Made by a program: the position numbers and the translations under genes | Notes under the pieces: model-generated | Seen by the model: only the letters and a program-made list of their open reading frames with translations | Told to the model about the DNA's origin: nothing | Databases searched by the model: none | Shown here: positions 1 to 64,000 of the stretch, in pieces | How positions within the stretch are numbered: the first letter of the stretch is position 1 | Layout of the letters: each line of letters starts with the position of its first letter | Assembly (NCBI GenBank): GCA_963697805.1 | Contig: CAVOPB010000003.1 | Span: 295,166 to 359,165 of the forward strand | Source of the DNA: an uncultured Solirubrobacterales bacterium | Lineage (GTDB): Bacteria; Actinomycetota; Thermoleophilia; Solirubrobacterales; 70-9 | Reading direction: 5' to 3' | DNA length: 64,000 nucleotides

Positions 1-891
1 CAGCCGGGCCAGCCGGTTGCGCTCGGAGTGGAGCTCGGATTCGATCGCTTCTCGTTCGGAAACGGTCGCCGCCCCTTCGAGCTCGGCGAGCAGGCCGTCG
101 ACCTTCGCCCGCGTGTCCCGAGCCCGTTCCTGGAGCCCGATCGTCGGCGCCGTGACATCGACCGATGCGTCCGAGCGCGAACGCACCGGACCGATCTCCG
201 AGAGTGCGGCGAGCGTGTCGGCGAGCCTCCGGCTCGGGACCAGGAGGTCGAACGAGGCGACGGCGTGCCCCTCGTCGCGTGTCCGCGTCGACGAGCGCAG
301 CACAATTCCGTCGTATTCGTGGATCACACCGAGAACGTCGCCGGCGGCGCTCCTCACGTCTGCAGGGTCGACGGCGAGCACTACCCGAGCCGAGCGTTCG
401 ACGTCACGGGTGCGGACACCGGCGGCGTAGGGACCGACGCTCGCGGAGCCGCTGCCGGGGGCGCTCTTTGTCGTCAGTTCGCCCGTTGCGGCCGCGGCCG
501 ACGGCGCGACCTGAACGGGGCCGCCATCGGTGTAGCTGGGCACCTGGTGTGCTCTCGCGGTCTCGGGAATCGGCTTCGAGCGGTCAACGTCGGCCGGGGT
601 GCGGGCGAGGCGCCCATCGCCGCCGCCCGAGCCCGAATCGGAGATCGAGATCACCGCCGTGGCTACGACGATCGCCGCCAGGGCGGTCGCACCCAGCGGG
701 GCACCGAGCCGCCGCCAGGAGAGATCGCCCAGCGTGCGGCGGATTCGCTCCTGCCACGGACCTGGGCCGGCGTCATCCGCAAACCCCGCGGCAACCCTGG
801 CGTCGAGCTCGGCGGCGAAGGCTACCCTCAGTCTCGGCCTCATCGACTCGAGCTCGGCGACGATCTCGATCTCGCTTCTATCGGGCTCCAT
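1..891 (-). CDS. Membrane-anchored anti-sigma-like protein with DUF4349-like C-terminal domain (3' end runs off the window)
   Basis: My own minus-strand translation; the ORF track omits it because there is no stop in the window. Sequence: MEPDRSEIEIVAELESMRPRL..., one TM segment LGATALAAIVVATAVISI, then VVLAVDPADVRSAAGDVLGVIHEYDGIVLRSS..FDLLVPSRRLADTLAALSEIG. The ATG at 891 overlaps the 3' end of the ECF sigma gene directly upstream. Confidence 0.6.
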   Translation of the reverse strand, partial: MEPDRSEIEIVAELESMRPRLRVAFAAELDARVAAGFADDAGPGPWQERIRRTLGDLSWRRLGAPLGATALAAIVVATAVISISDSGSGGGDGRLARTPADVDRSKPIPETARAHQVPSYTDGGPVQVAPSAAAATGELTTKSAPGSGSASVGPYAAGVRTRDVERSARVVLAVDPADVRSAAGDVLGVIHEYDGIVLRSSTRTRDEGHAVASFDLLVPSRRLADTLAALSEIGPVRSRSDASVDVTAPTIGLQERARDTRAKVDGLLAELEGAATVSEREAIESELHSERNRLARL

Positions 892-1447
892 CGCACGCCT
901 CCCTCAGCTTGGTTACGACTCGGTGCAGACGGGTGCCGGCATTGGACTCGGTGAGGCCGAGCACCGATGCGATCTCGGCGTTGCCGAGGCCGGCGAAGAA
1001 CTTGAGTGCGACCAGCTCGCGCTCGCGGGCGTCGAGAGCCTCGAGCGCCGCCGCGACCGCCAGTCGCCGCTCGCTTCGCTCGACCGGGTGCTCAGCGTCG
1101 ATCCCGGCAAGGTCGACGGGCTCGTCGACAAGCGCACTCTGGCGCTTTCGGCGCCGCAGCTCGTCGAGAGCCGCGTTGCGGGCGATCCCGAACAGCCAGG
1201 CCCGGGCGCTGCCGCGGCGGGGGTCAAAACGCGAGCGGTTGCGGTAGGCGCGCTCGAAGGCGGTCGCGGTCACCTCCTCGGCGGCGCTGCCGTCGCGAAG
1301 CAGCCCGGCGGCGTAGGCATAGACGTCGTCGCGACTGCTCCTGTAGAGCCGCTCGAATGAGAGGCGCTCATCGGCGGCGACGCCCTCTGTGGGTGTGGCC
1401 AGGGCCTGACTCACACCCCTACTACTACGCGATCCCGGATCCGTCAC
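878..1447 (-). CDS. ECF-family RNA polymerase sigma-70 factor
   Basis: 189 aa. Region 2 and region 4 signatures are present: FERLYRSSRDDVYAYAAGLL, ARAWLFGIARNAALDELRRR, ELVALKFFAGLGNAEIASVLGLTESNAGTRLHR. Confidence 0.9.
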   Translation of the reverse strand: MTDPGSRSSRGVSQALATPTEGVAADERLSFERLYRSSRDDVYAYAAGLLRDGSAAEEVTATAFERAYRNRSRFDPRRGSARAWLFGIARNAALDELRRRKRQSALVDEPVDLAGIDAEHPVERSERRLAVAAALEALDARERELVALKFFAGLGNAEIASVLGLTESNAGTRLHRVVTKLREACDGAR

Positions 1448-1462
1448 AGACGGGCGTTGGGC

Positions 1463-2785
1463 TCAGGCGGCGCGGGGGAGCTCCTGCGCGGCCGCCGCCC
1501 GCGGCAACTCGAGGGCAGCGGCAACCGAGTCGGAGGTGATCTCGACCAGGCGGCGGAGATCGCCCTTGGAGATGGCCAGCGGCGGCATCAGGACGACGAC
1601 GTCGCCGAGCGGGCGGATGATCGCCCCTCGCCTCCGCGCCTCGAGGGTGACTCTGTGGCCGATCCTCAGGGCAGGGTCGTGGTGACCGAGGTCGATGGCG
1701 GCCATCATGCCGCGGCCACGGACCTCTGCGACGCCGGGCTGTACGGCGACCTCGGCCAGGAGATCCCCGAAGAGGCGGATCTTCGGCTGCAGGCGGGCCA
1801 GGGTCTGCTCGCGCTCGAAGGCGTCGAGGCTCGCGAGCGCGGCTGCGCAGGCGAGGGGGTTGCCGGTGTAGGTGTGGCCGTGAAAGAAGGTGCGCCCCTC
1901 CTCGGGAGAGCCGAGGAACCCCTCGTAGATGCGCTCCGTCGCCAGCGTCGCCGCGAGCGGCAGATAGCCACCGGTCAGGCCCTTGGCGACGCAGAGGAGG
2001 TCGGGCGAGACATCCTCCTGCTCGCAGGCGAACATCGTCCCCGTGCGGCCGAATCCGGTCGCCACCTCGTCGCAGATCAGCAGTACGCCGAAGCGGTCGC
2101 ATAGCTCCCGAACGGCGCGCAGGTAGCCGCGGGGGTGGACGATCATCCCCGCCGCGCCCTGGACGAGCGGCTCGACGATCACCGCCGCGATCTCTTCCTC
2201 GTGGGCGGCGAGGGTCCGCTCGAGGTCGGCGGGGTCGCCGGGCTCGACCGCGTGGGCCTCGAACAGCAACGGCCTGTAGGTGGCGTGGAAGAGGTCGATG
2301 CCGCCGACCGAGACCGACCCGATGGTGTCCCCGTGGTAGGCGTCGCGGAGGTGGACGAAGGAGTTCCGTCGGGTGTGCTGGCCCCCTCGCTGCTGCTGGA
2401 ATTGGAACGCCATCTTCAGTGCGATCTCGGTTGCGGTCGAGCCCGAGTCGGAATAGAAGACCCGGCTCAGCCCGGGCGGGGCGATCTCGACCAGCCGCGC
2501 CGCCAGCTCGGCCGCCCCGGGGTGGGTGAGGCCGAGCATCGTCGAGTGCGCCACCCGGTCGAGCTGGTCACGGACAGCCTGGTCGATCTCCGGATGGCGA
2601 TGGCCGTGGACGTTGCACCAGAGCGAGGAGACGCCGTCGATGTAGTGGCGGCCCTCGGCGTCGATCAGCTGCCAGCCCTTGGCCCGCTCGATCGTGAGCG
2701 GCTCTTCCTCACACCAGCCCTGCTGCTGGGTAAACGGGTGCCAGAGGTGGTCGCGATCGAGCTGCGAGTGATCCACCGACGTCAC
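1463..2785 (-). CDS. bioA: Adenosylmethionine-8-amino-7-oxononanoate aminotransferase
   Basis: 440 aa, class-III PLP aminotransferase. Motifs: HLWHPFTQ, YSDSGSTATEIALKMA, ICDEVATGFGRTG, CVAKGLTGGYLPLAAT. Other bio genes lie nearby. Confidence 0.9.
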   Translation of the reverse strand: MTSVDHSQLDRDHLWHPFTQQQGWCEEEPLTIERAKGWQLIDAEGRHYIDGVSSLWCNVHGHRHPEIDQAVRDQLDRVAHSTMLGLTHPGAAELAARLVEIAPPGLSRVFYSDSGSTATEIALKMAFQFQQQRGGQHTRRNSFVHLRDAYHGDTIGSVSVGGIDLFHATYRPLLFEAHAVEPGDPADLERTLAAHEEEIAAVIVEPLVQGAAGMIVHPRGYLRAVRELCDRFGVLLICDEVATGFGRTGTMFACEQEDVSPDLLCVAKGLTGGYLPLAATLATERIYEGFLGSPEEGRTFFHGHTYTGNPLACAAALASLDAFEREQTLARLQPKIRLFGDLLAEVAVQPGVAEVRGRGMMAAIDLGHHDPALRIGHRVTLEARRRGAIIRPLGDVVVLMPPLAISKGDLRRLVEITSDSVAAALELPRAAAAQELPRAA

Positions 2786-2844
2786 TGGAGCGGAGGTTAG
2801 AACCGCCTCCGGCGGGAACGCCGCGGGTGATATCGGTCACACAA

Positions 2845-2872
2845 GCAACTATTGCGATGGAGAAATAGTTGC
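2845..2872. promoter_or_regulatory. Perfect 9-bp inverted repeat GCAACTATT-N10-AATAGTTGC, a candidate operator in the bioA/marR divergent region
   Basis: Read directly from the sequence. It is an AT-rich palindrome in a GC-rich genome, 21 nt upstream of the marR ATG (2893) and 60 nt upstream of the bioA start (2785). Confidence 0.5.
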
Positions 2873-2892
2873 GGCTGTGCAAGTATTTCCCA

Positions 2893-3438
2893 ATGGCGAC
2901 GGACCTCAAATCGATAGTCGACGAAGTCGAGGCACCGCGGGCGATCGCCGGGGAGGCCCAGGAGACGGCCGCGCGGCTCGGCGCTCTGCTTCGCCACCTC
3001 TTCCTCTACGACCGCGGCAACATGCTCAGCGTCCTCGAGGAGAGCGGCCTCTCGATGACGCAGACCAAGGCCCTGCTCGAGCTCGGCGGCCTCGGCGAGG
3101 GGGCGGAGCCCCGTCAGGTCTCCGACCTGGCCGAGACGTTCGGGGTTTCGGTTCCCTCGATGAGCCGTGCGGTCGACGCCCTGGTCAAGAAACGGCTCGC
3201 CACCCGGGTCGAGGACAGCGAGGACCGCCGCGTCCGCCGGGTGGCGATCACCAGCAGGGGCAAGGATCTGGTCAACACCCTGCTCGTCATCCGCCAGGCC
3301 GGGATGGAGAACTTCGCCGCCAGCCTCAGCGCGACCCAGCGACGCAAGCTGGACGCCGCCATCGACTCCCTGATGGACCGCGAGGACATTGCCGCGGCCT
3401 ACGAGATCTTGAAAGGAAAGGAAAGCCCCACCCGATGA
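2893..3438 (+). CDS. MarR-family transcriptional regulator
   Basis: Winged-HTH pattern: LSMTQTKALLELG...VSDLAETFGVSVPSMSRAVDALVKKRLATRVEDSEDRRVRRVAITSRGKDL. I took the ATG at 2893 rather than the TTG at 2869, which lies inside the palindrome. The stop overlaps the MFS start (ATGA). Confidence 0.85.
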   Translation: MATDLKSIVDEVEAPRAIAGEAQETAARLGALLRHLFLYDRGNMLSVLEESGLSMTQTKALLELGGLGEGAEPRQVSDLAETFGVSVPSMSRAVDALVKKRLATRVEDSEDRRVRRVAITSRGKDLVNTLLVIRQAGMENFAASLSATQRRKLDAAIDSLMDREDIAAAYEILKGKESPTR

Positions 3439-4916
3439 CCCGCTACCGCCACCTCATCACCGACGACAACCGCAAGTGGTGGACGCTCGGAGCGATGTGC
3501 TTCGCGCTGTTCATGATCATGCTCGACAACACCGTCGTCAACGTCGCGCTGCCGTCGATCCAGAAGGAGCTGGGGGCTTCGATCTCAGGCCTCGAGTGGA
3601 CGACCAGCGGCTACACCCTCTCCTTCGCCGTCATCCTCGCGACGGGCGGCCGCCTCGGCGACATCTTCGGCCGCCGGCTCGTATTCCTGATCGGTGTGGT
3701 CATTTTCGCCATCTCCTCGGCGACTGCCGGCCTCGCCCCCGACCAGACCGCGCTCGTCGCCAGCCGCGTCGTCCAGGGCATCGGAGCGGGGCTGATGATG
3801 CCGGGCACCCTCTCCATCATCACCAACGCCTTCCCGCCGCACGAGCGTGGCAAAGCGATGGGCACCTGGGCTGGGGTCTCCGCTCTGGCGCTCGCGATCG
3901 GCCCGGTGCTCGGCGGCCTGCTCACCGAGCACGTCTCTTGGCGGGCGATCTTCTACCTCAACATCCCCGTCGCGATCGGCGCCGTCGCGGCCACCCTCTT
4001 CGCGGTCCGCGAGTCGCGTGACACGAGTGTCGGCAAGGAGGTCGACTACCTTGGTGTCGCGACCCTGACGACGGGCCTCACTGCGCTGGTCCTTGCTCTC
4101 GTCGAGGGCAACAGCTGGGGCTGGGGCTCGATCCCGATCGTCGCCCTGCTGGCCGGCTCGATCATCGGCCTTGCGTCCTTCGTCTTCGTCGAGCAACGCG
4201 TCAAGGCCCCGATGGTCCAGTTCGAGTTGCTCTCGCACCGCAATTACCTGGGCGCCTCGATCGTCGCCCTGATCATCACCTTCGCGATGATGGGCGTCTT
4301 CTTCTTCCTCGCCCTCTACATGCAGAACATCCTCCACTACTCGCCGCTCGAGGCGGGTGTGAGGTTCCTGCCCTCGACGCTGATGATCGTCGCCGTGGCG
4401 CCGATCTCGGGCCGTCTGGCCGACCGCTTCGGCCCACGCTGGCTGATCGCCGGCGGGCTGACCCTGCTGACCGCTTCGCTGCTGAGCTTCACTCAGATCG
4501 CGGTTGACTCGACTTACCCCGACCTGCTGCCCGGGTTCGTGCTGCTCGGCATCGGGATCGCGATGACGATGTCGCCGATGACGAGCGCAGCGATGAACGC
4601 GGTCCCGGTCCAAAAAGCCGGCGTCGCCTCGGGCGTGCTCTCGATGTTCCGGATGGTCGGCGGGAGCCTCGGCGTCGCCGTCACCGGGGCCATCTTCCAG
4701 GGCGCCATCGGCGCCGACTTCGCCTCTGCGACGCCCCAGGAATTCGTCGACGCGCTGTCGACGGCGATGGCCGTCTCGGCGGGGGTCACCGCGCTCGGCG
4801 TCTTGGTCGGCGCGCTCGTGATTCGAACCGTCCGCAAATCCGCCGCGGTCCCGACTGCGGTCTCCGAGGCGGAGGCGAGTCCGGGCGGAGAGCTGCTGGC
4901 CGGTCGCACCGCCTGA
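3435..4916 (+). CDS. DHA2 (EmrB/QacA-type) MFS efflux transporter
   Basis: MTRYRHLITDDNRKWWTLGAMCFALFMIMLDNTVVNVALPSIQKELG..GGRLGDIFGRR. Multiple hydrophobic spans run through the protein. The 679-aa track ORF (2877..4916) is this frame extended upstream over marR. Confidence 0.85.
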   Translation: MTRYRHLITDDNRKWWTLGAMCFALFMIMLDNTVVNVALPSIQKELGASISGLEWTTSGYTLSFAVILATGGRLGDIFGRRLVFLIGVVIFAISSATAGLAPDQTALVASRVVQGIGAGLMMPGTLSIITNAFPPHERGKAMGTWAGVSALALAIGPVLGGLLTEHVSWRAIFYLNIPVAIGAVAATLFAVRESRDTSVGKEVDYLGVATLTTGLTALVLALVEGNSWGWGSIPIVALLAGSIIGLASFVFVEQRVKAPMVQFELLSHRNYLGASIVALIITFAMMGVFFFLALYMQNILHYSPLEAGVRFLPSTLMIVAVAPISGRLADRFGPRWLIAGGLTLLTASLLSFTQIAVDSTYPDLLPGFVLLGIGIAMTMSPMTSAAMNAVPVQKAGVASGVLSMFRMVGGSLGVAVTGAIFQGAIGADFASATPQEFVDALSTAMAVSAGVTALGVLVGALVIRTVRKSAAVPTAVSEAEASPGGELLAGRTA

Positions 4917-4922
4917 GCGCGC

Positions 4923-5570
4923 TCAGCAGGGGCTGAGCGCCGGCCAGCCTCTCGTGTCGCTCAGGTCGAGCATCGGCACCGTCTCGACCCTGACCTCGCC
5001 GAGGTCGGCGATCGTCTCCCTATTCGACGCCTCGACCTCGGTCGGGGTGTCGGGCCAGGGAGTGAGGGCGACCATCGCTACCGCGAGGCCCGCGCTACGC
5101 GCGGCCTCCAGGGTCAGCAGCGTGTGGTTGATCGTGCCCAGGCCCGGCGGGGCGGCGATGACCAGCGGCAGACCGAGGTCGACCGCGAGGTCGCGGACCG
5201 CGTAGCCCGCGGCGAGCGGCACCAGCAGGCCACCGACCCCCTCGCAGACGAGCTCATCGGCCTCGGCCCCGGCCGCCGCCGCGGCAGAGCGGAGTCGATT
5301 GGGGTCGATCTCCTCGCCGGCCAGCGCCGCCGCCAGATGGGGCGACGCCGGCGGCCCGTAGCGGTAGGGGGCGATCTCCGCGTCGCTCTGCGCCGAGCCC
5401 GCCGCCCGGCGCAGGAGCTCGTGGTCCGGCTCGCCGGGGTCCTCGAGGCCGGTCACCGCCGGCTTGAACACCGCGACGCTCGCTCCCGACGCCGACAGGG
5501 TGCGCGCGAGCGCCGCGGCGACGACGGTCTTGCCGACCTCCGTCCCCGTCCCGGTGACGAAGACCCCCAC
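4923..5570 (-). CDS. bioD: Dethiobiotin synthase
   Basis: 215 aa. P-loop at MGVFVTGTGTEVGKTVV. Sits directly downstream of bioF. Confidence 0.85.
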   Translation of the reverse strand: MGVFVTGTGTEVGKTVVAAALARTLSASGASVAVFKPAVTGLEDPGEPDHELLRRAAGSAQSDAEIAPYRYGPPASPHLAAALAGEEIDPNRLRSAAAAAGAEADELVCEGVGGLLVPLAAGYAVRDLAVDLGLPLVIAAPPGLGTINHTLLTLEAARSAGLAVAMVALTPWPDTPTEVEASNRETIADLGEVRVETVPMLDLSDTRGWPALSPC

Positions 5571-5576
5571 GACCGG

Positions 5577-6764
5577 CTAGGCGGCGAGCGCGGCCGGCTC
5601 GCTTCGCAGGCCGAGGCTGCGTGTGGCCGCGCCGAGGACCCGCGCCGCCCGCTGAAGCTGGCCGGGATCGTGGCTCGCCATCGCCGTGAAGCGCAGGCGC
5701 GAGGTGCCGTCGGGCACAGTCGGCGGCCGGATCCCCTGGGCGAATACCCCGTGTTCGAGCAGCGCCTCTGACAGCCTCATCGTCTGCGCCGAGCCGCCGA
5801 CCTCGACCGGGATGATCTGGCTCTCCGAGCGCCCGACGGACAGTCCCTCGGCGGCCAGTGCCTGACGCAGCACCGCTGCGTTGACGCCGAGCCTCTGGAC
5901 CATCTCGGGGCCGGCTTCGAGCAGCGCCAGCGCCTCGTCGGCGGCGGCGACGGTGGGTGGCGGCAGCGCCGTCGAGAAGATCAGCGAGCGGGCCGTGTTG
6001 ACCAGGTACTCGACCGTCTCCGCCGTCGCGCAGACGTAGGCGCCGTACGAGCCGAGCGCCTTGCCGAGTGTCCCGATCACGAGATCGACCTCGCCGCTGA
6101 GGCCGGCGGCGGCGACGGTTCCCCGCCCCCCGGGCCCGACGGTCCCGGTCGCGTGGGCCTCGTCGACCATCAGCCGGCAGCGGTGCCGGCGGGACAGCCG
6201 CAGAAGGCCCTCGAGGGGCGCCCGGTCGCCGTCCATCGAGAAGAGGCCGTCGGTGACGATCAACGACGCCCTGTCTCCCGCGCTCCGCAAGCCCCACTCC
6301 AGGTGCTCGAGGTCGCCGTGCCGGTAGACGAAGGTCTCGGCCCGGGCCAGCCTGCAGCCGTCGATGATGCTCGCGTGGTTGAGCCGGTCGCTGAAGACGA
6401 CCTCCCCCTGGCGTGCGAGCGCCGCGATCACGCCGCTGTTGGCGAGATAGCCGGAGCCGAACAGCAGCGCCGCCTCGTAGCCCTTGAACGCCGTCAGCCG
6501 CTCCTCGAGGGCCCGGTGCGGCCCCATGCCGCCCGAGATCAGTCGCGAGGCCCCCGCGCCTGCGCCCCACCGGATCGCCGCCTCGGCCGCGGCTTCTCGC
6601 ACCCGCGGGTGGCCGGCGAGGCCGAGGTAGTTGTTCGAGCAGAGCAGGAGGACCGGGCGGCCGTCGAGCAACACCTCGGGGCCCTGCGGGCCTTCGACCA
6701 TCCGCAGCCGACGGTGGAGCCCCGACTCACGGAGCTCGTCCAAGCGCTCGCCGATCTCGGTCAT
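5577..6764 (-). CDS. bioF: 8-amino-7-oxononanoate synthase
   Basis: Starts MTEIGERLDELRESGLHRRLR at the ATG at 6764, an ATGA overlap with the bioB stop. Motifs: NNYLGLAGHP, FSDRLNHASIIDG, VDEAHATG, GTLGKALGSYGAY. The 728-aa track ORF is this frame extended into bioB. Confidence 0.9.
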   Translation of the reverse strand: MTEIGERLDELRESGLHRRLRMVEGPQGPEVLLDGRPVLLLCSNNYLGLAGHPRVREAAAEAAIRWGAGAGASRLISGGMGPHRALEERLTAFKGYEAALLFGSGYLANSGVIAALARQGEVVFSDRLNHASIIDGCRLARAETFVYRHGDLEHLEWGLRSAGDRASLIVTDGLFSMDGDRAPLEGLLRLSRRHRCRLMVDEAHATGTVGPGGRGTVAAAGLSGEVDLVIGTLGKALGSYGAYVCATAETVEYLVNTARSLIFSTALPPPTVAAADEALALLEAGPEMVQRLGVNAAVLRQALAAEGLSVGRSESQIIPVEVGGSAQTMRLSEALLEHGVFAQGIRPPTVPDGTSRLRFTAMASHDPGQLQRAARVLGAATRSLGLRSEPAALAA

Positions 6765-7891
6765 GCCGCCGATTGCTTCGGGTAAGGAGGAGGCCTCTTC
6801 GCCTTCTTGATCACCCGTAGCTGGGTCGAGGGGTCCCAGAAGTCGGCTTCGTCCTGGTGGTCGATCAGCTCGTCGATCGGCGTCGCCGGCGTCTCGCCGT
6901 CGAGCCAACCCGAGCGGTTGTCGGGCCGTGGGTTGGAGCCGTTGTCGGGCTGGCGCGCGACGTTCAGCCCGAGGTCCTCGAACATCGCCCGGTCCTCCTC
7001 GGGCTCGGCGCCGAGGGTGGTCAGGAAGTTGCCCATCATCACCCCGTTGAGCCCGGCCCTGACGGCGAGCGGCTGCAGATCGCCGAGGTTCTCGACCCGG
7101 CCGCCGCAGAGCCGGAACAGCGCGCCGGGGATGATCAGGCGGAAGATCGCCACCCACTTGACCACCTCCCAGGCGTCCATCAGGGGCCGGTCGCCGAACT
7201 TGGTTCCCTCGCGCGGGTTGAGCAGATTGATCGGGACCGAGGTCGGGTTCAGCTCGGAGAGCTCGAAGGCCATCTCGACCCGCTGGCGGGGCGTCTCGCC
7301 GAGGTTGAGGATGCCGCCGACGCAGGTCTCCAGGCCGGCCTCCTTGACCGCCTGGATCGTCCGCAGCCTGCCCTCGTAGCGGACCGTCGTCGACACCTCG
7401 GGGTAGTGGGAGCGCGAGGACTCGACATTGTGGTGGACGCGCTGGATCCCGGCCTCGCGCAGCCGCGTCGCCCGTTCCGCCGACATGTGGCCGATCGATG
7501 CGCAGCGCTTGAGGTTTGTCTGCTCGGAGACGAGCTTCGCGCCCTCGAGGATGTTCTCGAAGTCGCGTTTGGAGAGGCCCTGGCCCTGGGTCACCATGCA
7601 GAAGCGGTGCGCGCCCGCCGCCTCGGCCGCCTTCGCGTGCTCGAGGATCTGCTCGGGCTCCATCATCGCGTGCATCGGCGTGTCCGCCTCGGCGTGGCGG
7701 GACTGGGCGCAGAAGCCACAATCCTCCGCGCAGCCGCCGGACTTGGCGTTGACGAGCGAGCACATGTCGGTCGAGTCGCCGAAGTTCTCCTGCCGGACCT
7801 CCCAGGCGCGCTCGACGATCGCTCCGATCTCGTCGTGGTCGGTCCGCTGCCCGAGGTCGAGGGCCTCATCGAACGAGATCAGGGGTCCCAT
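6761..7891 (-). CDS. bioB: Biotin synthase (radical SAM)
   Basis: 376 aa. Radical-SAM motif CAEDCGFCAQS. Also NLKRCASIGH, HHNVESS and GGILNLGET. Confidence 0.9.
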   Translation of the reverse strand: MGPLISFDEALDLGQRTDHDEIGAIVERAWEVRQENFGDSTDMCSLVNAKSGGCAEDCGFCAQSRHAEADTPMHAMMEPEQILEHAKAAEAAGAHRFCMVTQGQGLSKRDFENILEGAKLVSEQTNLKRCASIGHMSAERATRLREAGIQRVHHNVESSRSHYPEVSTTVRYEGRLRTIQAVKEAGLETCVGGILNLGETPRQRVEMAFELSELNPTSVPINLLNPREGTKFGDRPLMDAWEVVKWVAIFRLIIPGALFRLCGGRVENLGDLQPLAVRAGLNGVMMGNFLTTLGAEPEEDRAMFEDLGLNVARQPDNGSNPRPDNRSGWLDGETPATPIDELIDHQDEADFWDPSTQLRVIKKAKRPPPYPKQSAA

Positions 7892-7920
7892 TCGGCCGCA
7901 GGCTAGGCTCCGGGCCGGAC

Positions 7921-9051
7921 GTGGACTTTGTGAAGATCAGACGGCGGCGGGCCGCTATAGCGATCGCCTGCGGGCTCGCGATCGCGGCCTTCGCCTTCGG
8001 CGTCGCGCTTGGCGACGGAAGCGAAACCGCTCCCAACGTTTCCTCGACCGTTCCCCCGCGGCTGACCGACTCCCAGCTGGCGGGGCAGCGGGTGATCATC
8101 GGCTTCACCGGAACCAGCCCACCGGTCCTGGTCCGGCGGATGATCCGCGAGGGCGAGGTCGCGGGGGTGATCCTCTACGCGTATACCGGCAATCTCCCCA
8201 GCCGCGACGCCGGCCGGGACCTGATCCGAAAGATCGAGGCCATTCCCCGCCCACCAGGGTCGCGCGATCCGCTGCTGGTGATGATCGACCAGGAGGGCGG
8301 GTTGGTGAAGAGGATCGATGGTGCCCCGAGCGTCTCGGCGCGGGTGATGGGTGAGCGGGGTGCCGCCTACAGCCGCCGGCAGGGTCGGCGCACCGCGCTC
8401 AACCTGCGGAACATCGGGGTCAATGTCGATCTCGCACCGGTGCTGGACGTTGCCCGTCCCGGCGGGGATATCGCCGACACCTTCCGCGGCTTCGGCTCGA
8501 CCGCCGCCGGCGTGGCCGGCACCGCGGTGCCTTTCGCCGAAGGGCTGCAGGGTGGGGGAGTCGCCGCAACGGCGAAGAACTTTCCGGGCGTCGGCGCGGC
8601 TCCCGTCAACACCGATTCAGCCGTCCAGAGGATCGGGCTCTCGAAGGCGACCCTGCGCAGCGTCGATGAGGCTCCATACCGTCGCTTCGTCGCGGCCGGC
8701 GGCGAGATGGTGATGCTGAGCACGGCGATCTACCCCGCCTACTCTGACCGTCCGGCCGCCTTTACCCGCGCGGTCGCGACCGACGAGTTGCGTGGCCGCC
8801 TCGGCTTCGACGGCGTCACGATCACCGACGCCCTCGGGACCGTCGCCGCGCAGGCCTTCGGCGACCCCGCCAAGGCCGGCCTCGCCGCCGCCCGGGCGGG
8901 CGCGGATCTCCTTCTCTATCCCGACCCCGAAGCCGCCCGCCTCGGCCACCGTGCCCTGGCCCGCAGCCTCTTCTCCGGCGCGCTCTCCCGCGCCGCGTTC
9001 GTTGAGTCCGCCGGCCGCGTGCTGCGCCTCCGTCACCGTCTCGCCAGCTAG
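7921..9051 (+). CDS. Glycoside hydrolase family 3 N-terminal-domain protein (beta-N-acetylhexosaminidase-like), secreted
   Basis: N-terminal hydrophobic signal AAIAIACGLAIAAFAFG. Motifs: MIDQEGGLVKR, GVNVDLAPVLDV, ATAKNFPGVG, GVTITDAL. Confidence 0.8.
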   Translation: MDFVKIRRRRAAIAIACGLAIAAFAFGVALGDGSETAPNVSSTVPPRLTDSQLAGQRVIIGFTGTSPPVLVRRMIREGEVAGVILYAYTGNLPSRDAGRDLIRKIEAIPRPPGSRDPLLVMIDQEGGLVKRIDGAPSVSARVMGERGAAYSRRQGRRTALNLRNIGVNVDLAPVLDVARPGGDIADTFRGFGSTAAGVAGTAVPFAEGLQGGGVAATAKNFPGVGAAPVNTDSAVQRIGLSKATLRSVDEAPYRRFVAAGGEMVMLSTAIYPAYSDRPAAFTRAVATDELRGRLGFDGVTITDALGTVAAQAFGDPAKAGLAAARAGADLLLYPDPEAARLGHRALARSLFSGALSRAAFVESAGRVLRLRHRLAS

Positions 9052-9145
9052 ATTCAACCGCGAGATTGCGTTCACCCTCACTATTCGGGCGCAGATGCAA
9101 GCTCGGGCTGAGAACTGACGAACGAACTTACGAACAAACGATCAT

Positions 9146-9781
9146 CTACTCGTTGGGGACCGCCGCGAGCGACTCCCAGAGGTAGAGCGAGGCGAGGCTG
9201 CGGTGGGGGCGCCAGGCCTCGCCGATCTCGATCACCTCGGTCGGCGCAGGCATCTCCTCGAGCCCGTACTCGATCTGGACCGCCTTGCGGATCCCGAGGT
9301 CGCCGCCGGAGAGGACATCGGGCCGTTCGAGGTGGAACAGGAGGAACATCTCTGCCGTCCACTGGCCGAGGCCGCGGACCGCGACGATCTCCGCGATCAC
9401 CTCCTCATCGCCGAGTTCGTCGAGGCGGTCGAGCTCGAGCTCGCCGGAGATCACGTGCGCGGCGAGGTCGCGGATGTACTCGACCTTGCGCCCGGAGAGG
9501 CCCGCGGCCCGCAGGTCCTCTTCGCTCCCCTCGAGCAGCTCCTCCGGCGAGGGGGTGCTGCCCCCGAACAGGTCGACGACCCGACCGTAGATCGTCCGCG
9601 CCGCTTTGGTCGAGAGCTGTTGGCCGACGATTGCCCGCAGCAGCGCTCCGTAGGCGTCGGGTGGCCGCTCCTCGCTTCGCCGCCGCAGCCGGGTCTCGAG
9701 GTCGATCTCGCCGACCCGCTCGATCAGCGCCGCCATCTCCGGCCCGGTTGCGGCCAGCGCCTTTCGGTCTGCCGCGCTCAC
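9146..9781 (-). CDS. HhH-GPD family DNA glycosylase (3-methyladenine glycosylase II-like)
   Basis: 211 aa. Motifs: IVGQQLSTKAARTIYGR, AAGLSGRKVEYIRDLA, VRGLGQWTAEMFLLF, GDLGIRKAV. Confidence 0.8.
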   Translation of the reverse strand: MSAADRKALAATGPEMAALIERVGEIDLETRLRRRSEERPPDAYGALLRAIVGQQLSTKAARTIYGRVVDLFGGSTPSPEELLEGSEEDLRAAGLSGRKVEYIRDLAAHVISGELELDRLDELGDEEVIAEIVAVRGLGQWTAEMFLLFHLERPDVLSGGDLGIRKAVQIEYGLEEMPAPTEVIEIGEAWRPHRSLASLYLWESLAAVPNE

Positions 9782-10587
9782 TTTCCACTCCAGCGCGGCC
9801 GCCGCTTCTCGGCAAATGCCTGGATCCCCTCGCGGAAGTCGTCCGAGCGGAAGCAGGACTCGCGAAGCGCAACCAGGTCGGCCTCCTGGCGCTCGCTGAG
9901 AGCGGGGTTGGCATTCAGGACCTCGATCGCCTGTTTGTTGCCGCGCATCGAGAGCGGCGCGTTGGCGGCGATCGCCGCCGCCAGCTCAACCCCGGCGCCC
10001 TCGAGATCCTCGTCGGGGAAGACCTCGTGGACGAGCCCGATCTGCTCGGCCCGGGCCGCGACGACGTTGCGCCCGGTCAGGAACAGCTCCTTGGTCCTCG
10101 CCAGGCCGATCGTGTCGAGGAACTTGCGCAGCCCGGTGTGGCCGTAGATCAGGCCGAGCTTGGCGGGGGGCATCCCGAGCTTCGCCCCCGCCGCGCAGAT
10201 TCGCATGTCGCAGGTGATCGCCAGCTCGAGGCCGCCGCCGAGGCAGTGCCCGTTGATCATCGCCACGATCGGCCAGGGGTGCGCCGCCAACGCCTCCATC
10301 GCCGCGTGGAACGGATGGGCGACGAGCAACTCGGCGTCGCGCTCGAAGGTCTGTTCGGGTATCGACCCGATGTCGTACCCGGCGGAGAAGACGGGCGGCG
10401 CGCCGGTGATCAGCACAGAGCGGTTCTCGATCCCGGAGTCGAGCCGCGGCAGGGTCTCGGCCAGGGTGTCGAGGATCTCGTGGTCGAGGGCGTTGCGACG
10501 CTCGGGGTTGGAGATCGTGATCCTGACGACCGCCTCGGCGGGGGAGTCGAGGATCAGCTTGCCGCCGGCGAGCTCCTCGGAGGCCAC
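9778..10587 (-). CDS. Enoyl-CoA hydratase/isomerase family protein
   Basis: 269 aa, crotonase fold. Motifs: NPERRNAL, VFSAGYDI, VAMINGHCLGGGLELA, AFAEKRRPRWSGK. Confidence 0.85.
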   Translation of the reverse strand: MASEELAGGKLILDSPAEAVVRITISNPERRNALDHEILDTLAETLPRLDSGIENRSVLITGAPPVFSAGYDIGSIPEQTFERDAELLVAHPFHAAMEALAAHPWPIVAMINGHCLGGGLELAITCDMRICAAGAKLGMPPAKLGLIYGHTGLRKFLDTIGLARTKELFLTGRNVVAARAEQIGLVHEVFPDEDLEGAGVELAAAIAANAPLSMRGNKQAIEVLNANPALSERQEADLVALRESCFRSDDFREGIQAFAEKRRPRWSGK

Positions 10588-10589
10588 TA

Positions 10590-10655
10590 CTACCTTTCGC
10601 GCTTCGCTCGCGGCGCGAAGAGCCAGGTATGCACGCTTGCTCGCTCCGCGCTCAC
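10590..10655 (-). repeat. Intercistronic cassette copy E1 (mini-ORF MSAERASVHTWLFAPRAKRER)
   Basis: Minus-strand sequence: GTGAGCGCGGAGCGAGCAAGCGTGCATACCTGGCTCTTCGCGCCGCGAGCGAAGCGCGAAAGGTAG. The GTG overlaps the TGA of the biotinyl-carrier gene. Its stop lies directly before the GTG of the enoyl-CoA hydratase gene. It is near-identical to the copy at 46523-46594. Confidence 0.7.
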
Positions 10656-10864
10656 TCGAGAACTACGAGGACGTCGCCTTCGCTGACCGACTGGCCCTCC
10701 TCGCAGCGAATCTCCTTGACGGTCCCGTCGTCCTCAGCCTCGACCGGGATCTCCATCTTCATCGACTCGAGGATGACGACGGTGTCCCCGTCCTCGACGG
10801 TGTCGCCGACCGCGACCTCGATTTTCCATACGTTGCCGGTGATGTGTGCCTCGATATCCGCCAT
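10652..10864 (-). CDS. Free-standing biotinyl/lipoyl carrier domain protein (about 70 aa)
   Basis: MADIEAHITGNVWKIEVAVGDTVEDGDTVVILESMKMEIPVEAEDDGTVKEIRCEEGQSVSEGDVLVVLE. It carries the biotin attachment motif (E)SMKME. Confidence 0.85.
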   Translation of the reverse strand: MADIEAHITGNVWKIEVAVGDTVEDGDTVVILESMKMEIPVEAEDDGTVKEIRCEEGQSVSEGDVLVVLE

Positions 10865-10884
10865 GGAGCGAGACAATATCCGCC

Positions 10885-11562
10885 GTGTCTGACTCTCTCG
10901 CGGTCCTCGTCGCCGCGCGCAACGAGGCCGACCGGGTCGGCGACACCGTCGCCGCCCTCCGCGGAGCGTTTCCCGATGCGGCTATCTGGGTCGCCGACGA
11001 CGCCTCGACCGACGACACCCAGGGTGTCGCGCTCGCGGCCGGGGCCCAGGTCGTCAGCCGCGGTCTGCCCCACGGCAAGGGGGCGAACGTCACCGCCGCC
11101 GCCGAGGCGGCGCTCTCGGCGGCACCCCCCGATCTGTTCCTGCTCTGCGACGGCGATCTCGGGTCCTCGGCCGCGCAGCTGTCGCCCCTGGTCGACGCGG
11201 TCCGGCGGGGGGAGTGCGACCTCGCCGTCGCGGCTTTCAGGCGCCGGGTCGGCGGCGGCCTCGGCGTCGCTCTCGGGTTCGCCCGCTGGGCGATCCGCCG
11301 CTGCTGCGGCCTCGAGACGACGGCCCCGATCTCGGGGCAGCGGGCGATGGGGGTCGAGGTCCTGCGGGCGACGCTGCCGTTCGCGGCGGGCTACGGGATG
11401 GAGGTCGGAATGACTATCGATGCCGTGCGCGCCGGCCACACCCTGCGCGAGTACGAGCTCGACCTCTCCCACCGGGCGACCGGTCGCAACCCCGCCGGAT
11501 TCGCCCACCGGGCGAGGCAGCTACGCGACTTTGCCCGCGCCTACGCATCGCGGCGAGGGTAG
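10885..11562 (+). CDS. Glycosyltransferase family 2 protein
   Basis: LAVLVAARNEADRVGDTV..VADDASTDDT..GKGANV..CDGDLG. An in-frame GTG at 10885 was chosen so that the gene does not overlap the divergent carrier gene. The track ORF starts at 10846. Confidence 0.7.
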   Translation: MSDSLAVLVAARNEADRVGDTVAALRGAFPDAAIWVADDASTDDTQGVALAAGAQVVSRGLPHGKGANVTAAAEAALSAAPPDLFLLCDGDLGSSAAQLSPLVDAVRRGECDLAVAAFRRRVGGGLGVALGFARWAIRRCCGLETTAPISGQRAMGVEVLRATLPFAAGYGMEVGMTIDAVRAGHTLREYELDLSHRATGRNPAGFAHRARQLRDFARAYASRRG

Positions 11563-12980
11563 GGCGCCCGCTCGAAGCCCTCCACCGCGCGCTCGACCGA
11601 GCCCGCGAGTTCCAGCAGTGCCGCCTCCCCGCCTTCGGGCCCGAGCAGCTGAGCTCCGATCGGCAGACCCGCCTCGGTCATCCCGGCGGGGATGCTGATT
11701 CCGGGCCAGCCGACGACGTTCCAGGCGAACCCGTAGGGGCAGGCCGCGCTCGAAGCGGTGCTGGTCGCCCAGTAGCCGCGACCGTCGTGCTTGTAGACCC
11801 TGACCGGGGGCTTTGCCGTGGTCGGGGTGAGGACGAGGTCGAAGCGGTCGAAGATCCGGCCGAGGCGGCGGCGCAGAGACGACTCCGCCGCGCGCGACGC
11901 CCGCAGCGGCAAGCCCGAGAGAAGCCGGCCGACGCGGGCATGGGTCCTCGTCCTGGGCTCGAGGTTCGCGCGGTCGGCGATGTTCTCGTTCAGCCAGGCG
12001 TCGACGCCGGCCATCCCGCGGGGGATGATCGCCGGCCCGACCAGGCCATAGTCGGGGTCGGCCGGAGCGACGTCGTGGCCCATCTCGGCGAGGCGCCCCG
12101 CAAAGGCCTCGATCGCCGCGCGGTGCTCGGGGTCGACGTCGCTCGGAACTCCGAAAGGAGTCGCGAACGAGATCGCGATCCGCATCTGCCGCGGCTCGCG
12201 GGCGGCCGCCTCGGCGAATGGCTCCGCCGGCGCCGCGGGCTTGTGAAGGTCGGCATCGATGTTGCCGTGCACCGCGTCGAGCAGGAGCGCGGCGTCGGCG
12301 ACGCTGCGGGTCAGAGGCCCGAAGCAGGTCAGCCCGTGGAAGGACTCGGCTTCGGGCCAGGTCGAGATCCGGCCGCGCTGGGGCTTGAGGCCGACCAGTC
12401 CGGTCCATGCGGCCGGGATCCTGATCGAGCCGGCCCCGTCGGACCCGATCGCCGCGGCGACGAGGCCGGCTGCGACCGCCGCCGCCGCGCCTCCGCTCGA
12501 GCCGCCAGGAGTGTGGGCGGTGCTCCAGGGGTTGCGGGTCGCGCCGAAGGAAGGCCCCTCGGTGAACGGCCACTGGCCGACCTCCGGCGCGTGCGTCTTG
12601 CCGATCACGATCGCGCCCGCCTCACGCAGCCGCCTCACCACCTCGGCGTCTCGATCCGCCGGTCGGCGGGAGCCGCCGCAACCGAACAGGGTCGGGTACC
12701 CGGCGAGGTCGACATCTTCCTTGATCGCGACCGGCACCCCCAGCAGCGGCGCGCCCTCGCCCCGGGCGATCCGGCCGTCCGCGGCCTCCGCCTCCGCCAG
12801 TGCCTCCTCGGCGCGAATCACCCGGAACGCGTTGAGGTCTGCCTGGGCGGCCTCGGTGCGGCGCAGAGCGTCGTCGACCAGCTCCCTCGAGGAGACGCCT
12901 CCGGCGGCCAGCATTCCGACCTGTTCTAGGAGCCCGAGGGACGCGGTGCTCTGGGTGTCGGCGCTGGTCTCGGTCGGCAT
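11541..12980 (-). CDS. Amidase-signature family amidase
   Basis: Starts MPTETSADTQ at the ATG at 12980, preceded by GGAGAAGGAGGA. Motifs: GVPVAIKEDVDLAG, GGSSGGAAAAVAAGL, GSDGAGSIRIPAAW. The 615-aa track ORF is a 5' over-extension. Confidence 0.85.
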   Translation of the reverse strand: MPTETSADTQSTASLGLLEQVGMLAAGGVSSRELVDDALRRTEAAQADLNAFRVIRAEEALAEAEAADGRIARGEGAPLLGVPVAIKEDVDLAGYPTLFGCGGSRRPADRDAEVVRRLREAGAIVIGKTHAPEVGQWPFTEGPSFGATRNPWSTAHTPGGSSGGAAAAVAAGLVAAAIGSDGAGSIRIPAAWTGLVGLKPQRGRISTWPEAESFHGLTCFGPLTRSVADAALLLDAVHGNIDADLHKPAAPAEPFAEAAAREPRQMRIAISFATPFGVPSDVDPEHRAAIEAFAGRLAEMGHDVAPADPDYGLVGPAIIPRGMAGVDAWLNENIADRANLEPRTRTHARVGRLLSGLPLRASRAAESSLRRRLGRIFDRFDLVLTPTTAKPPVRVYKHDGRGYWATSTASSAACPYGFAWNVVGWPGISIPAGMTEAGLPIGAQLLGPEGGEAALLELAGSVERAVEGFERAPYPRRDA

Positions 12981-13004
12981 CGGTCCTCCTTCTCCCCGTG
13001 AACG

Positions 13005-13020
13005 GTTCGTTCGAACGAAC
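13005..13020. promoter_or_regulatory. Perfect 16-bp palindrome GTTCGTTCGAACGAAC, a candidate TetR operator
   Basis: Read directly from the sequence. It lies between the divergent amidase gene (start 12980) and the TetR gene (start 13053). Confidence 0.55.
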
Positions 13021-13052
13021 AATAAGTGAAAACGGGGTAGTCTGGGCGCCGT

Positions 13053-13634
13053 ATGGCCACTGCGATCGTCGCCGACACCCGCGAGCGCATCCTCCGCACG
13101 ACCCTCGATCTGATCGGGCACGAGGGTATCGGTGCCGTCACCAACCGGCGCGTCGCCGAAGCCGCCGACGTCTCGCTGGGGTCGCTCACCTACCACTTCG
13201 ACAGTCAGCTGGACCTCGTGCGCGAGTGCCTGATGCTGCTGGTCGGCGAGGAAGTCGTCCGCCTCGAGGGGATCGCCGCGGAGCTGCGCGGGGCGCGCCC
13301 CGGCATCGAGCAGGTCGCGATCGAGGTCGAGAGGGTCGCCCGCGAGTCCGATAGCAGGATCCGGCAGCTGGCCGAGATCGAGCTGCACCTCCGCGCCGCC
13401 CGGGACCCCGAGCTCCGCGACGCGTCACGGCGCTGTTTCGTCGCCTACGAGGAAGTCGCGGAGGCGGCCCTCGCCGCGCTCCGAGTACCCGACGCAGCGC
13501 GCCACGCCCGCTCGATCGTGGCCCTGATGTACGGGTTGGCACTGCGCCGTCTCGGGACCGGCGAAGAAGACGTCTCCGGTCTCGCCGAGGCGCTGCTGAC
13601 GATCGCCCGCGGGGCCCAGACCGACGCCGGATAG
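13053..13634 (+). CDS. TetR/AcrR-family transcriptional regulator
   Basis: 193 aa. N-terminal HTH: RERILRTTLDLIGHEGIGAVTNRRVAEAADVSLGSLTYHF. Confidence 0.85.
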   Translation: MATAIVADTRERILRTTLDLIGHEGIGAVTNRRVAEAADVSLGSLTYHFDSQLDLVRECLMLLVGEEVVRLEGIAAELRGARPGIEQVAIEVERVARESDSRIRQLAEIELHLRAARDPELRDASRRCFVAYEEVAEAALAALRVPDAARHARSIVALMYGLALRRLGTGEEDVSGLAEALLTIARGAQTDAG

Positions 13635-13646
13635 CCTGCCTTTGCG

Positions 13647-15110
13647 GTGATCCTCGCGATCGATCAGGGCACGACGGGCACCACCTGCCTGGTGTTCGAC
13701 CGCGAGGCTCGGATCGCCGGCCGGGCGTACTCGGAGTTCGAGCAGCACTTCCCGCGCCCGGGTTGGGTTGAGCACGACGCGACCGAGATCTGGGAGACGA
13801 CCCGACGGGTGGCGGGGGAGGCGATCGCCGACGCCGAGATCGCCGGCGCCGAACTCGACGGGATCGGGATCACGAACCAGCGCGAGACCGTCGTGGCCTG
13901 GGACCCGGACACCGGCGAGCCGGTTCACCGCGCACTCGTCTGGCAGGACCGCCGCACCGCGGAGCGCTGCGCCGAGCTCCGCGACGAGGGCCTCGAGGCC
14001 CTCGTCCGCGAGCGGACCGGCCTGGTCCTGGACCCCTACTTCTCCGGGACGAAGATCGAGTGGCTGCTGCGCAACGTCGAGGGGGCTGAACGCGCCGTGT
14101 TCGGCACGATCGACTCCTGGCTCCTGTTCAAACTGACCGGGCGCCACGCCACCGACCGCACCAATGCCTCGCGAACGATGCTGTTCGACATCCATCGCCA
14201 CGCCTGGGACGAGGAGCTCTGCACGATGCTCGGCATCGACCCGGAGCGGTTGCCGGAGCCGCTGCCCTCGGCGCAGGTGTTCGGCACGACCGCCGAGTTC
14301 GGTGGTGAGGTCCCGGTCGCGGGCATCGCCGGCGATCAGCAGGCGGCCCTGTTCGGCCAGGCCTGTCATTCCGCCGGGACCGCGAAGAACACCTACGGGA
14401 CCGGCAGTTTCGTCCTCCTCCATACCGGGGCCGAGGCCGCCGACCCGGTCGATGGCCTGCTCACCACCGTCGCCTGCGACACCGACGACTCCGGCGCCTA
14501 CGCCCTCGAGGCCTCGATCTTCGTCACCGGCGCTGCGGTCCAGTGGCTGCGCGACGGGCTCGGGATCATCGAGGTCGCGGCCGAGACCGAGGGGCTCGCG
14601 GGCTCGCTCGAGGGCAACGACGGCGTCTACTTCGTGCCGGCGCTGACGGGCCTCGGGTCCCCCTACTGGGACCCCTATGCCCGCGGCACGATCGTCGGCC
14701 TCACCCGGGGTAGCGGCAGGGCCCACCTCGCGCGGGCGGCGCTCGAGGCGATCGCCTACCAGGCCGTCGACGCCGTCCAGGCCCAGGAGGCCGCAGCCGG
14801 AGCGCGGCTCACGTCGCTGAAAGCCGACGGCGGCGCCGTCGCCAACCACTGGCTGATGCAGTTTCAGGCCGATGTCCTCGGCGCTCCGGTGGTCGTCCCA
14901 GAGATCATCGAGACGACCGCTCTCGGCGCCGCCTACCTGGCCGGGATCGCGACCGGGCACTGGACCGAGGAGGACGTCCGCACGACCTGGCGCGAGGGCG
15001 CCCGCTACGAGCCGGGCATGGACGAGGAGGAGCGCCGCTCGCTGCTCGCCGAATGGCGCCGCGCGGTCGGGCGATCGCGGGGCTGGGATGCACCCGAGCC
15101 GACCGCGTAA
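13647..15110 (+). CDS. glpK: Glycerol kinase
   Basis: 487 aa. Motifs: ILAIDQGTTGTTCLVFD, GWVEHDATEIW, ITNQRETVVAWD, WQDRRT, YFSGTKIEWLL, GDQQAALFGQ. Confidence 0.9.
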   Translation: MILAIDQGTTGTTCLVFDREARIAGRAYSEFEQHFPRPGWVEHDATEIWETTRRVAGEAIADAEIAGAELDGIGITNQRETVVAWDPDTGEPVHRALVWQDRRTAERCAELRDEGLEALVRERTGLVLDPYFSGTKIEWLLRNVEGAERAVFGTIDSWLLFKLTGRHATDRTNASRTMLFDIHRHAWDEELCTMLGIDPERLPEPLPSAQVFGTTAEFGGEVPVAGIAGDQQAALFGQACHSAGTAKNTYGTGSFVLLHTGAEAADPVDGLLTTVACDTDDSGAYALEASIFVTGAAVQWLRDGLGIIEVAAETEGLAGSLEGNDGVYFVPALTGLGSPYWDPYARGTIVGLTRGSGRAHLARAALEAIAYQAVDAVQAQEAAAGARLTSLKADGGAVANHWLMQFQADVLGAPVVVPEIIETTALGAAYLAGIATGHWTEEDVRTTWREGARYEPGMDEEERRSLLAEWRRAVGRSRGWDAPEPTA

Positions 15111-15165
15111 CCACGGCGACGGCAGGGGGTAGGCAGGGCGACGGCCGGTCTAAGGCCGTCCGATC

Positions 15166-15936
15166 ATGCCCGACGAGATCAAGCCACAGGTCTACAAGGA
15201 CGAACGCCCGGCGTCGTATTTCGACCAGTTTCACGCCGCGGCCCGCAAGGGGGTCGGGTGGACCTACCCGCTGGTCCGCGGCATCGTGACGCTGCCGGCC
15301 CTGCTGCCCTACCGCACCCGCGCGATCGGTGTCAAGAACGTGCCGAGGTCGGGGCCGCTGATCCTCGCCCCGAACCACTTCAGCCAGATGGACCACTTCT
15401 TCACCGGCCTCTACCTGCGCCGCCAGATTCGCTTCATGGCGAAATCGCAGCTCTTCGGCCCGCCGGTGCTGACCTACCTCTACAAGCACGGCGGCGTGAT
15501 CCCGATCCGTCGCGGCCACAAGGACGAGGAGGCTTTCAAGACTGCCTTCACCGTCCTCGATCAGGGCGGGATGCTGTTGATCTATGCGGAGGGCGGCCGC
15601 TCACGCAGCGGCGAGCTCGGTGAGCCGAAATCCGGCGTCGGCCGGCTGGCGCTCGAATCAGGCGCGCCGGTCGTCCCGGTCGCGATCCACGGCTCGGAGA
15701 GGGTCCGCCGCTGGAAGCGCTTCCGGTTCCCGAAGGTGACGGTCCAGTTCGGAGAGCCGATCTCCTTCCCGGTCGAGAAGTCGGCGCCACGCGAGCGCCA
15801 GCTCGAGGTCGCGTCCGAGATCTTCGACCAGGTCCGCGGGATGTACACCCGGCTCGAAGAGGTGGGACGCGGCGAAGTGATCCGCGCCCTGCGCGAGGGT
15901 GTCACCCCCGAGCCGGGCGACCCCAACTACTCGTAA
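15166..15936 (+). CDS. 1-acyl-sn-glycerol-3-phosphate acyltransferase family protein
   Basis: 256 aa. HX4D motif NHFSQMD, YAEGGRSRSG, and VVPVAIHGS. Confidence 0.8.
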   Translation: MPDEIKPQVYKDERPASYFDQFHAAARKGVGWTYPLVRGIVTLPALLPYRTRAIGVKNVPRSGPLILAPNHFSQMDHFFTGLYLRRQIRFMAKSQLFGPPVLTYLYKHGGVIPIRRGHKDEEAFKTAFTVLDQGGMLLIYAEGGRSRSGELGEPKSGVGRLALESGAPVVPVAIHGSERVRRWKRFRFPKVTVQFGEPISFPVEKSAPRERQLEVASEIFDQVRGMYTRLEEVGRGEVIRALREGVTPEPGDPNYS

Positions 15937-16850
15937 CGGCTGCCGAGCTTCTCGTAAAAGCCGGGGTCGTGGCCCGGGGTGACGATCGCCGCCGGGAACT
16001 CGCGGCGGAACAGCCTCAGCTCCTGCAGCGAGCGGCGCCGGTTGTGGGCGTCGAAGGGGCGAGGCGACAGCGACCCGGAACCCTCGAGCTGTGCCTGGGT
16101 GTATGCGGCGTCACCGCCGATCACGAAGTCGCGGTCCCTGAGCCGGGCGATCACCGACATGTGGCCGGCGGAGTGGCCGGGGGTGAAGGCGAGCCGGACC
16201 GAGCCGTCGCCGAAGAGGTCGAAGGCGCGGCCGAAGGTCGCGTATGAGTCGATCCCCCCACGGTCGAAATCGACCGTGCGATAGTCGAACGCGAAGTCGT
16301 AGTGGAGCCGCCGGTAGCTGTTCAACGTCGGCCGTCCCCCCTCGGTCGCCTCGTCCCACTCGACCTCGCTGAGGATGAAGGTGGAGTTCGGGAACTCCGA
16401 GATCGCCGACGCGTGGTCGGCGTGGAGGTGGGTCATGACGACGATCGGGACCTCACCCGGCTCGAGCCCGCGCTTGCGGAGCTGTGCGGGTGCGTCGCCG
16501 TCGGCCTCGACGGAGGGTTTGAGGAAACGGGTGAGGGCGCGGCCGAAGTTCTCTTCGCCGTCGGTCGCGATCGAGGGGTGGAGGCCGGTGTCGACGAGGA
16601 TCGCGCCGGCGCTCGGGTGGCGGATCAGGAAGACCGGACAGGGCAGGGTGAGCGCGTCCTTGCCGCTGAGCATCGCCCACAGCAGGCGCGGCCCCATCAG
16701 CCGGCCGTCGGGACCCTCGATCCAGCGCCGGGGCTGCTCGACGGTTCCGGTGATGATCGGCTCGACCGAGACCGTCGCTCCGGGCGTGCCTCCGGAAAGC
16801 GGCTCGTGGAGCGGTTTTGCCTCCACCTGGACCTTCATCGAGGCGGACAT
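15927..16850 (-). CDS. MBL-fold metallo-hydrolase (lactonase-like)
   Basis: 307 aa. HxHxDH motif THLHADHAS, FTPGHSAGH, and a later TPGHD. Confidence 0.75.
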   Translation of the reverse strand: MSASMKVQVEAKPLHEPLSGGTPGATVSVEPIITGTVEQPRRWIEGPDGRLMGPRLLWAMLSGKDALTLPCPVFLIRHPSAGAILVDTGLHPSIATDGEENFGRALTRFLKPSVEADGDAPAQLRKRGLEPGEVPIVVMTHLHADHASAISEFPNSTFILSEVEWDEATEGGRPTLNSYRRLHYDFAFDYRTVDFDRGGIDSYATFGRAFDLFGDGSVRLAFTPGHSAGHMSVIARLRDRDFVIGGDAAYTQAQLEGSGSLSPRPFDAHNRRRSLQELRLFRREFPAAIVTPGHDPGFYEKLGSRYE

Positions 16851-16885
16851 TACCCCCAGGTATCCCGCCTATAGGCTGGGGATCG

Positions 16886-17731
16886 ATGGCTGAGAGCGCT
16901 CATTCGCGCATATTCAGGGACGGGCTTCTGGAGGGCCAGGTCTGTCTCGTGTCCGGCTCCGGCTCCGGCCTCGGCCGCGAGACTGCGCTTGAGCTGGCCC
17001 GGCTCGGGGCGGATGTGGTCGGGTGCGGCCGCCGCGCCGAGCCGCTGGCCGAGACCGGCGAGCTCGCCGACGGCCTGCCTGGGAGCTTCGAGCATGAGGC
17101 GATGGACATCCGCGACGAGGAGGCGGTGGAGCACCTGATCGGTGGCCTTCTGGCGCGCCACGGGAAGCTCGACGTCCTCGTCAACAATGCCGGTGGCCAG
17201 TTCCTGAGCCCGGCCGAGGCGATCAGCCCGAAGGGCTTTCGCACCGTCACCGAGCTGAATGTCCAGGGCACCTGGCTGATGACCCACGCGGCTGCGACCA
17301 AGGCCTTCATCCCGCAGGGCAGTGGCAAGGTGCTGAGCGTCACCCTCTCGCCGCACCATGGGATGCCGGGCATGGTCCACTCCGGCGCCGCCCGCGCCGC
17401 GGTCGAGAACATGATGCGCACCCTGGCGATCGAGTGGGCGCGGTTCGGGATCACGACCTGTGCCCTCGCCGCCGGCCAGTTCGCGACCGAGACCCTCCTG
17501 ACCAAGTATCCGAAGGTGGTCGTCGACAACCTCGAGCGCTCGATACCGATCGGCCGTGCCGGGCGATCCGAGGAGCTCGCCTGGCTAGTCGCCTACCTGG
17601 CCTCGCCCGCCGGCGACTTCATCTCCGGTACGACGATCACGATCGACGGCGCCCGCGACAACTGGGCCGGGCCGTGGCCGCCCGAGGCGATCGTCGGCGA
17701 GGGCGGCGAGCCGCCGGCGGAGGAGCGCTAG
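16886..17731 (+). CDS. SDR-family oxidoreductase
   Basis: Starts MAESAHSRIF at the in-frame ATG at 16886. Motifs: VSGSGSGLGRETA, NNAGG, SGAARAAVENM. Confidence 0.8.
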   Translation: MAESAHSRIFRDGLLEGQVCLVSGSGSGLGRETALELARLGADVVGCGRRAEPLAETGELADGLPGSFEHEAMDIRDEEAVEHLIGGLLARHGKLDVLVNNAGGQFLSPAEAISPKGFRTVTELNVQGTWLMTHAAATKAFIPQGSGKVLSVTLSPHHGMPGMVHSGAARAAVENMMRTLAIEWARFGITTCALAAGQFATETLLTKYPKVVVDNLERSIPIGRAGRSEELAWLVAYLASPAGDFISGTTITIDGARDNWAGPWPPEAIVGEGGEPPAEER

Positions 17732-18213
17732 TCCCTCGGCTCGAGGATGACCATCGGGATTTCCCGCCCTTTGCTGCGTTCCTGGTAGTCGTCGTATCCG
17801 CTCCAGACCTTCACGGCCTCGGGCCAGAGTCGCTCGCGCTCCTCGGCGTCGGCGAGCCGGGCGTGGACCGCCCGGCGCTCGCTGCGGACCTGGACCGTGG
17901 TGTCGGGGTTGGCCATCAGGTTGTGGTACCAGGCGGGATGCTTGGGATAGCCGCCTTTGGAGGCGATCACCACCACGTTCTCGCCGTCCTCGAGGTAGAG
18001 CAGGGGGCAGGTGCGCCTGGTGCCGCTCCTGGCGCCGACGTGGTCGAGCAGCAGCATCCGCCCCGGCCCGCCCGGCACATTGAGGCCGAGGCGCCCGCCG
18101 CTGACGCGGTAGAGCAGGGTGTGGACGCCTGTCAGGCGACGGAGGATAGGCCAGGTGCGATCCGCGATATCGAGATACGCGTGCGACCTGCCCTCTGTCG
18201 CCGACTGGCTCAG
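17728..18213 (-). CDS. Deazaflavin (F420)-dependent nitroreductase (DDN) family protein; start codon uncertain
   Basis: LYRVSGGRLGLNVPGGPGRMLLLDHVGARSGTRRTCPLLYLEDGENVVVIASKGGYPKHPAWYHNLMANPDTTVQV. There is no ATG/GTG/TTG between the family core and the upstream SDR stop. The only in-frame candidate near the junction is the CTG at 18213. Confidence 0.6.
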   Translation of the reverse strand: MSQSATEGRSHAYLDIADRTWPILRRLTGVHTLLYRVSGGRLGLNVPGGPGRMLLLDHVGARSGTRRTCPLLYLEDGENVVVIASKGGYPKHPAWYHNLMANPDTTVQVRSERRAVHARLADAEERERLWPEAVKVWSGYDDYQERSKGREIPMVILEPRD

Positions 18214-19040
18214 GTGTACATCCCCCCGAACTGCCCGCCGGTCACGTTGAGGATCTGGCCGTGCACGTAGTTCGCGTGCCCCGAGCATAGGAAGAGGACG
18301 GGGCCCGCCGCCTCCTCGGGCTGCGCCGGTCGTCCCAGCGGGATGATCGCCGAGGCCATCGAGCGCATCTGCTCGGGAATCCCGAGCTCGATTTTCTCCC
18401 CGGACGGGGAGGTCATCTGGCCCCCGGCCTCCTTCGCCGCGGTGAGGCGGGTCTCGACGAAGCCGAAGGCGACGGCGTTGACGTTGACCTTGAACTGCCC
18501 CCACTCCTTGGCCAGCGTTTTGGTCAGCCCGACGACGCCCGCCTTCGCGGCCGAGTAGTTGGCCTGGCCGGCGTTGCCCATCGTCCCCGAGATCGAGGAG
18601 ACGTTGACGATCTTGCGGAAGACCTCCTTGCCCTCGCCGCGCTCGGCTTTGGCAGCCTCGCGCCAGTGCGGGGCCAGGGCCCGGGTGATCCGGAAGGGAA
18701 CGATCGTGTGAATGTCGAGCATCGCCTGGAACTGCTCGTCGGTCATCCGGTGGACGACGCCGTCCCAGGTGTAGCCGGCGTTGTTGACGACGATGTCGAC
18801 CGCGCCGAAGGCCTCGACTCCGGCGGCGACCAGCTGGTCGGCGGCGTCGGGCTTGGTCAGGTCGCCTGCATGGACGGCGGTCTCACCGTCGATCTCGGTC
18901 GAGGCCTGCTCGGCGATGTCGGCGTCGAGGTCGTTGATCAGAACCTTCGCGCCCTCGGCCGCGAACAGCTCCGCGGTCGCGCGGCCGATTCCCCGGGCGG
19001 ACCCGGTGACGATCGCCGCTTTTCCATCTAGAAGTCCCAT
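18210..19040 (-). CDS. SDR-family oxidoreductase (3-oxoacyl-ACP reductase-like)
   Basis: Starts MGLLDGKAAIVTGSARGIGRATA at the ATG at 19040, preceded by AAGGAGAG. Motifs: NNAGYT, YSAAKAGVVGLTK. The 331-aa track ORF is a 5' over-extension. Confidence 0.85.
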   Translation of the reverse strand: MGLLDGKAAIVTGSARGIGRATAELFAAEGAKVLINDLDADIAEQASTEIDGETAVHAGDLTKPDAADQLVAAGVEAFGAVDIVVNNAGYTWDGVVHRMTDEQFQAMLDIHTIVPFRITRALAPHWREAAKAERGEGKEVFRKIVNVSSISGTMGNAGQANYSAAKAGVVGLTKTLAKEWGQFKVNVNAVAFGFVETRLTAAKEAGGQMTSPSGEKIELGIPEQMRSMASAIIPLGRPAQPEEAAGPVLFLCSGHANYVHGQILNVTGGQFGGMYT

Positions 19041-19203
19041 CGTTTCTGCGCTCTCCTTACTGGATCGTGAGTCGGCCGGGGAGGCTACATGGAACGACGC
19101 AACCCTGGTTGACCGGCCAGTCAGTTGCTGCACCCCCAATTGCCGCCGATTCGTGCGCGACCATGCGGCCCGTCCAGCCCACGTGGGAACCAAGGAGGCC
19201 AAC

Positions 19204-19833
19204 ATGGAGCCGTCGGACTACCCCGTCACCTTCTCCGTCGATTACCCGGACCGGAAGCTGAACCGCCTCACCACCTTCTTCCGGGTCTTCACCGTGATCC
19301 CGATCGCGATCATCATCAGCCTGCTCAGCGGCGGCAGTAGCTATTCGAGCTCTGGTTCCGAGGCCACCTGGACAGGGGCGGGCGTCGGCCTTCTCACGAT
19401 CCCGGTGGTCCTGATGATCCTCTTCCGCAAGAAATACCCGCGCTGGTGGTTCGACTGGAACCTCGAACTGATGCGGTTCGGAAACCGGGTCGGCGTCTAC
19501 CTCACACTGATGGACGACACCTATCCCTCGACAGACGAACAGCAGGCGGTCCACCTCGACTTCCCCTATCCGGATGCGGAGACCGAGCTCCAACGCGGCA
19601 TGCCGCTGGTCAAGTGGCTGCTGGCGATCCCCCACTACATCGTCCTGTTCTTCCTCTACATCGGGGCGTTCTTCGTCGTCATCTTCGCCTGGTTCGCGAT
19701 TCTCTTCACCGGTCGCTTCCCGCGCGGCGCGTTCAACTTCCTCGAGGGCGTCTATCGCTGGCACAACCGCGTCATCGGCTACGCCCTCACCCTCGTCACC
19801 GACACCTACCCGCCGTTCCGCCTTGGCCCTTGA
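19204..19833 (+). CDS. DUF4389-like membrane protein
   Basis: MEPSDYPVTFSVDYPDRKLNRLTTFFRVFTVIPIAII...LVKWLLAIPHYIVLFFLYIGAFFVVIFAWFAILFTGRFPRG..YPPFRL. AAGGAGG lies upstream of the ATG. Confidence 0.7.
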   Translation: MEPSDYPVTFSVDYPDRKLNRLTTFFRVFTVIPIAIIISLLSGGSSYSSSGSEATWTGAGVGLLTIPVVLMILFRKKYPRWWFDWNLELMRFGNRVGVYLTLMDDTYPSTDEQQAVHLDFPYPDAETELQRGMPLVKWLLAIPHYIVLFFLYIGAFFVVIFAWFAILFTGRFPRGAFNFLEGVYRWHNRVIGYALTLVTDTYPPFRLGP

Positions 19834-19842
19834 GGACGGACC

Positions 19843-20262
19843 TCAGGACAGCCTTACGCCGCCGTCCTCGGTCAGCGTCCAGTGTGGGTTGTGGGCGACC
19901 TCCCAGGGGTGGCCGTCGGGGTCGATGAAGACTCCGCTGTAGCCGCCCCAGAAGGTCGCCGCCGGCTCGCGCCCGATCCGCGCCCCGGCCCCTCGGGCAT
20001 CCTCGATCGCCGCATCGACCTCCTCCGGCGAGCCGAGGTTCAGCGCCAGCGTGATGCCGCCCCAGCCGCCGCCATCCTCGACGCAGCTGTCATCCGTCAG
20101 GCTGGCCCGGTCCCAGAGCGCCAGCACCATGTCTCCGGCCTGGAAGAAGACGACATCGTCCTCGGCCGCCGCGCCCGTCTCCCATCCGAGCGCTTCGTAG
20201 AAAGCCCTCGCCCGGGCGAGGTCGGCGACGCCGAGCGTGACCAGGCTGACCCGCTGCCTCAT
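19843..20262 (-). CDS. VOC (glyoxalase/bleomycin-resistance) family protein
   Basis: 139 aa. Motifs: VSLVTLGVADLARARAFYEALGW, DPDGHPWEVAHNP. Confidence 0.8.
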   Translation of the reverse strand: MRQRVSLVTLGVADLARARAFYEALGWETGAAAEDDVVFFQAGDMVLALWDRASLTDDSCVEDGGGWGGITLALNLGSPEEVDAAIEDARGAGARIGREPAATFWGGYSGVFIDPDGHPWEVAHNPHWTLTEDGGVRLS

Positions 20263-21059
20263 CGGGCCGGACCCTCCGGCGCCGCCGCCATCAGCAGCCG
20301 GTAGTCGTAGATCTTTTCGAAGCCCATCGCGCGGTAGATCGGCTCGCCCATCGGCGAGGCCTGCAGCGAGACGAGATCGGCACCGAGGTCGAAGCCGGCG
20401 TCGACCGCGGCCGTCGTCAGCGCCCGGCCCAGTCCCCTGCTGCGAGCGGCTTCGGTCGTCCCCACCCAGTAGATCCCGGCGACGTCGTCGGTGACGATCG
20501 TCATCGCGATCGCGAGCGGCTCGGATCTGTCATAGGCGAGCAGCGCGACCGCGTTCTCGGCCACGAGCCCGGCGTAGTCGTCGTAGTGCTCGAAGACCTC
20601 GGGCGGGAAGCCGATGCTCGCGTAGGCCTCCTTCGCGACGCGCCAGTAGTCCTCGGCCTCGGCGCCGTTCTCGAGGCGGCGAATATCGACGCCGTCGGGC
20701 AGCGCCGCCTCCTCAGGGCGTCTGTCGAGGACCATCTCCGGCATCTCGAAGAAGGGGTCGAGGCCCTGCTCGACGGCCGTCTCGACCAGGTCGCGGTCTT
20801 CCTCGGCGTCACCGCGCGTCCAGAGGCTGAAGCCGCGGCCGAGGTCGCCGAAGAACTCGCGCGCGCGGCGCAGCAGCTCGGCCGGGTCGAGCCCATCGTC
20901 GGCTCGGAACGCCGCGTTGGCGATCGCCGGGTTGGAGGAGGTCCCGGCGCCGAGCAGCCAGCCGTCGCCGGACTCGATCTTCACCCCGGAGTCGAGCTCG
21001 AAGAGCTGCCGGGAGCTGTCGACGAGATTGACGTGGGCGCGGTGGCGGAGCTGGTCCAC
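20259..21059 (-). CDS. GNAT-family N-acetyltransferase
   Basis: 266 aa. Acetyl-CoA binding-type segment VGTTEAARSRGLGRALTTAAV. The stop overlaps the VOC start. Confidence 0.7.
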   Translation of the reverse strand: MDQLRHRAHVNLVDSSRQLFELDSGVKIESGDGWLLGAGTSSNPAIANAAFRADDGLDPAELLRRAREFFGDLGRGFSLWTRGDAEEDRDLVETAVEQGLDPFFEMPEMVLDRRPEEAALPDGVDIRRLENGAEAEDYWRVAKEAYASIGFPPEVFEHYDDYAGLVAENAVALLAYDRSEPLAIAMTIVTDDVAGIYWVGTTEAARSRGLGRALTTAAVDAGFDLGADLVSLQASPMGEPIYRAMGFEKIYDYRLLMAAAPEGPAR

Positions 21060-21062
21060 GGC

Positions 21063-21959
21063 TCAGGCGGGCGGGTCGTCGCGAACGATGAAGCCCTGCG
21101 GCTCGGCGACGACCTCGTTGCGGAGCTCGCCGATCCCGTCGATCGCGATCCTGACGACGTCGCCGACCTTGAGCAGGCCCTCGGGGAAGGGCTGGACCGA
21201 GGCCCCGATCCCGGCCGGGGTGCCGGTTGCGATCACGTCGCCCGGCTCCAGGGTGAAGGCTTCGGAGAGGTGCGAGACCTGTTCGAAGCAGTCGAAGACC
21301 ATCTCGGCGGTGTTGCCGTCCTGGCGCTTCTCCTCGTTGACGAAGGTCCGGATCCCGAGCTGCTGCGGGTCGCCGATCTCATCGCCGGTGACGAGCCAGG
21401 GCCCGAGCGGGCCGTGGGTGTCGAACGACTTGCCGATCGTCATCGTCGGCGCCCGCATCTGCCAGTCGCGGACCGAGACGTCGTTGGCGATCGTGTAGCC
21501 GGCGATCACATCGGCGGCCTGCTCGGCGGCGACGTGACGGCAGCGCTTCCCGATGACGATCGCCAGCTCCCCCTCGTAGTCGAGCTTGTCCGAGACCGTG
21601 GGCATGTGCACATCGGCTTCCGGGCCGACGACGCAGGTCGGCTGCTTGTTGAAGAAGGTCGGCACCTGCGGCGCGTCCATCCCCGTCTCGGCGATGTGGT
21701 CGGCGTAGTTGAGGGCGATCGCGAGGTACTTGCGGGGCCGGGCCGGGCTGAGGAGGCGAATCGCCTCGAGCGGTTCGCCCGGGCTGGGCTCGACGGCCAG
21801 TTCGGCGAGCTCGCCGAGCCGATCGGCGCCGACCGCGTCGATCGCGGCGGCCGGTTCGGTCGGCAGCTCGGGCGCCGAGGCCGTGAGGTCGATCAGGCGT
21901 CCTTCCTCGATCAGCCCGAGGCGGGCCTCGCCATCGGCCAGGAAGCGGCAGAGCCTCAT
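21063..21959 (-). CDS. Fumarylacetoacetate hydrolase (FAH) family protein
   Basis: Starts MRLCRFLADGEARLGLI at the ATG at 21959, an ATGA overlap with sixA. Motifs: DYEGELAIVIGK, GYTIANDVSVRDWQ, LEPGDVIATGTPAGIG. Confidence 0.85.
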   Translation of the reverse strand: MRLCRFLADGEARLGLIEEGRLIDLTASAPELPTEPAAAIDAVGADRLGELAELAVEPSPGEPLEAIRLLSPARPRKYLAIALNYADHIAETGMDAPQVPTFFNKQPTCVVGPEADVHMPTVSDKLDYEGELAIVIGKRCRHVAAEQAADVIAGYTIANDVSVRDWQMRAPTMTIGKSFDTHGPLGPWLVTGDEIGDPQQLGIRTFVNEEKRQDGNTAEMVFDCFEQVSHLSEAFTLEPGDVIATGTPAGIGASVQPFPEGLLKVGDVVRIAIDGIGELRNEVVAEPQGFIVRDDPPA

Positions 21960-22393
21960 CTCGGGGCGGCAATCGCCGCCAGGTCCTCGGGCCGCAGCAG
22001 CGCCAGCAGCGTGCTGCCGTCGATGATCGCGAGGCCGCCCTTGCGGAATTTCACGTTGGCGCCGGTCAGGCGGCCGACCTCGGTCTTGAAATCGGGGTTG
22101 TGGCCGACGAGGAGGACGTTGCCGCGGCCGGTGGCGAGATCGAGCGCGTCGTAGCCGCTGCCGGCGAGGCTGTCCTCGACTTCGGGCCCCACCGAGAGCG
22201 GCTCGCAGACGAGGCGTGCGGTCTCCGCGGCCCTTACCTTCGGGCTCGTCAGGCATGCGTCCAATTCGATTCCGAGGGCCGCCATCGCCAGGCCGGCGAC
22301 AACGGACTGGCGCTCGCCCTTCTCGGTCAGCCGCCGCGCGGCGTCCTCTCCGTCGCCGTGCTCGGCGTCGCCATGTCGGAGCATGTGGATCAT
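21956..22393 (-). CDS. sixA: Phosphohistidine phosphatase SixA-like (histidine phosphatase superfamily)
   Basis: 145 aa. Motifs: MLRHGDAE, LTEKGERQ, TSPKVRAAETA, LLVGHNP. Confidence 0.75.
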   Translation of the reverse strand: MIHMLRHGDAEHGDGEDAARRLTEKGERQSVVAGLAMAALGIELDACLTSPKVRAAETARLVCEPLSVGPEVEDSLAGSGYDALDLATGRGNVLLVGHNPDFKTEVGRLTGANVKFRKGGLAIIDGSTLLALLRPEDLAAIAAPR

Positions 22394-22818
22394 CGCGGCA
22401 GCTTCCCGATTTCCGCCAGGTAGGCGTCAAGCGACTCGGTCGCCTGCGTGTCCTCGTAGACCTCGTACTCGCGCAGCTTGCCCCACGAGATACGGCCCCA
22501 GATCACATAACGGTTCTCGTAGACGCGCCTGCCGTCGGGAGCATCGAGATGGTCGGTGCCGCGGACGCAGATCGTCTGCCGCCAGGGGAACCCCTGGAGG
22601 ATTACCTCGTCGGGATAGATCTGCAGGCCGGCGTCGGCGAACCGCTCGAGCCACTTCCTCAGCTCGTCCTTCCCCTCGAGCTCGGTCGCCCAGGAGCTGT
22701 TGCCGGGAAACCTGAACCGAACGTCGTCGGCGTCCATCCGCAGGCTCGGCTCGATGTCACCCTCGCGGGCCTTCGCCATGTTCCGCGAGATCATCAGCCT
22801 GCCGAGCCAGGACAGCAT
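22390..22818 (-). CDS. SnoaL-like/NTF2-fold protein
   Basis: 142 aa, with size and pattern typical of NTF2-like proteins (VRFRFPG..W...GKDELRKWLERF). It is translationally coupled to sixA. Confidence 0.55.
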   Translation of the reverse strand: MLSWLGRLMISRNMAKAREGDIEPSLRMDADDVRFRFPGNSSWATELEGKDELRKWLERFADAGLQIYPDEVILQGFPWRQTICVRGTDHLDAPDGRRVYENRYVIWGRISWGKLREYEVYEDTQATESLDAYLAEIGKLPR

Positions 22819-22829
22819 GTCCGCCTAGC

Positions 22830-23993
22830 TTAGGCGGCCTGGGTAGCGCTGAGCTCCGCGGTGTCGTCCGAGTCCTTGCGTGGGCGTGCAACCGCCGATT
22901 CGGCAGCGAAGCCAGGCGGCGCGAGCTCGAGGTAGGCCTTGAAGGTCAGGTTGATCAGGGCCTGCGTCTTGTAGATGCGGAACGCCGGGCCGAGCAGCCG
23001 GACTGGAATGTGGGGGAGCAGCTTCTGGACAAAGAGAAGGATGCCGAAGCCGGTCCGGTGCGAATCGTGGAGCTCGGTGTAGTTGGCCTCGGCCTGCTGG
23101 CGGCTGCGCCTGCCCTCGAAGACGGCGCGGAGCTCGCGGCCGGCGGCGATCCCGTAGTAGAGCGCGGTCCGGATCCCCTCCGCGGTCAGCGGCAGGCACT
23201 GGCCTGCCGAGTCGCCGACGAAGAAGACCCCGGCCTCGGTCGGCTCGCGGAGCCGGTGCGGGATCCAGTTACCCTGATAGCGGACCTGGTCGCCGCCGAG
23301 GTCCGCCGAGAGGCGGTCTGTCCCCTCGCGGATCTTGTTGGCGGCCTCGTATGAGCAGGCCCCGATCCGGAGCTCCTCGCCGGCCGGGAAGCACCACCCG
23401 TACCCGGCCCGCGCGTAGCGGCGATCGACCCAGACCTCGAGCGCGTCGCTGCGGCCCTGGGGATGGACCTCGAGGGCCCGCGTCAGCGGCGCGTCGGTCG
23501 GCTGGAAGCCATCGTCGGTCGCAAGGATCCGCCGCCAGCCGAGCGCGTCGACGACAAGCGGCGCGGTGACCGGGCCACGGTCGGTTTCGATCGTGATCGC
23601 CCCGTTCTCGGCGGGTCGCCGCCCCTCGACGGCGGCGATCTCGAAGGTCGCGTCGCACTCCTGCCAGAGCGCGTCGCACAACTCGTCGTAGTTGAAGGTC
23701 GAGAACGTGTAGGGCAGATCGAGGACCGTGACCTTGCCGGGCGTGTGCACGACCAGCTCGTCGAAGCGCTGCAGCTCGACATCCATCAGGTCGAGCGCCC
23801 GCAGCCAGTCGGTCGGGATCCCGCAGGCCGAGGTCGCGCGCTCGCCGATCTCGTAGCGATCGAGCATCAGCACCTTCGCACCCGAGTCGGTGAGCTCGCG
23901 CGCGACCGCGAGCCCGCCGAAGCTGGCGCCGCAGATGACGACGTCGTACCCGCCCTGCAGCTGATCCCTGTCCCTTGACCCTGCCACGCCCAC
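22830..23993 (-). CDS. NAD(P)/FAD-dependent oxidoreductase (geranylgeranyl-reductase-like)
   Basis: 387 aa. Dinucleotide-binding motif YDVVICGASFGGLAVARELTDSGAKVLMLDR. FFVGDSAG occurs near the C-terminal third. Confidence 0.7.
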   Translation of the reverse strand: MGVAGSRDRDQLQGGYDVVICGASFGGLAVARELTDSGAKVLMLDRYEIGERATSACGIPTDWLRALDLMDVELQRFDELVVHTPGKVTVLDLPYTFSTFNYDELCDALWQECDATFEIAAVEGRRPAENGAITIETDRGPVTAPLVVDALGWRRILATDDGFQPTDAPLTRALEVHPQGRSDALEVWVDRRYARAGYGWCFPAGEELRIGACSYEAANKIREGTDRLSADLGGDQVRYQGNWIPHRLREPTEAGVFFVGDSAGQCLPLTAEGIRTALYYGIAAGRELRAVFEGRRSRQQAEANYTELHDSHRTGFGILLFVQKLLPHIPVRLLGPAFRIYKTQALINLTFKAYLELAPPGFAAESAVARPRKDSDDTAELSATQAA

Positions 23994-24044
23994 GGTAGAA
24001 CGGTAGCGGCTCTTGGTACGGGAATGGCCTCGGACCGTTGACCG

Positions 24045-24245
24045 TCAGCCGCAGGTACTTCCCTTGGAAGGTCTGGCCGGCGGTACCCGTGATTCTCGGA
24101 GAGCCGCCCGCCCCCGGCGAGCCCGGCGCCCCGCACGGCGTTCGCGCAGCCTCACCGTTGCGATTCCGCAGCCGGTGGCGATCACCGGTCCGAGGCTAAG
24201 CGCGGTCTCCTCGATCGGGAGCCCGGCGATGTGGGCGAGCACCAT
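24045..24245 (-). CDS. Possible small protein (66 aa), hypothetical
   Basis: The ATG lies 14 nt downstream of the SRPBCC gene stop. The first 40 or so codons have G/C-rich third positions (MVLAHIAGLPIEETALSLGPVIATGCGIATVRL). I recognise no family. Confidence 0.3.
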   Translation of the reverse strand: MVLAHIAGLPIEETALSLGPVIATGCGIATVRLRERRAGRRARRGRAALRESRVPPARPSKGSTCG

Positions 24246-24258
24246 GGCGCGGTCGCCC

Positions 24259-24711
24259 CTATCGTCCGGGAGGCACCGCTTGCAGGGCGCGCTCGAGGTT
24301 GTCGAAGCACTTCGTCCAGCCGTCCTCGTGTGCGCGGACCGAGTCCTCGTCCCGGAGGCCGCTGTGGGTGAAGCGCGCCGTGGTGGTGCCTGCGGTTTCC
24401 TCGAAGTCGATCTCGATCAGCGTCTGCCTGTCCTCGTCGTCCCAGGTCCACGTGAACGCCAGGCGGGTCGGGCGGTCGACTTCGGTGTAGTGACCGCCCC
24501 CGCCGTGCTGGGCGTCCCCCTCTGGCTCGCGCATGACCACGCGCAGGGCGCCACCTACGCGCAGGTCGACCCGTGCCTCGGGGGTATCCCAGTCGTGCCC
24601 AGCATGGAACCAGCGCCGCAGCACCTCCTCGCTGGTCCACGCGTCGAACACCGCCTCGGCGGGCGCTTGGAACGTGCGCTCGATCCGCAGCGTATTGTCG
24701 TCGGCGATCAC
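24259..24711 (-). CDS. SRPBCC (AHSA1/START-like) domain protein
   Basis: VVIADDNTLRIERTFQAPAEAVFDAWTSEEVLRRWF...HYTEVDRPTRLAFTW. The GTG at 24711 forms a GTGA overlap with the DUF899 stop. Confidence 0.75.
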   Translation of the reverse strand: MIADDNTLRIERTFQAPAEAVFDAWTSEEVLRRWFHAGHDWDTPEARVDLRVGGALRVVMREPEGDAQHGGGGHYTEVDRPTRLAFTWTWDDEDRQTLIEIDFEETAGTTTARFTHSGLRDEDSVRAHEDGWTKCFDNLERALQAVPPGR

Positions 24712-25403
24712 GACCGAGGGCTCCCCGAGCCGCGCTGCGAATCGTATTCGTCGTGGAGGTTCCACCACTGATAGGGCTCGGTCTGCGGGTACCCCTCGGG
24801 CGAGTCCTCCCACTTCTCCTGGCGACCGAGCGCAGTGATGTCGAGGTACGCCCAGGCGGTGCCCAGCGCCTCGTCGCCGCGCTTGTCGATGAAATAGGTG
24901 CGGAAGATCCGGCCGTCATCGTCGCGGTAGAAGGCGTTGGTGCCATGCCACTCGTCGACGCCGAAGTCGGCGTCGAATTCGTCGGCGATCGTGTACCAGG
25001 GGATCTCCCAGCCCATCCGCGCCTTCCAGCGCTCGATGTCGGTCTGCGGGGCGCGTGAGACGTTCACGAAGGTGGTGTCCCGCGAGTTCAGGTGAGCGAG
25101 GTGAGCGACCTGGTCGGCCATGAACGAGCAGCCGGTGCAGCCGCTCTCGGGCCAGTCGGCCACGCCGGGCTCGAAGAAGAACCGGTAGACGATCAGCTGA
25201 CGACGTCCCTCGAACAGGTCGAGCAGCGTCGCCGGCCCGTCCGGGCCCTCGAACAGGTAATCCTTCTCCACGGCCATCCTCGGCATCCTGCGGCGTTCGG
25301 CGGCCAGAGCGTCGCGGGCGCGGGTGACCTCCTTCTCCTTGACCAGCAGTTGCTCGCGCGCTGAGTCCCACTCCTGTGGCGACACGATCGGCGGCATCTT
25401 CAT
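24708..25403 (-). CDS. DUF899 (thioredoxin-like) domain protein
   Basis: 231 aa. Motifs: SPQEWDSAREQLLVKEKEVTRARDALAAERRRMP, GCTGCSFMADQV, RMGWEIPWYT. Confidence 0.8.
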   Translation of the reverse strand: MKMPPIVSPQEWDSAREQLLVKEKEVTRARDALAAERRRMPRMAVEKDYLFEGPDGPATLLDLFEGRRQLIVYRFFFEPGVADWPESGCTGCSFMADQVAHLAHLNSRDTTFVNVSRAPQTDIERWKARMGWEIPWYTIADEFDADFGVDEWHGTNAFYRDDDGRIFRTYFIDKRGDEALGTAWAYLDITALGRQEKWEDSPEGYPQTEPYQWWNLHDEYDSQRGSGSPRS

Positions 25404-25711
25404 CTCGGCTCCTCCTTCAGGTACTCATCGACGACATCGAACATGCGCTCCCAGATGGCGCGCTGGCGATCCATCCACTCGGCGGCCTCGTCGAGCGCTT
25501 TCGGCTCGAGCGATAGCCGGTGCGTCCTGCCGTCGATCACCCGGGTGACGACGCCCGCCTCCTCCAGGACCTTCAGGTGCTTGGAGATCGCGGGCTTGGA
25601 CACCCCGAAATCGCCAGTGACTTCACTGACGCTCGCGGGGCCCACGGCAAGACGTTCGACGATCCCGCGTCGTATCGGATGCGAGAGCGCTTTGAACGAA
25701 TCGTTAACCAT
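25400..25711 (-). CDS. ArsR/SmtB-family transcriptional regulator
   Basis: 103 aa. Motifs: FKALSHPIRRGIVERLA, VSEVTGDFGVSKPAISKHLKVLEEAGVV. It is the first gene of an ArsR-DUF899-SRPBCC operon. Confidence 0.85.
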   Translation of the reverse strand: MVNDSFKALSHPIRRGIVERLAVGPASVSEVTGDFGVSKPAISKHLKVLEEAGVVTRVIDGRTHRLSLEPKALDEAAEWMDRQRAIWERMFDVVDEYLKEEPR

Positions 25712-25770
25712 TTGGTGAACAATAACACGTGCCAGAGTCCGCGCGGTCCGACCCGTCCCCGCGCGTCAAG

Positions 25771-26949
25771 TCACAGCCCGAGCTGTTTGCCCAGGATCTC
25801 CTTCATGATCTCGTCGGTTCCGCCGCCGATCGGGCCGAGGCGGGCGTCGCGGACCGCACGCTCGATCCCGTACTCGCGCATGTAGCCGTAGCCGCCGTGG
25901 ATCTGGAGGCACTCGTCGGCGATGTCGAGGACGCCGCGCTGGGTGATCAGCTTCGCCATCGTCACCTCCTTGATGCAGTCCTGGCCCTCGTGGAAGAGGC
26001 GCAGCGCGTTGTAGGTAATCGCGCGGGCGGCCTCGGCCAGGGTCGCCATCTCGGCGACCTTGTGGCGGACCGCCTGGAAGTTCCCGATCGGCCGGCCGAA
26101 CGCCCTGCGGTCGAGCGCGTAGGCGACGGTGGTCTCTATCAGCCTCTGCATCGCTCCGACCGCGCCGATCGCCATCAGCAGCCGCTCCCAGGCGAAGTTG
26201 AACATGATCAGCCTGAAGCCCTCGTTCTCGGAGCCGAGCAGGTTCTCGGCCGGGACTTCGACGTCGGTGAAGGAGAGCTCGCCGGTATCGGAGGAGTGCC
26301 AGCCGAGCTTCTCGAGCTTCGCCGAGACCTCGTAGCCGGGCATCTCGCTCTCGAGGACGAGGAACGAGATCCCGTGGTGACCGCCGTCCTGGGTCGTCTT
26401 GCAGGCGCAGACGAGGAAGTCGGCGCGGACGCCGTTGGTGATGAAGGTCTTGGCGCCGTTGACGACATAGCCGCCGTCGGTCCGCTCGGCGAAGGTCGAG
26501 ATCCCGGCGACGTCGGAGCCGGCGCCGGGCTCGGTGATCCCCAGCGCCCCGATCTTCTCGCCGGCGATCCCCGGCACCAGCCAGCGCTGCTTCTGCTCCT
26601 CGCTGCCGAAGTTGAAGATCGGCGGCATCGCGATCGAGGCGTGGGCGTTGAGCCCCGCCGCGACCCCGCCCGAGCCACCTGAGCGGGCGAGCTCCTCGAC
26701 CCAGATCGCGTCGTGGAGGTGGGTCCCGCCCTGGCCGCCGTAGCTCTCGGGGAACTTGAGGCCGAGGAAGCCGAGCTCGGCGCAGCGCCGGTAGAGCTCA
26801 CGCGGGAATTCGCGGGCGGCCTCCCACTCGTCGACATTGGGGGCGATCTCCTTCGAGACGAACCGCCTCACCGTCCCCCGCAACTCCTCGTGCTCGGAGT
26901 CAAACGGCGGCGGGACGGCTCTCACGCCCGTGTCCTTGACGACGGTCAT
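25771..26949 (-). CDS. Acyl-CoA dehydrogenase
   Basis: Starts MTVVKDTGVR at the ATG at 26949. Motifs: GALGITEPGAGSDVAG, FITNG, IHGGYGYMREYGIERAVRDARLGPIGGGTDEI. Confidence 0.9.
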   Translation of the reverse strand: MTVVKDTGVRAVPPPFDSEHEELRGTVRRFVSKEIAPNVDEWEAAREFPRELYRRCAELGFLGLKFPESYGGQGGTHLHDAIWVEELARSGGSGGVAAGLNAHASIAMPPIFNFGSEEQKQRWLVPGIAGEKIGALGITEPGAGSDVAGISTFAERTDGGYVVNGAKTFITNGVRADFLVCACKTTQDGGHHGISFLVLESEMPGYEVSAKLEKLGWHSSDTGELSFTDVEVPAENLLGSENEGFRLIMFNFAWERLLMAIGAVGAMQRLIETTVAYALDRRAFGRPIGNFQAVRHKVAEMATLAEAARAITYNALRLFHEGQDCIKEVTMAKLITQRGVLDIADECLQIHGGYGYMREYGIERAVRDARLGPIGGGTDEIMKEILGKQLGL

Positions 26950-27012
26950 CGGAGCGGACGCTAGCGCGTGTGAGGCCGGCCGGGGCCTGCGACCGCCGAT
27001 ACGATCCCTCCC

Positions 27013-28704
27013 ATGGGAGATCCGGTGCTGCTCGCTGTCGATGGGGACCCCGATGCGCTTGCCCGCACCGAGATCGAGCTCACCCGCCGCTACGGCCAGG
27101 ACTACAGGGTCCTGACGGAGAGCACCGCGGAGGGGGCGCTGGCGGCCCTCGAGCGCCTCCAGTCCGAAGCTGAGCCGGTCGCGCTGGTCCTCGCCGACCA
27201 GTGGCTCGGCAAGACGCCGGGCGCCGACGTCCTGACCCACGCCCGCGAGCTGCACCCCGCTGTCAAGCGCGGATTGATGATCGGCTGGGGGGACTGGGCG
27301 AACGCCGACACCTCGAAGGCGATATCGACCGCGATGACGCTGGGCAGGATCGACTACTACGTCCTCAAGCCTCAGCGCTGCCCGGACGAGCTCTTCCACC
27401 GCACCGTCGCCGAGTTCCTGTTCGAGTGGGCCCGTCACGAGTCGCCGCTGCAGGGCGAGATCGAGATCGTCGCCGAGCTCGGCTCGCCGCGCGCCGCCGA
27501 GCTGCGCGACCTCCTCAGCCGCAACGGAATCCCCTACGCCTGCCACCCGCCCGAGTCGACCGAAGGCCAGGCGCTGCTCAATGACTCAGGGCATGAGGAT
27601 CCGACCGTCCCGGTCGCGAAGGTGGGCGGCGGGCGATACATCGTCGACCCGACCAACGTCGAGCTGGCCGACGCGTTCGGGGTCAGCACCGAGCTCGGTG
27701 ATGAGCGCGAGTTCGACGTCGTCGTGATCGGGGCCGGGCCGGCCGGCCTCGCCGCCGCCGTCTATGCCTCCTCGGAGGGGATGCGGGCGCTGGTGATCGA
27801 GCGGGAGGCGATCGGCGGGCAGGCCGGCTCGAGCTCCCTGATCCGCAACTACCTCGGCTTCTCGCGCGGGGTGAGCGGCTCCGACCTCGCCCAGCGCGCC
27901 TACCAGCAGGCATGGGTATTCGGGACGAAGTTCCTGCTGATGCGCGAGGTGGTCGAGCTGCGGCCGGGGGAGAGGCGGCACGTCCTGCGGACCTCCGACG
28001 GCGCCGAGATCGAGACGGTGGCGGTGCTGCTCGCCTCCGGTGTCTCCTACCGCCGGCTCGATATCCCGTCGCTCTCCTGCCTCGAGGGCGAGGGCGTGTT
28101 CTACGGCGCCTCGGCCGCCGACGCCAAAGGGCTGCCCGGGAAACGCGTCTTCGTCGTCGGCGGCGGCAACTCGGCCGGCCAGGCGGCGATGCACCTCTGC
28201 CGCTACGCGGCCCGGGTGACGATGCTGGTCCGCAGGCCGACCCTCTCCGAGACGATGTCCGACTACCTGTGCCGGGCGATCGAGGCTGCCGACAACATCG
28301 ACGTGATGTACGAGACCGAGGCCGTCGGCGGCACCGGGACCCACCGGCTCGAGACCCTGACGCTTCTCGACAAGGCGTCCGGTGAGAAATCGACCGTCGA
28401 GGCCGACGCGCTGTTCGTGATGATCGGCGCCCGTCCCGGGACCGAGTGGCTCCCACCCGAGATCGAGCGCGACGAGTGGGGCTACATCCTCACTGGGACC
28501 GACCTCGAATCAGGCGACGGCCCCTCGCCGCGCCTGGGGGAGACCAGCCTCAGCCGGGTCTTCGCGGTCGGCGATGTCCGCCACGGATCTGTCAAACGGG
28601 TCGCCTCGGCGGTCGGCGAGGGCTCGATCGTGATCCAGCAGGTGCACCACTACCTCGAGGCCGAGGCCGAGGCCGAAGCCTCTGACGCCGCCGGCGTCAC
28701 CTAG
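27013..28704 (+). CDS. Fused receiver-like domain / thioredoxin-reductase-like FAD oxidoreductase (no CxxC)
   Basis: 563 aa. N-terminal receiver-like signatures: LLAVDGDPD, VALVLADQWLG, YYVLKP. C-terminal half: VVVIGAGPAGLAAAVY, VFVVGGGNSAGQAA, FAVGDV. The position of the TrxR redox motif reads YGASAADA. Confidence 0.8.
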   Translation: MGDPVLLAVDGDPDALARTEIELTRRYGQDYRVLTESTAEGALAALERLQSEAEPVALVLADQWLGKTPGADVLTHARELHPAVKRGLMIGWGDWANADTSKAISTAMTLGRIDYYVLKPQRCPDELFHRTVAEFLFEWARHESPLQGEIEIVAELGSPRAAELRDLLSRNGIPYACHPPESTEGQALLNDSGHEDPTVPVAKVGGGRYIVDPTNVELADAFGVSTELGDEREFDVVVIGAGPAGLAAAVYASSEGMRALVIEREAIGGQAGSSSLIRNYLGFSRGVSGSDLAQRAYQQAWVFGTKFLLMREVVELRPGERRHVLRTSDGAEIETVAVLLASGVSYRRLDIPSLSCLEGEGVFYGASAADAKGLPGKRVFVVGGGNSAGQAAMHLCRYAARVTMLVRRPTLSETMSDYLCRAIEAADNIDVMYETEAVGGTGTHRLETLTLLDKASGEKSTVEADALFVMIGARPGTEWLPPEIERDEWGYILTGTDLESGDGPSPRLGETSLSRVFAVGDVRHGSVKRVASAVGEGSIVIQQVHHYLEAEAEAEASDAAGVT

Positions 28705-29123
28705 CCCTCGAGCATCGTGTGGCCGCGGCCCTCGTGGTCGAAGCCGAGCAGGTCCCCCTGCGGGTTCTTGGGGCCGCCATGGTGGTAGGCGCGGACCTCG
28801 GCGATGCGGCCGTCCTCGATCCGGAACCACTCGGTGCCGCGGTCGAGCCGGCGCTCGCCGGACTCCGGGTGGCACCAGGTCATCGACCACTCGATCACGA
28901 CCTGGTCGCCTTCCCCGATTGCGTTCTCGAGGTGCCACTGACCGTCGATGTGCTCGACGGCGAAGGCGGCGTAGCGGGCGATCTCCTCGGCGCCCCGATG
29001 GGGCCCGAGACGGGTGTAGTAGTGGACCGCGTCGTCGGTGAAGTGCGCCGCGACCGCAGCGGCGTCGCCGGTGTTCAGGGCCTCGTAGTAGGAGCGGACG
29101 TGGTCGATGTGCGAATTCGTCAC
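28701..29123 (-). CDS. SnoaL-like/NTF2-fold protein
   Basis: 140 aa. VRSYYEALNTGDAAAVAAHFTDDAVHYY.. is typical of ketosteroid-isomerase-like proteins. Confidence 0.6.
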   Translation of the reverse strand: MTNSHIDHVRSYYEALNTGDAAAVAAHFTDDAVHYYTRLGPHRGAEEIARYAAFAVEHIDGQWHLENAIGEGDQVVIEWSMTWCHPESGERRLDRGTEWFRIEDGRIAEVRAYHHGGPKNPQGDLLGFDHEGRGHTMLEG

Positions 29124-29167
29124 GGTGATCGTGAAATCGTTGACGTGGGGGAGGCTATCCTGGGCCG

Positions 29168-29467
29168 GTGGACCGGGCGACCTGGACGGATCAGCGGCTC
29201 GACGACCTCGCCAACCGGATGGACGCGGGGTTCGACCGCCTCGACCGCGACCTCCGCGAACTGCACATCGAGCTGCGTGAGGAGATCAGCGGCGTACGCG
29301 GCGAGCTGGGGGCCGAGATCGGCGGTCTGCGTTGCGAGCTGGGCGCCGAGATCGGCGGCCTACGTGGCGAGATCGACGCGCTGCGGCTGACCATGCTGCG
29401 CACCGGCGGCGGCATCATGGTCGGCCTGGTCGGAGTGATCGCTGCGGTTTTCGTCAACGGCGGCTGA
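29168..29467 (+). CDS. Small coiled-coil protein with C-terminal TM anchor and 11-aa tandem repeats
   Basis: 99 aa. The repeat region is ..REEISGVRGELGAEIGGLRCELGAEIGGLRGEIDALR.., followed by the TM segment GGGIMVGLVGVIAAVFV. A 33-nt tandem repeat is visible at the DNA level. Confidence 0.55.
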   Translation: MDRATWTDQRLDDLANRMDAGFDRLDRDLRELHIELREEISGVRGELGAEIGGLRCELGAEIGGLRGEIDALRLTMLRTGGGIMVGLVGVIAAVFVNGG

Positions 29468-29480
29468 GCCGCGTCCGCCG

Positions 29481-30698
29481 CTACAGCCCGTAACTGCGGC
29501 CGATCACCTCGAGCATGATCTCGTCGGTGCCGGCGCCGATCCGGTTGAGGCGGACGTCGCGGTAGGCGCGCTCGATCTCGTACTCCTTCATGTAGCCGTA
29601 GCCGCCGTGGATCTGGATGCACTCGTCGGCGACCTCGCAGGCGATCCGCGAGGTGTAGAGCTTGCACTCGGAGATCTCGCGGACGGGGTACTCGCCGTTG
29701 GCGTAGCGCCAGGCGGTCGCGTAGGTGAACTGACGCGCGGCCTCGATCTTGGTCGCCATCTCGGCGAACTTGTGGCGGATCACCTGGAAGTTGCCGATCG
29801 AGCGGCCGAACGCCTTGCGCTCCTTCGCGTACTCGAGGGTGCGATCGAACATCCGCTGCGCGCCGGCGACGGCGCCGGCGCAGGCCACCATCCGCTCGCT
29901 CTGGAGCTCCCAGGCGATGTGGTAGAAGCCCTTGCCCTCCTCTCCGAGCAGGTTCGCGGCTGGGACGCGGACGTCCTCGAAGCTCAGTTCGGCGGTGTCG
30001 GAGGAGTGCATCCCCATCTTCTCGAGCTTGCGCGAGACGTTGAAGCCCGGAACCGGGTCGCCGTTGTCATCGCGGAGGTCGACGACCAGGAGGCTGATTC
30101 CCTCGTGTGCCTTCTCGGGGTCGGTCTTGACGACGAGGACGATGAAGTCCGCCCGGGCGCCGTTGGTGATGAACGTCTTCGAGCCGTTGACGACGAATTC
30201 GTCGCCGTCGCGGATCGCCTTGGTGCGGATCCCGGCGACGTCGGAGCCGGCCTCCGGCTCGGTGATCCCGAGGCAACCGATCTTCTTGCCTTCGATCGCC
30301 GGCGGCATGTAGCGCTGCTTGAGGTCGTCCGTGCCGAGCATCTCGATCGGCGGCAGGACCATGTCGGTGTGGACGATGAAGCCCATGTTCAGCCCGCCGG
30401 AGCCGGAGTAGCTGAGGCACTCGGCCCGGACCATCGAGTAGTAGTAGTCGCCGCCCTGGCCGCCGTACTGCTCGGGGAAGCAGAGGCCGAGGAAGCCGAG
30501 CTCGCCCGCCCGCGTCATCACCTCGGTGGGCCAGGTTGTCTCCTCCCACTCGTTGCGATGGGGGAACAGCTCCTTTTCAACCCACGACTGCATCGACTCG
30601 CGCAGGTCTTCGTGCTCCTGCGTGAAGATCATGTGCTTGCGGTCGGCGCCGTGGTCGGGCTTGATGACCTTGGAGCCGTTGGTCGTCGCGGTCGTCAC
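29481..30698 (-). CDS. Acyl-CoA dehydrogenase
   Basis: Motifs: GCLGITEPEAGSDVAG, FITNG, IHGGYGYMKEYEIERAYRDVRLNRIGAGTDEI. I chose the GTG at 30698, which is preceded by GAGGGGAG. The ATG at 30632 and the track start at 30740 are alternatives. Confidence 0.85.
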   Translation of the reverse strand: MTTATTNGSKVIKPDHGADRKHMIFTQEHEDLRESMQSWVEKELFPHRNEWEETTWPTEVMTRAGELGFLGLCFPEQYGGQGGDYYYSMVRAECLSYSGSGGLNMGFIVHTDMVLPPIEMLGTDDLKQRYMPPAIEGKKIGCLGITEPEAGSDVAGIRTKAIRDGDEFVVNGSKTFITNGARADFIVLVVKTDPEKAHEGISLLVVDLRDDNGDPVPGFNVSRKLEKMGMHSSDTAELSFEDVRVPAANLLGEEGKGFYHIAWELQSERMVACAGAVAGAQRMFDRTLEYAKERKAFGRSIGNFQVIRHKFAEMATKIEAARQFTYATAWRYANGEYPVREISECKLYTSRIACEVADECIQIHGGYGYMKEYEIERAYRDVRLNRIGAGTDEIMLEVIGRSYGL

Positions 30699-30758
30699 TG
30701 GGAGTCTCCCCTCGTTCGCAGCTGATCCAGAAGGCGGCACGCCGCCCTGAAAGTTGCG

Positions 30759-30786
30759 GTGGACAGTAGCACTTCCTACTTACCAC
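30759..30786. promoter_or_regulatory. Imperfect inverted repeat GTGGACAGTAG-N6-CTACTTACCAC, a candidate operator
   Basis: 9 of 11 positions are complementary. It lies in the divergent region between the acyl-CoA dehydrogenase gene (minus) and the enoyl-CoA hydratase gene (plus). The patch is relatively AT-rich. Confidence 0.35.
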
Positions 30787-30809
30787 GGAGTCGGCTATCG
30801 TGCCCGAGC

Positions 30810-31598
30810 GTGGAAGCGGATTACGAGCTCGTCAAATACGAGGTCACGGACGGCGTCGCCACGGTGACGCTGAACAACCCCGAGAAGCGAAACATGCTCT
30901 CCGGCCAGATGCTGGTCGAGCTCGTCGACGCGATCAAGCGGGTCCGCGACGACGAGGACGCGCGGGCCGTGGTTCTGACGGGTGCCGGCGACAAGGCCTT
31001 CTGCGCCGGTGCGGATCTGGGCGGTTTCTCCGCCGACGTCCCGCTTGTTTCAAAACATTTTGCTTCTGATCTTTTCCTTGAATTTTTCCGGCTGATGCCG
31101 CGCCTCGGCAAGCCGTCGCTGTGCGGGGTCAACGGCCACGTCCTCGCGGGCGGGATGGGCCTGGCGCTCTCATGCGACCTGGTGATCGCCAAGGAGGGGG
31201 CGACCTTCGGCACGCCGGAGATCAACGTCGGCGCCTTCCCCTACATGATCATGGCGATCATCTACCGCAACGTCCCGCGCAAGAAGGTCAACGAGATGAT
31301 GCTGCTGGGCGAGCGGCTGAGCGCCTCCGAAGCGGTCGAGTTCGGCCTCGCCAACAAAGTCGTTCCGGCTGCCGAGTTCGACGACGCGGTCGCCGATTGG
31401 GCCGGCAAGCTGGCCTCCAAGAGCCCGGTCCTGATGCGGCTCGGCCACGACGCGATGTATCGCCAGCAGGACATGGCGGTCGACGACGCGCTCGAGTTCC
31501 TGCGCAGCCAGCTATCGCTGACCTTCAGCACCGAGGACATCGTCGAGGGCGTCACCGCCTTCTTCGAGAAACGGGAGCCTCAGTGGAAGGGACGATGA
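30810..31598 (+). CDS. Enoyl-CoA hydratase/isomerase family protein
   Basis: VEADYELVKYEVTDGVATVTLNNPEKRNML, FCAGADL, VNGHVLAGGMGLAL, FFEKREPQWKGR. The chosen start is the GTG at 30810. Confidence 0.85.
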   Translation: MEADYELVKYEVTDGVATVTLNNPEKRNMLSGQMLVELVDAIKRVRDDEDARAVVLTGAGDKAFCAGADLGGFSADVPLVSKHFASDLFLEFFRLMPRLGKPSLCGVNGHVLAGGMGLALSCDLVIAKEGATFGTPEINVGAFPYMIMAIIYRNVPRKKVNEMMLLGERLSASEAVEFGLANKVVPAAEFDDAVADWAGKLASKSPVLMRLGHDAMYRQQDMAVDDALEFLRSQLSLTFSTEDIVEGVTAFFEKREPQWKGR

Positions 31599-32026
31599 GA
31601 ATCGACCAGCGCTTCGAGCTGTTCGATCGCGTGGTCGAACCGCCGCGTCTGGATGGACTCGTCAAAGGACACGGTGAGCCCGCGGTACCCGATCGAGTAG
31701 AGGTAGCAATCGGCGCAGGTCCCGGAGCCGCTCGCCTGCGAGCCGATGGTTTCCCAATCGGCGTCCTCGAGGGCTGCCCGCAGCCGCCTGATCTTTTTCG
31801 GTGCAACCAGGAAGTGGACGGTCGCCCCCCGGTCCTGAAGCGTTGCGTGACGACCCGGCTCGATCTGGAGGCTGAGGAATTCGGCCTTGAGCCCGCCGCT
31901 GCGCGAGTACTTGACCGCGAACTGGGAGACGGTGGGGACCGGGTCGGGCTGCGCCCGTTCCACCGGGGATTCGCATCCCGGATAGGCGACCAAACACGAG
32001 ATCATCGCTGCGAGGAACAGTCCCAT
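31580..32026 (-). CDS. Hypothetical lipoprotein-like protein
   Basis: MGLFLAAMISCLVAYPGCESP... is signal-like with Cys residues. I recognise no family. Its ATG (32026) shares the CATG with the divergent carboxyltransferase ATG (32025). Confidence 0.45.
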   Translation of the reverse strand: MGLFLAAMISCLVAYPGCESPVERAQPDPVPTVSQFAVKYSRSGGLKAEFLSLQIEPGRHATLQDRGATVHFLVAPKKIRRLRAALEDADWETIGSQASGSGTCADCYLYSIGYRGLTVSFDESIQTRRFDHAIEQLEALVDSHRPFH

Positions 32027-33644
32027 GGGGAAAAACGTTAGAGATGGACGAGGAGAGAGATTGAGCGAGAACGACCACAAGCTGCCGGGGACTGCTTCTC
32101 TGGGAGATCTCACCGATCAGCTGCACGAGGCGCGCCAGAGGGCACAACTCGGTGGCGGCGAGGAGAAGATCGCCAAGCAGCATGAGCGCGGCAAGCTGAC
32201 CGCGCGCGAGCGGATCGACCTCCTCGTCGATGTGGGGACCTTCGTCGAGCTCGGGATCCACGGCCGCCCGCATTTCGCCCAGCGGGCGATGGACGGGGTC
32301 GAGGCGCCGGCCGACGGCGTGATCACCGGCTGGGGCGACGTCGACGGCCGGCCGACCTGCATCGCCGCCTACGACTTCACCGTGATGGCGGGCTCGATGG
32401 GGATGACCGGGGAGCTCAAGGTGACTCGGCTGCGGGAGATGGCGCTGCAGAAGCGGATGCCCTTCATCTGGCTGCTCGACTCGGCCGGGGCGCGGATCCA
32501 GGAGGCCGCAGGGTCGCTCTTCGCCGGCTCCGGGCACCTCTTCCGCGAGGAGGTCGAAATGTCGGGCGTGATCCCGATGGTGGCGGCGATGATGGGCCCC
32601 TGCGCGGCCGGCACCGCCTACATCCCGGCCCTCTCGGACTTCGTCCCGATGGTCTCGGGCCAGGGCGCGATGGCGCTCGCCGGCCCGCACCTGACCAAAG
32701 CGGTCACCGGCGAGGAGATCTCGATGGAGGAGCTGGGCGGCGCCAAGGTCCACTGCCGCAAGTCGGGAGTGGGGGACCTGGAGGTGCGCGACGACGAGGA
32801 ATGCATCGCCAAGGTCAGGGCCTACCTCTCCTACTTCCCGCCCAACTGCGAGCAGAAGCCGCCGCTGGTCGAGACCTCCGACCCCGACGACCGTCGCTCC
32901 GAGAAGCTGATGGAGATCGTCCCCGAGTCCTCGCGCCAGCCCTACGACATGTACGAGGTGATCGCCGAGATCGTCGATGACGGCGAGTGGTTCGACATCA
33001 AGCCGAAATTCGCGAAAAGCCTGATCACATGCTTCGCGCGCTTCGGGGGCCAGCCGGTTGGGATCGTCGCCAACCAGCCGAAGCATCTGGCCGGGATCCT
33101 CGACAACGACTCATCCGACAAGGCGGCGCGCTTCATCAACCTCTGCGACGCCTTCAACATCCCGCTGGTCTTCCTCCAGGACGTGCCCGGCTTCATGGTC
33201 GGCTCGAAGGTCGAGCACGCCGGGATCATCCGCCATGGGGCGAAGATGCTCTACGCGGTCAGCCGCGCGACGGTGCCGAAGGTGACGGTGATCGTCCGCA
33301 AGGCCTATGGCGCCGGCTACTACGTGATGTGCGGCAAGGCCTACGAGCCCGACGTGATCGTCGCCTGGCCGGGGGCCGAGATCTCGGTGATGGGGGCCGA
33401 GGGTGCGGTCAACATCATCGGCCGCTCGGCGATCGAGGCCTCTGATGACCCGGAGGGGACGCGCGAGGCGATGCTCGACGCGGTCCGCCAGCAGATCGAC
33501 CCCTACATCGCCGCCGGCAACGCGGTCATCGACGACATCATCGACCCGCGGGAGACGCGGCCGACGATCGTCAGGGCGCTGCGGATGGCGCGGACCAAGC
33601 ACGTCGAGAAGCCGGCCAAACGCCACGGGGTGATGCCGGTATGA
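32025..33644 (+). CDS. Acyl-CoA carboxylase carboxyltransferase (beta) subunit
   Basis: 539 aa. Motifs: GGGEEKIAKQHERGKLTARERIDLLVD, DFTVMAGSMG, LDSAGARIQE, NIPLVFLQDVPGFMVG, GAKMLYAV. Confidence 0.9.
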   Translation: MGKNVRDGRGERLSENDHKLPGTASLGDLTDQLHEARQRAQLGGGEEKIAKQHERGKLTARERIDLLVDVGTFVELGIHGRPHFAQRAMDGVEAPADGVITGWGDVDGRPTCIAAYDFTVMAGSMGMTGELKVTRLREMALQKRMPFIWLLDSAGARIQEAAGSLFAGSGHLFREEVEMSGVIPMVAAMMGPCAAGTAYIPALSDFVPMVSGQGAMALAGPHLTKAVTGEEISMEELGGAKVHCRKSGVGDLEVRDDEECIAKVRAYLSYFPPNCEQKPPLVETSDPDDRRSEKLMEIVPESSRQPYDMYEVIAEIVDDGEWFDIKPKFAKSLITCFARFGGQPVGIVANQPKHLAGILDNDSSDKAARFINLCDAFNIPLVFLQDVPGFMVGSKVEHAGIIRHGAKMLYAVSRATVPKVTVIVRKAYGAGYYVMCGKAYEPDVIVAWPGAEISVMGAEGAVNIIGRSAIEASDDPEGTREAMLDAVRQQIDPYIAAGNAVIDDIIDPRETRPTIVRALRMARTKHVEKPAKRHGVMPV

Positions 33645-33964
33645 CCGAGGTCCTGCTCAAGAACGAGAAGGAGCAGTTCACCGGCGTGCTCGTCTTCGAC
33701 GGGACGGTGTTCGAGGCGTTCGGGTTCGAGATCGGTGGCTCCTTCGGAAGCTTCGTCCGGATCCCGGTCGCGATGATGGAGAGCGCCGCCGCCTCTTTCG
33801 ACTCGGGGTTGCTGAAGACTCCGCGGCTACAGATCGTCGGCCGCGAGGACCTCGGCCTCGGCGACCTGCTGCTGCCGTTCGATCCCGACCCCTCCGAGCA
33901 GGCTGCGATCGCCCAGCTTGTCGAGGAGATCCAGAAGGCGATCGACGAGAGGGGGGGAGCATGA
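33641..33964 (+). CDS. Hypothetical protein (107 aa)
   Basis: ATGA overlap with the carboxyltransferase stop. Codon usage is coding-like. I recognise no family. Confidence 0.5.
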   Translation: MTEVLLKNEKEQFTGVLVFDGTVFEAFGFEIGGSFGSFVRIPVAMMESAAASFDSGLLKTPRLQIVGREDLGLGDLLLPFDPDPSEQAAIAQLVEEIQKAIDERGGA

Positions 33965-34032
33965 GCGCGGCAGCGACCGAGTGTCCATATCTGATCCTTC
34001 ACGAGGGAGCGAAGCGCGAGGTTTTGCAATGA
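33961..34032 (+). repeat. Intercistronic cassette copy E2 (mini-ORF MSAAATECPYLILHEGAKREVLQ)
   Basis: ATGAGCGCGGCAGCGACCGAG...GGAGCGAAGCGCGAGGTTTTGCAATGA. The ATG overlaps the upstream TGA and the TGA overlaps the downstream ATG (34029). Both ends match copies E1 and E3. Confidence 0.65.
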
Positions 34033-34925
34033 GCTCATTCGAGGACCCGGTGGTGATCAGCTGCTCGATCAGCGGCGTGATCGCCAACCGCGACCAGTGC
34101 CCGGCGATCCCGTACACCCCCGAGGAGTACGCGGCCGAGGCGCGGCGCGCGGTCGACGAGGGCGCCTCGCAGATCCACATCCACGCCCGCAAGCCGGACG
34201 GGACGCCCTCCTACGAGGTCGAGGACTTCCGGGCGATTACCGACGCGATCCTGGCCGAGGTCGGCGACGTGATCATCAACTACTCGACCGGGGCGATCGG
34301 GATCCCGATCGAGAAGCGGATCGAGTACCTGCGGGAGCTCCGGCCCGACGTCGCCGCGCTCAACATGAGCTCGATGAACTACGCCAAGTACAGCTCCCGG
34401 CGCAAGGACTTCGTCTTCAAAGCGGTCTTCGAGAACAGCTTCGACACGATCATCGAGTTCCTGACGGCGATGAAGGAGCTGGGGGTCAAGCCCGAGCACG
34501 AGTGCTTCGACGCCGGCCACGTCGCCAACCTCGACCCGCTGATCGACATGGGATTGCTGGATCGCACGCCGCTGCAGATCTCGCTCGTGATGGGGGTCAA
34601 CGGCGGGATCAGGCCGACGGCGCGCAACGTCTCGCTGATGTCCGAGCAGATCCCCGGCGGCCCCGAGGGCGAGAACCAGTGGCAGGTGATCGGGATCTCC
34701 CGCGACCAGTGGAAACTGCTCGGCTCCTCGCTGGTCCTCGGCGGCAACGTCCGTGCCGGGGTCGAGGACAACCTCTACCTGCCGAGCGGGGAGATGGCGA
34801 AGTCCAACGGCGAGCTGATCGCCAAGGCGCGGCAGATGGCGGAGGACGTCGGCCGCCGGGCCGCGAGCGTCGCCGAGGCCCGCGAGCTGCTGGGGGTGCC
34901 AAGACGTGAGCGGGCTCCCGCTTAG
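34029..34925 (+). CDS. 3-keto-5-aminohexanoate cleavage enzyme family (BKACE/DUF849)
   Basis: MSSFEDPVVISCSISGVIANRDQCPAIPYTPEEYAAEARRAVDEGASQIHIHARKPDG..., then NMSSMNY and FDAGH. Confidence 0.8.
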   Translation: MSSFEDPVVISCSISGVIANRDQCPAIPYTPEEYAAEARRAVDEGASQIHIHARKPDGTPSYEVEDFRAITDAILAEVGDVIINYSTGAIGIPIEKRIEYLRELRPDVAALNMSSMNYAKYSSRRKDFVFKAVFENSFDTIIEFLTAMKELGVKPEHECFDAGHVANLDPLIDMGLLDRTPLQISLVMGVNGGIRPTARNVSLMSEQIPGGPEGENQWQVIGISRDQWKLLGSSLVLGGNVRAGVEDNLYLPSGEMAKSNGELIAKARQMAEDVGRRAASVAEARELLGVPRRERAPA

Positions 34926-36141
34926 CGACGTCAGGGTCCTCGATCTGACCCGGCTCCTCCCGGGGGGCTTCTGCTCGCTGCTGCTCGCCGATCTCGGCGC
35001 CGAGGTGCTGAAGGTCGAGGACACGGGGATGGGCGACTACGTTCGCTGGGCGCCGCCCTACTACGGGGGCGAGGAGCAGCAGGAGCTGGGGACGCGTTCG
35101 GCGCTCTACCTCTCCCTCAACCGCGGCAAGCGCTCGATCCGGCTGAACCTCAAGGAGGAGGAGGGCCGCGAGGCCCTGCTGCGGTTGGTGAAGGAATACG
35201 ACGTCGTCCTCGACGGCTTCCGGCCCGGCGTCCTCGACCGGCTCGGCGTCGGCTACGAGCGGATGCGCGAGGAGAACCCGGCGATCGTTTTCTGCGCGAT
35301 CAGCGGCTATGGCCAGGACGGCCCCTACACCGAGCGCGCCGGCCATGACATGAACTATCTCGGGCTGGTCGGGCTGCTCGGCCTGACCGGCGCCAAGGGG
35401 GGTCCGCCGGTCCAGTCGGGCGGGCAGATCGCCGACCTCGGCGGCGGCGCCCTGATGGCCGCCTTCGGGGTGATGGCGGCGCTGCACGAGAGCCGCCGCT
35501 CTGGGGAGGGCCAGATGGTCGACGTCTCGATGGCCGATGGCGCCCTCTCCTGGCTGGCGATGGTCGCCGGGCGTTACTTCTGCGACGGCGAGGTCCCGCG
35601 GCGCGGTGAGCAGCAGCTCGCCGGCGGCCTGATCTGTTACCTGCCCTATGAGGCGAGCGACGGCTGGGTGACCTGCGGCGCGCTCGAGCCGAAGTTCTGG
35701 GCCGCGCTATGCAACGGGGTCGGGCGTCCGGATCTGATCGAGTCCCAGTTCGACGCCCCCGGCTCCGACGCATGGCGTGAGATCGCCGAGGTCTTTCGCT
35801 CCCGCACCCGCGAGGAGTGGCGGGCGTTCAACGACGAGCACGATTGCTGCGTCGAGCCGGTCCTCGACATCGATGAGGCGCTCGACTCCGAGCTGGTCCG
35901 CGAGCGCGGGATGGTGGTCGAGATGGAGCAGCCCGAGCTGGGGACGATCCGCCAGCTCGGGTTCCCGGTGAAGATGAGCCGCACCCCGGGCGATCCGACC
36001 CGCCCGGCGCCGGCCTTCGGCGAGCACACACGGGAGGTCCTCGCCGAGGCGGGGTTCTCCGAGGACGAGGTCGCGGCGATGCTCGAGTCCGGCGCCGCGG
36101 CGGGGTCCAGCGCCGACTCCGCGGGCACCTTCCGAGCATGA
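34906..36141 (+). CDS. Family III CoA-transferase (CaiB/BaiF-type)
   Basis: 411 aa. Motifs: [51 protein letters not shown]. Confidence 0.85.
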   Translation: [411 protein letters not shown]

Positions 36142-36842
36142 GCGCCAGCGCCGAGCAGTCGCTGTTGCGGATCGGCGAGCTGGCCGAGGCCTCGGGGGTC
36201 CCGGTGCCGACGATCAAGCACTACCTGCGCGAGGGTCTGCTTCCCGAGCCGGTCAAGACCAGCCGCAACATGGCGTACTACCCGCCCGAGTTCGTCGATC
36301 GGATCAGGCTGATCAAGCAGCTGCAGGAGGAGCGGTACATGCCGCTGAAGGCGATCAAGTCGGTCCTCGACGAAGGCCCCGAGCGGGCCCGGGCCCTGGT
36401 CGAGCTCGAGGACCGGATCCTCGATCGCGCCCTCGCCGACGAGCGGGCGCGGACCAGCGCGGCCAAGGCGCGCGAGAGCTACGGGGTGCCAAAGGAGGTC
36501 CTGGACCGGCTCGAGGAGCTCGAGGTGCTGAGCCCGAACAGCCGCGGCTACTCCCCCTCCGACATCCGGATCATCGAGGCGATCAGCCGCTTTCGCACCG
36601 GCGGCTACGACGAGGAGATCGGGTTCACGGTCTACGACACCCTCCGCTATAAGCGGGCGATCGAAGAGCTGGTCCGGGAAGAGATCGGGATGGTGATGGA
36701 GCGGCTCGCGGGCGAGGTGCCGCCGGAGAAGGTCGTCGCGATGCTGGAAGCCGGTTCGCAGCCGCTCCACGACCTGATCGCTGCCCTCCACACCAAGGCG
36801 ATGGTCGCCGAGCTCGAGAGGCACCGCGCGAATCGGCCATAA
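36138..36842 (+). CDS. MerR-family transcriptional regulator
   Basis: 234 aa. N-terminal HTH: LLRIGELAEASGVPVPTIKHYLREGLLPEPVKTSRNMAYY. Confidence 0.85.
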   Translation: MSASAEQSLLRIGELAEASGVPVPTIKHYLREGLLPEPVKTSRNMAYYPPEFVDRIRLIKQLQEERYMPLKAIKSVLDEGPERARALVELEDRILDRALADERARTSAAKARESYGVPKEVLDRLEELEVLSPNSRGYSPSDIRIIEAISRFRTGGYDEEIGFTVYDTLRYKRAIEELVREEIGMVMERLAGEVPPEKVVAMLEAGSQPLHDLIAALHTKAMVAELERHRANRP

Positions 36843-36843
36843 T

Positions 36844-37170
36844 TTGGCGATGGCGCCTGCTGTGGAGAACGGGCCGCAGACCCAGTCGGTGGCGCTGGTC
36901 CTGGCGTCGGTCGGCATCACCCTCTGCTCGGGTCTCGCGCTTGCGTTCGTCTCGCTCCTGATGGCGATCGGAGGGTCTCATCCGATCGCCGGGACCCTCG
37001 GCTGGATCATCGTTCTCCTGCCGCTGCCGGGCGCGATCGTCGGCTCGGTGGCCAGCGTCGCCAGCGGCCGCTGGTGGCCGTTCTGGGTCGGCCTCACTCT
37101 CACCTGTCTGCCCGTCGTGCTGGCGATCCTCCTCGCCGAACCCGGCCACGGCTTCCAGGAAATGGACTAG
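36844..37170 (+). CDS. Small integral membrane protein, hypothetical
   Basis: 108 aa with three or four hydrophobic spans. Sits directly downstream of merR. The ATG at 36850 is an alternative start. Confidence 0.5.
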   Translation: MAMAPAVENGPQTQSVALVLASVGITLCSGLALAFVSLLMAIGGSHPIAGTLGWIIVLLPLPGAIVGSVASVASGRWWPFWVGLTLTCLPVVLAILLAEPGHGFQEMD

Positions 37171-38150
37171 GCGGCCACGCCGCGCAGCTCGGCCAGGCCC
37201 TGCTCGCGGGAGACGATCGGCGCGTAGCCGAGCTCGCCCTTCGCCTTCGAGATGTCGATCGTGCACTCCTGGGTCAGGACCCAGGAGCGAAAGGTCGTCA
37301 TCGGCGGCTCGCCCTTCAGCGGCAGCAGCTTCCAGGCGGCCTGCGAGACGGCCGCAATCGGCCTCGCCGTCCAGGCGGGAAGGCTGCGGTCGGGAGGCTC
37401 GACCCCCTGGGTTCGCAGCATCGCGGTGACGAACTCGCGGAAGACGACGGGCTCGTCGTCGGTGATGAAGTAGGCCTCGCCCGGCCGGCCCTTCCGAGCC
37501 GCCAGCAGCATCCCCTCGACCACGTTGTCGACGTGGGCGGTATCGGTGACGTTGCGGCCGCCGCCGATCCAGGCCCAGCCGCCGCTCTCGACGGTGGCCA
37601 CCATGCCCCTAAGCAGGGTCGTATCGCCCTTGCCCCAGACGAAGCGGGGCCTGACGGTGACGGTCTCGAATCCGCCGCGGTTCGCGCGCCGCACCGCGAG
37701 CTCCGCGCGCGCCTTGGTCGCCGAGTAGGGCGCCGGCGAGTCCGGTCGCAGCGGCGCCTGCTCGTCGACATGGACAAGGGGGTCACCCGCCATCAGAGCC
37801 GCCTCCGTCCCGCAGTGGACGAAGCGACGAACGCCTGCCGCGGCCGCCGCGTTCAGCGCGTTCTCGGTCCCCTCGACGTTCCAGCGCTCGAAGTCCTCCC
37901 ACGGCCCCCACTCGCTTACGTGGGCGGCGAGATGAAAGGCGACATCGGCGCCCGCGGCGCCCGCCTCGAGCGACCCACGGTCGGAGAGGTCGCCGCGCAC
38001 CGGCTCGGCGCCGCGGTCGGCCACCAGTTGGGCCGAGCCGTCGGATCTGGCGAGTGCCCGTACCACAGTCCCGTCGCGGACCAGCCGATCGATCAGGCGG
38101 CCGCCGATGAAGCCAGACCCACCGGTCACGAATGCCGTCGAGGACGTCAC
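37167..38150 (-). CDS. NAD-dependent epimerase/dehydratase (3-beta-HSD-like) family protein
   Basis: [24 protein letters not shown]..., then [10 protein letters not shown] chose the GTG at 38150; the ATG at 38210 is an alternative. The 506-aa track ORF extends antisense into the collagen-like gene and is not credible. Confidence 0.8.
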
Positions 38151-38286
38151 CGGCGCCGATGTTAGTCCCAGCCGGGCGGGGGTAGGTGGTCGATCAGACG
38201 TCCAGATCATTTTGGCGTGGCGGCCCTGGGCTGGTACGCCTGTGCGGAGTAGTCCATCCCGGCGCGATCGACCTGGAGGAGGCGGC

Positions 38287-39318
38287 ATGAACTTGACGAT
38301 TGGTAGGCGGGCGGTTCCGTTGGCCCTGATCGGACTGACAGCTGCGGTGGCTGTGCTGATTCTTGCAATGGGTCCCGGTCTCGCCCAGGCCGACCCTGGC
38401 CATGGTTCGGCAAAGAAGTCGAAGAAGGGCAAGAAGGGACCGAGGGGGGCGAAGGGGCCGAAGGGCGACCAGGGGCCGCCGGGGCCGCAGGGGCCGATCG
38501 GCCTGCCCGGGCCGAAAGGCGACCCCGGCCCAGCCGGTGCTGAAGGCCCCCGCGGGGCGACGGGATCCACCGGCCCGGCGGGGACGCCAGGAGCAAACGG
38601 CGCAACCGGCGCAACCGGGGCGACAGGGACTTCAGGGACTCCAGGGGCTGCAGGCGCGACCGGAGCGACCGGCCCGGCGGGGCCCACTGGCCCGAGTGGG
38701 CCTGCGGGTGGCCCGACGGGCGAAACAGGCCGCCACCGGGGCTACTGGGGCGACGGGGGACGCTGGTGCGACCGGGGACGTTGGCGCGACTGGCGCGACC
38801 GGTGCCACGGGTCCATCAGGTCCGGAAGGTCCAACCGGAGCCGAAGGGGCAACCGGAGCCACCGGTGCGACCGGAGAGGCGGGCGGAGCCGGAGACATCG
38901 GCGCCACTGGCCCAACTGGGCCGAGCGGCCCAACTGGGCCAACTGGCTCGACCGGAGACACCGGAGCGACTGGTGACAACGGCGCAACCGGTGACAGCGG
39001 CGCCACGGGTGGAGCTGGGCCAACCGGCGATACGGGCGCGACCGGCGCCACCGGTCCGGCCGCGAGCCAGATTGTATGGGGATCGGCGACCGAAGCACGA
39101 TCAATCGGCGGACCTGTCCCGCGGAAACCGTCCTCTTGGGTGGTGGGTTCGAGCTCGTCAATGAAGGTGGAAAGGCCCAACCGGAAGCGGCAGACGACAT
39201 CTCCGCGAGCCAATCCAGACTGACGACGGACCCGGTTGGGAAGCCACGGTGCTTCAGCAGAACCGGCGCGGACACCGAAGTCATCGCCTACGCGGTCTGC
39301 TCGGCTCCAACTCCCTAG
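38287..39318 (+). pseudogene. Collagen-like (Gly-X-Y) secreted protein, frameshifted paralogue of 39458..40453
   Basis: Signal peptide [35 protein letters not shown], then Gly-X-Y repeats in frame 1 up to about 38730. The Gly-X-Y periodicity continues only in frame 2 (38732 to about 39076), and the C-terminal domain resumes in frame 1 (39079-39318). Read as a single frame, it stops at 38974-38976. Confidence 0.6.
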
Positions 39319-39338
39319 GAGCCGACATAAGTGCGTGC

Positions 39339-39369
39339 TCGAGCCCCCGGCCTGAGGCCGGGGGCTCGA
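39339..39369 (+). terminator. Strong hairpin (14-bp perfect stem TCGAGCCCCCGGCC / GGCCGGGGGCTCGA, loop TGA)
   Basis: Read directly from the sequence, 20 nt downstream of the stop of the first collagen-like gene. There is no T-run. Confidence 0.5.
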
Positions 39370-39457
39370 CGCGTGGGCCGGCATAGGTCAGATGTCCAAA
39401 TTGGCCGAATGGTCAATTCAGTGAATCCGCCAGTGATCCGAACTGGAGTGGGCGGAC

Positions 39458-40453
<996 letters not shown>

Positions 40454-40506
40454 GGGTGGGTCTCCACATAGGGGTGTCCAGCTGACGCACCTATAGCCTG
40501 GCCACG

Positions 40507-41349
40507 GTGAAATCCGCGTTGGTCACCGGCGCTTCGACCGGAATCGGGAGGGCGACCGCACTGTGGCTCGACTCGAGGAATTGGCGGGTCTACGCCGGGG
40601 TCCGCCGTGAGGAGGACGCGACCTCACTCGCCGAGGGCGCCTCCGATCGCCTCCAACCACTGATCCTCGACGTCACCAGCGCCGAGCAGATCGAGGCGGC
40701 GTCGCGTCGCGTCGCCGAGGACACCGGGGGCGCCGGCCTCGACGGCCTCGTCAACAACGCCGGCATCGCCGTGCCGGGGCCGCTCGAGACGCTGCCGATC
40801 GAGGACTTCCGCCGCCAGGTCGAGGTCAGCCTCACCGCCCAGGTCGCCGTCACCAAGGCGATGCTGCCGTCGATCCGCTCGGCGCAGGGCCGGGTCGTCT
40901 TCATCACCTCGATCGGCGGCCTGATGGCGGTCCAGATGTTCGGCGCCTACCACGCCGCCAAGTTCGGCCTCGAGGCGGTCGGCGACGTCTTCCGCCAGGA
41001 GCTGGCGCCCTGGGGCATCAGGGTCTCGATCGTCGAGCCGGGATCGATCGCGACCCCGATCTGGGAGCGGGGGGTCGGCGAGGCCGACGCCCTCCTCGAG
41101 CGCGCCACCGAGGAGGAGAGGGCGCTCTATCCCAAGTACATCGCCAAGTACCAACAGCTGGCTCGGGGCGCCGCGCTACGGGGGGTCCCTCCCGAGAAGG
41201 TCTCGGCGACGATCGAGAGGGCGCTGACGACGGCCCGTCCTCGGGCCCGCTACCTGGTCGGCATCGACGCCCGGGCCCAGGCGCTGATGGCCCGCTTCCT
41301 GCCCGCTCGGCTCGTCGACCGCCTGATCTCGCTCTTCACCGGCCTCTAG
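40507..41349 (+). CDS. SDR-family oxidoreductase
   Basis: 280 aa. Motifs: ALVTGASTGIGRATA, NNAGI, YHAAKFGLEAV. Confidence 0.85.
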   Translation: MKSALVTGASTGIGRATALWLDSRNWRVYAGVRREEDATSLAEGASDRLQPLILDVTSAEQIEAASRRVAEDTGGAGLDGLVNNAGIAVPGPLETLPIEDFRRQVEVSLTAQVAVTKAMLPSIRSAQGRVVFITSIGGLMAVQMFGAYHAAKFGLEAVGDVFRQELAPWGIRVSIVEPGSIATPIWERGVGEADALLERATEEERALYPKYIAKYQQLARGAALRGVPPEKVSATIERALTTARPRARYLVGIDARAQALMARFLPARLVDRLISLFTGL

Positions 41350-41355
41350 GCCCGA

Positions 41356-44300
41356 TCAGCCGGCCGTGGCGAGGGCCTCGCGCTCCCTCTCGATCGAGAT
41401 CAGGGCCATCTCGCACCCGTTCGCGCGGGCCACCGTCTCGGCCTCGTCGAGCAGCTCGGCGACGCCCTCACCGCCCGCGGCTGCGCGAGCTTTCACCAGC
41501 GCCCGCAGCGCAAGGGGAAGTGACCAGCCGAGGCGGTACTCCCGTCCCTCTTCGACCGCGGCTTCGGCGACCGCGACGGCCTCCTCCAGCTTGCCCACTC
41601 CGGTCAGCGCTTCGGAGCGGACGCCCGCGCGCCACACGGCCATCTCCCCGCCCTCGGGCATTGCCTCGAGGTAGATCCGCTCCGCCGACTCGATCGACTC
41701 CAGAGCCGCCCCATAGTCCTCGGCCGTCAGCTGGACCGCGGCGAGGTTGCTGGTCGCGACCGTCCTCGAAAAGACGTCGCCGAGTCGCTCGGTCGACTCG
41801 AGGCTGCGTCGTGCCAGCTCCAGCCCCTCGGCGATGTCGCCCTGCAGCGCGATGAGGTAGGCGTGGTTGCTTTTCACCCAACACGCGGTCTCGGGATCGC
41901 CGTCCTCCTCCGCGATCCGCAGTGCTTTGGCAAACAGCTCCGCGGACTCCTCGAGCCGCGCTCGCTCGCGCGCCGCGAGGCCCTTGCTCATGTACGCGTA
42001 GGCGAGCGGGCTGCCGACCAGAATTCCCGCACCGATCGAGCGGTCGCCGTCGATCAGCTCGATCATCTCGTCGAGGACGGCTTCGAAGCCGTCGAGATCC
42101 CCCGTGATCAGGTGCGGGTAGGCGGCGATCGCCCGGATCGCAACCCGCAGGGGAAGGTCGCCGGTCTCATCGGCGAGCTCGGTCGCCTCCTCGGCGGACG
42201 CCAGCCACGCATCCGGATCGCGGAGCCTCCCGGGACGGACTCCCGTCGCCGTCTTCAACATGGCGAGCGAGTGCGTGTCCCCGGACCTCGTCGCTATCTC
42301 CTCCGCTTCGGAGACCAGCTTCGCTTCCTCGGCCCTGTCCATTCCCAGCCGCCAGGCGTAGTCGAGCAGCATCAGGCGCGAGGTGACAGCGAGCGAGCTC
42401 GCTTCGGGGCCCTCATTCGGGTCTGGGACGAGCCGCATCACAGATTCCCAAAGCCGCATCGCCTCACGGGGCTGGCTGTGCCCCGCCCAGTGCGCGCCTC
42501 GCGCCGACCAGCGGGCCGCCTCGCGCAGCTCACCGCCCGCCTCGAAATGGTGGGCGATCAAAGGCGCCAGCTCGTCGTGGCGATCGGGGTTGAGGTCGAT
42601 CGTCGCCCGCGCCACCGCCGCGTGGGTCCGTGCCCGCTGCTCGCCGAGCTGGGTCCCGTAGGCGACCTCGCGGGTGAGGGGGTGGCGGAAGGCGATCACG
42701 CGCTCCGGGTAGAGCTCGGCCTCGTAGAGGAACTCGGCATCGATCGCCCTCCGCAAAGCGTCCCCGCAGGTGTCCTCGTCCTCGAACCCGGAGACCTGCA
42801 TCAGCGCCGGCTGGGCCACCTCCTTGCCGGCGACCGACATCGCCTGCAGGAGCCGCTTCGCGTCGGCATCGAGCCGATCGATCCGGGCGGCGAGGACGGT
42901 CTGGACGCTGGCGGGGACCTTGACGTCGCAGACCGGCTGGATCAGACGCTGGGCCCCGCGCTCGCCCTCGAGCGACCCGCTCTCCGAGAGTTCGCGGACG
43001 ATCTCCTCGATGAAGAACGGGTTGCCGGCCGTGCGCTCGTGGATCAGGTCGGCGAGCCCGTCCAGGGACGGATCGTCCCCGACGAGGTCGCGGAGCAGTA
43101 TCTCGGTGTCGGCGGGCCCGAGCGGCTCGAGCGGGATCTGGCGGTAGTTGGCGAGCTCCCCCCATCTGGGGGAGTACTCGGGCCGGTAGTTGAGGATCAC
43201 GAGAGTCTTCGTGCCGTCGACCGAGCCGAGCAGCTCTCCGAGCAGGGCGTCGCTGCCCTCGTCCATCCAGTGCAGGTCCTCGATTACGTTGACCGACGCC
43301 TCGCGGCGGTTGGGGGCGCGGAGGAGCTTGCAGAGAAGGCCGCGGAGCGAGCGCTGGCGGGCCTCGGGGCTGAGCTGCGGCGGCGGCCGGTCGGGGTCGG
43401 GCAGCCCCATGAAGTCGAAGAGGATCGGGAGGTCGTCGATCAGGTCCGGGGCGAGCAGCAGCGCCCGCCCGGCGATCCTCTCGCGAGAGATCCGCTCAGG
43501 ATCGGAATCGGAGACGCCGAAGTAGGCGCGCAGGATCTGCAGCACCGGCGCGAACGGAGTCTCCTGGCCGTGCGCCTGCGCCTGCGCTTCGTACACCTCG
43601 ATCCCGCGGGCCCGGCAATGCTCGGCGAACTCGGCGGTGAGGCGGCTCTTGCCGAGCCCCGCTTCGGCGGCGATCCCGATCACGGCGCCACGGTCGGCCT
43701 GCGCCGCTTCGAGCCCCTCCTCGAGCGTCTGCAGCTCCGCCTTGCGGCCGACGAAATGGGAGAAGCCCCGCTCGCGCGAGAGGTCGAGCCGCGATCGCGC
43801 CGATCCGATCCCGGTCAGCTGGTGGACCCTGACCGGGCGGCTCGAGCCCTTGATCTCGAACTCGCCGAGGTCCTCGAGGTCGAGGAACCCGCGGGCCAGC
43901 TCCGCCGCGGCCTCGGTGAGGTAGGCCTTCCCCGGCTCGGCCAGCGCCTCCATCCGCTGTGCGAGGCCGACCGTGTGCCCGATCGCGGTGTAGTTGCCGT
44001 CGCCTCCGTCCCCGATCGCCCCGGCGATCACCTCGCCGGAGTTGATCCCGATCCGGGCCGAGAAATTGAGGCCGTGCTTGCGCCGTAGCTCCGCCGCGTA
44101 CTCGGAGATGTCTTCGAGCATGCGCAGCGCCGCGTAACAGGCGCGTTGGGCGTGGTCCTCGTGGGCGATCGGCGCTCCGAACACGGCCATGATCCCGTCG
44201 CCGGTGAATTTGTCGACGGTGCCCTCGAAGCGGTGCACCGCTTCGGAGAGGATCGAGAAGAAGCCCTGCATGATCCCGCGCCACTGCTCGGGGTCCTGCT

Positions 44301-44400
44301 GCTCGGCCATGTCCATCGATCCCATGACGTCGGCGAAGAGGACGGTGACGAGCTTGCGCTCACCGTCGGTCTCGATCCGCCGTGCCTCAGTCGTAGCCAT
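41356..44400 (-). CDS. Class III adenylate/guanylate cyclase fused to a STAND-type NTPase and a TPR-like C-terminal region
   Basis: Cyclase motifs: VTVLFADVMGSMDM, FTGDGIMAVFGAP, RIGINSGEV. P-loop: AAEAGLGKSRL. The long helical C-terminus has repeated A/L-rich segments. I chose the ATG at 44400; the track start is 44412. Confidence 0.85.
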   Translation of the reverse strand: MATTEARRIETDGERKLVTVLFADVMGSMDMAEQQDPEQWRGIMQGFFSILSEAVHRFEGTVDKFTGDGIMAVFGAPIAHEDHAQRACYAALRMLEDISEYAAELRRKHGLNFSARIGINSGEVIAGAIGDGGDGNYTAIGHTVGLAQRMEALAEPGKAYLTEAAAELARGFLDLEDLGEFEIKGSSRPVRVHQLTGIGSARSRLDLSRERGFSHFVGRKAELQTLEEGLEAAQADRGAVIGIAAEAGLGKSRLTAEFAEHCRARGIEVYEAQAQAHGQETPFAPVLQILRAYFGVSDSDPERISRERIAGRALLLAPDLIDDLPILFDFMGLPDPDRPPPQLSPEARQRSLRGLLCKLLRAPNRREASVNVIEDLHWMDEGSDALLGELLGSVDGTKTLVILNYRPEYSPRWGELANYRQIPLEPLGPADTEILLRDLVGDDPSLDGLADLIHERTAGNPFFIEEIVRELSESGSLEGERGAQRLIQPVCDVKVPASVQTVLAARIDRLDADAKRLLQAMSVAGKEVAQPALMQVSGFEDEDTCGDALRRAIDAEFLYEAELYPERVIAFRHPLTREVAYGTQLGEQRARTHAAVARATIDLNPDRHDELAPLIAHHFEAGGELREAARWSARGAHWAGHSQPREAMRLWESVMRLVPDPNEGPEASSLAVTSRLMLLDYAWRLGMDRAEEAKLVSEAEEIATRSGDTHSLAMLKTATGVRPGRLRDPDAWLASAEEATELADETGDLPLRVAIRAIAAYPHLITGDLDGFEAVLDEMIELIDGDRSIGAGILVGSPLAYAYMSKGLAARERARLEESAELFAKALRIAEEDGDPETACWVKSNHAYLIALQGDIAEGLELARRSLESTERLGDVFSRTVATSNLAAVQLTAEDYGAALESIESAERIYLEAMPEGGEMAVWRAGVRSEALTGVGKLEEAVAVAEAAVEEGREYRLGWSLPLALRALVKARAAAGGEGVAELLDEAETVARANGCEMALISIEREREALATAG

Positions 44401-44444
44401 GCGTACGGGCAATCGTAGCCACGCGGCCTCCTATACTGGGCCGA

Positions 44445-44472
44445 GACCGATTGACTGGTCAGTCAATCGGTC
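44445..44472. promoter_or_regulatory. Perfect 13-bp inverted repeat GACCGATTGACTG-GT-CAGTCAATCGGTC, a candidate TetR operator
   Basis: Read directly from the sequence. It ends 12 nt upstream of the nitrilase-family gene start (44485). The TetR gene is co-operonic, and TATACT at 44432-44437 looks like a -10 element. Confidence 0.55.
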
Positions 44473-44484
44473 GAAGATCAGTGA

Positions 44485-45330
44485 GTGCCGAAAGAGGACG
44501 ACTTGCGCGCAGCCGCAGTACAGCTCAATTCTACGGACGACAAGGCGGGCAACCTCGCCACCGCCGAGCGCCTGGTCCGCGCCGCGGCGGCGGACGGCGC
44601 GACCCTCGTCGCACTGCCCGAGAAGTGGAACCTGCTCGCCGCCGGGGAGCGCCTGCTGGCCGAGGCTGAGCCGCTCGACGGCCCGAGCCTGACCGCCGCC
44701 CGGGGCTGGGCCCGCGAGCTCGGAATCCACCTCCTCGCCGGCAGCATCTCCACCGCGGGCGAGGAGAAGGCATTCAACACCTCGGTCCTGATCGGCCCCG
44801 ACGGCTCCGACCTCGCCGTCTACCGCAAGATCCACATGTTCGACGTGGTCGTCGGCGGGGTCACCTACCGCGAGTCCGAGCACGAGGACCCGGGCGAGGA
44901 GATCGTCACCGCCCCGCTCGGCGAGGCCGATCTCGGGCTGTCCGTCTGTTACGACCTCCGCTTCCCGGAGCTGTACCGCATCCTGACTCTGCGCGGCGCC
45001 CGCGTGATCTCGGTGCCATCGGCCTTCACCGCGACCACCGGCCGCGACCACTGGGAGGTGCTGCTGCGGGCGCGCGCGATCGAGAACCAGGTCTTCCTGA
45101 TCGCCCCCAACCAGATCGGCGAGGCGCCTCCCCAGTACGACTCCTACGGTCACTCCGCGATCGTCGACCCCTGGGGCGAGGTCCTCGCGATCGCGCCTGA
45201 CGAGGAGTGCTTCGTCGCCGCCGACCTCGACCTCGAGGCCCAGGAGCGGGTACGCGAGTCCCTGCCCTCGCTGGCCAACCGCAGGCCCGAGGCCTACACC
45301 TGGCCCCAGCTCGTGGAGGCCCACGCCTGA
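44485..45330 (+). CDS. Carbon-nitrogen hydrolase (nitrilase/omega-amidase) family protein
   Basis: 281 aa. E-K-C triad context: VALPEKWN, YRKIHMFD, SVCYDLRFPELY. Confidence 0.85.
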   Translation: MPKEDDLRAAAVQLNSTDDKAGNLATAERLVRAAAADGATLVALPEKWNLLAAGERLLAEAEPLDGPSLTAARGWARELGIHLLAGSISTAGEEKAFNTSVLIGPDGSDLAVYRKIHMFDVVVGGVTYRESEHEDPGEEIVTAPLGEADLGLSVCYDLRFPELYRILTLRGARVISVPSAFTATTGRDHWEVLLRARAIENQVFLIAPNQIGEAPPQYDSYGHSAIVDPWGEVLAIAPDEECFVAADLDLEAQERVRESLPSLANRRPEAYTWPQLVEAHA

Positions 45331-45932
45331 TGGCCTCGAAAGCTCCCCCGATCGACAAGCGGCGCCAGATCCTCGACGCCGCGATCAAGGTCTTCGCCCG
45401 CCAGGGCTTCCACTCGACCCGGGTCTCCGACATCGCCGATGAGGCCGGTGTCGCCTACGGCCTGGTCTATCACTACTTCAGCTCCAAGGAGGAGGTGCTG
45501 AACGAGCTCTTCACCGAGCGCTGGTCGCTGCTGCTTGCCGCGATCGACGAGGCTGACAACGCCGGCCAGACGCCGCGCGAAAAGCTCGAGAACGTCGCCG
45601 GCTTCATCATCGAGTCCTACCGGCACGACCCGGAACTGATGAAGGTGATCATCGTCGAGGTCACCCGGGCCGCCAACTCCTTCGGCCAGACCCACCTGCG
45701 CGAGATCCGCCGCGCCTACGACTCGATCGCCAGGATCGTCGAAGAGGGCCAGGAATCGGGCGCGTTTCGCTCCGACATCGACCCCGCATTCGCCTCGATG
45801 ACCTTCTACGGGGCAATCGAGCAGCTTCTCTCGGGCTGGATCTTCGACCTGATCCCGGCCTCCGCCTCGGACTTCCCGAAGGCAAAGGATTTTGTCGTCG
45901 CGACGATCTGCGACGGCCTCGAGCCTCGATAG
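45330..45932 (+). CDS. TetR-family transcriptional regulator (FadR-like)
   Basis: MASKAPPIDKRRQILDAAIKVFARQGFHSTRVSDIADEAGVAYGLVYHYFSSKEEVL. The ATG overlaps the upstream TGA by 1 nt. Confidence 0.85.
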   Translation: MASKAPPIDKRRQILDAAIKVFARQGFHSTRVSDIADEAGVAYGLVYHYFSSKEEVLNELFTERWSLLLAAIDEADNAGQTPREKLENVAGFIIESYRHDPELMKVIIVEVTRAANSFGQTHLREIRRAYDSIARIVEEGQESGAFRSDIDPAFASMTFYGAIEQLLSGWIFDLIPASASDFPKAKDFVVATICDGLEPR

Positions 45933-45954
45933 GTAAGGTCGAGCACAGGCGGGT

Positions 45955-46089
45955 ATGGACAACGACATCGTGAAACGCCTCGTTTGGAGCGGAGTGCTGG
46001 CGGGGGCCAGCGCGCTCGCCAGCATCGCCGCGACGCGGCTGGCGGCCGTCGTCTGGCGCCGGATCTTCGACGAGGACCCCCCCGAGTAA
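45955..46089 (+). CDS. Small membrane protein, DUF4235-like (44 aa)
   Basis: Not in the ORF track because it is under 60 aa. My own translation: MDNDIVKRLVWSGVLAGASALASIAATRLAAVVWRRIFDEDPPE. Third positions are G/C-rich, and it sits directly upstream of the holin-X-like gene. Confidence 0.45.
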   Translation: MDNDIVKRLVWSGVLAGASALASIAATRLAAVVWRRIFDEDPPE

Positions 46090-46097
46090 GGCGATCG

Positions 46098-46526
46098 ATG
46101 TCCGGCCCGGGCGTCACACCTCCAACACCACCCGACGAGGACAGGTCGGTCGGGGAGCTGATCTTCGACGTCTCGGGAAGGGTCTCGACCCTGATCCGCG
46201 AGGAGGTCGAGCTCGCCAAGACCGAGATCAGCGAGAAAGTCGGCAAGATCCTGCGCGGATCGGCCGTCGGGGTCGCCGCCGGGGTGTTCGCCTTCCTCGC
46301 TCTGATCCTCGTCATGGAGGGCTTCGCCTGGCTGCTGAACGAAGAGGTCTTCGACGGCAAGGCCTGGCCCGGGTTCTTCATCGAGGCAGCGATCTTCCTC
46401 CTCGTCGCCGCCGGTGCCGGCTACTTCGCCTATCGCTCGGTCCAGGCCGGCGCGCCGCCGCTCCCCGAGCAGGCGATCGAAGAGGCGAAGCTGACCCGGG
46501 AGATGCTCGAAAAGGAGGAGCCATGA
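46098..46526 (+). CDS. Actinobacterial holin-X (Phage_holin_3_6)-like membrane protein
   Basis: MSGPGVTPPTPPDEDRSVGELIFDVSGRVSTLIREEVELAKTEISEKV..., followed by two TM spans. Confidence 0.65.
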   Translation: MSGPGVTPPTPPDEDRSVGELIFDVSGRVSTLIREEVELAKTEISEKVGKILRGSAVGVAAGVFAFLALILVMEGFAWLLNEEVFDGKAWPGFFIEAAIFLLVAAGAGYFAYRSVQAGAPPLPEQAIEEAKLTREMLEKEEP

Positions 46527-46594
46527 GCGCGGAGCGAGCAAGCGTCGCAATCTGGTTCTCCGCGCCGCGAGCGAAGCGCGAGGTATTCCAATGA
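46523..46594 (+). repeat. Intercistronic cassette copy E3 (mini-ORF MSAERASVAIWFSAPRAKREVFQ)
   Basis: ATGAGCGCGGAGCGAGCAAGCGTCGCAATCTGGTTCTCCGCGCCGCGAGCGAAGCGCGAGGTATTCCAATGA. The ATG overlaps the holin-like TGA and the TGA overlaps the DUF3618 ATG (46591). AAAGGAGGAG lies upstream. Confidence 0.7.
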
Positions 46595-46845
46595 ACGCTC
46601 AGCCCGAGCCCGAACGCCCGGCGACCGCCGGCAGGCCCGGCCGTACCGCGGACGAGATCCGCCACGACATCGACGTCCAACGCCAGGACCTGGGCCGCTC
46701 GGTCGAGGTGCTTCGCAACAAGGTCGCCGAGCTGACCGACTGGCGCCGCCAGGTCAGCGAGCACAAAAACGAGCTCGTGATCGGCGCCGCCGCCGTCGGC
46801 TTCGCAATCGGCGGCTTCCTCGCGCTCCGTCGCCGCCGCAGGTAG
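46591..46845 (+). CDS. DUF3618-like protein
   Basis: 84 aa. RTADEIRHDIDVQRQDLGRSVEVLRNKV..., with a C-terminal TM segment ELVIGAAAVGFAIGGFLAL. Confidence 0.65.
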   Translation: MNAQPEPERPATAGRPGRTADEIRHDIDVQRQDLGRSVEVLRNKVAELTDWRRQVSEHKNELVIGAAAVGFAIGGFLALRRRRR

Positions 46846-46925
46846 CTAGCCACCCCCGGACGCGGGAGCGAGGGCCAGTCCATATCCGTTCTCCTGGCCC
46901 GAGCCGGGAGCAGAGGAGGTGGCGC

Positions 46926-47801
46926 TTATTCCAGGACCTGAGTGGTGACAGACCCGACCCCGAGCAGGCCGGGGCCGGCGTGGGCGCCGATCACCGGTCC
47001 GACCTCGGAGATGAAGGCCGGCTCGCAGCCGAAGATTTCGCGGCACTCGTCGGCGAGGATGTTCGCCGCCTCGGAATCCTGGATGTACTGGACGACCCAG
47101 GCGTCGGCGCCCGACTCGTGGCGCTCGCGCGCGTATTCCCGCAGGCGCTCGAGCGACCTGGCGCGGGTCCTGACCCGCTCGATCGGGGTGATCTCGTCCT
47201 CGAGCGTGAGGATCGGCTTGATCTTCAGCGCCGACCCGATCCAGGCGGCGGCGCCGCCGATCCGCCCGCCCCGGCGCAGGTACTCGAGGGTGTCGATCGC
47301 GAACCACATCTTCAGCTCCTCGCGGGCCTGGCGCGCGCGGGCGACCGCCTCCTCGCCGCCCGCTCCGCCCGCCGCCGCGGCCGAGGCCGCCAGCGCGCAC
47401 AGGCCCATCCCTCCGCAGGCCGACCGCGAGTCATAGAGGTGGATGCGCTCGCCGCCCTTGCCCTCGGCGATCATTCGGTCGCGGGCCTGGCCCGCGGCCT
47501 CGAAGGTCCCCGAAATCCCCGCGGAGATGTGGATCGAGGCGATTTCCCGGCCCGCATCGAGCAGCGGCTCATAGATTGCGACGAAGTCCCCGATCGAAGG
47601 CTGCGAGGTCGTCGCCGCCTTCTGCGAGGCCCGCAGCTGCTCGAAGAACGCGCCGTAGTTGCCGATCTCGACCTCCGGCCGCTGGTCGCCGTCGATCGAG
47701 ACGTAGAGGCTGATCAGCTCGATCCCCCGTGCCTCCCGCAGGTCGGTCGGCAGGTAGCAGGTACTGTCGGCGACGACAGCGGTCTCTCGTCCCTCACTCA
47801 A
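46926..47801 (-). CDS. DegV-family fatty-acid-binding protein
   Basis: AVVADSTCYLPTDL...TSQPSIGDF.. I chose the TTG at 47801 because the track start (47852) lies inside the transposon terminal repeat (47822-47839). Confidence 0.75.
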   Translation of the reverse strand: MSEGRETAVVADSTCYLPTDLREARGIELISLYVSIDGDQRPEVEIGNYGAFFEQLRASQKAATTSQPSIGDFVAIYEPLLDAGREIASIHISAGISGTFEAAGQARDRMIAEGKGGERIHLYDSRSACGGMGLCALAASAAAAGGAGGEEAVARARQAREELKMWFAIDTLEYLRRGGRIGGAAAWIGSALKIKPILTLEDEITPIERVRTRARSLERLREYARERHESGADAWVVQYIQDSEAANILADECREIFGCEPAFISEVGPVIGAHAGPGLLGVGSVTTQVLE

Positions 47802-47872
47802 GACTTTCGATTCTCTCAGACGGTGGTGGGTCAGTTTGAAATTGACGCGCATGGCGTCAATAGGATCTCGCC

Positions 47873-48592
47873 ATGCCTTCCCGCAGGGGAGTCGTGGAGA
47901 GCATCGTTGGCGGCCTCATTGTGCTGCTTGTTCTCTGGGCGTTCTCGCGCATTGACGCATCAATTCCCCTGTGGATGCTTATTGGCCCCCTGATCCTGGC
48001 GCTATTCGTCGGATATAGGGCCGGGACGATCAAGCGCCATGCAGAGTTGCTTTCGAGGTTTAGCGCCCAGCACGTAACCGACATCATCTTGACGCTTCGG
48101 AAAATCCTCGACGGACAGCTAACCGGCGTCTCGTTCGAGGAGTTTGTCGAGCGAGGGATTCTGGAGCCGGCTCGGCTTGGCCTAGCGACTGTCCCGGGCG
48201 AGGAGGTCCGGCTATCCGTTTTGGAGCTGGACCCCGCAAGCGACGAATTCAAAATGTCCTATGCGGCCGGGCATTCGGTGGGCCGGACACAAGAATTTCA
48301 GTTGTCACGAGGCTCGATGGCGGGCCTAGCCATGCAAACCGGTGAATTGCAATGGACGAACGATGTCAATTCGGACCCTAGATGGCAGGCGCACCCAGAA
48401 GCCGATCCCAGGCGTAGCTACAAATCCCTAGTCGCCATGCCCGTTGAGTCTGGCGGTGCCGTTGTCGCGGTCCTAAACGTGGTTTCATCGAGCGTCTTCT
48501 TGCAGAGTGATCTCGTCTACATCGAGCTATTAGGAACGGTGATTGGTCTGGCTTGGGTGCTAGATGGAGGCTCCGCCGGGGCAGGGACATAG
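47873..48592 (+). CDS. Membrane-anchored GAF-domain protein (transposon passenger)
   Basis: 239 aa. Two N-terminal TM spans (IVGGLIVLLVLWAF, LWMLIGPLILALFVGY). GAF-like C-terminal half: GSMAGLAMQTGELQWTNDVNSDPRW...YKSLVAMPVESGGAVVAVLNV. Confidence 0.6.
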   Translation: MPSRRGVVESIVGGLIVLLVLWAFSRIDASIPLWMLIGPLILALFVGYRAGTIKRHAELLSRFSAQHVTDIILTLRKILDGQLTGVSFEEFVERGILEPARLGLATVPGEEVRLSVLELDPASDEFKMSYAAGHSVGRTQEFQLSRGSMAGLAMQTGELQWTNDVNSDPRWQAHPEADPRRSYKSLVAMPVESGGAVVAVLNVVSSSVFLQSDLVYIELLGTVIGLAWVLDGGSAGAGT

Positions 48593-48643
48593 AATTGGCG
48601 GGTCGCAGGAATGGGCGCACCCGCCTCAAAGAAAGGGGATTGA

Positions 48644-48814
48644 ATGGCTTACGGATCTATTCCAACGGGACCATCTGAGTCGTATCTGCGCCTCTTGAAG
48701 GGCGAAATAACGCCAGAGGATTACGCTAAGCAGGCCAAGAAGCGCGGCGAGCAGGAGTCTCAGCAGGAGCCCCCAGAGGCGAGTACCGGCGCGCAGCCTC
48801 AGCGTGCCAGGTAG
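48644..48814 (+). CDS. Possible small protein (56 aa), hypothetical (transposon passenger)
   Basis: My own translation: MAYGSIPTGPSESYLRLLKGEITPEDYAKQAKKRGEQESQQEPPEASTGAQPQRAR. It is preceded by AAAGGGGA 5 nt upstream. It is not in the ORF track because it is under 60 aa. Confidence 0.35.
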   Translation: MAYGSIPTGPSESYLRLLKGEITPEDYAKQAKKRGEQESQQEPPEASTGAQPQRAR

Positions 48815-49654
48815 CTAGTCCAACAGGGCTGCAATCTCTTTCAGCGTCCAAACGTGGTCCGCGATCCCAGCCGCCATCGCGGGCGTCCGGGGATACGGGT
48901 CCTTGAGCGATGCGTGGGGCCGAGCGAAGTTGTAGTGCAGGAAGTGCAGCGATACCGCGTGGCTTAGGTTCTCGACCTTGCGGCTGAATCCGTTGGTCAG
49001 CCGCGTGAAGCGCCGCATCCCCATCCGCATCGTGAGGTTCTGCCGCTCCACGTAGCTGGTCGAGATCCGGTCGGGGTCCGGATCGCCCTTGAGGACGCGG
49101 GTTTTGATTCCCTCGCAGGTCGCCGGGCTGTATTTGCGCTGTTCCGAGTGACCCGGGGAGCTGTAGATCTTCACGATCTGCGCCCAGTCAATTTCCCCGC
49201 CGAACGCCTGCCCGACAGTCGCTTCGTACATCTTGTGGCCGTCTGTGCTGAGTTGGATGCGGCCCGACACCCGGTCGGCCAAATCGCGTAGAAAGACTTC
49301 TGCGTCGTCTGAGGTCCGCTCCCCGACCAGCCAGGACGGGACCAGCTTCGTGTCAGCGCAGATCGAAGTGAAGGTCCAGATGTCGCCGTAGCCCGGCGTC
49401 CCTTTGAACTGCTCGGGCACGTTCTTCTGCTTGGCGTAGCAGAAGGCCCAAATCTCATCGCACTCGACAACCTCGCAGGAAAGGTCGCGGAGAACCCGGT
49501 CCTGATGGTCGGCGGCGGCCCGACCGATATCGACCAGCAGCTTCGTGACGGTGTTCTTGGCAGCGCCGGTCATCCGGCATGTAGCGCGGATGGAGTTGCC
49601 CTCCACCAGGGAGCCGATGATGGCTGCCCGCTTCTCTGTGGAGAGTCTGTTCAT
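48815..49654 (-). CDS. DDE transposase, IS1-family-like (single ORF)
   Basis: MNRLSTEKRAAIIGSLVEGNSIRATCRMTGAAKNTVTKLL is an HTH. Also VECDEIWAFCYAKQKN, LSTDGHKMY, TSYVERQNLTMRMGMRRFTRLTNGFSRKVENL, HFLHYNFARPH. The TIRs begin GGTG like IS1 ends, and the 8-bp duplication fits the 8-9 bp typical of IS1. Confidence 0.75.
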   Translation of the reverse strand: MNRLSTEKRAAIIGSLVEGNSIRATCRMTGAAKNTVTKLLVDIGRAAADHQDRVLRDLSCEVVECDEIWAFCYAKQKNVPEQFKGTPGYGDIWTFTSICADTKLVPSWLVGERTSDDAEVFLRDLADRVSGRIQLSTDGHKMYEATVGQAFGGEIDWAQIVKIYSSPGHSEQRKYSPATCEGIKTRVLKGDPDPDRISTSYVERQNLTMRMGMRRFTRLTNGFSRKVENLSHAVSLHFLHYNFARPHASLKDPYPRTPAMAAGIADHVWTLKEIAALLD

Positions 49655-49785
49655 ACTGACCATTATGCCTGAGCGCTTACGCATTGTCAAGTCAAGAATG
49701 TCCACGACTTTTCAACCGACCTATTTCGGATCGCAACAGCCCCCCGCGCTGCTACGCTGAGTGGAGTCCTAGTTAGGGCCGAGAT

Positions 49786-49839
49786 CCCCGTCGTCCGCTA
49801 GCTTCATCACAAGGTTCACGGACGGCGGGGGTTTGTTTT
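49786..49839 (+). terminator. Hairpin plus T-run (CCCCGTCGTCCG..loop..CGGACGGCGGGGG TTTGTTTT)
   Basis: Read directly from the sequence. It is one of the very few T-run terminator-like structures in the window. It lies inside the transposon, between the transposase gene and the 157-aa ORF. Confidence 0.4.
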
Positions 49840-49915
49840 ATGTCGACCGCCGCGCTCGGCTAGGCCACTAAAGGGCGGGCGACACGGTTCCTCCTCATTG
49901 AAATCGGACCCTGGG

Positions 49916-50389
49916 CTACCCCTCGCCCCCGTAGAGGGCGTAGTTCTCGCCCTTCGTAGTTGGCTTCCACAGCCCGCGAGCCGCGTTCTGCACAAGGCCG
50001 GCGGTTCGGGCGTTCGAAAATGTGGCCTTCCAGCTCCCCGGTTTACGAACGCCAATGGCCTTGTAGAGCCGCTCGACGGTGGGGAAGTCAAGACCCTCCA
50101 TCCCCGAGTCGACAGCAGCTTGCGCCATCACCGTGACTCGATGGATGTGGTTTTTGGCGTCAACTTTTTCAAGATGCTTGGCGAGCGCCGTGGGGTTCAA
50201 CGCATCGCCACTACCCCCGTCCCCTCCATCGCCGGGAGGTTTCAACGCGGGCGTGACGGGCGGTGCATCAAGGCCCGTACCGACGACTTCCCCCAGCTTG
50301 AGAAGGTCGGCCGTGTGGTCGAGGTCAGCTCGCTCGCCCTCAAAGAGCAGGCGCAGCCCGGACGGGAGGGTTATCTCTAGCTTCATCAC
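49916..50389 (-). CDS. Hypothetical protein (157 aa; transposon passenger)
   Basis: MMKLEITLPSGLRLLFEGERADL..., a Gly/Pro/Asp linker, then ..FPTVERLYKAIGVRKPGSWKATFSNARTAGLV... I recognise no family. Confidence 0.5.
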   Translation of the reverse strand: MMKLEITLPSGLRLLFEGERADLDHTADLLKLGEVVGTGLDAPPVTPALKPPGDGGDGGSGDALNPTALAKHLEKVDAKNHIHRVTVMAQAAVDSGMEGLDFPTVERLYKAIGVRKPGSWKATFSNARTAGLVQNAARGLWKPTTKGENYALYGGEG

Positions 50390-50464
50390 GCCGCACAGCG
50401 TAGCACCCGTACTCCCTGAAAAACTCCCAGGGCATTCGCTAGGGCGTGAAAGGCTTGACGGGCG

Positions 50465-50701
50465 TCAGGAGTTGTCGGTTCCCCAGCGGGCCTGGGCTGC
50501 TCTCTTAGCTGCTTCGCTGCGCTCTTTCGCGCTCATCTTGGAAGCCCGCGCCTTCCCGCCCTTCAACCCGCCCTTGCGCCCCAGCGCGACCGCTGCCGGA
50601 TCTTTGCCGTCATCGGTGGCCGACGAATCATCGGTGGCCTCGTTGACGATGCTGGCCGCGAGTCTGTTCAAGTCCGCTGGCTTGCTTGAGCGCTTCGGCA
50701 T
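50465..50701 (-). CDS. Small basic protein (78 aa; transposon passenger)
   Basis: ..ALGRKGGLKGGKARASKMSAKERSEAAKRAAQARWG. This KGG..ARA..RSE.A.KAA.ARW tail is common in small proteins associated with mobile elements. Confidence 0.5.
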   Translation of the reverse strand: MPKRSSKPADLNRLAASIVNEATDDSSATDDGKDPAAVALGRKGGLKGGKARASKMSAKERSEAAKRAAQARWGTDNS

Positions 50702-50783
50702 GGGAACAGCGTAGCGCCGACCCAGGAGGACCCGAAATCAAACTGACCCACCACCTCTCAGACGGGCAGCTACACTTATTGAA

Positions 50784-51158
50784 GTGACCGAGACACCGAC
50801 AGCGGCGATCACCCTCAGCGACAAGGCGGTCGAGAAGATCGGCGAGCTGCTGGGGACGCAGGACGAGGCCGATGGCCAGGCGCTCCGCGTCGCCGTCCGC
50901 GGCGGTGGATGCTCCGGCTTTCAATACGCGCTCGCCTTCGATCGCGTCAAGGACGACGACAACGTCTTCGAGGTCGACGGCGTCTCGGTCGTCGTCGACA
51001 AGGTCAGCATGCAGTTCGTCTTCGGCTCCGAGGTCGACTACGTCGAAGGCCTCCAGGGCGCCGGGTTCCAGGTCAACAACCCGAACGTCGTCGCGGCCTG
51101 CGGGTGCGGCTCCTCCTTCCAGGTGAAAGAGGACGCAGCCGAGCAGGCCGCCGTCTAG
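50784..51158 (+). CDS. Fe-S cluster insertion/assembly protein (HesB/IscA/ErpA family)
   Basis: 124 aa. Motifs: LRVAVRGGGCSGFQYAL, NPNVVAACGCGSSF. Confidence 0.85.
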   Translation: MTETPTAAITLSDKAVEKIGELLGTQDEADGQALRVAVRGGGCSGFQYALAFDRVKDDDNVFEVDGVSVVVDKVSMQFVFGSEVDYVEGLQGAGFQVNNPNVVAACGCGSSFQVKEDAAEQAAV

Positions 51159-51174
51159 GCCGCGTCACACCGAG

Positions 51175-51816
51175 TCAGGCGCCCGGCCTGAAGGAGATGC
51201 CTTCCAGCGAGAGGCCGCCACTGCCAATGCCTTTGCCCAAGACGGCGCCGGCGTGGAAGCTTCCTAGGTCAGCACCGGAGACGATGACGATGGTTTCGTC
51301 AAGCGGCTCATACTGCCGCAGTTGTCCGGGCCCAGGTCGGTAACCGGGTGGCAAGGTGAAGATCGCACCAGCGGCCCCGGGTTCGACATATCCTTCGAGA
51401 TGGACGATCCCCTCCTGGTCCTTGTAGAAGCCGCCGGGAGGGAAAGTGACCCCGGGAATTGGGCTGGCGAAGTTCGCGCCTCCGCCTTCGAAGGGCGGCT
51501 CGCCGGGAGCGCCGATGAGATGCGTTGGTTCGGCAGGTGGGATCGAGTTGGCGATCTGCGCCGAGGGCACCGTTCCAAGCTTGCTCAGATTGATGTCGGA
51601 GCCGGTCAGCGTCTGTTTCTTCACCTTGGCCCCGGTCACCGCATCCTTCTTGATCTTGGCCGTGGTCACCGAGTTGTTCTTGAGCTGCTTGGCGCCGACC
51701 GAGTTCTTGCCGAGCTGGCTAGCCGCGAAGGCAGAGGCCCCTCCCACGGCGACGAACAGGGCCAGGGTTGCGACCACATTGGCGTAGGTCAGCCTGCCTT
51801 GCAGAGACCTCATCAC
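51175..51816 (-). CDS. Secreted/anchored hypothetical protein with short N-terminal repeats
   Basis: Signal/anchor VVATLALFVAVGGASAFA. Four units of about 10 aa follow (KNSVGAKQL / KNNSVTTAKI / KKDAVTGAKV / KKQTLTGSDI), then a Gly/Pro-rich domain of about 130 aa. Confidence 0.55.
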   Translation of the reverse strand: MMRSLQGRLTYANVVATLALFVAVGGASAFAASQLGKNSVGAKQLKNNSVTTAKIKKDAVTGAKVKKQTLTGSDINLSKLGTVPSAQIANSIPPAEPTHLIGAPGEPPFEGGGANFASPIPGVTFPPGGFYKDQEGIVHLEGYVEPGAAGAIFTLPPGYRPGPGQLRQYEPLDETIVIVSGADLGSFHAGAVLGKGIGSGGLSLEGISFRPGA

Positions 51817-51883
51817 GGGTTCCTCCTCAGTGGGGTGAAGGACGAGAAGACGCGACTCTCGCAGGTCGCCCAGCGGAAGCCGG

Positions 51884-52264
51884 CTATTCGATCTGCAGCG
51901 GCGGCGACTGCGCCGGCGGTGCTGCCTGCGGCGTGCCGGCAGGCTGCTCGATCCCGAGCGCCTCGGCGAGCTCGCCCGACTCGTACATCTCCTCGACGAG
52001 GTCGGCGCCGCCGATCAGCTCGCCGTTGACGTAGAGCTGGGGGAAGGTTTGCCAGTCGGAGATCTCGGCGGTGACCTCGCGCAGCGGCTGTAACGCCGGC
52101 AGCACGTCGATCGCCCCGTACTCGACGTCCATCGTGTCGAGGACCTGGACGACGCGCATCGAGAACCCGCAGCGCGGCGCTTCCGGGGTGCCTTTCATGA
52201 ACAGCAGCACCGGGTTGCCGGCGATCAGCTCTTCGACTTTGCTCTTCAGCGCTGGATCGGCCAT
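51884..52264 (-). CDS. Monothiol glutaredoxin (Grx4 family)
   Basis: 126 aa. The CGFS active site occurs in MKGTPEAPRCGFSMRV. Also WQTFPQLYVNGELIGGADL. Confidence 0.9.
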   Translation of the reverse strand: MADPALKSKVEELIAGNPVLLFMKGTPEAPRCGFSMRVVQVLDTMDVEYGAIDVLPALQPLREVTAEISDWQTFPQLYVNGELIGGADLVEEMYESGELAEALGIEQPAGTPQAAPPAQSPPLQIE

Positions 52265-52274
52265 CGCGATAAGA

Positions 52275-52511
52275 CTAGCGAGCCGGGACGCTCGTCCTGA
52301 TCGAGAGCGCGTGGATCTGGCCGTCCTCGAAGCGCTCGACGACCGCGGCCTTGACCAGCCGGTGTTGGTCGATCCGCGAGCGCCCCTCGAACTGGGGCGC
52401 GGCCACGGTCGCCCGCAGGTGATCGCCGGCGCCGGTCTCGTCGACGACCTCGACCTCGGCGCCGGGTAGCGCCGCCTCGATCATCGACTTGATCTCCGCC
52501 AGGTCCGCCAT
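52275..52511 (-). CDS. BolA-family protein
   Basis: 78 aa. Motifs: GDHLRATVAAPQFEGRSRIDQHRLV, IHALSIRT. Confidence 0.8.
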   Translation of the reverse strand: MADLAEIKSMIEAALPGAEVEVVDETGAGDHLRATVAAPQFEGRSRIDQHRLVKAAVVERFEDGQIHALSIRTSVPAR

Positions 52512-52559
52512 CGCGGCGCGATTCTACGGGCTGGTTGCGCCGCACTAGGATCGTCGCCC

Positions 52560-53453
52560 ATGGGATGGGAAGAGGTTCGCTTCGCGGCGGGCGAGGGCCG
52601 GTGTGTGGGCCGTCTGTATCGAACGGATGCCAACGTTCCCTCTCCCTGCGTGGTGATGGGCTCGGGGTTCTCCTGTGTGCGGGACCAGGGCCTCGACGCC
52701 TTCGCCGAGCGCCTCGCCGAGGCCGGGTTCGCAGCCCTCGCGTTCGACTATCGCCACTGGGGGGAGAGCGAGGGCGAGCCGCGTCAGCTGGCCGACTCCG
52801 CCCGCCATCGCGCCGACTGGAAGGCGGCGATCGCCCATGTCAAAGCCCTCGAGGAGATCGACTCCACCCGGATCGCGCTCTGGTCCTACTCGCTGGGAAC
52901 CGGCCACATCCAGTCGCTGGCGGCGGACGGGCTCGAGGTTCGGGCTCTGGTCTGCGTCGCGCCCCTTCTCAACGGGAGGAGCAGCCTCCTCCACATCGGC
53001 GGCCCTCGCCATCTGGCGAAGTTGACCGGGGCGGGCTTGCGCGACGCGACCCGTGCACTCCGGGGGGCCGATCCCTATCGGATCCCGGCGATCGGAGACC
53101 CCGGCTCGCTCGCCGTCATCAACAGCCCTGAATCGGTCGCCGGTTTCGACGCGATCACGCCGCCCGGGTCGAGCTGGCGCAACGAGGTCTGCGCCCGGGT
53201 CGCCCTCTCACCTCCCTACAACCTGGTGAGAAAGGCAAGACGGATCGCTTGCCCGGCCCTGTACTGCGTCTTCGAGTCGGACGACGTCAATCCGCCCGAG
53301 CTCGGCAGGCGTGCCGCCCGGCTGGCCCCGCGCGGCGAGCTTCGTGAATATCCGGGCGGCCACTACGCCGCCTTCTCGGAGGCGGTCTTCGACCGAGTGC
53401 TGTCCGATCAACTCGAGTTCCTCGGCCGCCACCTGGGGCCGGGTCCGGGCTAG
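52560..53453 (+). CDS. Alpha/beta-hydrolase fold protein
   Basis: 297 aa. VVMGSGFSCVRD.. and a nucleophile-elbow-like LWSYSLGTG. Its TAG overlaps the stop of the convergent fprA-like gene (CTAG at 53450-53453). Confidence 0.65.
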   Translation: MGWEEVRFAAGEGRCVGRLYRTDANVPSPCVVMGSGFSCVRDQGLDAFAERLAEAGFAALAFDYRHWGESEGEPRQLADSARHRADWKAAIAHVKALEEIDSTRIALWSYSLGTGHIQSLAADGLEVRALVCVAPLLNGRSSLLHIGGPRHLAKLTGAGLRDATRALRGADPYRIPAIGDPGSLAVINSPESVAGFDAITPPGSSWRNEVCARVALSPPYNLVRKARRIACPALYCVFESDDVNPPELGRRAARLAPRGELREYPGGHYAAFSEAVFDRVLSDQLEFLGRHLGPGPG

Positions 53454-54856
53454 CTGGAGATCTTCTCGCCGAGGGCGTCGAGCATCTCCTCGACCCTGAC
53501 GAACTTCACCCGCGGGCGGCCGTGGGGCTCGCCGCGGCCGACCTCGGCCTGGTCGATCGCCTGCCAGTCCTCGAAGCTGACGAAGCGGACCCCCCGCTCG
53601 CCGAGGAGATCCTCGACCGCGCCCGGATCGGGGTCGGCGGGCGCGAGGAGGGTGCCGGCCTCGATATCGGCCAGCAGGTGCCTGACGGTCTCCAGCGCGT
53701 CTTTCTTGTTGGTCCCGATCACTCCCGAGGGGCCCCGCTTGATCCAGCCCGCGGTGTAGTGGCCGACCTTGTGGCCCGCGTCGTGGGAGTCGAGCACCCG
53801 GCCGCCGTCGTTGAGGATCAGGCCGCGGCTCTCGTCGAAGGGCACGCCCTCGATCGGGATCCCGGTGTAGCCGACCGAGCGCAGGATCAGCCCGCAGTCG
53901 AGCTCCTCGCGCTCGCCGCTGTCGCGGGCGCGCAGCGATCCGCTCTCCTCGACCAGCTCGTTGCGGCCGATCACGACCTTCTCGACCCTGCCGTCGCCCT
54001 CGATCTCGATCGGCGAGGCGAGGAAGCGCAGCACGATCCGCCGCGGCTTGCCCTCGGGCTGGCGCTGGGAGAACTCGCGCAAGGTCTCGACGTTGACCCG
54101 GGTTGTCTTGTCGGCCTCGTCGGATTCCAGGAAGGCGGCGCTGGCGGGGTCGAGTTCGACCTCCGCCGGGTCGACGATGACGTCGGCCTCCGCCATCTCG
54201 CCGAGCTCCTTGATCTCGGGATTCGTGAACGCGGCCTGCGCCGGACCGCGGCGGCCGAGGACGACGATCTCGCGGATCGCGCTGCGGTCGAGGGCCTCGA
54301 TCGCGTGGTCGGCGGTGTCGGTCTCGCGCAGCTCGGCATCGGTCAGGGCGAGCATCCGAGCGACGTCCATCGCGACGTTGCCGTTGCCGATCACGACCGC
54401 CCGTTCGGAGCTGAGGTCGAACTCCTCCTCGCAGTAGTCGGGATGGGCGTTGTACCAGCCGACGAACGCCGTCGCCGCGTGGCTCCCGGGGAGCTCCTCG
54501 CCGGGGATGCCGAGCCGGCGGTCGGTCTCGCAGCCGACCGTGTAGACGATCGCGTGGTAGAGGCGCTCGAGGTCCTCGACCTCGATGTCGTGCCCGACCT
54601 TGACGTTGCCGAAGAAGCGGAAGCCCTCACGGGCGGCGGTTTTTTCATAGACCCGGATCACGGACTTGATCTTCGGGTGGTCCGGCGCCACCCCGCCGCG
54701 GACGAGGCCGAACGGGGTCGGAAGCCGGTCGAAGAGGTCGACCTGGGCGTGCGTCGCCTCGTCTTTGAGGATGTGCTCAGCCGCGTAGAAGCCGGAGGGC
54801 CCGGCGCCGACAATGGCGATGCGGACGGGGGTATCTGGAGTGCCTACGGTGCTCAT
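53450..54856 (-). CDS. Ferredoxin/adrenodoxin-NADP+ reductase (FprA-like)
   Basis: Starts MSTVGTPDTPVRIAIVGAGPSGFYAA at the ATG at 54856. Motifs: PTPFGLVRGGVAPDHPKIK, VVIGNGNVAMDVARML. The 743-aa track ORF is a 5' over-extension. Confidence 0.85.
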   Translation of the reverse strand: MSTVGTPDTPVRIAIVGAGPSGFYAAEHILKDEATHAQVDLFDRLPTPFGLVRGGVAPDHPKIKSVIRVYEKTAAREGFRFFGNVKVGHDIEVEDLERLYHAIVYTVGCETDRRLGIPGEELPGSHAATAFVGWYNAHPDYCEEEFDLSSERAVVIGNGNVAMDVARMLALTDAELRETDTADHAIEALDRSAIREIVVLGRRGPAQAAFTNPEIKELGEMAEADVIVDPAEVELDPASAAFLESDEADKTTRVNVETLREFSQRQPEGKPRRIVLRFLASPIEIEGDGRVEKVVIGRNELVEESGSLRARDSGEREELDCGLILRSVGYTGIPIEGVPFDESRGLILNDGGRVLDSHDAGHKVGHYTAGWIKRGPSGVIGTNKKDALETVRHLLADIEAGTLLAPADPDPGAVEDLLGERGVRFVSFEDWQAIDQAEVGRGEPHGRPRVKFVRVEEMLDALGEKISS

Positions 54857-54888
54857 CGGGACGCGAAAGGATAGGGAACGCGCGTTCG

Positions 54889-55593
54889 CTAGGTCGCCGC
54901 AGCGACGGCGCTCGGCGTCCCGTCGAGGGCGTCGAGGGCCTTGGGTGGCGACATCGCGACGCAGGTGAAGATCGGGGTCTCGCGCTCGGTGAAGGCGCTC
55001 GACTCGGTCGGGCGGAGCTCCTGGACGAGATCGAGGAACTCGCCCGGGTCGTCGCCCTCGAAGGCGACGACGAACTCCTGGTCGTCGAGGCCGAACGAGT
55101 AGGTCGTGTTGATCGTGATCTCGGGATGGCGGCGGCCGACCTCGATGTGGCTCTTCATGATCTGGCCGCGCTCCTCGTCCGGCAGCCCGTACCAGCGGCG
55201 CTGCTTGACCATCGGGTAGAGGAACAGGTACTTGCGCTCGGAGACGCAGATTTCCGGCCTCGCCGCCTCGTCCGAGTATTGCGAGCGTTTCGTCATCGAG
55301 AGGTAGGAGTAGGGCGTGCTCGCCCACTTCGCGAGGCCGCTCTGGCCGAGGACGACGTGGAAGGTGTGGATGTCGTCGAGGTTCGGGCTCTGGCTGAGCA
55401 GGAGGAGGTCGACGTCGCCGCGCGTGCCTATGGTTGAGTAGGCGCGGAGCGAGCGGTCGAGGGCGAAGTCCTCGCAGGCGGCCAGGAACTCCTGCTTGTC
55501 GGTTGCGCGCAGCTCGGCGTCGCGGCGGCGCCACTCGGGGTCGATCTTGAAGAAAGTGAACTTGGCGAACGTGCGATCGGCCATCGGGGTCAC
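54889..55593 (-). CDS. Chlorite-dismutase-family coproheme decarboxylase (HemQ/ChdC-like)
   Basis: 234 aa. Motifs: FAKFTFFKIDPEWRR, YLFLYPMVKQRRWY, IMKSHIEVGRRHP, SFGLDDQEFVVAFE. The ATG at 55584 is an alternative start. Confidence 0.8.
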   Translation of the reverse strand: MTPMADRTFAKFTFFKIDPEWRRRDAELRATDKQEFLAACEDFALDRSLRAYSTIGTRGDVDLLLLSQSPNLDDIHTFHVVLGQSGLAKWASTPYSYLSMTKRSQYSDEAARPEICVSERKYLFLYPMVKQRRWYGLPDEERGQIMKSHIEVGRRHPEITINTTYSFGLDDQEFVVAFEGDDPGEFLDLVQELRPTESSAFTERETPIFTCVAMSPPKALDALDGTPSAVAAAT

Positions 55594-57388
55594 GATAGCG
55601 ACCGTGTTGCTTGCGGCGCCGGGGACCGGACAGGGCGCTCAACGCGATGTATCGCTTCCTGCCCGGTCCCCGGCGCCTCACGTAGTGCTCGCGTTCGTGC
55701 CCCGTGGGACCACCCCTCAGCGGCTGGCGAGGGCCGGTTTCTCGCCGGGGCTGATGAGCGCCGGGCTCGGGAGCGTCCCGGCGGGGCAGACGTATCTGGA
55801 CATCGGTCAGGGAAACCGGGTCTTCGACTCGCTGTACGACCGCGACCTGCCGCCGTTGTGCCGATCCTTCGACGAAGTTGAAGAACGCGCAGCTTCCGCG
55901 CCGGCGGAAATCGAGCCGGCTCTTCTAATTACTGCTCTCGAAGGAAAGGGGGCCGCGGACTTCTTTGTGAACAGCGCGTCGTCGTGTGCGTTCGGGCTCA
56001 CCAATCACACCGGCCGAACCTCGGCCGCCGAGGGGGTCTTCGAAATCAGCGATCTGTCCCTGGCCCGCGCTGCGGCCCTGCGAGATCGGGCCAAGCTCGT
56101 AATCGCGATTGAGCGGCCGCCGCCGGCGAAGGACCGGGCTCTCGCGATCGGGATCGCAGGCTCGGGGTTCGACGGAAACCTGACCTCCGACAGCACCCGC
56201 CTCGATGGCTACGTCCTCTCGACCGACGTCGCGCCGACGATTCTCGATTTCTTCGGCATCCCTATCCCGGACGAAATGTCGGGGCAACCGATCCGCTCGG
56301 TGGGTGCGGTCGATCCCGCCGCGGTCGAATCGCTCGGCGACCGGATGGCGGTCATCTCTGAACGCCGCGGCCCGGTGATCGGGCTGGCGTTACTGGTTTG
56401 GCTTCTCCCGCTCGCGATCGTCGCGGCGCTCGCGCGCGGGGGAGGGGCCGCCCGCGAAGCCGTCAGGGTCGTCGGCCTCAGCGTCGTCTATCTGCCGCTC
56501 GTCCTTCTGATCGGAGCTGCGGTCGAGCCGAGCAAGGGCGTCGAAATGGCCCTGACGATCGTCCTCTCGCCGCTGCTGGCCTGGATCACGCTGCGTCTCG
56601 TCGGCGGCTACCGGGCGCTCGCGGTGGCCAGCGCCGCGACCGTGCTCGCCACGGCGATCGACGTCATTGCCGGCTCCCCCCTCACGGCGCTCTCGCTGCT
56701 CGGTCCCAACCCGGGCCTGGGGGTTCGCTTCTACGGGATCGGCAACGAGCTCGAGGCGCTGCTCGCGGTCCTGGTCATCGCCGGCACCGGCGCGGCGCTG
56801 GCCGGCTTCGTCCCGCAACTTGCTCGGTCCCGCGCGGCCGCCTGCTTCCTGGTCGTCGGGCTGGTCCTCGCGTTCGTCTTCGCCGTCGGCCGTTTCGGCG
56901 CTGACGTCGGGGCCGCGATCGTCCTGCCGTTCGGCGCCGCGGTGGCGGCCACGGCGATCGGCGCCCGGGGCCTGCGATCGGGGCTCCTCATCGTCGTCGT
57001 CCCGATCGCGGCCGTCGCCCTGCTCGCCCTGATCGACCTCGCCTCCGGTGCGAACTCCCACCTGACCCGCTCAGTGCTTGACGCGGGCGGGTTCGACCAG
57101 GTCGCCGAGGTCGCCCAGCGCCGGCTCGAGCTCTCCGCGCACAGCTTCGCGCGGCCGATCGTGTACCTGTTCATGCCCCTCGTGATCGCGGCGGCGGCAC
57201 TGGCTTACGTCGGGCGCGATCGGATCGCCGGATGGCTGCGCGGGGTTCCCGCCGTGCGAGCCGGGATGCTCGGTGCCCTCGCCGCGGTCGTGATCGGGGC
57301 CGTGGCCAATGACTCGGGCGCCCTGGTGATCGAGATCGGGGCCGCCTACCTGCTGGTGTTCACAGGCTTCGCCTGGGCCGAGAACTGA
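55571..57388 (+). CDS. Large polytopic membrane protein with an N-terminal extracytoplasmic domain of about 270 aa, hypothetical
   Basis: I chose the GTG at 55571 because it gives a signal-like N-terminus (VRSAIGVTIATVLLAAPGTGQGA). About 10 hydrophobic spans occur from about 56370 onward. I recognise no family. Confidence 0.55.
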   Translation: MRSAIGVTIATVLLAAPGTGQGAQRDVSLPARSPAPHVVLAFVPRGTTPQRLARAGFSPGLMSAGLGSVPAGQTYLDIGQGNRVFDSLYDRDLPPLCRSFDEVEERAASAPAEIEPALLITALEGKGAADFFVNSASSCAFGLTNHTGRTSAAEGVFEISDLSLARAAALRDRAKLVIAIERPPPAKDRALAIGIAGSGFDGNLTSDSTRLDGYVLSTDVAPTILDFFGIPIPDEMSGQPIRSVGAVDPAAVESLGDRMAVISERRGPVIGLALLVWLLPLAIVAALARGGGAAREAVRVVGLSVVYLPLVLLIGAAVEPSKGVEMALTIVLSPLLAWITLRLVGGYRALAVASAATVLATAIDVIAGSPLTALSLLGPNPGLGVRFYGIGNELEALLAVLVIAGTGAALAGFVPQLARSRAAACFLVVGLVLAFVFAVGRFGADVGAAIVLPFGAAVAATAIGARGLRSGLLIVVVPIAAVALLALIDLASGANSHLTRSVLDAGGFDQVAEVAQRRLELSAHSFARPIVYLFMPLVIAAAALAYVGRDRIAGWLRGVPAVRAGMLGALAAVVIGAVANDSGALVIEIGAAYLLVFTGFAWAEN

Positions 57389-59584
<2,196 letters not shown>

Positions 59585-59662
59585 GCGATCCATCACATAG
59601 GAACGCTCAGGCCGAGCCGCCCTGTAGGTCGGGGCCGGTCGATCCTCTAGGCTGTGTGACCC

Positions 59663-61990
59663 GTGCGGATAGCTCTCGTCTCGCCATATTCCTGGTCTTA
59701 CCAGGGAGGCGTGAACAGGCACGTAGAGGCGCTCGCCGAGGAGTATCTAGGTCGAGGCCATCACGTTCGTGTTCTCGCTCCCGTCGACCCCCCTGGCCAG
59801 ATCAGCCGGGTGCTCCATCGTGCGCCCGCCGAATCGAAGGAGCTCCCCGACTACCTGGTGCCGCTCGGCCGCACCGCGGGGTTCTCCGCCAACGGTGCCG
59901 TCTCCAACCTCGCGCCGTTCCCGGCCGGCGGCGTCCTCGCTCCACGGCGCGAGCTCCGCAAGGGTCGTTTTGACGTCATCCACATCCACGAGCCGGCGGT
60001 TCCCCTGGTCGGCTGGAACGCCGCGCTCGGGGCCGAGGTCCCGGCGGTCGGCACCTTCCACGCCTACTCGACGAAGGCGCTTCCGAATCACATCGCCACC
60101 GCACTCGGCGCGCGGCGGGTCTTCAACCGCCTCTCGGCCCGGATCGCCGTCTCCGAGGCCGCCGCCTGGACCGGCCGGCGCTGGTTCGGTGGCCGCTATG
60201 AGATCGTCCCCAACGGGGTCGACGTCGACGCCGCCCCCGGCGGCCCGAAGCCCCCGAGCGAGGAGCTTCGGGTGCTGTTCGTGGGCCGGCCCGAGGAGCG
60301 GAAGGGGCTGCCTATTCTGCTCACCGCGTTCGGCGCCCTCGCCGAACACGTGCCCTGCCGGCTGACCGTGATCGGCGCCGATCACGGCGACGTTCTCCGT
60401 TACCTTGCCGATCCGGAGACGATGAGCCACATCGACGTCCGCGGCCGCGTCTCGGGCGACGAGCTCTGGCGACAGCTCCACGACGCCGATGTCCTCTGCG
60501 CCCCCTCGCTCGCCGGCGAGAGCTTCGGGATGGTGCTGACCGAGGCGTTCGCGGCGGGAACGCCGGCGATCGCCTCCGCCATCGCCGGCTACAGCGACGT
60601 TGTCACCGACGGGGTCGACGGTGTGCTGGTCCCACCCGGCGACCCGCAGCGCCTCGCCGAGGAGCTCCAGCGCGCCCACCTCGAGCCCGAGCGGCTCGCG
60701 GCGATGGGACGCGCCGCGCGCGACAGCGCCCAGCGCTACGCCTGGCCCCGGGTTGCCGATCGCGTCACCCAGGTCTATGAGCGGGCGATCGAGGCCCCGG
60801 CACCGGTGACGAGAACCGAACGCACCGCCCACTGGGTCGGCCTGCGCCCCGCCGATGGCCATCCGCCGGCGCCGCCGCAGAAGCTGCCCTCGCCAGATCC
60901 GCCGCTCGCCGCCGACGGCAGCCGCGGCCGCCGCATCGCACGCCGGGCCGGGCTCGCCGTGGCCGGCGCGCTCGGCATCGGCCTGACCGCCCTCGCGGCG
61001 CAGAAAATCGGCGTCGACAAAGTGCTCTCCAGCATCGTCCGCTCTGACGTCAGCTGGGTGCTGATCGCATGCGCCCTGATGTCCATCTCCCTCTTCTTCC
61101 GCGCCGCCTCCTGGTACTGGATCGTCCGTGCGGCGCTGCCCAACCGCCCCGTCCGTCGCCGCGACGTGACCTCGGCGACGATGATCGGGGTGCTGATGTC
61201 GGCGACCCTCCCTGCCCGTCTCGGCGAGCCGGCGCGCGCGATGACGCTCGCCCGCAGGACCGGCCGGATGCGGGAAACCTTCCCGGTCCTGCTCGGGACC
61301 ATCGTGTCGCAGACGGTGCTCAACCTCATTGCCCTGGTGATGCTCGGGGTGATCATCGTCTCGACCACTGACCTGTTCCACTCGAGCACGCAGAAGATCT
61401 TCGCCTTCAGCCTCGTCCCGCTCGGGGTGCTGCTCCTGGTCCTGCTGGCGCCGTTGCTGATGCGCCGCAACGGCAACGGCCGCTTTGCCCGTCTCAGCGC
61501 TGCCCTGCAGTCCGCCCTGGTCCAGGTGCGGGCCGGCCTCGCCGTCTTCCGCAAACCTCGCCTCGGGATTGCCGCGGCGATCGCCCAGCTTTGCGCCTGG
61601 GCAATCCAACTCACCGCCTGCTGGGCACTCTTCGCCGCCCTCGGCCTCGATCACCGGGTCGGAATCGGCGCCGCCGCGGCCGTGCTCTTCGCGGTCAACG
61701 TGACTGCCGTCGTGCCGGCGACGCCCTCCAACATCGGCGTCTTCCAGTTCGCCGTCTTCAGCGTCCTCACCACCGGCTTCAACGTCGGCACCGCCGACGC
61801 GCTCGCCTATGGCGTGATCCTGCAGGCGGTCGAGATCGCGACCGCGGTCGCTCTCGGGCTGCCGGCCCTGGTCCGCGAGGGCATGACCTGGAGCGACCTC
61901 CGTGTCCAGGCGCTCTCGGCGGCGCCGGTGCATCTCGAGCCGAAGCCCCGCCCTCGCCACAGCAGTGAGCGCGAGGGCGTAAGGATCTAG
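59663..61990 (+). CDS. Fusion of a GT4 glycosyltransferase (PimA-like) with a lysyl-PG-synthase-TM/flippase-like membrane domain
   Basis: 775 aa. N-terminal half: MRIALVSPYSWSYQGGVNRHV, then ESFGMVLTEAFAAGTPAI (the E-x7-E region). The C-terminal half has about 8 TM spans (VLIACALMSISLFFRAASWYWIV...). Confidence 0.75.
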   Translation: MRIALVSPYSWSYQGGVNRHVEALAEEYLGRGHHVRVLAPVDPPGQISRVLHRAPAESKELPDYLVPLGRTAGFSANGAVSNLAPFPAGGVLAPRRELRKGRFDVIHIHEPAVPLVGWNAALGAEVPAVGTFHAYSTKALPNHIATALGARRVFNRLSARIAVSEAAAWTGRRWFGGRYEIVPNGVDVDAAPGGPKPPSEELRVLFVGRPEERKGLPILLTAFGALAEHVPCRLTVIGADHGDVLRYLADPETMSHIDVRGRVSGDELWRQLHDADVLCAPSLAGESFGMVLTEAFAAGTPAIASAIAGYSDVVTDGVDGVLVPPGDPQRLAEELQRAHLEPERLAAMGRAARDSAQRYAWPRVADRVTQVYERAIEAPAPVTRTERTAHWVGLRPADGHPPAPPQKLPSPDPPLAADGSRGRRIARRAGLAVAGALGIGLTALAAQKIGVDKVLSSIVRSDVSWVLIACALMSISLFFRAASWYWIVRAALPNRPVRRRDVTSATMIGVLMSATLPARLGEPARAMTLARRTGRMRETFPVLLGTIVSQTVLNLIALVMLGVIIVSTTDLFHSSTQKIFAFSLVPLGVLLLVLLAPLLMRRNGNGRFARLSAALQSALVQVRAGLAVFRKPRLGIAAAIAQLCAWAIQLTACWALFAALGLDHRVGIGAAAAVLFAVNVTAVVPATPSNIGVFQFAVFSVLTTGFNVGTADALAYGVILQAVEIATAVALGLPALVREGMTWSDLRVQALSAAPVHLEPKPRPRHSSEREGVRI

Positions 61991-62017
61991 CCCCTCAGCC
62001 GTGCGGTTCCTTATTCA
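61991..62017. repeat. Left arm of the inverted repeat flanking the DUF559 gene
   Basis: CCCCTCAGCCGTGCGGTTCCTTATTCA. Its reverse complement matches 63046-63071 (TGAATAAGGAACCGCACGGC-GAGGGG) with 20 perfect bp plus 6 bp after a 1-nt indel. The arm starts 1 nt after the TAG of the GT4 fusion gene. Confidence 0.8.
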
Positions 62018-62972
62018 TCGTGGGGGTGTCTTGGGAACCACGCCCCCGCAGCATGCGACCGATTCGCGCGACGGTACCGTCGAGGTCTTCGATGATGTCG
62101 CTCCAGGTGACCCGTGCGACCGTGTACCCGGCTGCGATGAGGATCTGATCGCGTCGTCTATCGCGCCGGAAGGCGACTGGCGTTCCGTGCGTGGCCTCGC
62201 CGTCCGTTTCGATGATCAGCCGCTCTGTTGCCCAGAGGAAGTCGGGTCGGAAGCGATGCTCCCCCACCGTGATCATTCGGTTGCACTGGGGTCGACCGAG
62301 CCCGCGCGCGAGCAGGATCGGAAGGACCCGAGCCTCGAACTTGCTCCTGACGTCGGGCGGGTCGCCGACCGCCGGACCCCATTCCTCGATGATTCGCCGC
62401 AAACTGGCGATGCCCCGCCTGCCCCTCCCGGATTTCAGCGCGAGGTCGACGTCGGATAGGTCGAGGAGCTGGTGGACGGCCGCAGCCTCGACCGCCCGTT
62501 TCAGGGAGGCCCGTCCGACGGTTCCGGCGAGGTCGACCAGCGTCCGAGCCGGTGTGGTGCAGGGAATCCCATCGACAGCCATCACCTCACGGGCGTTTGG
62601 ATATCGGCACCTTCGCGCACGGATGCCGTCGATCTTCCTGCCCGCCTCACAAGGGACGATCACGTCGACGAGGGCGGGGGATCGGTCCCAGATTCCCAAC
62701 AGCGCAGCAGCCGTTCCGTGTGAGACGGTCGCGCCCTCACCGCAGGCGAGGACCGCGGCCAGAAGTCGACCACGGTTGCCGATGGAACGGTGACCGATGG
62801 CGTAGACCCCACGGTGAATCCGGTAATAGCGGCCGAGGGTTGTCCTATGACTGACAGCCTGTGGGCTCAGGCCGGCGTCACCGAGCTGACTCGATGAGAC
62901 GAGGCCGTGCTGGTTCGTCGCAATCTCGCCGATCCTGTGGTCAGGACCGACGCGGTTCCTTCCTTCCGCCAT
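61995..62972 (-). CDS. DUF559 (Vsr-like endonuclease fold) protein with an AbiEi-like N-terminal domain
   Basis: 325 aa. N-terminal: HGLVSSSQLGDAGLSPQAVSHRTTLGRYYRIHRGVYAIG. C-terminal: FRPDFLWATERLIIETDGEATHGTPVAFRRDRRRDQILIAAGYTVARVTWSDI. Confidence 0.75.
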   Translation of the reverse strand: MAEGRNRVGPDHRIGEIATNQHGLVSSSQLGDAGLSPQAVSHRTTLGRYYRIHRGVYAIGHRSIGNRGRLLAAVLACGEGATVSHGTAAALLGIWDRSPALVDVIVPCEAGRKIDGIRARRCRYPNAREVMAVDGIPCTTPARTLVDLAGTVGRASLKRAVEAAAVHQLLDLSDVDLALKSGRGRRGIASLRRIIEEWGPAVGDPPDVRSKFEARVLPILLARGLGRPQCNRMITVGEHRFRPDFLWATERLIIETDGEATHGTPVAFRRDRRRDQILIAAGYTVARVTWSDIIEDLDGTVARIGRMLRGRGSQDTPTMNKEPHG

Positions 62973-63045
62973 GCCGCATCAAGGCACCGCGACTTGATGA
63001 TCGTCCCCCCTGCATTGGCGCGCGGTTCCTTTTGGACCGCACATG

Positions 63046-63071
63046 TGAATAAGGAACCGCACGGCGAGGGG
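63046..63071. repeat. Right arm of the inverted repeat flanking the DUF559 gene
   Basis: TGAATAAGGAACCGCACGGCGAGGGG. It ends 1-2 nt before the stop (63073-63075) of the convergent metH fragment. Confidence 0.8.
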
Positions 63072-63072
63072 G

Positions 63073-64000
63073 TCAGGCCTCTACCGGCGCCTCCTCGGGC
63101 TCCTCGTCGGGCTCGGACTCAGGCGGCAGCTCGCCGCCGCGCGCGGTCCCGGCGATCAGCTCGTCGCCCGATTTGCCCTCGGGGATGAAGCCCGACTTCA
63201 TCCCGAAGTAGACGGCCTGGGGATGGTGGGCGACGATCGCGACCGTCGACTGCTCCGGCGTCACCGCGAACCCGTCGGAGAGGGTCATCCCGATCTCTTC
63301 GAGGTCGAGCAGGCGCCAGACCTTCTCGTGCTCGGATTGGTCCGGGCAGGCGGGGTAGCCCCACGAGTAGCGGCGCCCCTGGTCGAGGTCGATGCCGAGC
63401 CCGCGGCGGATGTCGGAGTGCAGCCACTCGGCCAGGCCCTCCGCCGACTGGACGCCGACCCCGTGCACATAGAGCTGCTCGGCGAACTCGCCCTCGCTCT
63501 CGAGCCGCTCGATCAGCTCGGTCACCTCGGGGCCGACCGTCACCCCCTGCACGGCGACGACGTCGCGTTCGCCGGACTCGATCGGGCGGAAGAAGTCGGC
63601 GAGGCAGATCCGGTCGTGCTTGGGCTGGCGCGGGAAGACGAGACGCTCGAGCTCTCGCTCGGGGTCCTCGGGGTCGAAGACGACGAGCTCGTTGCCGTCC
63701 GCGTTGCAGGGGAAGTAGCCGAGCCGGGCCCGCGGCTTCAGGTAGTCCTGCTCACGCCACATGCGCTCGAGCCGAGGCGCGAAGCCCTCCTCCTCGTCGG
63801 TGCCCTCGACCAGATCGCGCCAGGCCTCGCCCTTGACCCCGCGGCCGCCCCAGTGCAGCTTGAACAGCACGTGGCGGTCGAGGTAGGGGAAGACGTCGCC
63901 GAGATCGATGGGGACCTCGCGCACGCCCCAGAACGGGGGGGCCGGGATCGGGTTGTCGGTGCGAGCCGCGGAGCGGACGCTGGCGTCGGTCGTCGGCGGC
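63073..64000 (-). CDS. metH: Cobalamin-dependent methionine synthase, C-terminal reactivation (AdoMet-binding) domain; 5' part lies outside the window
   Basis: ..FWGVREVPIDLGDVFPYLDRHVLFKLHWGG..., then RLGYFPCNADGNELVVF, RRYSWGYPACPDQSEH, AIVAHHPQAVYF. The frame stays open to the window edge. Confidence 0.8.
   Translation of the reverse strand, partial: PPTTDASVRSAARTDNPIPAPPFWGVREVPIDLGDVFPYLDRHVLFKLHWGGRGVKGEAWRDLVEGTDEEEGFAPRLERMWREQDYLKPRARLGYFPCNADGNELVVFDPEDPERELERLVFPRQPKHDRICLADFFRPIESGERDVVAVQGVTVGPEVTELIERLESEGEFAEQLYVHGVGVQSAEGLAEWLHSDIRRGLGIDLDQGRRYSWGYPACPDQSEHEKVWRLLDLEEIGMTLSDGFAVTPEQSTVAIVAHHPQAVYFGMKSGFIPEGKSGDELIAGTARGGELPPESEPDEEPEEAPVEA

Follow-up and report, generated by a model that had tools for sequence, protein, structure and literature searches.

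A dispersed, probably mobile and MIRU-like repeat of about 68 nt at gene starts in uncultured Solirubrobacterales

Introduction

An operon of an uncultured Solirubrobacterales bacterium carries, between the genes for a biotinyl carrier and an enoyl-CoA hydratase, a spacer that reads as one small open reading frame. It starts on the stop codon of the first gene and runs into the start codon of the second. What kind of sequence is this, and how could it come to lie so exactly between two genes? We analyzed it in the context of the window, which is the whole 64,000-nt stretch of contig CAVOPB010000003.1 described above, and of related DNA from other genomes. Our reading, to which we assign a probability of roughly three in four, is that the spacer (copy E1) is one copy of a dispersed, probably mobile repeat of about 68 nt that resembles the MIRUs of mycobacteria and preserves translational coupling.

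MIRUs are the main documented case of a start-codon repeat hidden in translational coupling. To find it again in an apparently independent family, from a remote actinobacterial order on which little work has been done, would show the strategy to be general. There is also a practical side, since these cassettes are unannotated mini-cistrons and can mislead gene callers on start codons in Solirubrobacterales MAGs.

Results and Discussion

Copy E1 and its flanking genes

The minus-strand reading of window positions 10655-10585 is GTGAGCGCGGAGCGAGCAAGCGTGCATACCTGGCTCTTCGCGCCGCGAGCGAAGCGCGAAAGGTAGTAGTG. The features of the locus are as follows.

10590-10655, minus strand: element copy E1, a GTG..TAG mini-ORF of 21 codons plus stop that fills the BCCP-ECH spacer
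10652-10876, minus strand: upstream gene, a 74-aa biotinyl/lipoyl carrier (BCCP; PF00364 Biotin_lipoyl, E 3.4e-20), whose TGA overlaps the GTG of E1
9778-10587, minus strand: downstream gene, an enoyl-CoA hydratase (ECH; PF00378 ECH_1, E 1.8e-51) of 269 aa with a GTG start
10633-10653, minus strand: 5' conserved block GAGCGCGGAGCGAGCAAGCGT, which starts within the GTGA stop/start overlap; exact, two copies in the window
10597-10617, minus strand: 3' conserved block CGCGCCGCGAGCGAAGCGCGA; exact, two copies in the window
10585-10597, minus strand: 3' tail of E1 with an SD-like AAAGG, TAG TAG and the GTG start of the enoyl-CoA hydratase gene

The GTG of the mini-ORF (10655-10653) overlaps the TGA (10654-10652) with which the 74-aa ORF upstream ends. 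Its 21 codons give the peptide VSAERASVHTWLFAPRAKRER when the GTG is taken as Met. It ends in tandem TAG TAG (10592-10587), and the final G is the first base of the downstream GTG (10587-10585). The right junction uses TAGTAGTG. The mini-ORF spans the distance from the BCCP stop to the ECH start, so that the whole 64-nt spacer between the two genes is taken up by the element. A preliminary description of this DNA, made from the letters alone, had proposed this occupancy, the overlaps at both ends and the identities of the two neighbors. The coordinates and the Pfam matches agree with it throughout, and what it said about the sequence of E1 holds with one clarification, namely that the element reads on the minus strand.

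Copies E2 and E3 in the window

The same description had called E1 almost identical to a sequence at 46523-46594. We confirmed this by alignment: E1 and this second copy, E2, form the longest inverted repeat of the window (58 nt, 88% identity). The 21-nt 5' block matches exactly at 10633-10653 and 46525-46545 and nowhere else in the window, and the 21-nt 3' block does so only at 10597-10617 and 46561-46581. For each block, 0 of 100 shuffles gave two matches. A third copy, E3, was first found by short-word BLAST and then confirmed by a covariance model; it is more diverged than E1 and E2.

46523-46594, plus strand: element copy E2, a 23-codon mini-ORF with an ATGA overlap at both ends, between Holin-X and DUF3618 genes; 87.2 bits
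33961-34033, plus strand: element copy E3, of a +1/-1 subfamily, a 23-codon mini-ORF with an ATGA overlap at both ends; 76.1 bits

E1 itself scores 87.4 bits with model R1 over 10583-10655. The covariance model yields exactly these three copies in the window, and the next best score is 14 bits. E3 has a 107-aa ORF upstream and a BKACE gene downstream, and the genes flanking E1, E2 and E3 are unrelated to one another.

The window is 87% identical at the DNA level, over several kb, to the Solirubrobacterales MAG chromosome OY969094.1 (L112; L-numbers are the labels of the compared loci). When window 33641-34032 is set against L112:2562-2685, this closest syntenic MAG is found without the 107-aa ORF (function unassigned) and without E3; an unrelated 123-nt spacer precedes its BKACE gene where the window has E3. 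Since one entire ORF is present in the window only, the locus is uninformative as an empty allele of E3 and was dropped.

Extent of the family

We scanned one genome per prokaryotic species with the pattern TGAGCGCGG-N35-50-GAGCGAAGCGCGA. At least 117 stretches match, so the element is present at other loci and in other genomes. Among the matches listed, 113 lie in MAGs labelled Solirubrobacterales or closely allied and 4 are evident chance matches; several of these MAGs each hold at least 6-11 copies. The hosts are uncultured soil Solirubrobacterales. The proposal that E1 belongs to a family of repeated intercistronic cassettes is borne out. Chance or an assembly artefact as the source of the family was excluded by the statistics and by independent assemblies.

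The repeat unit is 68-69 nt long. It forms tandem arrays with a period of 68 or 69 nt, with three units in L005 and in L081, four in L073 and two in L099. The number of units varies among orthologues (three in L081, one in L106 and in L029). Downstream genes sampled at random encode an ABC ATPase, YGGT, lipoyl synthase, HisB, MotB/OmpA, PAP2, a cytochrome c and a histidine kinase, and are functionally unrelated.

Viral contigs searched with the element gave no match. Rfam 15 gave no match in the window at the gathering threshold and, near the element, only chance snoRNA matches (E > 1); assignment to a curated Rfam 15 family was rejected for want of a gathering-score match. Our literature search found no description of Solirubrobacterales repeats, and the family appears to be undescribed.

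Junction geometry and the two settings

The anatomy of the element was counted in 121 distinct copies. Directly 5' of the opening TGA stand 79 A, 27 G, 10 T and 5 C, which gives RTGA in 106/121. The mini-ORF is 21-25 codons long in 90/121 and stops on TGA in 111/121. The long ORF downstream starts at -1 of this stop, as an NTGA overlap, in 63/121. By codon-bias periodicity, the upstream gene is in register with the opening TGA in 67/119 cases and the downstream gene with the overlapping start in 71/85. The downstream gene has the sense of the element in 74/85 cases and the reverse in 4/85. The stop/start geometry noted earlier, in which the mini-ORF begins on the upstream stop codon and its own stop abuts or overlaps the downstream start, is thus a family-wide property of more than 120 copies. 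All three window copies fit it. An SD-like GAGG or AAGG stands about 7 nt upstream of the second RTGA of the element; SD-like 4-mers 4-16 nt 5' of the coupled start are present in 38 of 63 copies, compared with 134 of 286 ordinary 4-nt overlaps in the same DNA.

The sequences 5' of the element point to another location as well. In 26 copies the distance from the end of a TANNNT box to the start codon of the element is 6-8 nt, and each other spacing is found in at most 3 copies. Among 36 copies that have no upstream co-directional gene, 18 have a TANNNT ending 5-9 nt before the start. This is the spacing expected if the A or G that opens the start codon is also the first transcribed base. The box position suggests that about one quarter of the copies lie at leaderless starts, 6-8 nt after TANNNT. 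At such promoter-proximal loci the element would be a leaderless mini-cistron.

The element occurs in two settings, the 4-nt RTGA stop/start overlap within operons and the start of an apparently leaderless gene at its putative transcription start. It opens with RTGA and usually closes with RTGA. A ribosome that ends the upstream gene, or that starts on a leaderless 5' AUG, would re-initiate on the RTG of the element, read about 21-24 codons of arbitrary peptide and terminate on the downstream start codon. The mini-ORF would thus be translated, translational coupling would survive, and the insertion would cost little. An in-frame TGA is present at codon 11 in 13/121 copies and the right junction is an exact NTGA in only about half of the copies, which argues that passage of ribosomes is not universal.

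Presence, absence and decay at orthologous sites

A metagenome scan with the hydratase of the window gave 80 orthologous BCCP-ECH loci (76-83% amino-acid identity). The covariance model places the element in 2 of these 80, and 78 are without it. The copy in L136 is at the same junction as E1; that in L151 is at another junction of the operon. The empty alleles have the carrier TGA and the hydratase GTG overlapping as GAGTGA (L122, L146, L137, L123, L169 and others). Loci L126 and L130 have GTGAG followed directly by GCGGGAACCGCTGTGA. This equals the L136 copy minus 48 internal bases, and we therefore regard them as decay remnants. In a rough NJ tree, L136, L126 and L130 form one clade nested among empty alleles and the window is on a separate branch. 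The BCCP-ECH junction may therefore have received the element on more than one occasion. The direction of change, gain versus loss, is taken from this rough tree only.

By synteny, the compared loci include about 16 sites where some orthologues are filled and others empty. In the empty alleles the start codon lies at the position of the RTG of the element, both at ATGA overlaps and at leaderless starts. Within operons, the two genes of an empty allele overlap as ATGA (L007 vs L066; L052 vs L117). Next to promoters, the same TANNNT box is followed at 7 nt by the start codon of the empty allele (L016 vs L021 and L051; L075 vs L081; L093 vs L034; also L104 vs L090, and L082 vs L028 and L057). In other remnants, a deletion runs from the GCGCG string of one end block to that of the other (L012 vs L033; L113:3568). 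The deletion end points differ between remnants, which argues for decay products and not for site-specific excision. Many copies are kept at orthologous sites across species-level MAGs (e.g. L020/L028/L057 and L048/L059/L079/L089), a retention that would also fit a function for the host.

The same BCCP/ECH junction carries a different, 72-nt cassette in the six metagenome loci L145, L165, L176, L178, L184 and L187 (e.g. L165:2425-2500). The cassette reads GTGAAAGCACAAATCGAC..GTCGATTTGTGCGGGAACG..TTCGATGA and includes a 12-bp inverted repeat; its ORF of 25 codons overlaps its neighbors as GTGA at the start and as ATGA at the end. The design is that of E1 and the sequence is unrelated. Among the DNA compared, it occurs at the BCCP/ECH locus only.

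The encoded peptide

The preliminary description read E1 as a 21-aa peptide. This reading is correct for E1, but the peptide is not a conserved product. The 86 copies of standard spacing encode 71 distinct peptides, and 9 of them have an in-frame stop in the loop (..ATC TGA TTC..). Entropy at codon positions 1, 2 and 3 is 0.62, 0.50 and 0.45. It is highest at the first position and lowest at the third, without any third-position excess, which is the reverse of what a protein under purifying selection would show. In the E3-type subfamily, one base is inserted after GCGCGG (+1) and one is lost before GGGAGCG (-1). These indels keep the nucleotides, change 12 residues and restore the frame, so that what looks maintained is the start-to-stop reading frame as such and not the peptide.

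A functional small protein, or a regulatory leader peptide (MSAERASVHIWFFAPRAKRE..) that acts by arrest or attenuation, would require that the amino-acid sequence matters. Such a product would fit the ATG or GTG start in 88% of copies, the narrow length of 21-25 codons, the recurrent N-terminal MSAE and C-terminal AKRE, and the restored frame of the E3 subfamily. The constant MSA and AKRE residues, however, sit in blocks that were fixed by the search pattern, and where bases covary the residues change too (A to P together with R to G). The peptides match no family in Pfam or NCBIfam, and the unrelated downstream genes define no single pathway. With the diversity, the internal stops, the entropy profile and the frameshifted subfamily also against it, a functional peptide is unlikely, and we give it very little credence.

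Secondary structure

Covariation locates a central stem and its loop at the following positions of E1 (alignment A2).

10634-10640, minus strand: 5' arm of the covarying central stem (GC..GCG, AA internal loop); pairs (17,57), (21,56), (25,51), (26,50) and (27,49)
10610-10617, minus strand: 3' arm of the covarying central stem (CGC..GC)
10618-10633, minus strand: 16-nt loop, consensus U(G/C)CAUAUCUGGUUCUU; UGCAUACCUGGCUCUU in E1

The central stem, which closes the conserved 16-nt loop, has 62 double-change cells, a number reached in 0/500 column shuffles; slid controls give 6-8. GC, CG and AU changes occur at three pairs, and the whole helix is replaced in single copies (ACCCGCA/TGCGGGT in L016, CCUG/CAGG in L064). 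The 8-bp stem of the preliminary description, GCGCGGAG/CUUCGCGC, can indeed be drawn and is pairable in 93.5% of cells, but it is unsupported as the actual fold. It shows 0 double changes, its 5' arm being fixed by the search pattern. It competes for the same 3' bases with the central stem, which does covary. Pairing of the central CUUCGCGC with the 3' GCGCGAGG, which would hide the SD, was rejected as it has no covariation.

RNA folding showed no excess stability over dinucleotide shuffles (z = +1.04 for E1, -0.35 for E2, mean +0.52 over 117 copies). DNA folding was no better than shuffles on either strand (z about 0). RNAalifold extends the central stem to a rod with GGA/GAA and GA/GA internal loops at -17.0 kcal/mol, compared with an MFE of -20.1. 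The outer helices of this rod fall within the search-anchored blocks; 13 unanchored copies show one compensatory change, several U.G pairs and several breaks there. Counting G.U against A.C as a strand test gave 4 vs 2. Judged from the aligned copies, what evolves under constraint at the nucleic-acid level is the stem-loop, which covaries, together with both direct-like end blocks. These parts would be recognized by the machinery that spreads the element or by an RNA- or DNA-binding factor.

A GC-GNA-GC heptamer is present in both end blocks of all family members (in E1, GCGGAGC at 10639-10645 and GCGAAGC at 10600-10606, both minus strand). The GC-GNA-GC motif forms unusually stable DNA mini-hairpins. 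Standard DNA folding, as above, shows no excess stability.

The structure raises the possibility that the element is a cis-acting RNA of the host, such as a site for protein binding, for processing or for stability, or an insulator of translation, with the overlapping ORF as a side effect. It would be retained for its regulating or stabilizing effect on the transcripts that bear it. The compensatory central stem with its conserved loop would fit this, as would the rod-like fold with its internal loops, the sense orientation to the downstream gene and the retention at orthologous sites. Such an RNA is, however, matched by no Rfam family and has no thermodynamic signal. It would have to serve unrelated downstream genes, including ECH and BKACE, and yet be absent from 78/80 orthologous operons. 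Arrays, remnants and precise start/stop overlaps are left unexplained by an RNA motif alone. We consider a host RNA quite improbable.

Spread of the element

The element has no terminal inverted repeats; its end blocks are direct-like (GAGCGCGGAGCGA / GAGCGAAGCGCGA). RTGA was considered as a target-site duplication and rejected, the left and right R being uncorrelated (Fisher p = 0.40). At the right junction, RTGAGCGCGG suggested that duplication or homology extends further, but this is ordinary gene-start context: RTGA is followed by GC in 38% of element junctions and in 36% of the 286 ordinary overlaps. In that 36% of ordinary overlaps, from the compared loci, the junction reads RTGAGC (Met-Ser), often RTGAGCGC, so that the 5' end of the element mimics the commonest gene-start context. 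A MITE, which requires terminal inverted repeats and a target-site duplication, was likewise rejected. The 1.29 Mb of compared DNA revealed no mobilizing enzyme, with neither a transposase bounded by the two blocks nor a long autonomous element.

REP/BIME sequences with RAYT and the palindromes derived from IS200/IS605 are also short, abundant intergenic repeats without mobility genes of their own, and REP/BIMEs have conserved small hairpins with compensatory change. REPs, however, are untranslated, are mostly found 3' of genes, and consist of an imperfect palindrome in which GTAG is conserved. The present element is not palindromic overall, sits exactly on start codons and carries an ORF, and no link to RAYT or TnpA was found. 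REP/BIME was rejected as its class, with no GTAG head, no overall palindrome, folding z of about 0 to +0.5 and no bounded long element.

One speculative route is that an HUH-type enzyme acting in trans (IS200/IS605 TnpA-like or RAYT-like) would recognize small hairpins and move the element as single-stranded DNA. The element would insert next to the fixed tetranucleotide RTGA without terminal inverted repeats or target duplication. The lack of both of these signatures is in line with such a route, and so are the left boundary fixed at RTGA, the covarying internal stem and the heptamers in both end blocks, which match the known mini-hairpin motif. But no transposase gene lies between two blocks in the DNA compared, DNA folding is unremarkable on both strands, the G.U and A.C counts do not tell the folding strand, and the remnants speak for decay instead of excision. 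We regard the HUH route as unlikely.

Comparison with MIRUs and other translated repeats

Our preferred reading is that of a MIRU-like repeat. The many near-identical copies, their placement at start codons, a mini-ORF that is indifferent to sequence and keeps its frame, the arrays, the decay and the unrelated genes together indicate, as far as the compared loci tell, a dispersed repeat that is polymorphic for gain and loss. The idea of a cassette with a coupled mini-ORF was essentially right. With a design that would keep translation flowing, these features led us to file the element as working like a MIRU.

According to a review (PMC12548453), MIRUs insert at start codons and their ORF is coupled at -4. 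As summarized there from Supply et al. (1997), they are short dispersed repeats of tens of bases, co-oriented with the flanking genes. Their internal ORF starts on the upstream stop and stops on the downstream start with -4 spacing, and they form tandem arrays of variable copy number and show apparent start-codon insertion with little effect on expression (PMC12548453). All of the features that we looked for are found in our element: a short, co-oriented, dispersed repeat, an overlapping ORF, variable arrays, and presence or absence at start codons. The likeness is one of design, by description. The host differs, being Thermoleophilia/Solirubrobacterales and not Mycobacterium, both within Actinomycetota. 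Unlike MIRUs, about one quarter of the copies lie at putative leaderless transcription starts. To our knowledge, a covarying internal stem-loop has not been described for MIRUs.

Persistence by staying in frame with translation is shared with the Rickettsia palindromic elements (RPEs). These are selfish repeats that insert inside protein-coding genes, where they survive in frame with translation and add residues. The present element differs from RPEs in being a separate mini-cistron between cistrons.

Coupled uORFs that deliver ribosomes (Shell et al. 2015, as cited in PMC12548453) are comparable: the start codon of the main gene is where a short ORF, leaderless or coupled, comes to its end, and the peptide is irrelevant. 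They are locus-specific, whereas here one cassette occupies more than 100 unrelated loci and its presence is polymorphic. A primer derived from an M. intracellulare repeat, CGACGATGCAGAGCGAAGCGATG, given in PMC10117815, shares the 10-mer GAGCGAAGCG with the 3' block of the element, the only common string seen. This match is too short to claim homology with mycobacterial repeats.

The many clean filled, empty and remnant alleles, the covarying core and the copies at leaderless starts make three questions directly testable. These are how the element is targeted to start codons, whether ribosomes pass it by termination and re-initiation, and what it does to leaderless genes.

We also put forward a broader and tentative idea. 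Solirubrobacterales might carry a class of start-codon-seeking, "translation-transparent" mobile cassettes with at least two unrelated families, the present element and the 72-nt hairpin cassette. The folded core would be recognized by a recombination system. Insertion at leaderless start codons could turn leaderless genes into genes translated by coupling to a leaderless mini-ORF, and the cassettes would then be genome-wide modifiers of initiation and not mere passengers.

Other features of the window

A fourth bridging mini-ORF lies at window 16850-16903 (minus strand; ATGAGCGCTCTCAGCCATCGATCCCCAGCCTATAGGCGGGATACCTGGGGGTAAtg, 17 codons). It has ATGA on the upstream stop and TAATG on the downstream start, contains a CCCCAG..CTGGGG hairpin, and is single copy in all DNA compared. 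Long runs of GGN-rich repeats with a 9-nt period, coding for collagen-like Gly-X-Y, are found at 38446-40198 and 58910-59166. An array of repeats of about 156 nt, the consensus of which resembles FG-GAP/VCBS-type repeats, occupies 57600-58576. Two segments of about 1 kb, at 25789-26779 and 29499-30504, are 3.7 kb apart and 72-79% identical; they are presumably paralogous genes.

What the first reader, a model, noticed from the sequence alone, without database searches (positions are those of the whole stretch)
33961..34032. Intercistronic cassette copy E2 between a hypothetical gene and the BKACE gene
This copy has the same architecture as E1 and E3. The ATG sits in an ATGA overlap with the upstream stop, and the TGA sits in an AATGA overlap with the downstream start. 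It is 72 nt long and encodes a 23-aa peptide, MSAAATECPYLILHEGAKREVLQ. The termini are conserved (ATGAGCGCGG... and ...GAGCGAAGCGCGAGGTxTTxCAATGA), but the centre has diverged and the 8-bp stem of E1/E3 is lost. So the conserved parts are the coupling junctions and the AKRE(V)(L/F)Q tail. The first 13 nt (TGAGCGCGGCAG) also recur at the ECH-stop/glycosylase-start junction at 9769-9781, which may be coincidence.
Basis: seen in the sequence. Interest (0 to 1): 0.65.

Follow-up and report, generated by a model that had tools for sequence, protein, structure and literature searches.

The report
MIRU-like ribosome-relay repeat at start codons
The 72-base stretch between the small unknown gene and the BKACE gene is one copy of a short repeat found in soil Solirubrobacterales genomes; it inserts exactly at gene start codons and carries a tiny reading frame placed so it could pass ribosomes on to the gene, much like the MIRU repeats of mycobacteria.

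Summary
E2 (33961-34032) is 72 nt, has ATGA overlaps at both ends and encodes the stated 23-aa peptide.

It belongs to a large repeat family. The window holds three copies. One pattern scan found at least 110 more, almost all in Solirubrobacterales MAGs, some in 68/69-nt tandem arrays.

E2 is a sub-type, not a decayed copy. A +1/-1 indel pair shifts the inner peptide frame but keeps the length. E2 keeps the family's interrupted hairpin through a compensatory U-A pair.

Selection acts on nucleotide sequence, helix and reading phase, not on the peptide:
- Unit length is 2 mod 3 in 72 of 86 copies.
- Codon positions vary equally, and some copies carry internal stops.

Copies sit exactly at start codons, inside operons and at leaderless-type promoters. 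Twenty filled/empty site pairs were found. For E2 itself, one soil metagenome holds both the filled allele and an empty allele lacking exactly 68 nt.

The architecture matches mycobacterial MIRUs, but there is no sequence similarity to the one MIRU unit tested.

Most likely it is an insertional repeat tolerated because it supplies a stop, a relay ORF, a Shine-Dalgarno-like motif and a stop/start overlap. How it moves is unknown.

The parts
33961..34032 (+). E2: a full cassette copy of sub-type C. It is a 68-nt unit (33961-34028) plus the ATGA shared with the BKACE gene.
   Evidence: 77.4 bits. An empty allele lacking 33960-34028 is present in soil metagenome X2.
33961..33964 (+). 5' ATGA: mini-ORF start codon overlapping the TGA stop of the 107-aa ORF.
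   Evidence: Across the family the four bases are ATGA 72, GTGA 26, TTGA 8 and CTGA 5 of 126.
33965..34017 (+). Interrupted hairpin. In element numbering the pairs are 5-8/54-57, 13-14/49-50, 17-18/45-46 and 21-23/40-42, with a 16-nt loop UCCAUAUCUGAUCCUU.
   Evidence: The MFE fold of E2 equals the family consensus structure. Covariation is shown.
34018..34021 (+). Shine-Dalgarno-like GAGG, 7 nt before the BKACE ATG.
   Evidence: Sequence. 29 of 47 exactly coupled family copies carry an SD-like tetramer 4-15 nt upstream of the host start.
34029..34032 (+). 3' ATGA: BKACE start codon overlapping the mini-ORF stop.
33641..33964 (+). Upstream 107-aa ORF with no Pfam family and GC3 of 0.91. It is itself ATGA-coupled to the carboxyltransferase gene at 32025-33644.
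   Evidence: It is absent from all 80 BKACE orthologue loci at E<1e-5. Only weak similarity appears upstream of BKACE in L194 and L173.
34029..34925 (+). BKACE (beta-keto acid cleavage enzyme) gene, the host gene whose start codon carries the insertion.
   Evidence: Orthologues usually have a direct ...GTATGAGC... overlap with the carboxyltransferase gene.
46523..46594 (+). E3: type A copy between the Holin-X (PF07332) and DUF3618 genes.
   Evidence: 86.9 bits. Metagenome depth over the copy is 7-30 times that of the flanks, with many contigs running into unlike flanks.
10584..10655 (-). E1: type A copy between a biotinyl-domain gene (stop TGA at 10653-10655) and an enoyl-CoA hydratase gene (GTG start at 10585-10587). 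Its mini-ORF ends at a TAG 2 nt before the host start.
   Evidence: 88 bits. The orthologous site in L109 is empty.
9769..9781 (-). Unoccupied, target-like GTGA junction between the enoyl-CoA hydratase stop and the HhH-GPD glycosylase start. It reads GTGAGCGCGGCAG.
   Evidence: The orthologous junction in L109 holds a full copy.
46857..46922 (+). Degenerate relative with the family-like loop GTCCATATCCGTTCTCC and a stem GGCCAG/CTGGCC. It is not at a start codon and is itself multi-copy in soil metagenomes.
   Evidence: 14 bits; depth excess at 46850-46901.

Best explanation
E2 is one copy of a dispersed 68-nt repeat of Solirubrobacterales genomes. With the shared start and stop it spans 72 nt. 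The repeat is inserted exactly at a gene's start codon.

How it would work:
- Its 5' end (N)TGAGCGCGG supplies a TGA stop for the upstream gene and re-uses the resident initiation site for its own short ORF. That site can be a termination-reinitiation site inside an operon or a leaderless 5' AUG.
- Its 3' end supplies an SD-like GAGG or AAGG and an NTGA stop/start overlap. A ribosome finishing the mini-ORF would then re-initiate on the host gene.
- A unit length of 2 mod 3 keeps this relay in phase.

The peptide itself has no function. What is conserved is the nucleotide sequence, an interrupted hairpin and the phase. The hairpin is most likely the recognition structure for whatever copies or moves the element, or possibly for an RNA-level factor.

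Shown: family membership, position at start codons, gain and loss between genomes and within one soil population, tandem arrays, helix covariation, absence of peptide selection.

Inferred: that the mini-ORF is translated and relays ribosomes; the role of the hairpin; the mode of mobility.
For: Family: at least 110 copies in other genomes plus 3 in the window.

Architecture:
- The element is preceded by NTG in 106 of 126 copies.
- 47 of 88 copies with an identified host start have an exact NTGA stop/start overlap, and 29 of those carry an SD-like motif.
- The distance from 5' NTGA to 3' NTGA is 68 nt (45 copies), 71 (13), 65 (9) or 62 (4). That makes 72 of 86 equal to 2 mod 3, p about 1e-21 if copies are treated as independent.

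Structure:
- 98.1% of cells are paired.
- 5 of 9 pairs show double changes: 53 cells against 9.8 +/- 2.4 in shuffles. Register-shifted controls collapse.
- RNAalifold finds the same helix independently.

No peptide selection. Sub-type C also shifts the inner frame while keeping the length.

Gain and loss:
- Window against L109 and L073 at three sites.
- 17 further filled/empty pairs.
- For E2 itself, both alleles occur in soil metagenome X2. The empty allele joins 33959 to 34029 through GAGC or GGGC, so the 68-nt unit is absent and a plain ...GCATGAGCTC... overlap remains.

Other support:
- Tandem arrays in L005, L093, L085 and L113, and back-joints with 7-9-nt tails in metagenome contigs.
- Leaderless contexts: 20 of 49 copies without an upstream ORF have TAnnnT ending 4-9 nt before the mini-ORF start, against a background of 0.3%.
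- The same logic is described for MIRUs (PMC12548453; PMC3184786).
Against: - No ribosome profiling or reporter data exist. Metatranscriptome contigs show only that relatives co-transcribe the carboxyltransferase and BKACE genes, and that an E2-like copy occurs in an RNA library.
- About a quarter of copies (20 of 88) end their mini-ORF more than 12 nt before the host start, mostly at the loop TGA, and often lack an SD. The relay is therefore not universal.
- The fold is not unusually stable: z-scores are +0.9 to +1.1 against shuffles.
- No transposase or consistent target-site duplication was identified.
- Within-genome copies differ by roughly 5-15%, judged from the listed sequences, so there is no sign of a recent burst.
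Confidence: 0.75

Rival explanations
1. The element is a host-selected cis-regulatory RNA module placed between cistrons. Candidates are an RNase processing or mRNA-stability site, a protein-binding hairpin, or a translational attenuator. On this view the open mini-ORF is only a side-effect, and spread by mobility is secondary or ancient.
For: - The helix is conserved and covaries.
- Orthologous copies can be more conserved than their coding flanks: the L003/L083/L090 cores are identical while the flanks are 93-96% identical.
- Orientation is strictly sense.
- Copies within a genome are old and diverged.
Against: - Host genes are functionally unrelated: BKACE, a holin-like/DUF3618 pair, an enoyl-CoA hydratase and many others.
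- Sites are readily empty in close relatives, and for E2 within one soil sample.
- The fold is weaker than that of shuffled sequence.
- There is no Rfam match.
- The 2 mod 3 phase rule is not needed for a purely structural RNA element.
Confidence: 0.15
2. It is a non-autonomous derivative of a single-strand DNA transposon, either an IS200/IS605-type palindrome-associated element or a REP/RAYT-type element. The hairpin would be recognised by a Y1 HUH transposase, which inserts the element next to a short target (N)TGA. This rival concerns how the element moves and is compatible with the relay explanation.
For: - There is an imperfect hairpin with covariation.
- There is no consistent target-site duplication beyond the NTGA itself: the matching run upstream is 1.2 against 0.61 expected.
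- Both ends abut NTGA, so a copy's 3' end recreates a target, which would explain head-to-tail arrays of 68-nt period.
- Different sub-types occupy the same orthologous site.
Against: - The element has one central hairpin rather than two subterminal ones.
- It has no REP-type GTAG head.
- G-U pairs (8 cells) and A-C pairs (6 cells) are about equally frequent, so strand or molecule type cannot be inferred.
- No transposase gene was looked for genome-wide.
- The near-absolute sense orientation would have to come entirely from selection.
Confidence: 0.2
3. It is a family of genuine small-protein genes encoding a 23-aa peptide, conserved for the peptide's function.
For: An open 21-24-codon frame with a start codon is present in 83 of 126 copies. 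The C-terminal AKRE is shared by E1, E2 and E3.
Against: - Diversity by codon position is 0.16, 0.11 and 0.13.
- The synonymous fraction is 0.21-0.29 against 0.23-0.24 expected.
- 14 stop-creating codon changes were counted.
- Sub-type C reads the centre in another frame.
- A second frame is equally open in the consensus, by direct reading of the consensus sequence.
- In the L005 array three units are fused into one 69-codon ORF.
Confidence: 0.03
4. The resemblance is chance similarity between GC-rich ATGA junctions.
For: NTGA followed by GC or GCG is common at ordinary gene overlaps in these genomes: 37% and 21% of 95 background junctions.
Against: - 0.00 matches are expected for the 3' terminus, and 2 are found.
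- The window copies score 77-88 bits, against 14 bits for the best other hit.
- More than 100 copies share a 57-nt core.
Confidence: 0.005

Closest known systems
MIRU (mycobacterial interspersed repetitive units; Supply et al. 1997, as summarised in PMC12548453 and PMC3184786)
   Same: - Short (40-100 bp) dispersed repeats, sometimes in tandem.
- They lie in the sense orientation at start codons or intercistronic junctions.
- They contain a small ORF whose ends overlap the flanking genes, giving -4 coupling.
- Filled and empty sites exist, and the elements have G+C-rich internal inverted repeats.
- The one printed unit I could test (MIRU292 of M. avium subsp. paratuberculosis, PMC7977185) is 53 nt, which is 2 mod 3. 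It has GGAGGAG 8 nt before its ATGA and an 18-codon ORF from ATGA to ATGA. This is the same design as the 68-nt unit here.
   Different: - There is no detectable sequence similarity: Smith-Waterman score 19 against 18.7 +/- 3.0 for shuffles.
- The host is Solirubrobacterales (class Thermoleophilia, from my own knowledge of taxonomy), not Mycobacterium.
- This family shows a covarying interrupted hairpin, sub-types that swap the centre between fixed termini, and frequent occupation of leaderless-type start codons. I did not find these points reported for MIRUs in the papers read.
REP/BIME and REPIN elements mobilised by RAYT transposases
   Same: They are short, G+C-rich, hairpin-forming and multi-copy, are transcribed within operons, and can act on mRNA.
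   Different: REPs lie after genes in extragenic space in either orientation, carry a GTAG head and no coupled ORF (PMC3184786 and general knowledge). The element here sits on start codons, always in the sense orientation, with phase-constrained length.
Non-autonomous IS200/IS605 derivatives and MITEs
   Same: They are small non-coding insertions showing presence/absence polymorphism, and insert next to a short specific sequence.
   Different: The element has no terminal inverted repeats beyond GCGC...GCGC and no regular target-site duplication. It has one central hairpin. No cognate transposase is known.
Enterobacterial RU-1/ERIC-type small mobile sequences carrying ORFs (PMC2759123, abstract only)
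   Same: They are small intergenic repeats that happen to contain open reading frames.
   Different: They are larger (103-168 bp) and MITE-like. As far as the abstract says, they are not positioned so that ORF ends overlap flanking stop and start codons.
Engineered bicistronic-design translational couplers (mentioned in PMC12548453, ref. 78)
   Same: A short leader ORF contains the SD for the gene of interest and ends in a stop/start overlap, delivering ribosomes to the gene regardless of local structure.
   Different: Those are synthetic. The element here is a natural repeated sequence that is gained and lost.

Membership tests
MIRU-type relay repeat (architecture) | Short (40-100 bp) repeat present in many dispersed copies | tested here: met
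   The window holds 3 copies. A capped genome scan found at least 110 more. Depth over E3 is 7-30 times that of its flanks in soil metagenomes. The number of copies per genome was not measured.
MIRU-type relay repeat (architecture) | Located at start codons or intercistronic junctions, in the same orientation as the flanking genes | tested here: met
   A downstream same-strand gene start lies within 2-14 nt of the core in 84 of 88 copies.
MIRU-type relay repeat (architecture) | Internal small ORF whose start and stop overlap the neighbouring stop and start (-4 spacing) | tested here: met
   E2 and E3 match exactly. 47 of 88 family copies have the exact NTGA overlap. 72 of 86 units are 2 mod 3. 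A minority of copies do not conform.
MIRU-type relay repeat (architecture) | Occurs as variable tandem arrays | tested here: met
   L005 has 3 copies (69-nt period), L093 has 3, and L085 and L113 have 2 each (68-nt period). Back-joints are seen in metagenome contigs. Copy-number variation at a single locus was not shown.
MIRU-type relay repeat (architecture) | Filled and empty orthologous sites | tested here: met
   For E2 itself.
MIRU-type relay repeat (architecture) | Co-transcribed with the flanking genes | tested here: inconclusive
   Metatranscriptome contigs come from relatives. One contig joins the carboxyltransferase gene directly to BKACE, and one carries an E2-like copy elsewhere. 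None spans E2 at its own locus.
MIRU proper (mycobacterial family) | Sequence homology to the MIRU consensus | tested here: not met
   Smith-Waterman score 19 against 18.7 +/- 3.0 for shuffles, using MIRU292. Only one 53-bp unit was available.
MIRU proper (mycobacterial family) | Resident in Mycobacterium genomes | tested here: not met
   The family-type hits are Solirubrobacterales or other actinobacterial MAGs.
REP / REPIN | 20-40-nt palindrome with a conserved GTAG head, extragenic after genes, associated with a RAYT gene | tested here: not met
   The element has no GTAG head, spans 57-72 nt and sits at start codons. RAYT presence was not tested.
MITE | Terminal inverted repeats and a fixed-length target-site duplication | tested here: not met
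   Only 4-nt GCGC/GCGC termini pair. Flank identity upstream of NTGA barely exceeds chance.
IS200/IS605-derived element | Subterminal hairpins at both ends, insertion 3' of a fixed tetra- or pentanucleotide, and a Y1 transposase in the genome | tested here: inconclusive
   There is a single central hairpin. Insertion next to NTG(A) is compatible with this family. The transposase could not be tested without whole genomes.
Small-protein gene | Purifying selection at the amino-acid level | tested here: not met
   The frame-shifted sub-type C is shown.
Curated RNA family (Rfam 15) | Match at or above the gathering score | tested here: not met
   No hit in the whole window. At permissive thresholds only chance CRISPR-DR hits appear, at E of 2.5-3.5.
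CRISPR array | Repeats separated by unique spacers | tested here: not met
   Arrays are head-to-tail with no spacers, and most copies are solitary.

The most novel reading that the evidence does not exclude
Relay cassettes may be a general, so far undescribed class of insertion in Thermoleophilia and other Actinomycetota, not a single family. At one junction (carboxyltransferase/BKACE), related soil genomes carry at least a dozen unrelated inserts of 14-143 nt. Almost all are 2 mod 3, and each has an open ORF running from the upstream ATGA to the downstream ATGA. At least one of these hairpin types also occurs at other loci.

The family studied here also occupies leaderless start codons and swaps its centre between fixed termini at the same site. 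This would point to an integration or conversion mechanism directed at translation start sites by an unknown enzyme. Alternatively, it could reflect a very strong selective filter that shapes operon junctions.
Probability: 0.4. Interest if true: 0.75.

Novelty: new variant of a known kind. Interest (0 to 1): 0.6.

Why it matters
- MIRUs have been treated as a peculiarity of mycobacteria, and how they spread is still unknown.
- A second, unrelated family with the same design in a distant actinobacterial order has over a hundred copies, clear helix covariation, many filled/empty sites and leaderless-start insertions. This makes the design rules testable: phase 2 mod 3, own stop, own SD, stop/start overlap.
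- It offers comparative material for finding the mobilising activity.
- For annotation, these cassettes explain many 'odd' 60-70-nt gaps and spurious mini-ORFs between coupled genes in soil actinobacterial MAGs.
- They are natural analogues of engineered bicistronic couplers.

Tried and rejected
- Rfam, at gathering and permissive thresholds: nothing relevant.
- blastn of the consensus against 72,556 plasmids: no match.
- Sequence homology to a printed MIRU unit: none.
- Fixed target-site duplication: only a weak excess of flank identity, matching run 1.2 against 0.61.
- Extended target preference (GCG after NTGA): not different from ordinary gene overlaps.
- Peptide-level selection: none.
- Unusual thermodynamic stability: none; the copies fold slightly worse than shuffled sequences.
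- G-U against A-C asymmetry, to separate an RNA hairpin from a DNA hairpin: uninformative, 8 cells against 6.
- RNA evidence at the E2 locus itself: metatranscriptome contigs come from relatives lacking E2.
- Searching for E2-site orthologues via BKACE: none of the 80 loci has the 107-aa ORF, so the direct empty allele came from metagenome contigs instead.
- An empty allele for E3 in the same runs: not found.
- Literature search for MIRU-like elements in Solirubrobacterales or other Actinobacteria: nothing found in the held library.

Full report
**Observation.**
The stretch 33961-34032 reads ATGAGCGCGGCAGCGACCGAGTGTCCATATCTGATCCTTCACGAGGGAGCGAAGCGCGAGGTTTTGCAATGA. Its ATG overlaps the TGA of a 107-codon ORF (33641-33964; GC3 0.91; no Pfam family). 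Its TGA overlaps the ATG of a BKACE gene (34029-34925; PF05853, 9e-90).

The 26-nt 3' terminus is shared with 46569-46594: two matches against 0.00 expected from shuffles. A third copy lies on the minus strand at 10584-10655, 88% identical to the 46523 copy over 58 nt. The window is 69% G+C. It contains no tRNA and no Rfam family at gathering score.

**A large family.**
I scanned one genome per bacterial and archaeal species for GAGCGCGG-N(30-42)-GAGCGAAGCGCGA. About five are chance hits in unrelated phyla. The rest are Solirubrobacterales MAGs, or MAGs labelled only Actinomycetes, Actinomycetota or Acidimicrobiia, and they carry the same core.

The 72-nt consensus is ATGAGCGCGGAGCGAGCAAGCGTcCATaTCTGGTTCTTCGCGCCGCGAGCGAAGCGCGAggatTTGtgaTGA. 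A covariance model built from 101 distinct copies scores the three window copies at 88, 87 and 77 bits. The next window hit scores 14 bits.

In an unselected sample of 366 kb around BKACE orthologues, only three copies were found, so density varies between genomes. In soil metagenomes that hold the window's sequence, contig depth over E3 is 7-30 times that of its flanks. Many contigs match only the element and then run into other flanks.

**E2 is a sub-type, not a decayed copy.**
The alignment shows three sub-types:
- Type A: ...GCGAGC...CCGCGAG...
- Type B: ...GCGACC...CCGGGAG...
- Type C, to which E2 belongs along with L045, L051, L067, L079 and L112.

Type C has one extra base after GCGG and one base fewer before GGGAGCG. 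The centre is therefore translated in a different frame, while the total length and the two ends stay in phase. A further class has the same termini around a different 60-nt centre containing a GATCRCCGGTGAT palindrome.

**What is under selection.**
(i) Structure. An interrupted helix spans almost the whole core. In alignment columns the pairs are 5-8/58-61, 13-14/53-54, 17-18/49-50 and 23-25/43-45. It is predicted independently by RNAalifold and supported by pair counts:
- 98.1% of cells are paired.
- Five of the nine pairs counted show changes on both sides.
- 53 double-change cells were found against 9.8 +/- 2.4 in shuffles, and register-shifted controls collapse.
- Individual copies close the internal loop or replace the stem altogether: L019 ACCCGCA/TGCGGGT, L075 CCTG/CAGG, L078 and L097 G-C at 18-49.

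E2 keeps the helix with a compensatory U-A at 24-44, and its MFE fold is the family structure. The fold is not unusually stable (z +0.9 to +1.1), so this is a specific shape rather than a thermodynamic block.

(ii) Phase. The distance from the 5' NTGA to the 3' NTGA is 68, 71, 65 or 62 nt in 71 of 86 copies. Overall, 72 of 86 are 2 mod 3. That is exactly the length needed for an ORF starting on the upstream stop overlap to end on the downstream start overlap.

(iii) Not the peptide. Diversity is flat over codon positions (0.16, 0.11, 0.13). The synonymous fraction equals the mutational expectation. Fourteen stop-creating codon changes were counted.

**Position and context.**
- The four bases spanning the element's 5' boundary are ATGA (72), GTGA (26), TTGA (8) or CTGA (5) of 126.
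- In 51 of 100 distinct copies the TGA closes a long high-GC3 ORF. This count is conservative: the three window copies fell just below my GC3 cut-off.
- Of the 49 others, 20 have a -10-like TAnnnT ending 4-9 nt before the mini-ORF start, against a background of 0.3%. That is the geometry of leaderless actinobacterial promoters (general knowledge).
- Downstream, a same-strand gene start follows within 2-14 nt of the core in 84 of 88 copies. 47 of the 88 have the exact NTGA overlap, and 29 of those have an SD-like tetramer.
- Twenty copies end their ORF early, mostly at a loop TGA (ATCTGATT), and mostly lack an SD. These do not fit the relay and may be decayed or work differently.

**Gain and loss.**
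L109 and L073 are syntenic with window 7.5-18.7 kb.
- E1's site is empty in L109 (GAG TAG CC GTG).
- The window's hydratase/glycosylase GTGA junction (9778-9781) is empty where L109 has a full copy.
- The window's start codon near 15166 is empty where L073 has a copy behind a terminator-like hairpin.

Seventeen more filled/empty pairs among the loci show the same pattern. The insert begins at the N of the start codon, and the host's own start follows the tail. L014 looks like a deletion footprint (TGAGCGCGAATTT...) of the copy present in L039, L015 and L095.

For E2 itself, soil metagenome X2 contains a contig identical to the filled allele (33930-34065). It also contains two contigs that join 33959 to 34029 through GAGC or GGGC. 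In that allele the 68-nt unit 33961-34028 is absent and a plain ...GC ATGA GCTC... overlap links the 107-aa ORF to BKACE.

Flank comparison gives no regular target-site duplication beyond NTG(A). There is also no target preference beyond the ordinary composition of gene overlaps.

The same orthologous site can hold different sub-types: L024 and L033 are type A where L067 is type C, and L058 is type A where L069, L091 and L104 carry the 60-nt class. This suggests re-insertion at the site or conversion between copies.

**Mechanism proposed.**
Shown:
- It is an insertional repeat sitting on start codons.
- It brings a stop for the upstream gene, an ORF in phase, an SD-like motif and a stop/start overlap.

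Inferred:
- The resident initiation signal now drives the mini-ORF. That signal can be reinitiation after the upstream gene, or a leaderless 5' AUG.
- Termination at NTGA hands the ribosome to the host gene, so the insertion is nearly neutral.
- The hairpin serves the copying machinery or an RNA-level factor.

G-U and A-C counts (8 against 6 cells) do not distinguish an RNA hairpin from a single-stranded DNA hairpin.

**Comparison with known elements.**
This is how MIRUs are described. They are said to insert at start codons, with an internal ORF coupled at -4 spacing and presumably minimal effect on expression (PMC12548453, citing Supply 1997). They are 40-100 bp, show filled/empty sites and tetranucleotide direct repeats, and have G+C-rich internal inverted repeats (PMC3184786).

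The one MIRU unit I could obtain (MIRU292, PMC7977185) is 53 nt, which is 2 mod 3. It has GGAGGAG before its ATGA and an ORF from ATGA to ATGA. It has no sequence similarity to this family. The element therefore works like a MIRU but is not a member of the mycobacterial family by sequence or host. It fails the defining features of REP elements, MITEs and small-protein genes (see the membership table). I found no description of such elements in Solirubrobacterales in the held literature.

**A wider pattern.**
Among 80 BKACE orthologue loci, 20 have the direct ATGA overlap with the carboxyltransferase gene. About 28 others carry inserts longer than 50 nt, with unit lengths of 59, 62 (twelve loci), 65, 68, 80, 116, 140 or 143 nt. 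Nearly all are 2 mod 3. Nearly all have an open ORF from the upstream ATGA to the downstream ATGA, although the sequences are unrelated and often form very stable hairpins. One 143-nt type differs from its 62-nt form by 81 nt, which is 0 mod 3. One hairpin type (CTGTTCCTT...AAGGAACAG) recurs at other loci. The relay phase rule is thus general at this junction, whatever the origin of the inserts.

**Verdict.**
The finding is real and far beyond chance. It is wrong on the peptide tail and on the loss of structure. E2 is a polymorphic copy of a MIRU-like relay repeat family of Solirubrobacterales.

Noticed in passing
L117-L196, junction just upstream of the BKACE start (e.g. L122:1005-1065, L124:2444-2504, L142:2350-2500): Many unrelated 59-143-nt inserts occupy the same carboxyltransferase/BKACE ATGA junction. 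Nearly all have unit lengths of 2 mod 3 and an open mini-ORF from ATGA to ATGA. Several form very stable hairpins (-25 to -34 kcal/mol), for example TTCCGGTGCGC...GCGCACCGGAAGGAGG.
   Followed up: partly
L016:5070-5120, L027:6222-6272, L141, L157, L195: The hairpin CTGTTCCTT...AAGGAACAG occurs both at the BKACE junction and at unrelated loci. It is therefore a second dispersed repeat family.
   Followed up: partly
window 46857-46922: A degenerate relative of the family has the loop GTCCATATCCGTTCTCC and a compensated stem GGCCAG/CTGGCC. It lies between the DUF3618 gene stop and the end of a convergent DegV gene. It shows a roughly 20-fold depth excess in soil metagenome X2, so it is itself multi-copy.
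   Followed up: partly
window 9769-9781 (minus strand): The glycosylase gene starts GTGAGCGCGGCAG-ACCGAAAGG. This matches the type C 5' end 12/12, and is followed by ACCGA and AAGG, which also occur in type C copies. It could be an in-frame deletion footprint of a former copy or simply a target-like junction. L109 has a full copy at the orthologous site.
   Followed up: partly
L014:723-762 versus L039, L015, L095: There is an apparent deletion footprint. L014 reads ...ATGAGCGCGAATTTCATTT... where its orthologues have the full element. This is consistent with loss by recombination between the AGCGCG direct repeats at the element's two ends.
   Followed up: partly
L024/L033/L067 and L058/L069/L091/L104: The same orthologous site, with the same flanks and site-specific tail, carries different sub-types of the element in different genomes: type A against type C, and type A against the 60-nt class.
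   Followed up: partly
L006, L020, L040, L043, L050, L057, L070, L074 (60-61-nt cores): A class has the family termini but a different centre (GAGCGAGATCRCCGGTGATGA...). Copies often lack a preceding NTG start and are sometimes followed by further GAGCGAGCGAGA-like repeats. Their context was not analysed.
   Followed up: no
window 33641-33964: The 107-aa ORF between the carboxyltransferase and BKACE genes is absent from all 80 BKACE orthologue loci at E<1e-5. Only faint similarity to small ORFs is seen upstream of BKACE in L194 and L173. By its position after a carboxyltransferase beta subunit it might be an epsilon-like subunit of the acyl-CoA carboxylase, but that is untested.
   Followed up: partly
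window 38363-39223, 39458-40453, 57410-59584: Two ORFs have collagen triple-helix repeats. A 724-aa ORF combines FG-GAP repeats, a collagen repeat and Ig-like domains. These account for the 9-nt-periodic direct repeats found by the repeat finder.
   Followed up: partly
window 25771-27546 and 29481-30740 (minus strand): Two paralogous acyl-CoA dehydrogenase genes lie 3.7 kb apart, 72-79% identical in DNA over several blocks.
   Followed up: no
window 32182-32222: ATGAGCGCGG...GCGCGAGCGG inside the carboxyltransferase gene gives a weak model hit (14 bits, centre missing). It is probably chance.
   Followed up: no

Follow-up and report, generated by a model that had tools for sequence, protein, structure and literature searches.

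A 68-nt repeat at start codons of Solirubrobacterales operons, MIRU-like in behavior and probably mobile

We analyzed one stretch of 64,000 nt (hereafter the window) from an uncultured Solirubrobacterales bacterium, in which three short spacers, E1, E2, and E3, resemble one another. E1 lies between a Biotin_lipoyl protein gene upstream and an enoyl-CoA hydratase gene downstream, E2 between a 107-aa open reading frame (ORF) and a BKACE gene, and E3 between a Holin-X and a DUF3618 gene. An earlier reading of the sequence, made without database searches, held that the copies, found in unrelated operons, each take up a whole intercistronic gap. Pfam searches bear this out, as the flanking genes are real and unrelated (the 107-aa ORF upstream of E2 has no Pfam match). 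The E3 spacer was left unannotated by the gene caller of the source record. Each copy is a 68-nt unit followed by a second NTGA tetranucleotide, with the following features:

10584-10655, minus strand: E1, full span (sequence inspection)
10588-10655, minus strand: E1 unit, 68 nt (covariance model, 87.4 bits)
10599-10651, minus strand: E1 rod hairpin (covariance model)
10585-10587, minus strand: GTG with which the enoyl-CoA hydratase gene (9778-10587, minus strand) starts, immediately following the E1 unit (sequence, Pfam)
9772-9781, minus strand: unoccupied, target-like GTGA stop/start overlap, GTGAGCGCGG, from the enoyl-CoA hydratase gene to an HhH-GPD gene (sequence, Pfam)
33961-34032, plus strand: E2, full span (sequence inspection)
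33961-34028, plus strand: E2 unit, diverged, of the same length (HMM; covariance model, 56.6 bits)
33965-34017, plus strand: E2 rod hairpin (single-sequence fold, covariance model)
34029-34032, plus strand: ATGA in which the BKACE gene (34029-34925) starts and the E2 mini-ORF stops (sequence, Pfam)
46523-46594, plus strand: E3, full span (sequence inspection)
46523-46590, plus strand: E3 unit, 68 nt, ATGA plus a 64-nt core (covariance model, 79.8 bits)
46527-46579, plus strand: E3 rod hairpin, element positions 5-57 (family-wide covariation)
46580-46583, plus strand: E3 GAGG, Shine-Dalgarno-like, immediately 3' of the hairpin, with the DUF3618 start 7 nt farther on (sequence)
46591-46594, plus strand: second ATGA of E3, in which the DUF3618 gene (46591-46845) starts and the mini-ORF stops (sequence, Pfam)

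At E3, the first ATGA contains both the Holin-X stop (TGA, 46524-46526) and the start of a 23-codon mini-ORF (46523-46594). At E1, the GTGA at 10655-10652 contains the stop of the Biotin_lipoyl gene, and an AAGG (10596-10593) stands upstream of the enoyl-CoA hydratase GTG on the minus strand. These start/stop overlaps, and the peptides as which the three copies can be translated, read as they had been described. Common to all three is TGAGCGCGG, followed after exactly 36 nt by GAGCGAAGCGCGA. The sequence-only reading had given the 3' end as GAGCGAAGCGCGA(A/G)(A/G)GT; the shared GAGCGAAGCGCGA is there, but the tail was slightly off, as the copies end in ...GCGCGAAAGGT, ...GCGCGAGGTT, and ...GCGCGAGGTA. 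E2 differs by an additional nucleotide after position 10 and a missing one at positions 43/44.

All three spacers are where they had been placed, and the window holds no others. A 13-mer of the shared sequence occurs exactly three times in the 64 kb, a hidden Markov model (HMM) built from the three copies recovers these and no others (E 1e-20 to 1e-22; next match E>1), and a covariance model run with its filters off scores them as listed above, with the next match at 14.9 bits. At gathering thresholds, Rfam returned no matches anywhere in the window. The best sub-threshold match for each copy was GA-cis for E3 (13.3 bits), sR45 near E1 (13.0), and CRISPR-DR31 for E2 (13.9); these are mutually unrelated, and in the Rfam search by E-value threshold the weak GA-cis match was seen at neither E1 nor E2.

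Does the repeat occur beyond this window? A search for further copies, by BLASTN or covariance model, had been suggested earlier; public pattern scans located at least 236 loci elsewhere, at least 116 stretches in a genome scan (pattern taken from the two element ends) and at least 120 in a metagenome scan (central pattern). The hosts are Solirubrobacterales metagenome-assembled genomes (MAGs) and soil metagenomes. Among the 80 genome loci listed, of at least 116 stretches, 71 were labeled Solirubrobacterales, and there was no Mycobacterium record among these 80. The Holin-X protein traced the window to ENA ERZ25039502 contig_72882; an exact look-up of the BKACE protein gave no record. The window and the family loci share 72-90% identity over kilobases. 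Copy density is uneven, with 3 copies in the 64-kb window versus none in roughly 100 kb of sequence from five relatives. Viral contigs gave 0 matches to both patterns and thus show no sign of a phage vehicle. Our literature search found no paper on a 68-nt repeat family in Solirubrobacterales. A related family, with a 39-nt core, adds a few C-terminal codons to genes.

Where does the unit begin and end? Orthologous operons without the element, a comparison also proposed earlier, define its boundaries: for 62 filled sites we found an empty orthologue, and 45 of the 62 have [AGT]TGA at the junction. What is added is 68 nt, NTGA plus the 64-nt core, after which comes the second NTGA; the left NTGA preserves the upstream stop and the right one restores the downstream start. 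NTGA stands at the 5' end of 121 of 127 copies, even though T2 was absent from the search pattern, and is ATGA or GTGA in 106 of the 127; position 72 is A in 85 of 100 copies. Length variants (the GATC subtype and E2) still have a unit of 68 nt. The left NTGA and the right NTGA show weak agreement in their first base (odds ratio 2.2, P = 0.17), a value that does not separate target-site duplication from an element-borne NTGA. This agreement had looked strong in a first set of copies and was dropped as proof of target duplication after tandem arrays were removed and copies added.

The site of E1 is empty in two relative loci, L120 (GAGTGACC) and L109, and that of E3 is empty in L238, L241, and L242 and occupied by another subtype in L216. 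Conversely, the window junction at 9778-9781 is empty, whereas its orthologue in L109 is filled. For E2 we found no empty orthologue; L241 and L242 are without the 107-aa ORF, and what they have there is no more than degenerate spacers of similar appearance. Most empty sites are 4-nt overlaps of stop and start, and empty sites are enriched for NTGAGCG: GCG follows NTGA at 18 of 46 empty sites (22.7% background, P = 0.009), and GCGCG does so at 9 of 46 (7.2% background, P = 0.005). Copies also form tandem arrays with a period of 68-69 nt (three copies at 69 in L005, three at 68 in L093, and period 68 in L113 and L085). On this pattern of presence and absence at orthologous sites, the repeat is probably mobile.

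The same comparisons bear on two outcomes that the sequence-only reading had regarded as fatal to its proposal, namely an unremarkable three-way similarity and a mere conserved spacer passed on by vertical descent. A chance likeness or a vertical spacer has nothing in its favor beyond the high G+C content. The likeness goes far past chance: the models give E-values of 1e-13 to 1e-22 and detect no further copy in the window, there are many loci elsewhere, and the orthologous sites of E1 and E3 are empty in relatives. We rejected this explanation on these grounds and give it next to no credence.

The repeat sits at NTGA start codons, often NTGAGCG, most of which are 4-nt overlaps within operons and some of which lie behind a -10-like box. 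For 184 of 192 copies (96%), the gene downstream lies in sense, and 113 of the 192 directly follow the stop of a sense gene. A second class of site comprises 31 of the 192 copies, which follow a TAnnnT -10-like box, versus about 4 expected (an estimate from base composition). All 31 retain NTGA, with no upstream gene that needs a stop there, and they probably mark the starts of leaderless genes. Among 217 model matches there were no inverted adjacent pairs. It had been proposed that placement at stop/start junctions preserves coupling; indeed stop and start are kept, and often a Shine-Dalgarno-like GAGG as well.

Is the mini-ORF the reason for the repeat? Most copies carry an open frame of 21-26 codons that opens at the left NTG and whose stop overlaps or adjoins the start of the next gene. 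The two are no more than 10 nt apart at 102 of 137 distinct sites (74%), with an exact NTGA overlap at 72, and start offsets prefer multiples of 3 (26 of 55 excluding the mode, P = 0.02). In the common subtype, GAGG follows the hairpin 7 nt before the start. However, an early in-frame stop interrupts the mini-ORF at 30 of 137 sites, and a Shine-Dalgarno-like motif, present before the start in 85 of 132 copies with an open mini-ORF, is absent in the other 47; a hand-over of ribosomes by the mini-ORF therefore cannot be essential everywhere.

A functional peptide of 21-23 residues (consensus MSAERASVHIWFFAPRAKRE..) would account for the start codon and open frame seen at most sites and for the conservation of both peptide ends. 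Yet synonymous changes are not enriched (21% observed, 15-22% expected), E2-type copies are frame-shifted across the middle, the conserved ends fall on the base-paired arms of a hairpin, and variation tracks base pairs rather than codons. Conserved peptide coding was rejected on the substitution counts and early stops, and we regard it as very improbable. The earlier argument that the substitutions between E1 and E3 speak against a conserved peptide extends, with the lack of a synonymous excess, across copies.

What, then, is conserved? Comparison of the copies reveals that the core can form a rod hairpin, which has been kept by compensatory substitutions. The rod spans 53 nt, positions 5-57, between the stop codon and the GAGG/start, and consists of pairs 5:57-8:54, 12:50, 13:49, 16:46, 17:45, and 20:41-22:39; purine-purine mismatches separate the pairs, and the loop is 16 nt long. 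Across the family, 97.3% of cells form pairs, and changes affect both partners in 8 of the 11 pairs. Double-change cells number 80, many of which may stem from a few amplified subfamilies, versus 17.9 in shuffles (0 of 500 shuffles reach the observed number; slid controls give at most 18). The apical stem likewise covaries; in E2 the covariance-model alignment makes it GUG:CAC with a tandem G.A internal loop. In single copies (L166, L151, L153, L168, L172, L019, and L075), whole runs of mismatches are replaced by Watson-Crick pairs.

The sequence-only reading had proposed a different fold, an 8-bp stem pairing 46527-46534 with 46558-46565. Its complementary arms, GCGCGGAG and CTCCGCGC, are present in E3, but they are not the conserved pairing. 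Although compatible with the consensus, this stem is without covariation (1 double-change cell, the shuffle level) and is broken whenever the 5' arm varies; we rejected it in favor of the longer rod. Single-sequence folding does not favor the rod (-16.4 to -17 kcal/mol versus a minimum of about -21 to -23; mean pair probability 0.14), and E2 is the one window copy whose predicted minimum-energy fold is the rod. With folding Z-scores of at least 0 and minimum-energy folds inconsistent among copies, thermodynamics alone neither finds nor supports it. G.U cells (25) are not commoner than A.C cells (32), so the pairing does not distinguish RNA from single-stranded DNA. An intrinsic terminator was rejected, as 45900-46900 contains 0 terminator-like sites and the hairpin is followed by GAGG rather than a T-run. 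An integron attC site seems unlikely: there is no GTTRRRY core, and the flanks are conserved housekeeping operons with the same gene content with or without the element.

How might such a unit spread? One possible, if unlikely, route is mobilization as single-stranded DNA, in the style of REP/RAYT or of IS200/IS605-derived PATEs, in which a transposase would recognize the hairpin and the tetranucleotide NTGA and insert the unit in a fixed orientation. Target sequence and selection together would then produce the link to start codons, and the mini-ORF would be a by-product. The conserved hairpin directly adjoins the conserved tetranucleotide, orientation is fixed relative to an asymmetric target, the targets resemble the NTGAGCG 5' end of the element (as would suit recognition by base pairing), and the covariation carries no RNA-specific wobble signal. 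An antisense insertion of the same length, translated by hand, would also be open and coupled, so selection alone does not obviously explain why 96% of downstream genes are in sense. This route fits less easily with a single hairpin per unit instead of one per end, with copies that are single or in direct tandem and never in inverted pairs, and with mismatches that are purine-purine on the sense strand and pyrimidine-pyrimidine on the other. The U5:G57 subtype is also common (20 distinct copies).

Alternatively, the unit could be a cis-acting RNA module of the host, selected rather than mobile, such as a protein-binding or RNase-processing hairpin or an insulator placed after the stop. By replacing tight coupling with Shine-Dalgarno-driven initiation, it would reset the expression ratio of neighboring genes. 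Compensatory change at sites that genomes have in common despite flanks of only about 80% identity (E3 versus L216; 128 filled/filled comparisons) would fit such a module, as would the tandem G.A mismatches, which are conserved and not repaired. The hairpin begins 1 nt past the stop codon, like published ribosome termination structures (PMC7518266). However, the neighboring genes are unrelated, presence and absence vary among close relatives, as does copy density, tandem arrays and degenerate relics exist, and no terminator-like feature is found. We consider this module distinctly unlikely.

We conclude that E1, E2, and E3 are copies of a short interspersed Solirubrobacterales repeat that is MIRU-like in behavior and most likely a nonautonomous mobile element (probability roughly 0.75). 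The proposal of a repeated, structured, mobile-type element rather than a conserved peptide is thus supported by empty orthologues, covariation, and the lack of a synonymous excess, with mobility probable. A ribosome that finishes the upstream gene, or starts on a leaderless 5' AUG, would translate the mini-ORF, and termination-reinitiation, helped by GAGG, would pass it on to the downstream start. Insertion would then be nearly harmless to operon expression, which we infer is why these copies survive. The hairpin may be kept for recognition by the mobilizing machinery or because it brings the stop near the start in the mRNA, and arrays may expand by slippage, as at MIRU-VNTR loci.

A bolder and improbable extension of this reading is that the repeat is a self-spreading cassette for translational hand-over, in which the rod would have two jobs. 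First, in the mRNA it would pack away the 64 inserted bases, so that a ribosome terminating at UGA beside GAGG-AUG could reinitiate even where the mini-ORF is broken. Second, during spread, the 3' arm, which contains GCGC, would base-pair to NTGA-GCGC targets and guide homing to start codons, leaderless ones included. We know of no bacterial mobile element with such a targeting rule, start-codon homing guided by nucleic acid.

How does the repeat compare with known systems? Its resemblance to REP/BIME-RAYT and IS200/IS605 PATE elements lies in short, abundant hairpin repeats, cotranscribed with operons, with a tetranucleotide beside the hairpin. Here, hairpin 5-57 is preceded by a conserved NTGA; it is 53 nt long with purine-purine mismatches, unlike the 35-bp REP. 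REPs, at about 35 bp, are typically arranged in inverted pairs, stand apart from coding logic, and are found in both orientations. In contrast, the copies described here are single or in direct tandem on start codons, with the downstream gene nearly always in sense. The label "REP/MITE-like" used in the sequence-only reading fits less well, given the lack of inverted pairs and the 96% sense orientation. Rickettsia palindromic elements (RPEs) and other repeats that enter genes in frame are likewise small palindromic repeats tolerated in or beside coding sequence with frames intact; an RPE joins the host protein, whereas the 68-nt repeat is its own mini-cistron between genes. Ribosome termination structures share with the rod a stable mRNA structure immediately after a stop inside operons that bears on reinitiation. 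They are a statistical property of native sequence, as opposed to a repeated insertion with a coupled mini-ORF and Shine-Dalgarno motif, and they insulate against reinitiation rather than promote it (Chemla et al. 2020, PMC7518266), which counts against a hand-over by reinitiation next to the hairpin.

The closest match in behavior is with the MIRUs of Mycobacterium. MIRUs have been used for decades in tuberculosis typing, and they and the 68-nt repeat presumably both carry GAGCGnAGCG...GAGG near the 3' end. As Supply et al. 1997 is summarized in later papers, MIRUs are 40-100 bp long, lie in intergenic positions within operons, contain internal ORFs overlapping their neighbors, have tetranucleotide direct repeats, occur at filled and empty sites, and insert at start codons with -4 coupling (PMC3184786; PMC12548453). 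The statement that no described element behaves in this way does not stand, as these published MIRUs show the same set of features (PMC3184786; PMC12548453). The 68-nt repeat shares with them a short unit between operon genes, an internal small ORF that, through -4 coupling, overlaps the stop and start of its neighbors, direct repeats of a tetranucleotide, sites that are filled in some genomes and empty in others, tandem arrays, and internal G+C-rich inverted repeats. It differs in its host, Solirubrobacterales, and in the covariation-backed rod, the class of sites behind -10-like boxes, and the NTGAGCG target bias seen here; we know of no equivalent of rod, box class, or target bias for MIRUs. 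The kinship we describe is one of behavior, drawn from published descriptions, and speaks neither for nor against descent in sequence.

Hundreds of copies and clean pairs of filled and empty sites make the repeat suitable material for studying how MIRU-type elements move and remain harmless to operons, and the covarying hairpin, NTGAGCG bias, and -10-like-box class lead to testable hypotheses on start-codon targeting and translational coupling. The covariance model (R1) could be used to mask or annotate copies in Solirubrobacterales MAGs, and the units may offer a natural template for bicistronic coupling cassettes. By analogy with the published MIRUs, the 68-nt repeat is a second family with MIRU behavior, here in uncultured soil Actinomycetota.

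Do the three intercistronic repeats of the window belong to a genuine family? The copies that the sequence-only reading had picked out were confirmed at their positions in the window sequence, and by Pfam the ORFs on either side of them are real and unrelated:

10588-10655 (-): E1, between the genes for a Biotin_lipoyl protein and an enoyl-CoA hydratase
33961-34028 (+): E2, between a 107-aa ORF and a BKACE gene
46523-46590 (+): E3, between Holin-X and DUF3618 genes

All three consist of (A/G)TGAGCGCGG, exactly 36 nt, GAGCGAAGCGCGA, and a short tail up to the next start codon. In the window (69% G+C), the 13-mer occurs exactly three times, a three-copy profile recovers only E1, E2, and E3 (E 1e-20 to 1e-22; next match E>1), and a covariance model with filters off likewise finds three copies only (87.4, 79.8, and 56.6 bits; next 14.9). 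In the ENA metagenome assembly ERZ25039502, whose contig_72882 is the source of the window, the 64-nt gap of E3 carries no annotation from the gene caller. Just 5' of the Holin-X gene lies a 44-aa ORF (45955-46089, +) with the same place and length in 6/6 related contigs (L237-L242; L-numbers denote loci and contigs compared with the window), apparently a small gene conserved within the Holin-X operon. Holin-X and DUF3618 are called as a single 229-aa ORF in L239 and L240 (10001-10690), where the stop is absent (…GGAGAAATGAACGCT) at the exact junction occupied by E3 in the window, owing either to fusion of the genes or to an indel in the assembly.

How far does the family extend? Further copies, a search for which had been proposed, do exist beyond the window: a genome scan with GAGCGCGG-N(30-42)-GAGCGAAGCGCGA, one genome per species, returned at least 116 stretches, and a metagenome scan with a central pattern that left both element ends free returned at least 120 more. 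Among the genome matches listed, 71/80 carry the host label Solirubrobacterales, and five further apparent true copies bear no label finer than Actinomycetes, Actinomycetota, or Acidimicrobiia. Viral contigs scanned with both patterns held no copies. Kilobase-scale matches between the window and copy-bearing loci (72-90% identity) assign the window to that order, and named Holin-X homologues concur. Copy density is 3 per 64 kb in the window, 0 in ~100 kb of five relatives, and ~15 extra copies in 745 kb of fetched genome loci (a rough count from the match table).

With position 1 at the N of the left-hand NTGA, the consensus reads ATGA GCGCGGAGCGAGC AA GCG [TGCATATCTGGTTCTT] CGC GCC GCGAGCGAAGCGC GAGGATTTGTC ATGA. 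The left NTGA is present in 121/127 copies, although T2 lies outside the search pattern, and an A follows the right-hand NTG in 85/100. NTGA is also retained in 31/31 copies behind a -10-like box, where no upstream gene needs termination. The unit is therefore the 64 nt between two NTGAs and repeats every 68 nt; L005, L093, L113, and L085 contain tandem arrays whose period is 68-69.

Is the sequence gained at existing junctions or inherited as a spacer? The proposed comparison of orthologous operons, in which each copy's flanks were set against every fetched locus, gave 128 filled/filled comparisons; for 62 filled sites it gave an empty orthologue, mostly at 70-94% flank identity (clean pairs: L167/L166, L166/L165, L206/L064, L012/L217, L080/L211, and L058/L146). 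The junction of 45/62 empty sites is [AGT]TGA, an ordinary 4-nt stop/start overlap in the examples read. L120 (GAGTGACC) and L109 lack a copy at the E1 site; L238, L241, and L242 lack one at the E3 site, which in L216 is filled by a copy of a different subtype. L241 reads GTGAGCGCGG there, as does an empty window junction at 9772-9781 (-), whose GTGA overlap (9778-9781, -) joins an enoyl-CoA hydratase gene to an HhH-GPD gene and whose L109 orthologue is filled. These are the first 10 bases of the element. NTGA followed by GCG(CG), the element's own 5' end, is enriched at empty sites (GCG, 18/46 vs. 22.7% background, P = 0.009; GCGCG, 9/46 vs. 7.2%, P = 0.005) and right flanks (33/81, P = 2e-4). 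Target sites thus seem similar in sequence to the start of the element. First-base agreement of left and right NTGA is weak with arrays removed (P = 0.17); thus, a 4-bp target duplication and an element-borne NTGA are not told apart.

For E2, the fetched loci offered no clean empty orthologue, and L241 and L242 lack the 107-aa ORF. Their carboxyltransferase/BKACE spacers (L241 4582-4641; L242 4461-4601) hold below-threshold stretches similar to the loop and 3' stem of the element (GTCGCCATATAC...TTTCGCGCC; TGGTTTTCGCGCC), and may be decayed copies. Between one pair of genes, L213 (~3560-3820, orthologous to window 30719-30823) is ~150 nt longer than the window, and the extra sequence includes two apparent degenerate tandem copies (ATCCGTGCGGAGCGAGCAAGCG...GGCGGAGCGAGCAAGCAGTCGAAATCTGATTC...).

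A second, related family shares the basal arms (GAGCGCGGAGCGA ... GAGCGAAGCGCGA) around a different 39-nt apical module, nnGAGCGAGATCnCCGGTGAnGATGAnCGCGAnn (L006, L020, L040 [e.g., 7298-7359, -], L043, L050, L057, L069, L070, L074, L091, and L104). TGA is often absent just before it, and the gene upstream of it in L040 and L006 apparently terminates at a AATGAGCG inside the element, which would add a few codons. One orthologous junction carries the main family in L058 and the second in L069, L091, and L104.

How are copies placed relative to genes? Sufficient flank was available for 192 copies (151 distinct sites). In 184 of these the element and the gene downstream share a strand, and 113 copies directly follow the stop of a sense-strand gene. 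Of the 192, 31 lie 5-9 nt behind a TAnnnT box, vs. ~4 estimated from base composition. Empty orthologues of this class have a start codon at the same box distance (L094/L212, L120/L073, L019/L025, and L108/L180); these genes are probably leaderless, and at filled sites the element's NTG would replace the 5'-terminal start.

Which structure does the element adopt? Variation among copies points to a long rod hairpin with the following layout:

5:57, 6:56, 7:55, 8:54: base pairs of the rod base
9.53, 10.52, 11.51: three purine-purine mismatches
12:50, 13:49: pairs
14.48, 15.47: tandem G.A
16:46, 17:45: pairs, then a small internal loop
20:41, 21:40, 22:39: apical pairs around a 16-nt loop

In ungapped copies, compensatory changes convert G5:C57 to A:U (6) or U:G (20), C6:G56 to U:A (4), G12:C50 to A:U (13), G16:C46 to C:G (39) or A:U (7), C21:G40 to G:C (7), and G22:C39 to A:U (8), and whole segments are rebuilt as Watson-Crick pairs in single copies (L166, GCGCGAAACTCGC/GCGAGTTTCGCGC; L151, L153, L168, L172, L019, and L075). 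A formal test of 101 distinct copies from metagenomes found 97.3% of cells paired, changes on both sides in 8/11 pairs, and 80 double-change cells vs. 17.9 in shuffles (0/500; slid controls ≤18), though many of these cells may stem from a few amplified subfamilies. The apical stem covaries likewise in genome copies, and RNAalifold returned the same 11 pairs on a seed chosen by the analyst. The 8-bp stem first proposed (46527-46534 with 46558-46565) had one double-change cell, equal to shuffles. When sequences are folded singly, the rod is not the preferred structure (-16.4 to -17 vs. about -21 to -23 kcal/mol; mean pair probability 0.14). G.U is no commoner than A.C, so these counts do not tell RNA from single-stranded DNA. 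Because only the sense strand has purine-purine mismatches, it is favoured as the folded one. Family-wide, each arm (positions 7-13 and 49-55) could self-fold into a GC-GGA-GC or GC-GAA-GC mini-hairpin, and d(GCGAAGC) is a DNA mini-hairpin of unusual stability. Such local hairpins could be an alternative fold in single-stranded DNA; covariation favours arm-to-arm pairing. The lack of inverted pairs among the model matches and the orientation of the copies speak against REP/RAYT membership.

Is the mini-ORF, the 21-26-codon frame from the left NTG, a conserved peptide? As the sequence-only reading had argued, it is not: 21% of changes are synonymous vs. 15-22% expected at random, and in E2-type copies the frame is shifted across the middle. 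The frame geometry is maintained despite the unconserved peptide. At 72/137 sites the stop of the mini-ORF overlaps the downstream start, at 102/137 it lies ≤10 nt away, one-base arm changes are compensated elsewhere so that the unit remains 68 nt (GATC subtype, E2), and nonmodal start positions are biased to multiples of three (26/55, P = 0.02). An early stop occurs at 30/137 sites, mostly the G33A variant ATC-TGA. A Shine-Dalgarno-like motif precedes the start in 85/132 open-frame vs. 10/37 early-stop copies, and motif and frame state together define subfamilies. One combines loop variant CTGATTC (in-frame TGA) with tail GCGCGAAATTTATG, which lacks the motif and places the downstream start at position 65-66 (L001, L019, L039, L052, L054, L078, L135, L144, L149, L160, L211, L234, and others).

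Genomes have thus gained 68 nt at NTGA start codons, with the downstream gene in sense, a maintained hairpin, and stop and start retained. We propose that a ribosome ending at the upstream stop, or starting at a leaderless 5' AUG, would go on through the mini-ORF, and that termination-reinitiation at the second NTGA, assisted by GAGG, would hand translation to the downstream gene; insertion would be tolerated because translation runs through in this way. The hairpin may be retained for the mobilising machinery or to keep stop and start close. Structures just after stop codons are reported to insulate against reinitiation (PMC7518266), which calls for caution about this model; the element might instead uncouple neighbouring genes.

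Had such behaviour been described before, as the sequence-only reading doubted? The repeat family is real and undescribed: Rfam has no family matching the element, and our literature search found no papers on repeat elements in Solirubrobacterales. The kind, however, is described. Reviews describe MIRUs as elements of 40-100 bp with ~40-50 copies per genome, intergenic inside polycistronic operons and inserted at start codons with -4 coupling, with ORF ends overlapping adjacent genes, G+C-rich internal inverted repeats, tetranucleotide direct repeats, and filled and empty sites that suggest transposition (PMC3184786; PMC12548453). Every one of these behavioural features recurs in the Solirubrobacterales element; the likeness is one of described behaviour, and the MIRU host is Mycobacterium, whereas the host here is not. 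By this analogy, we regard the family as a further MIRU-type element rather than a new kind, to which it adds a well-supported secondary structure, an NTGAGCG target bias, and a probable association with starts of the leaderless kind.
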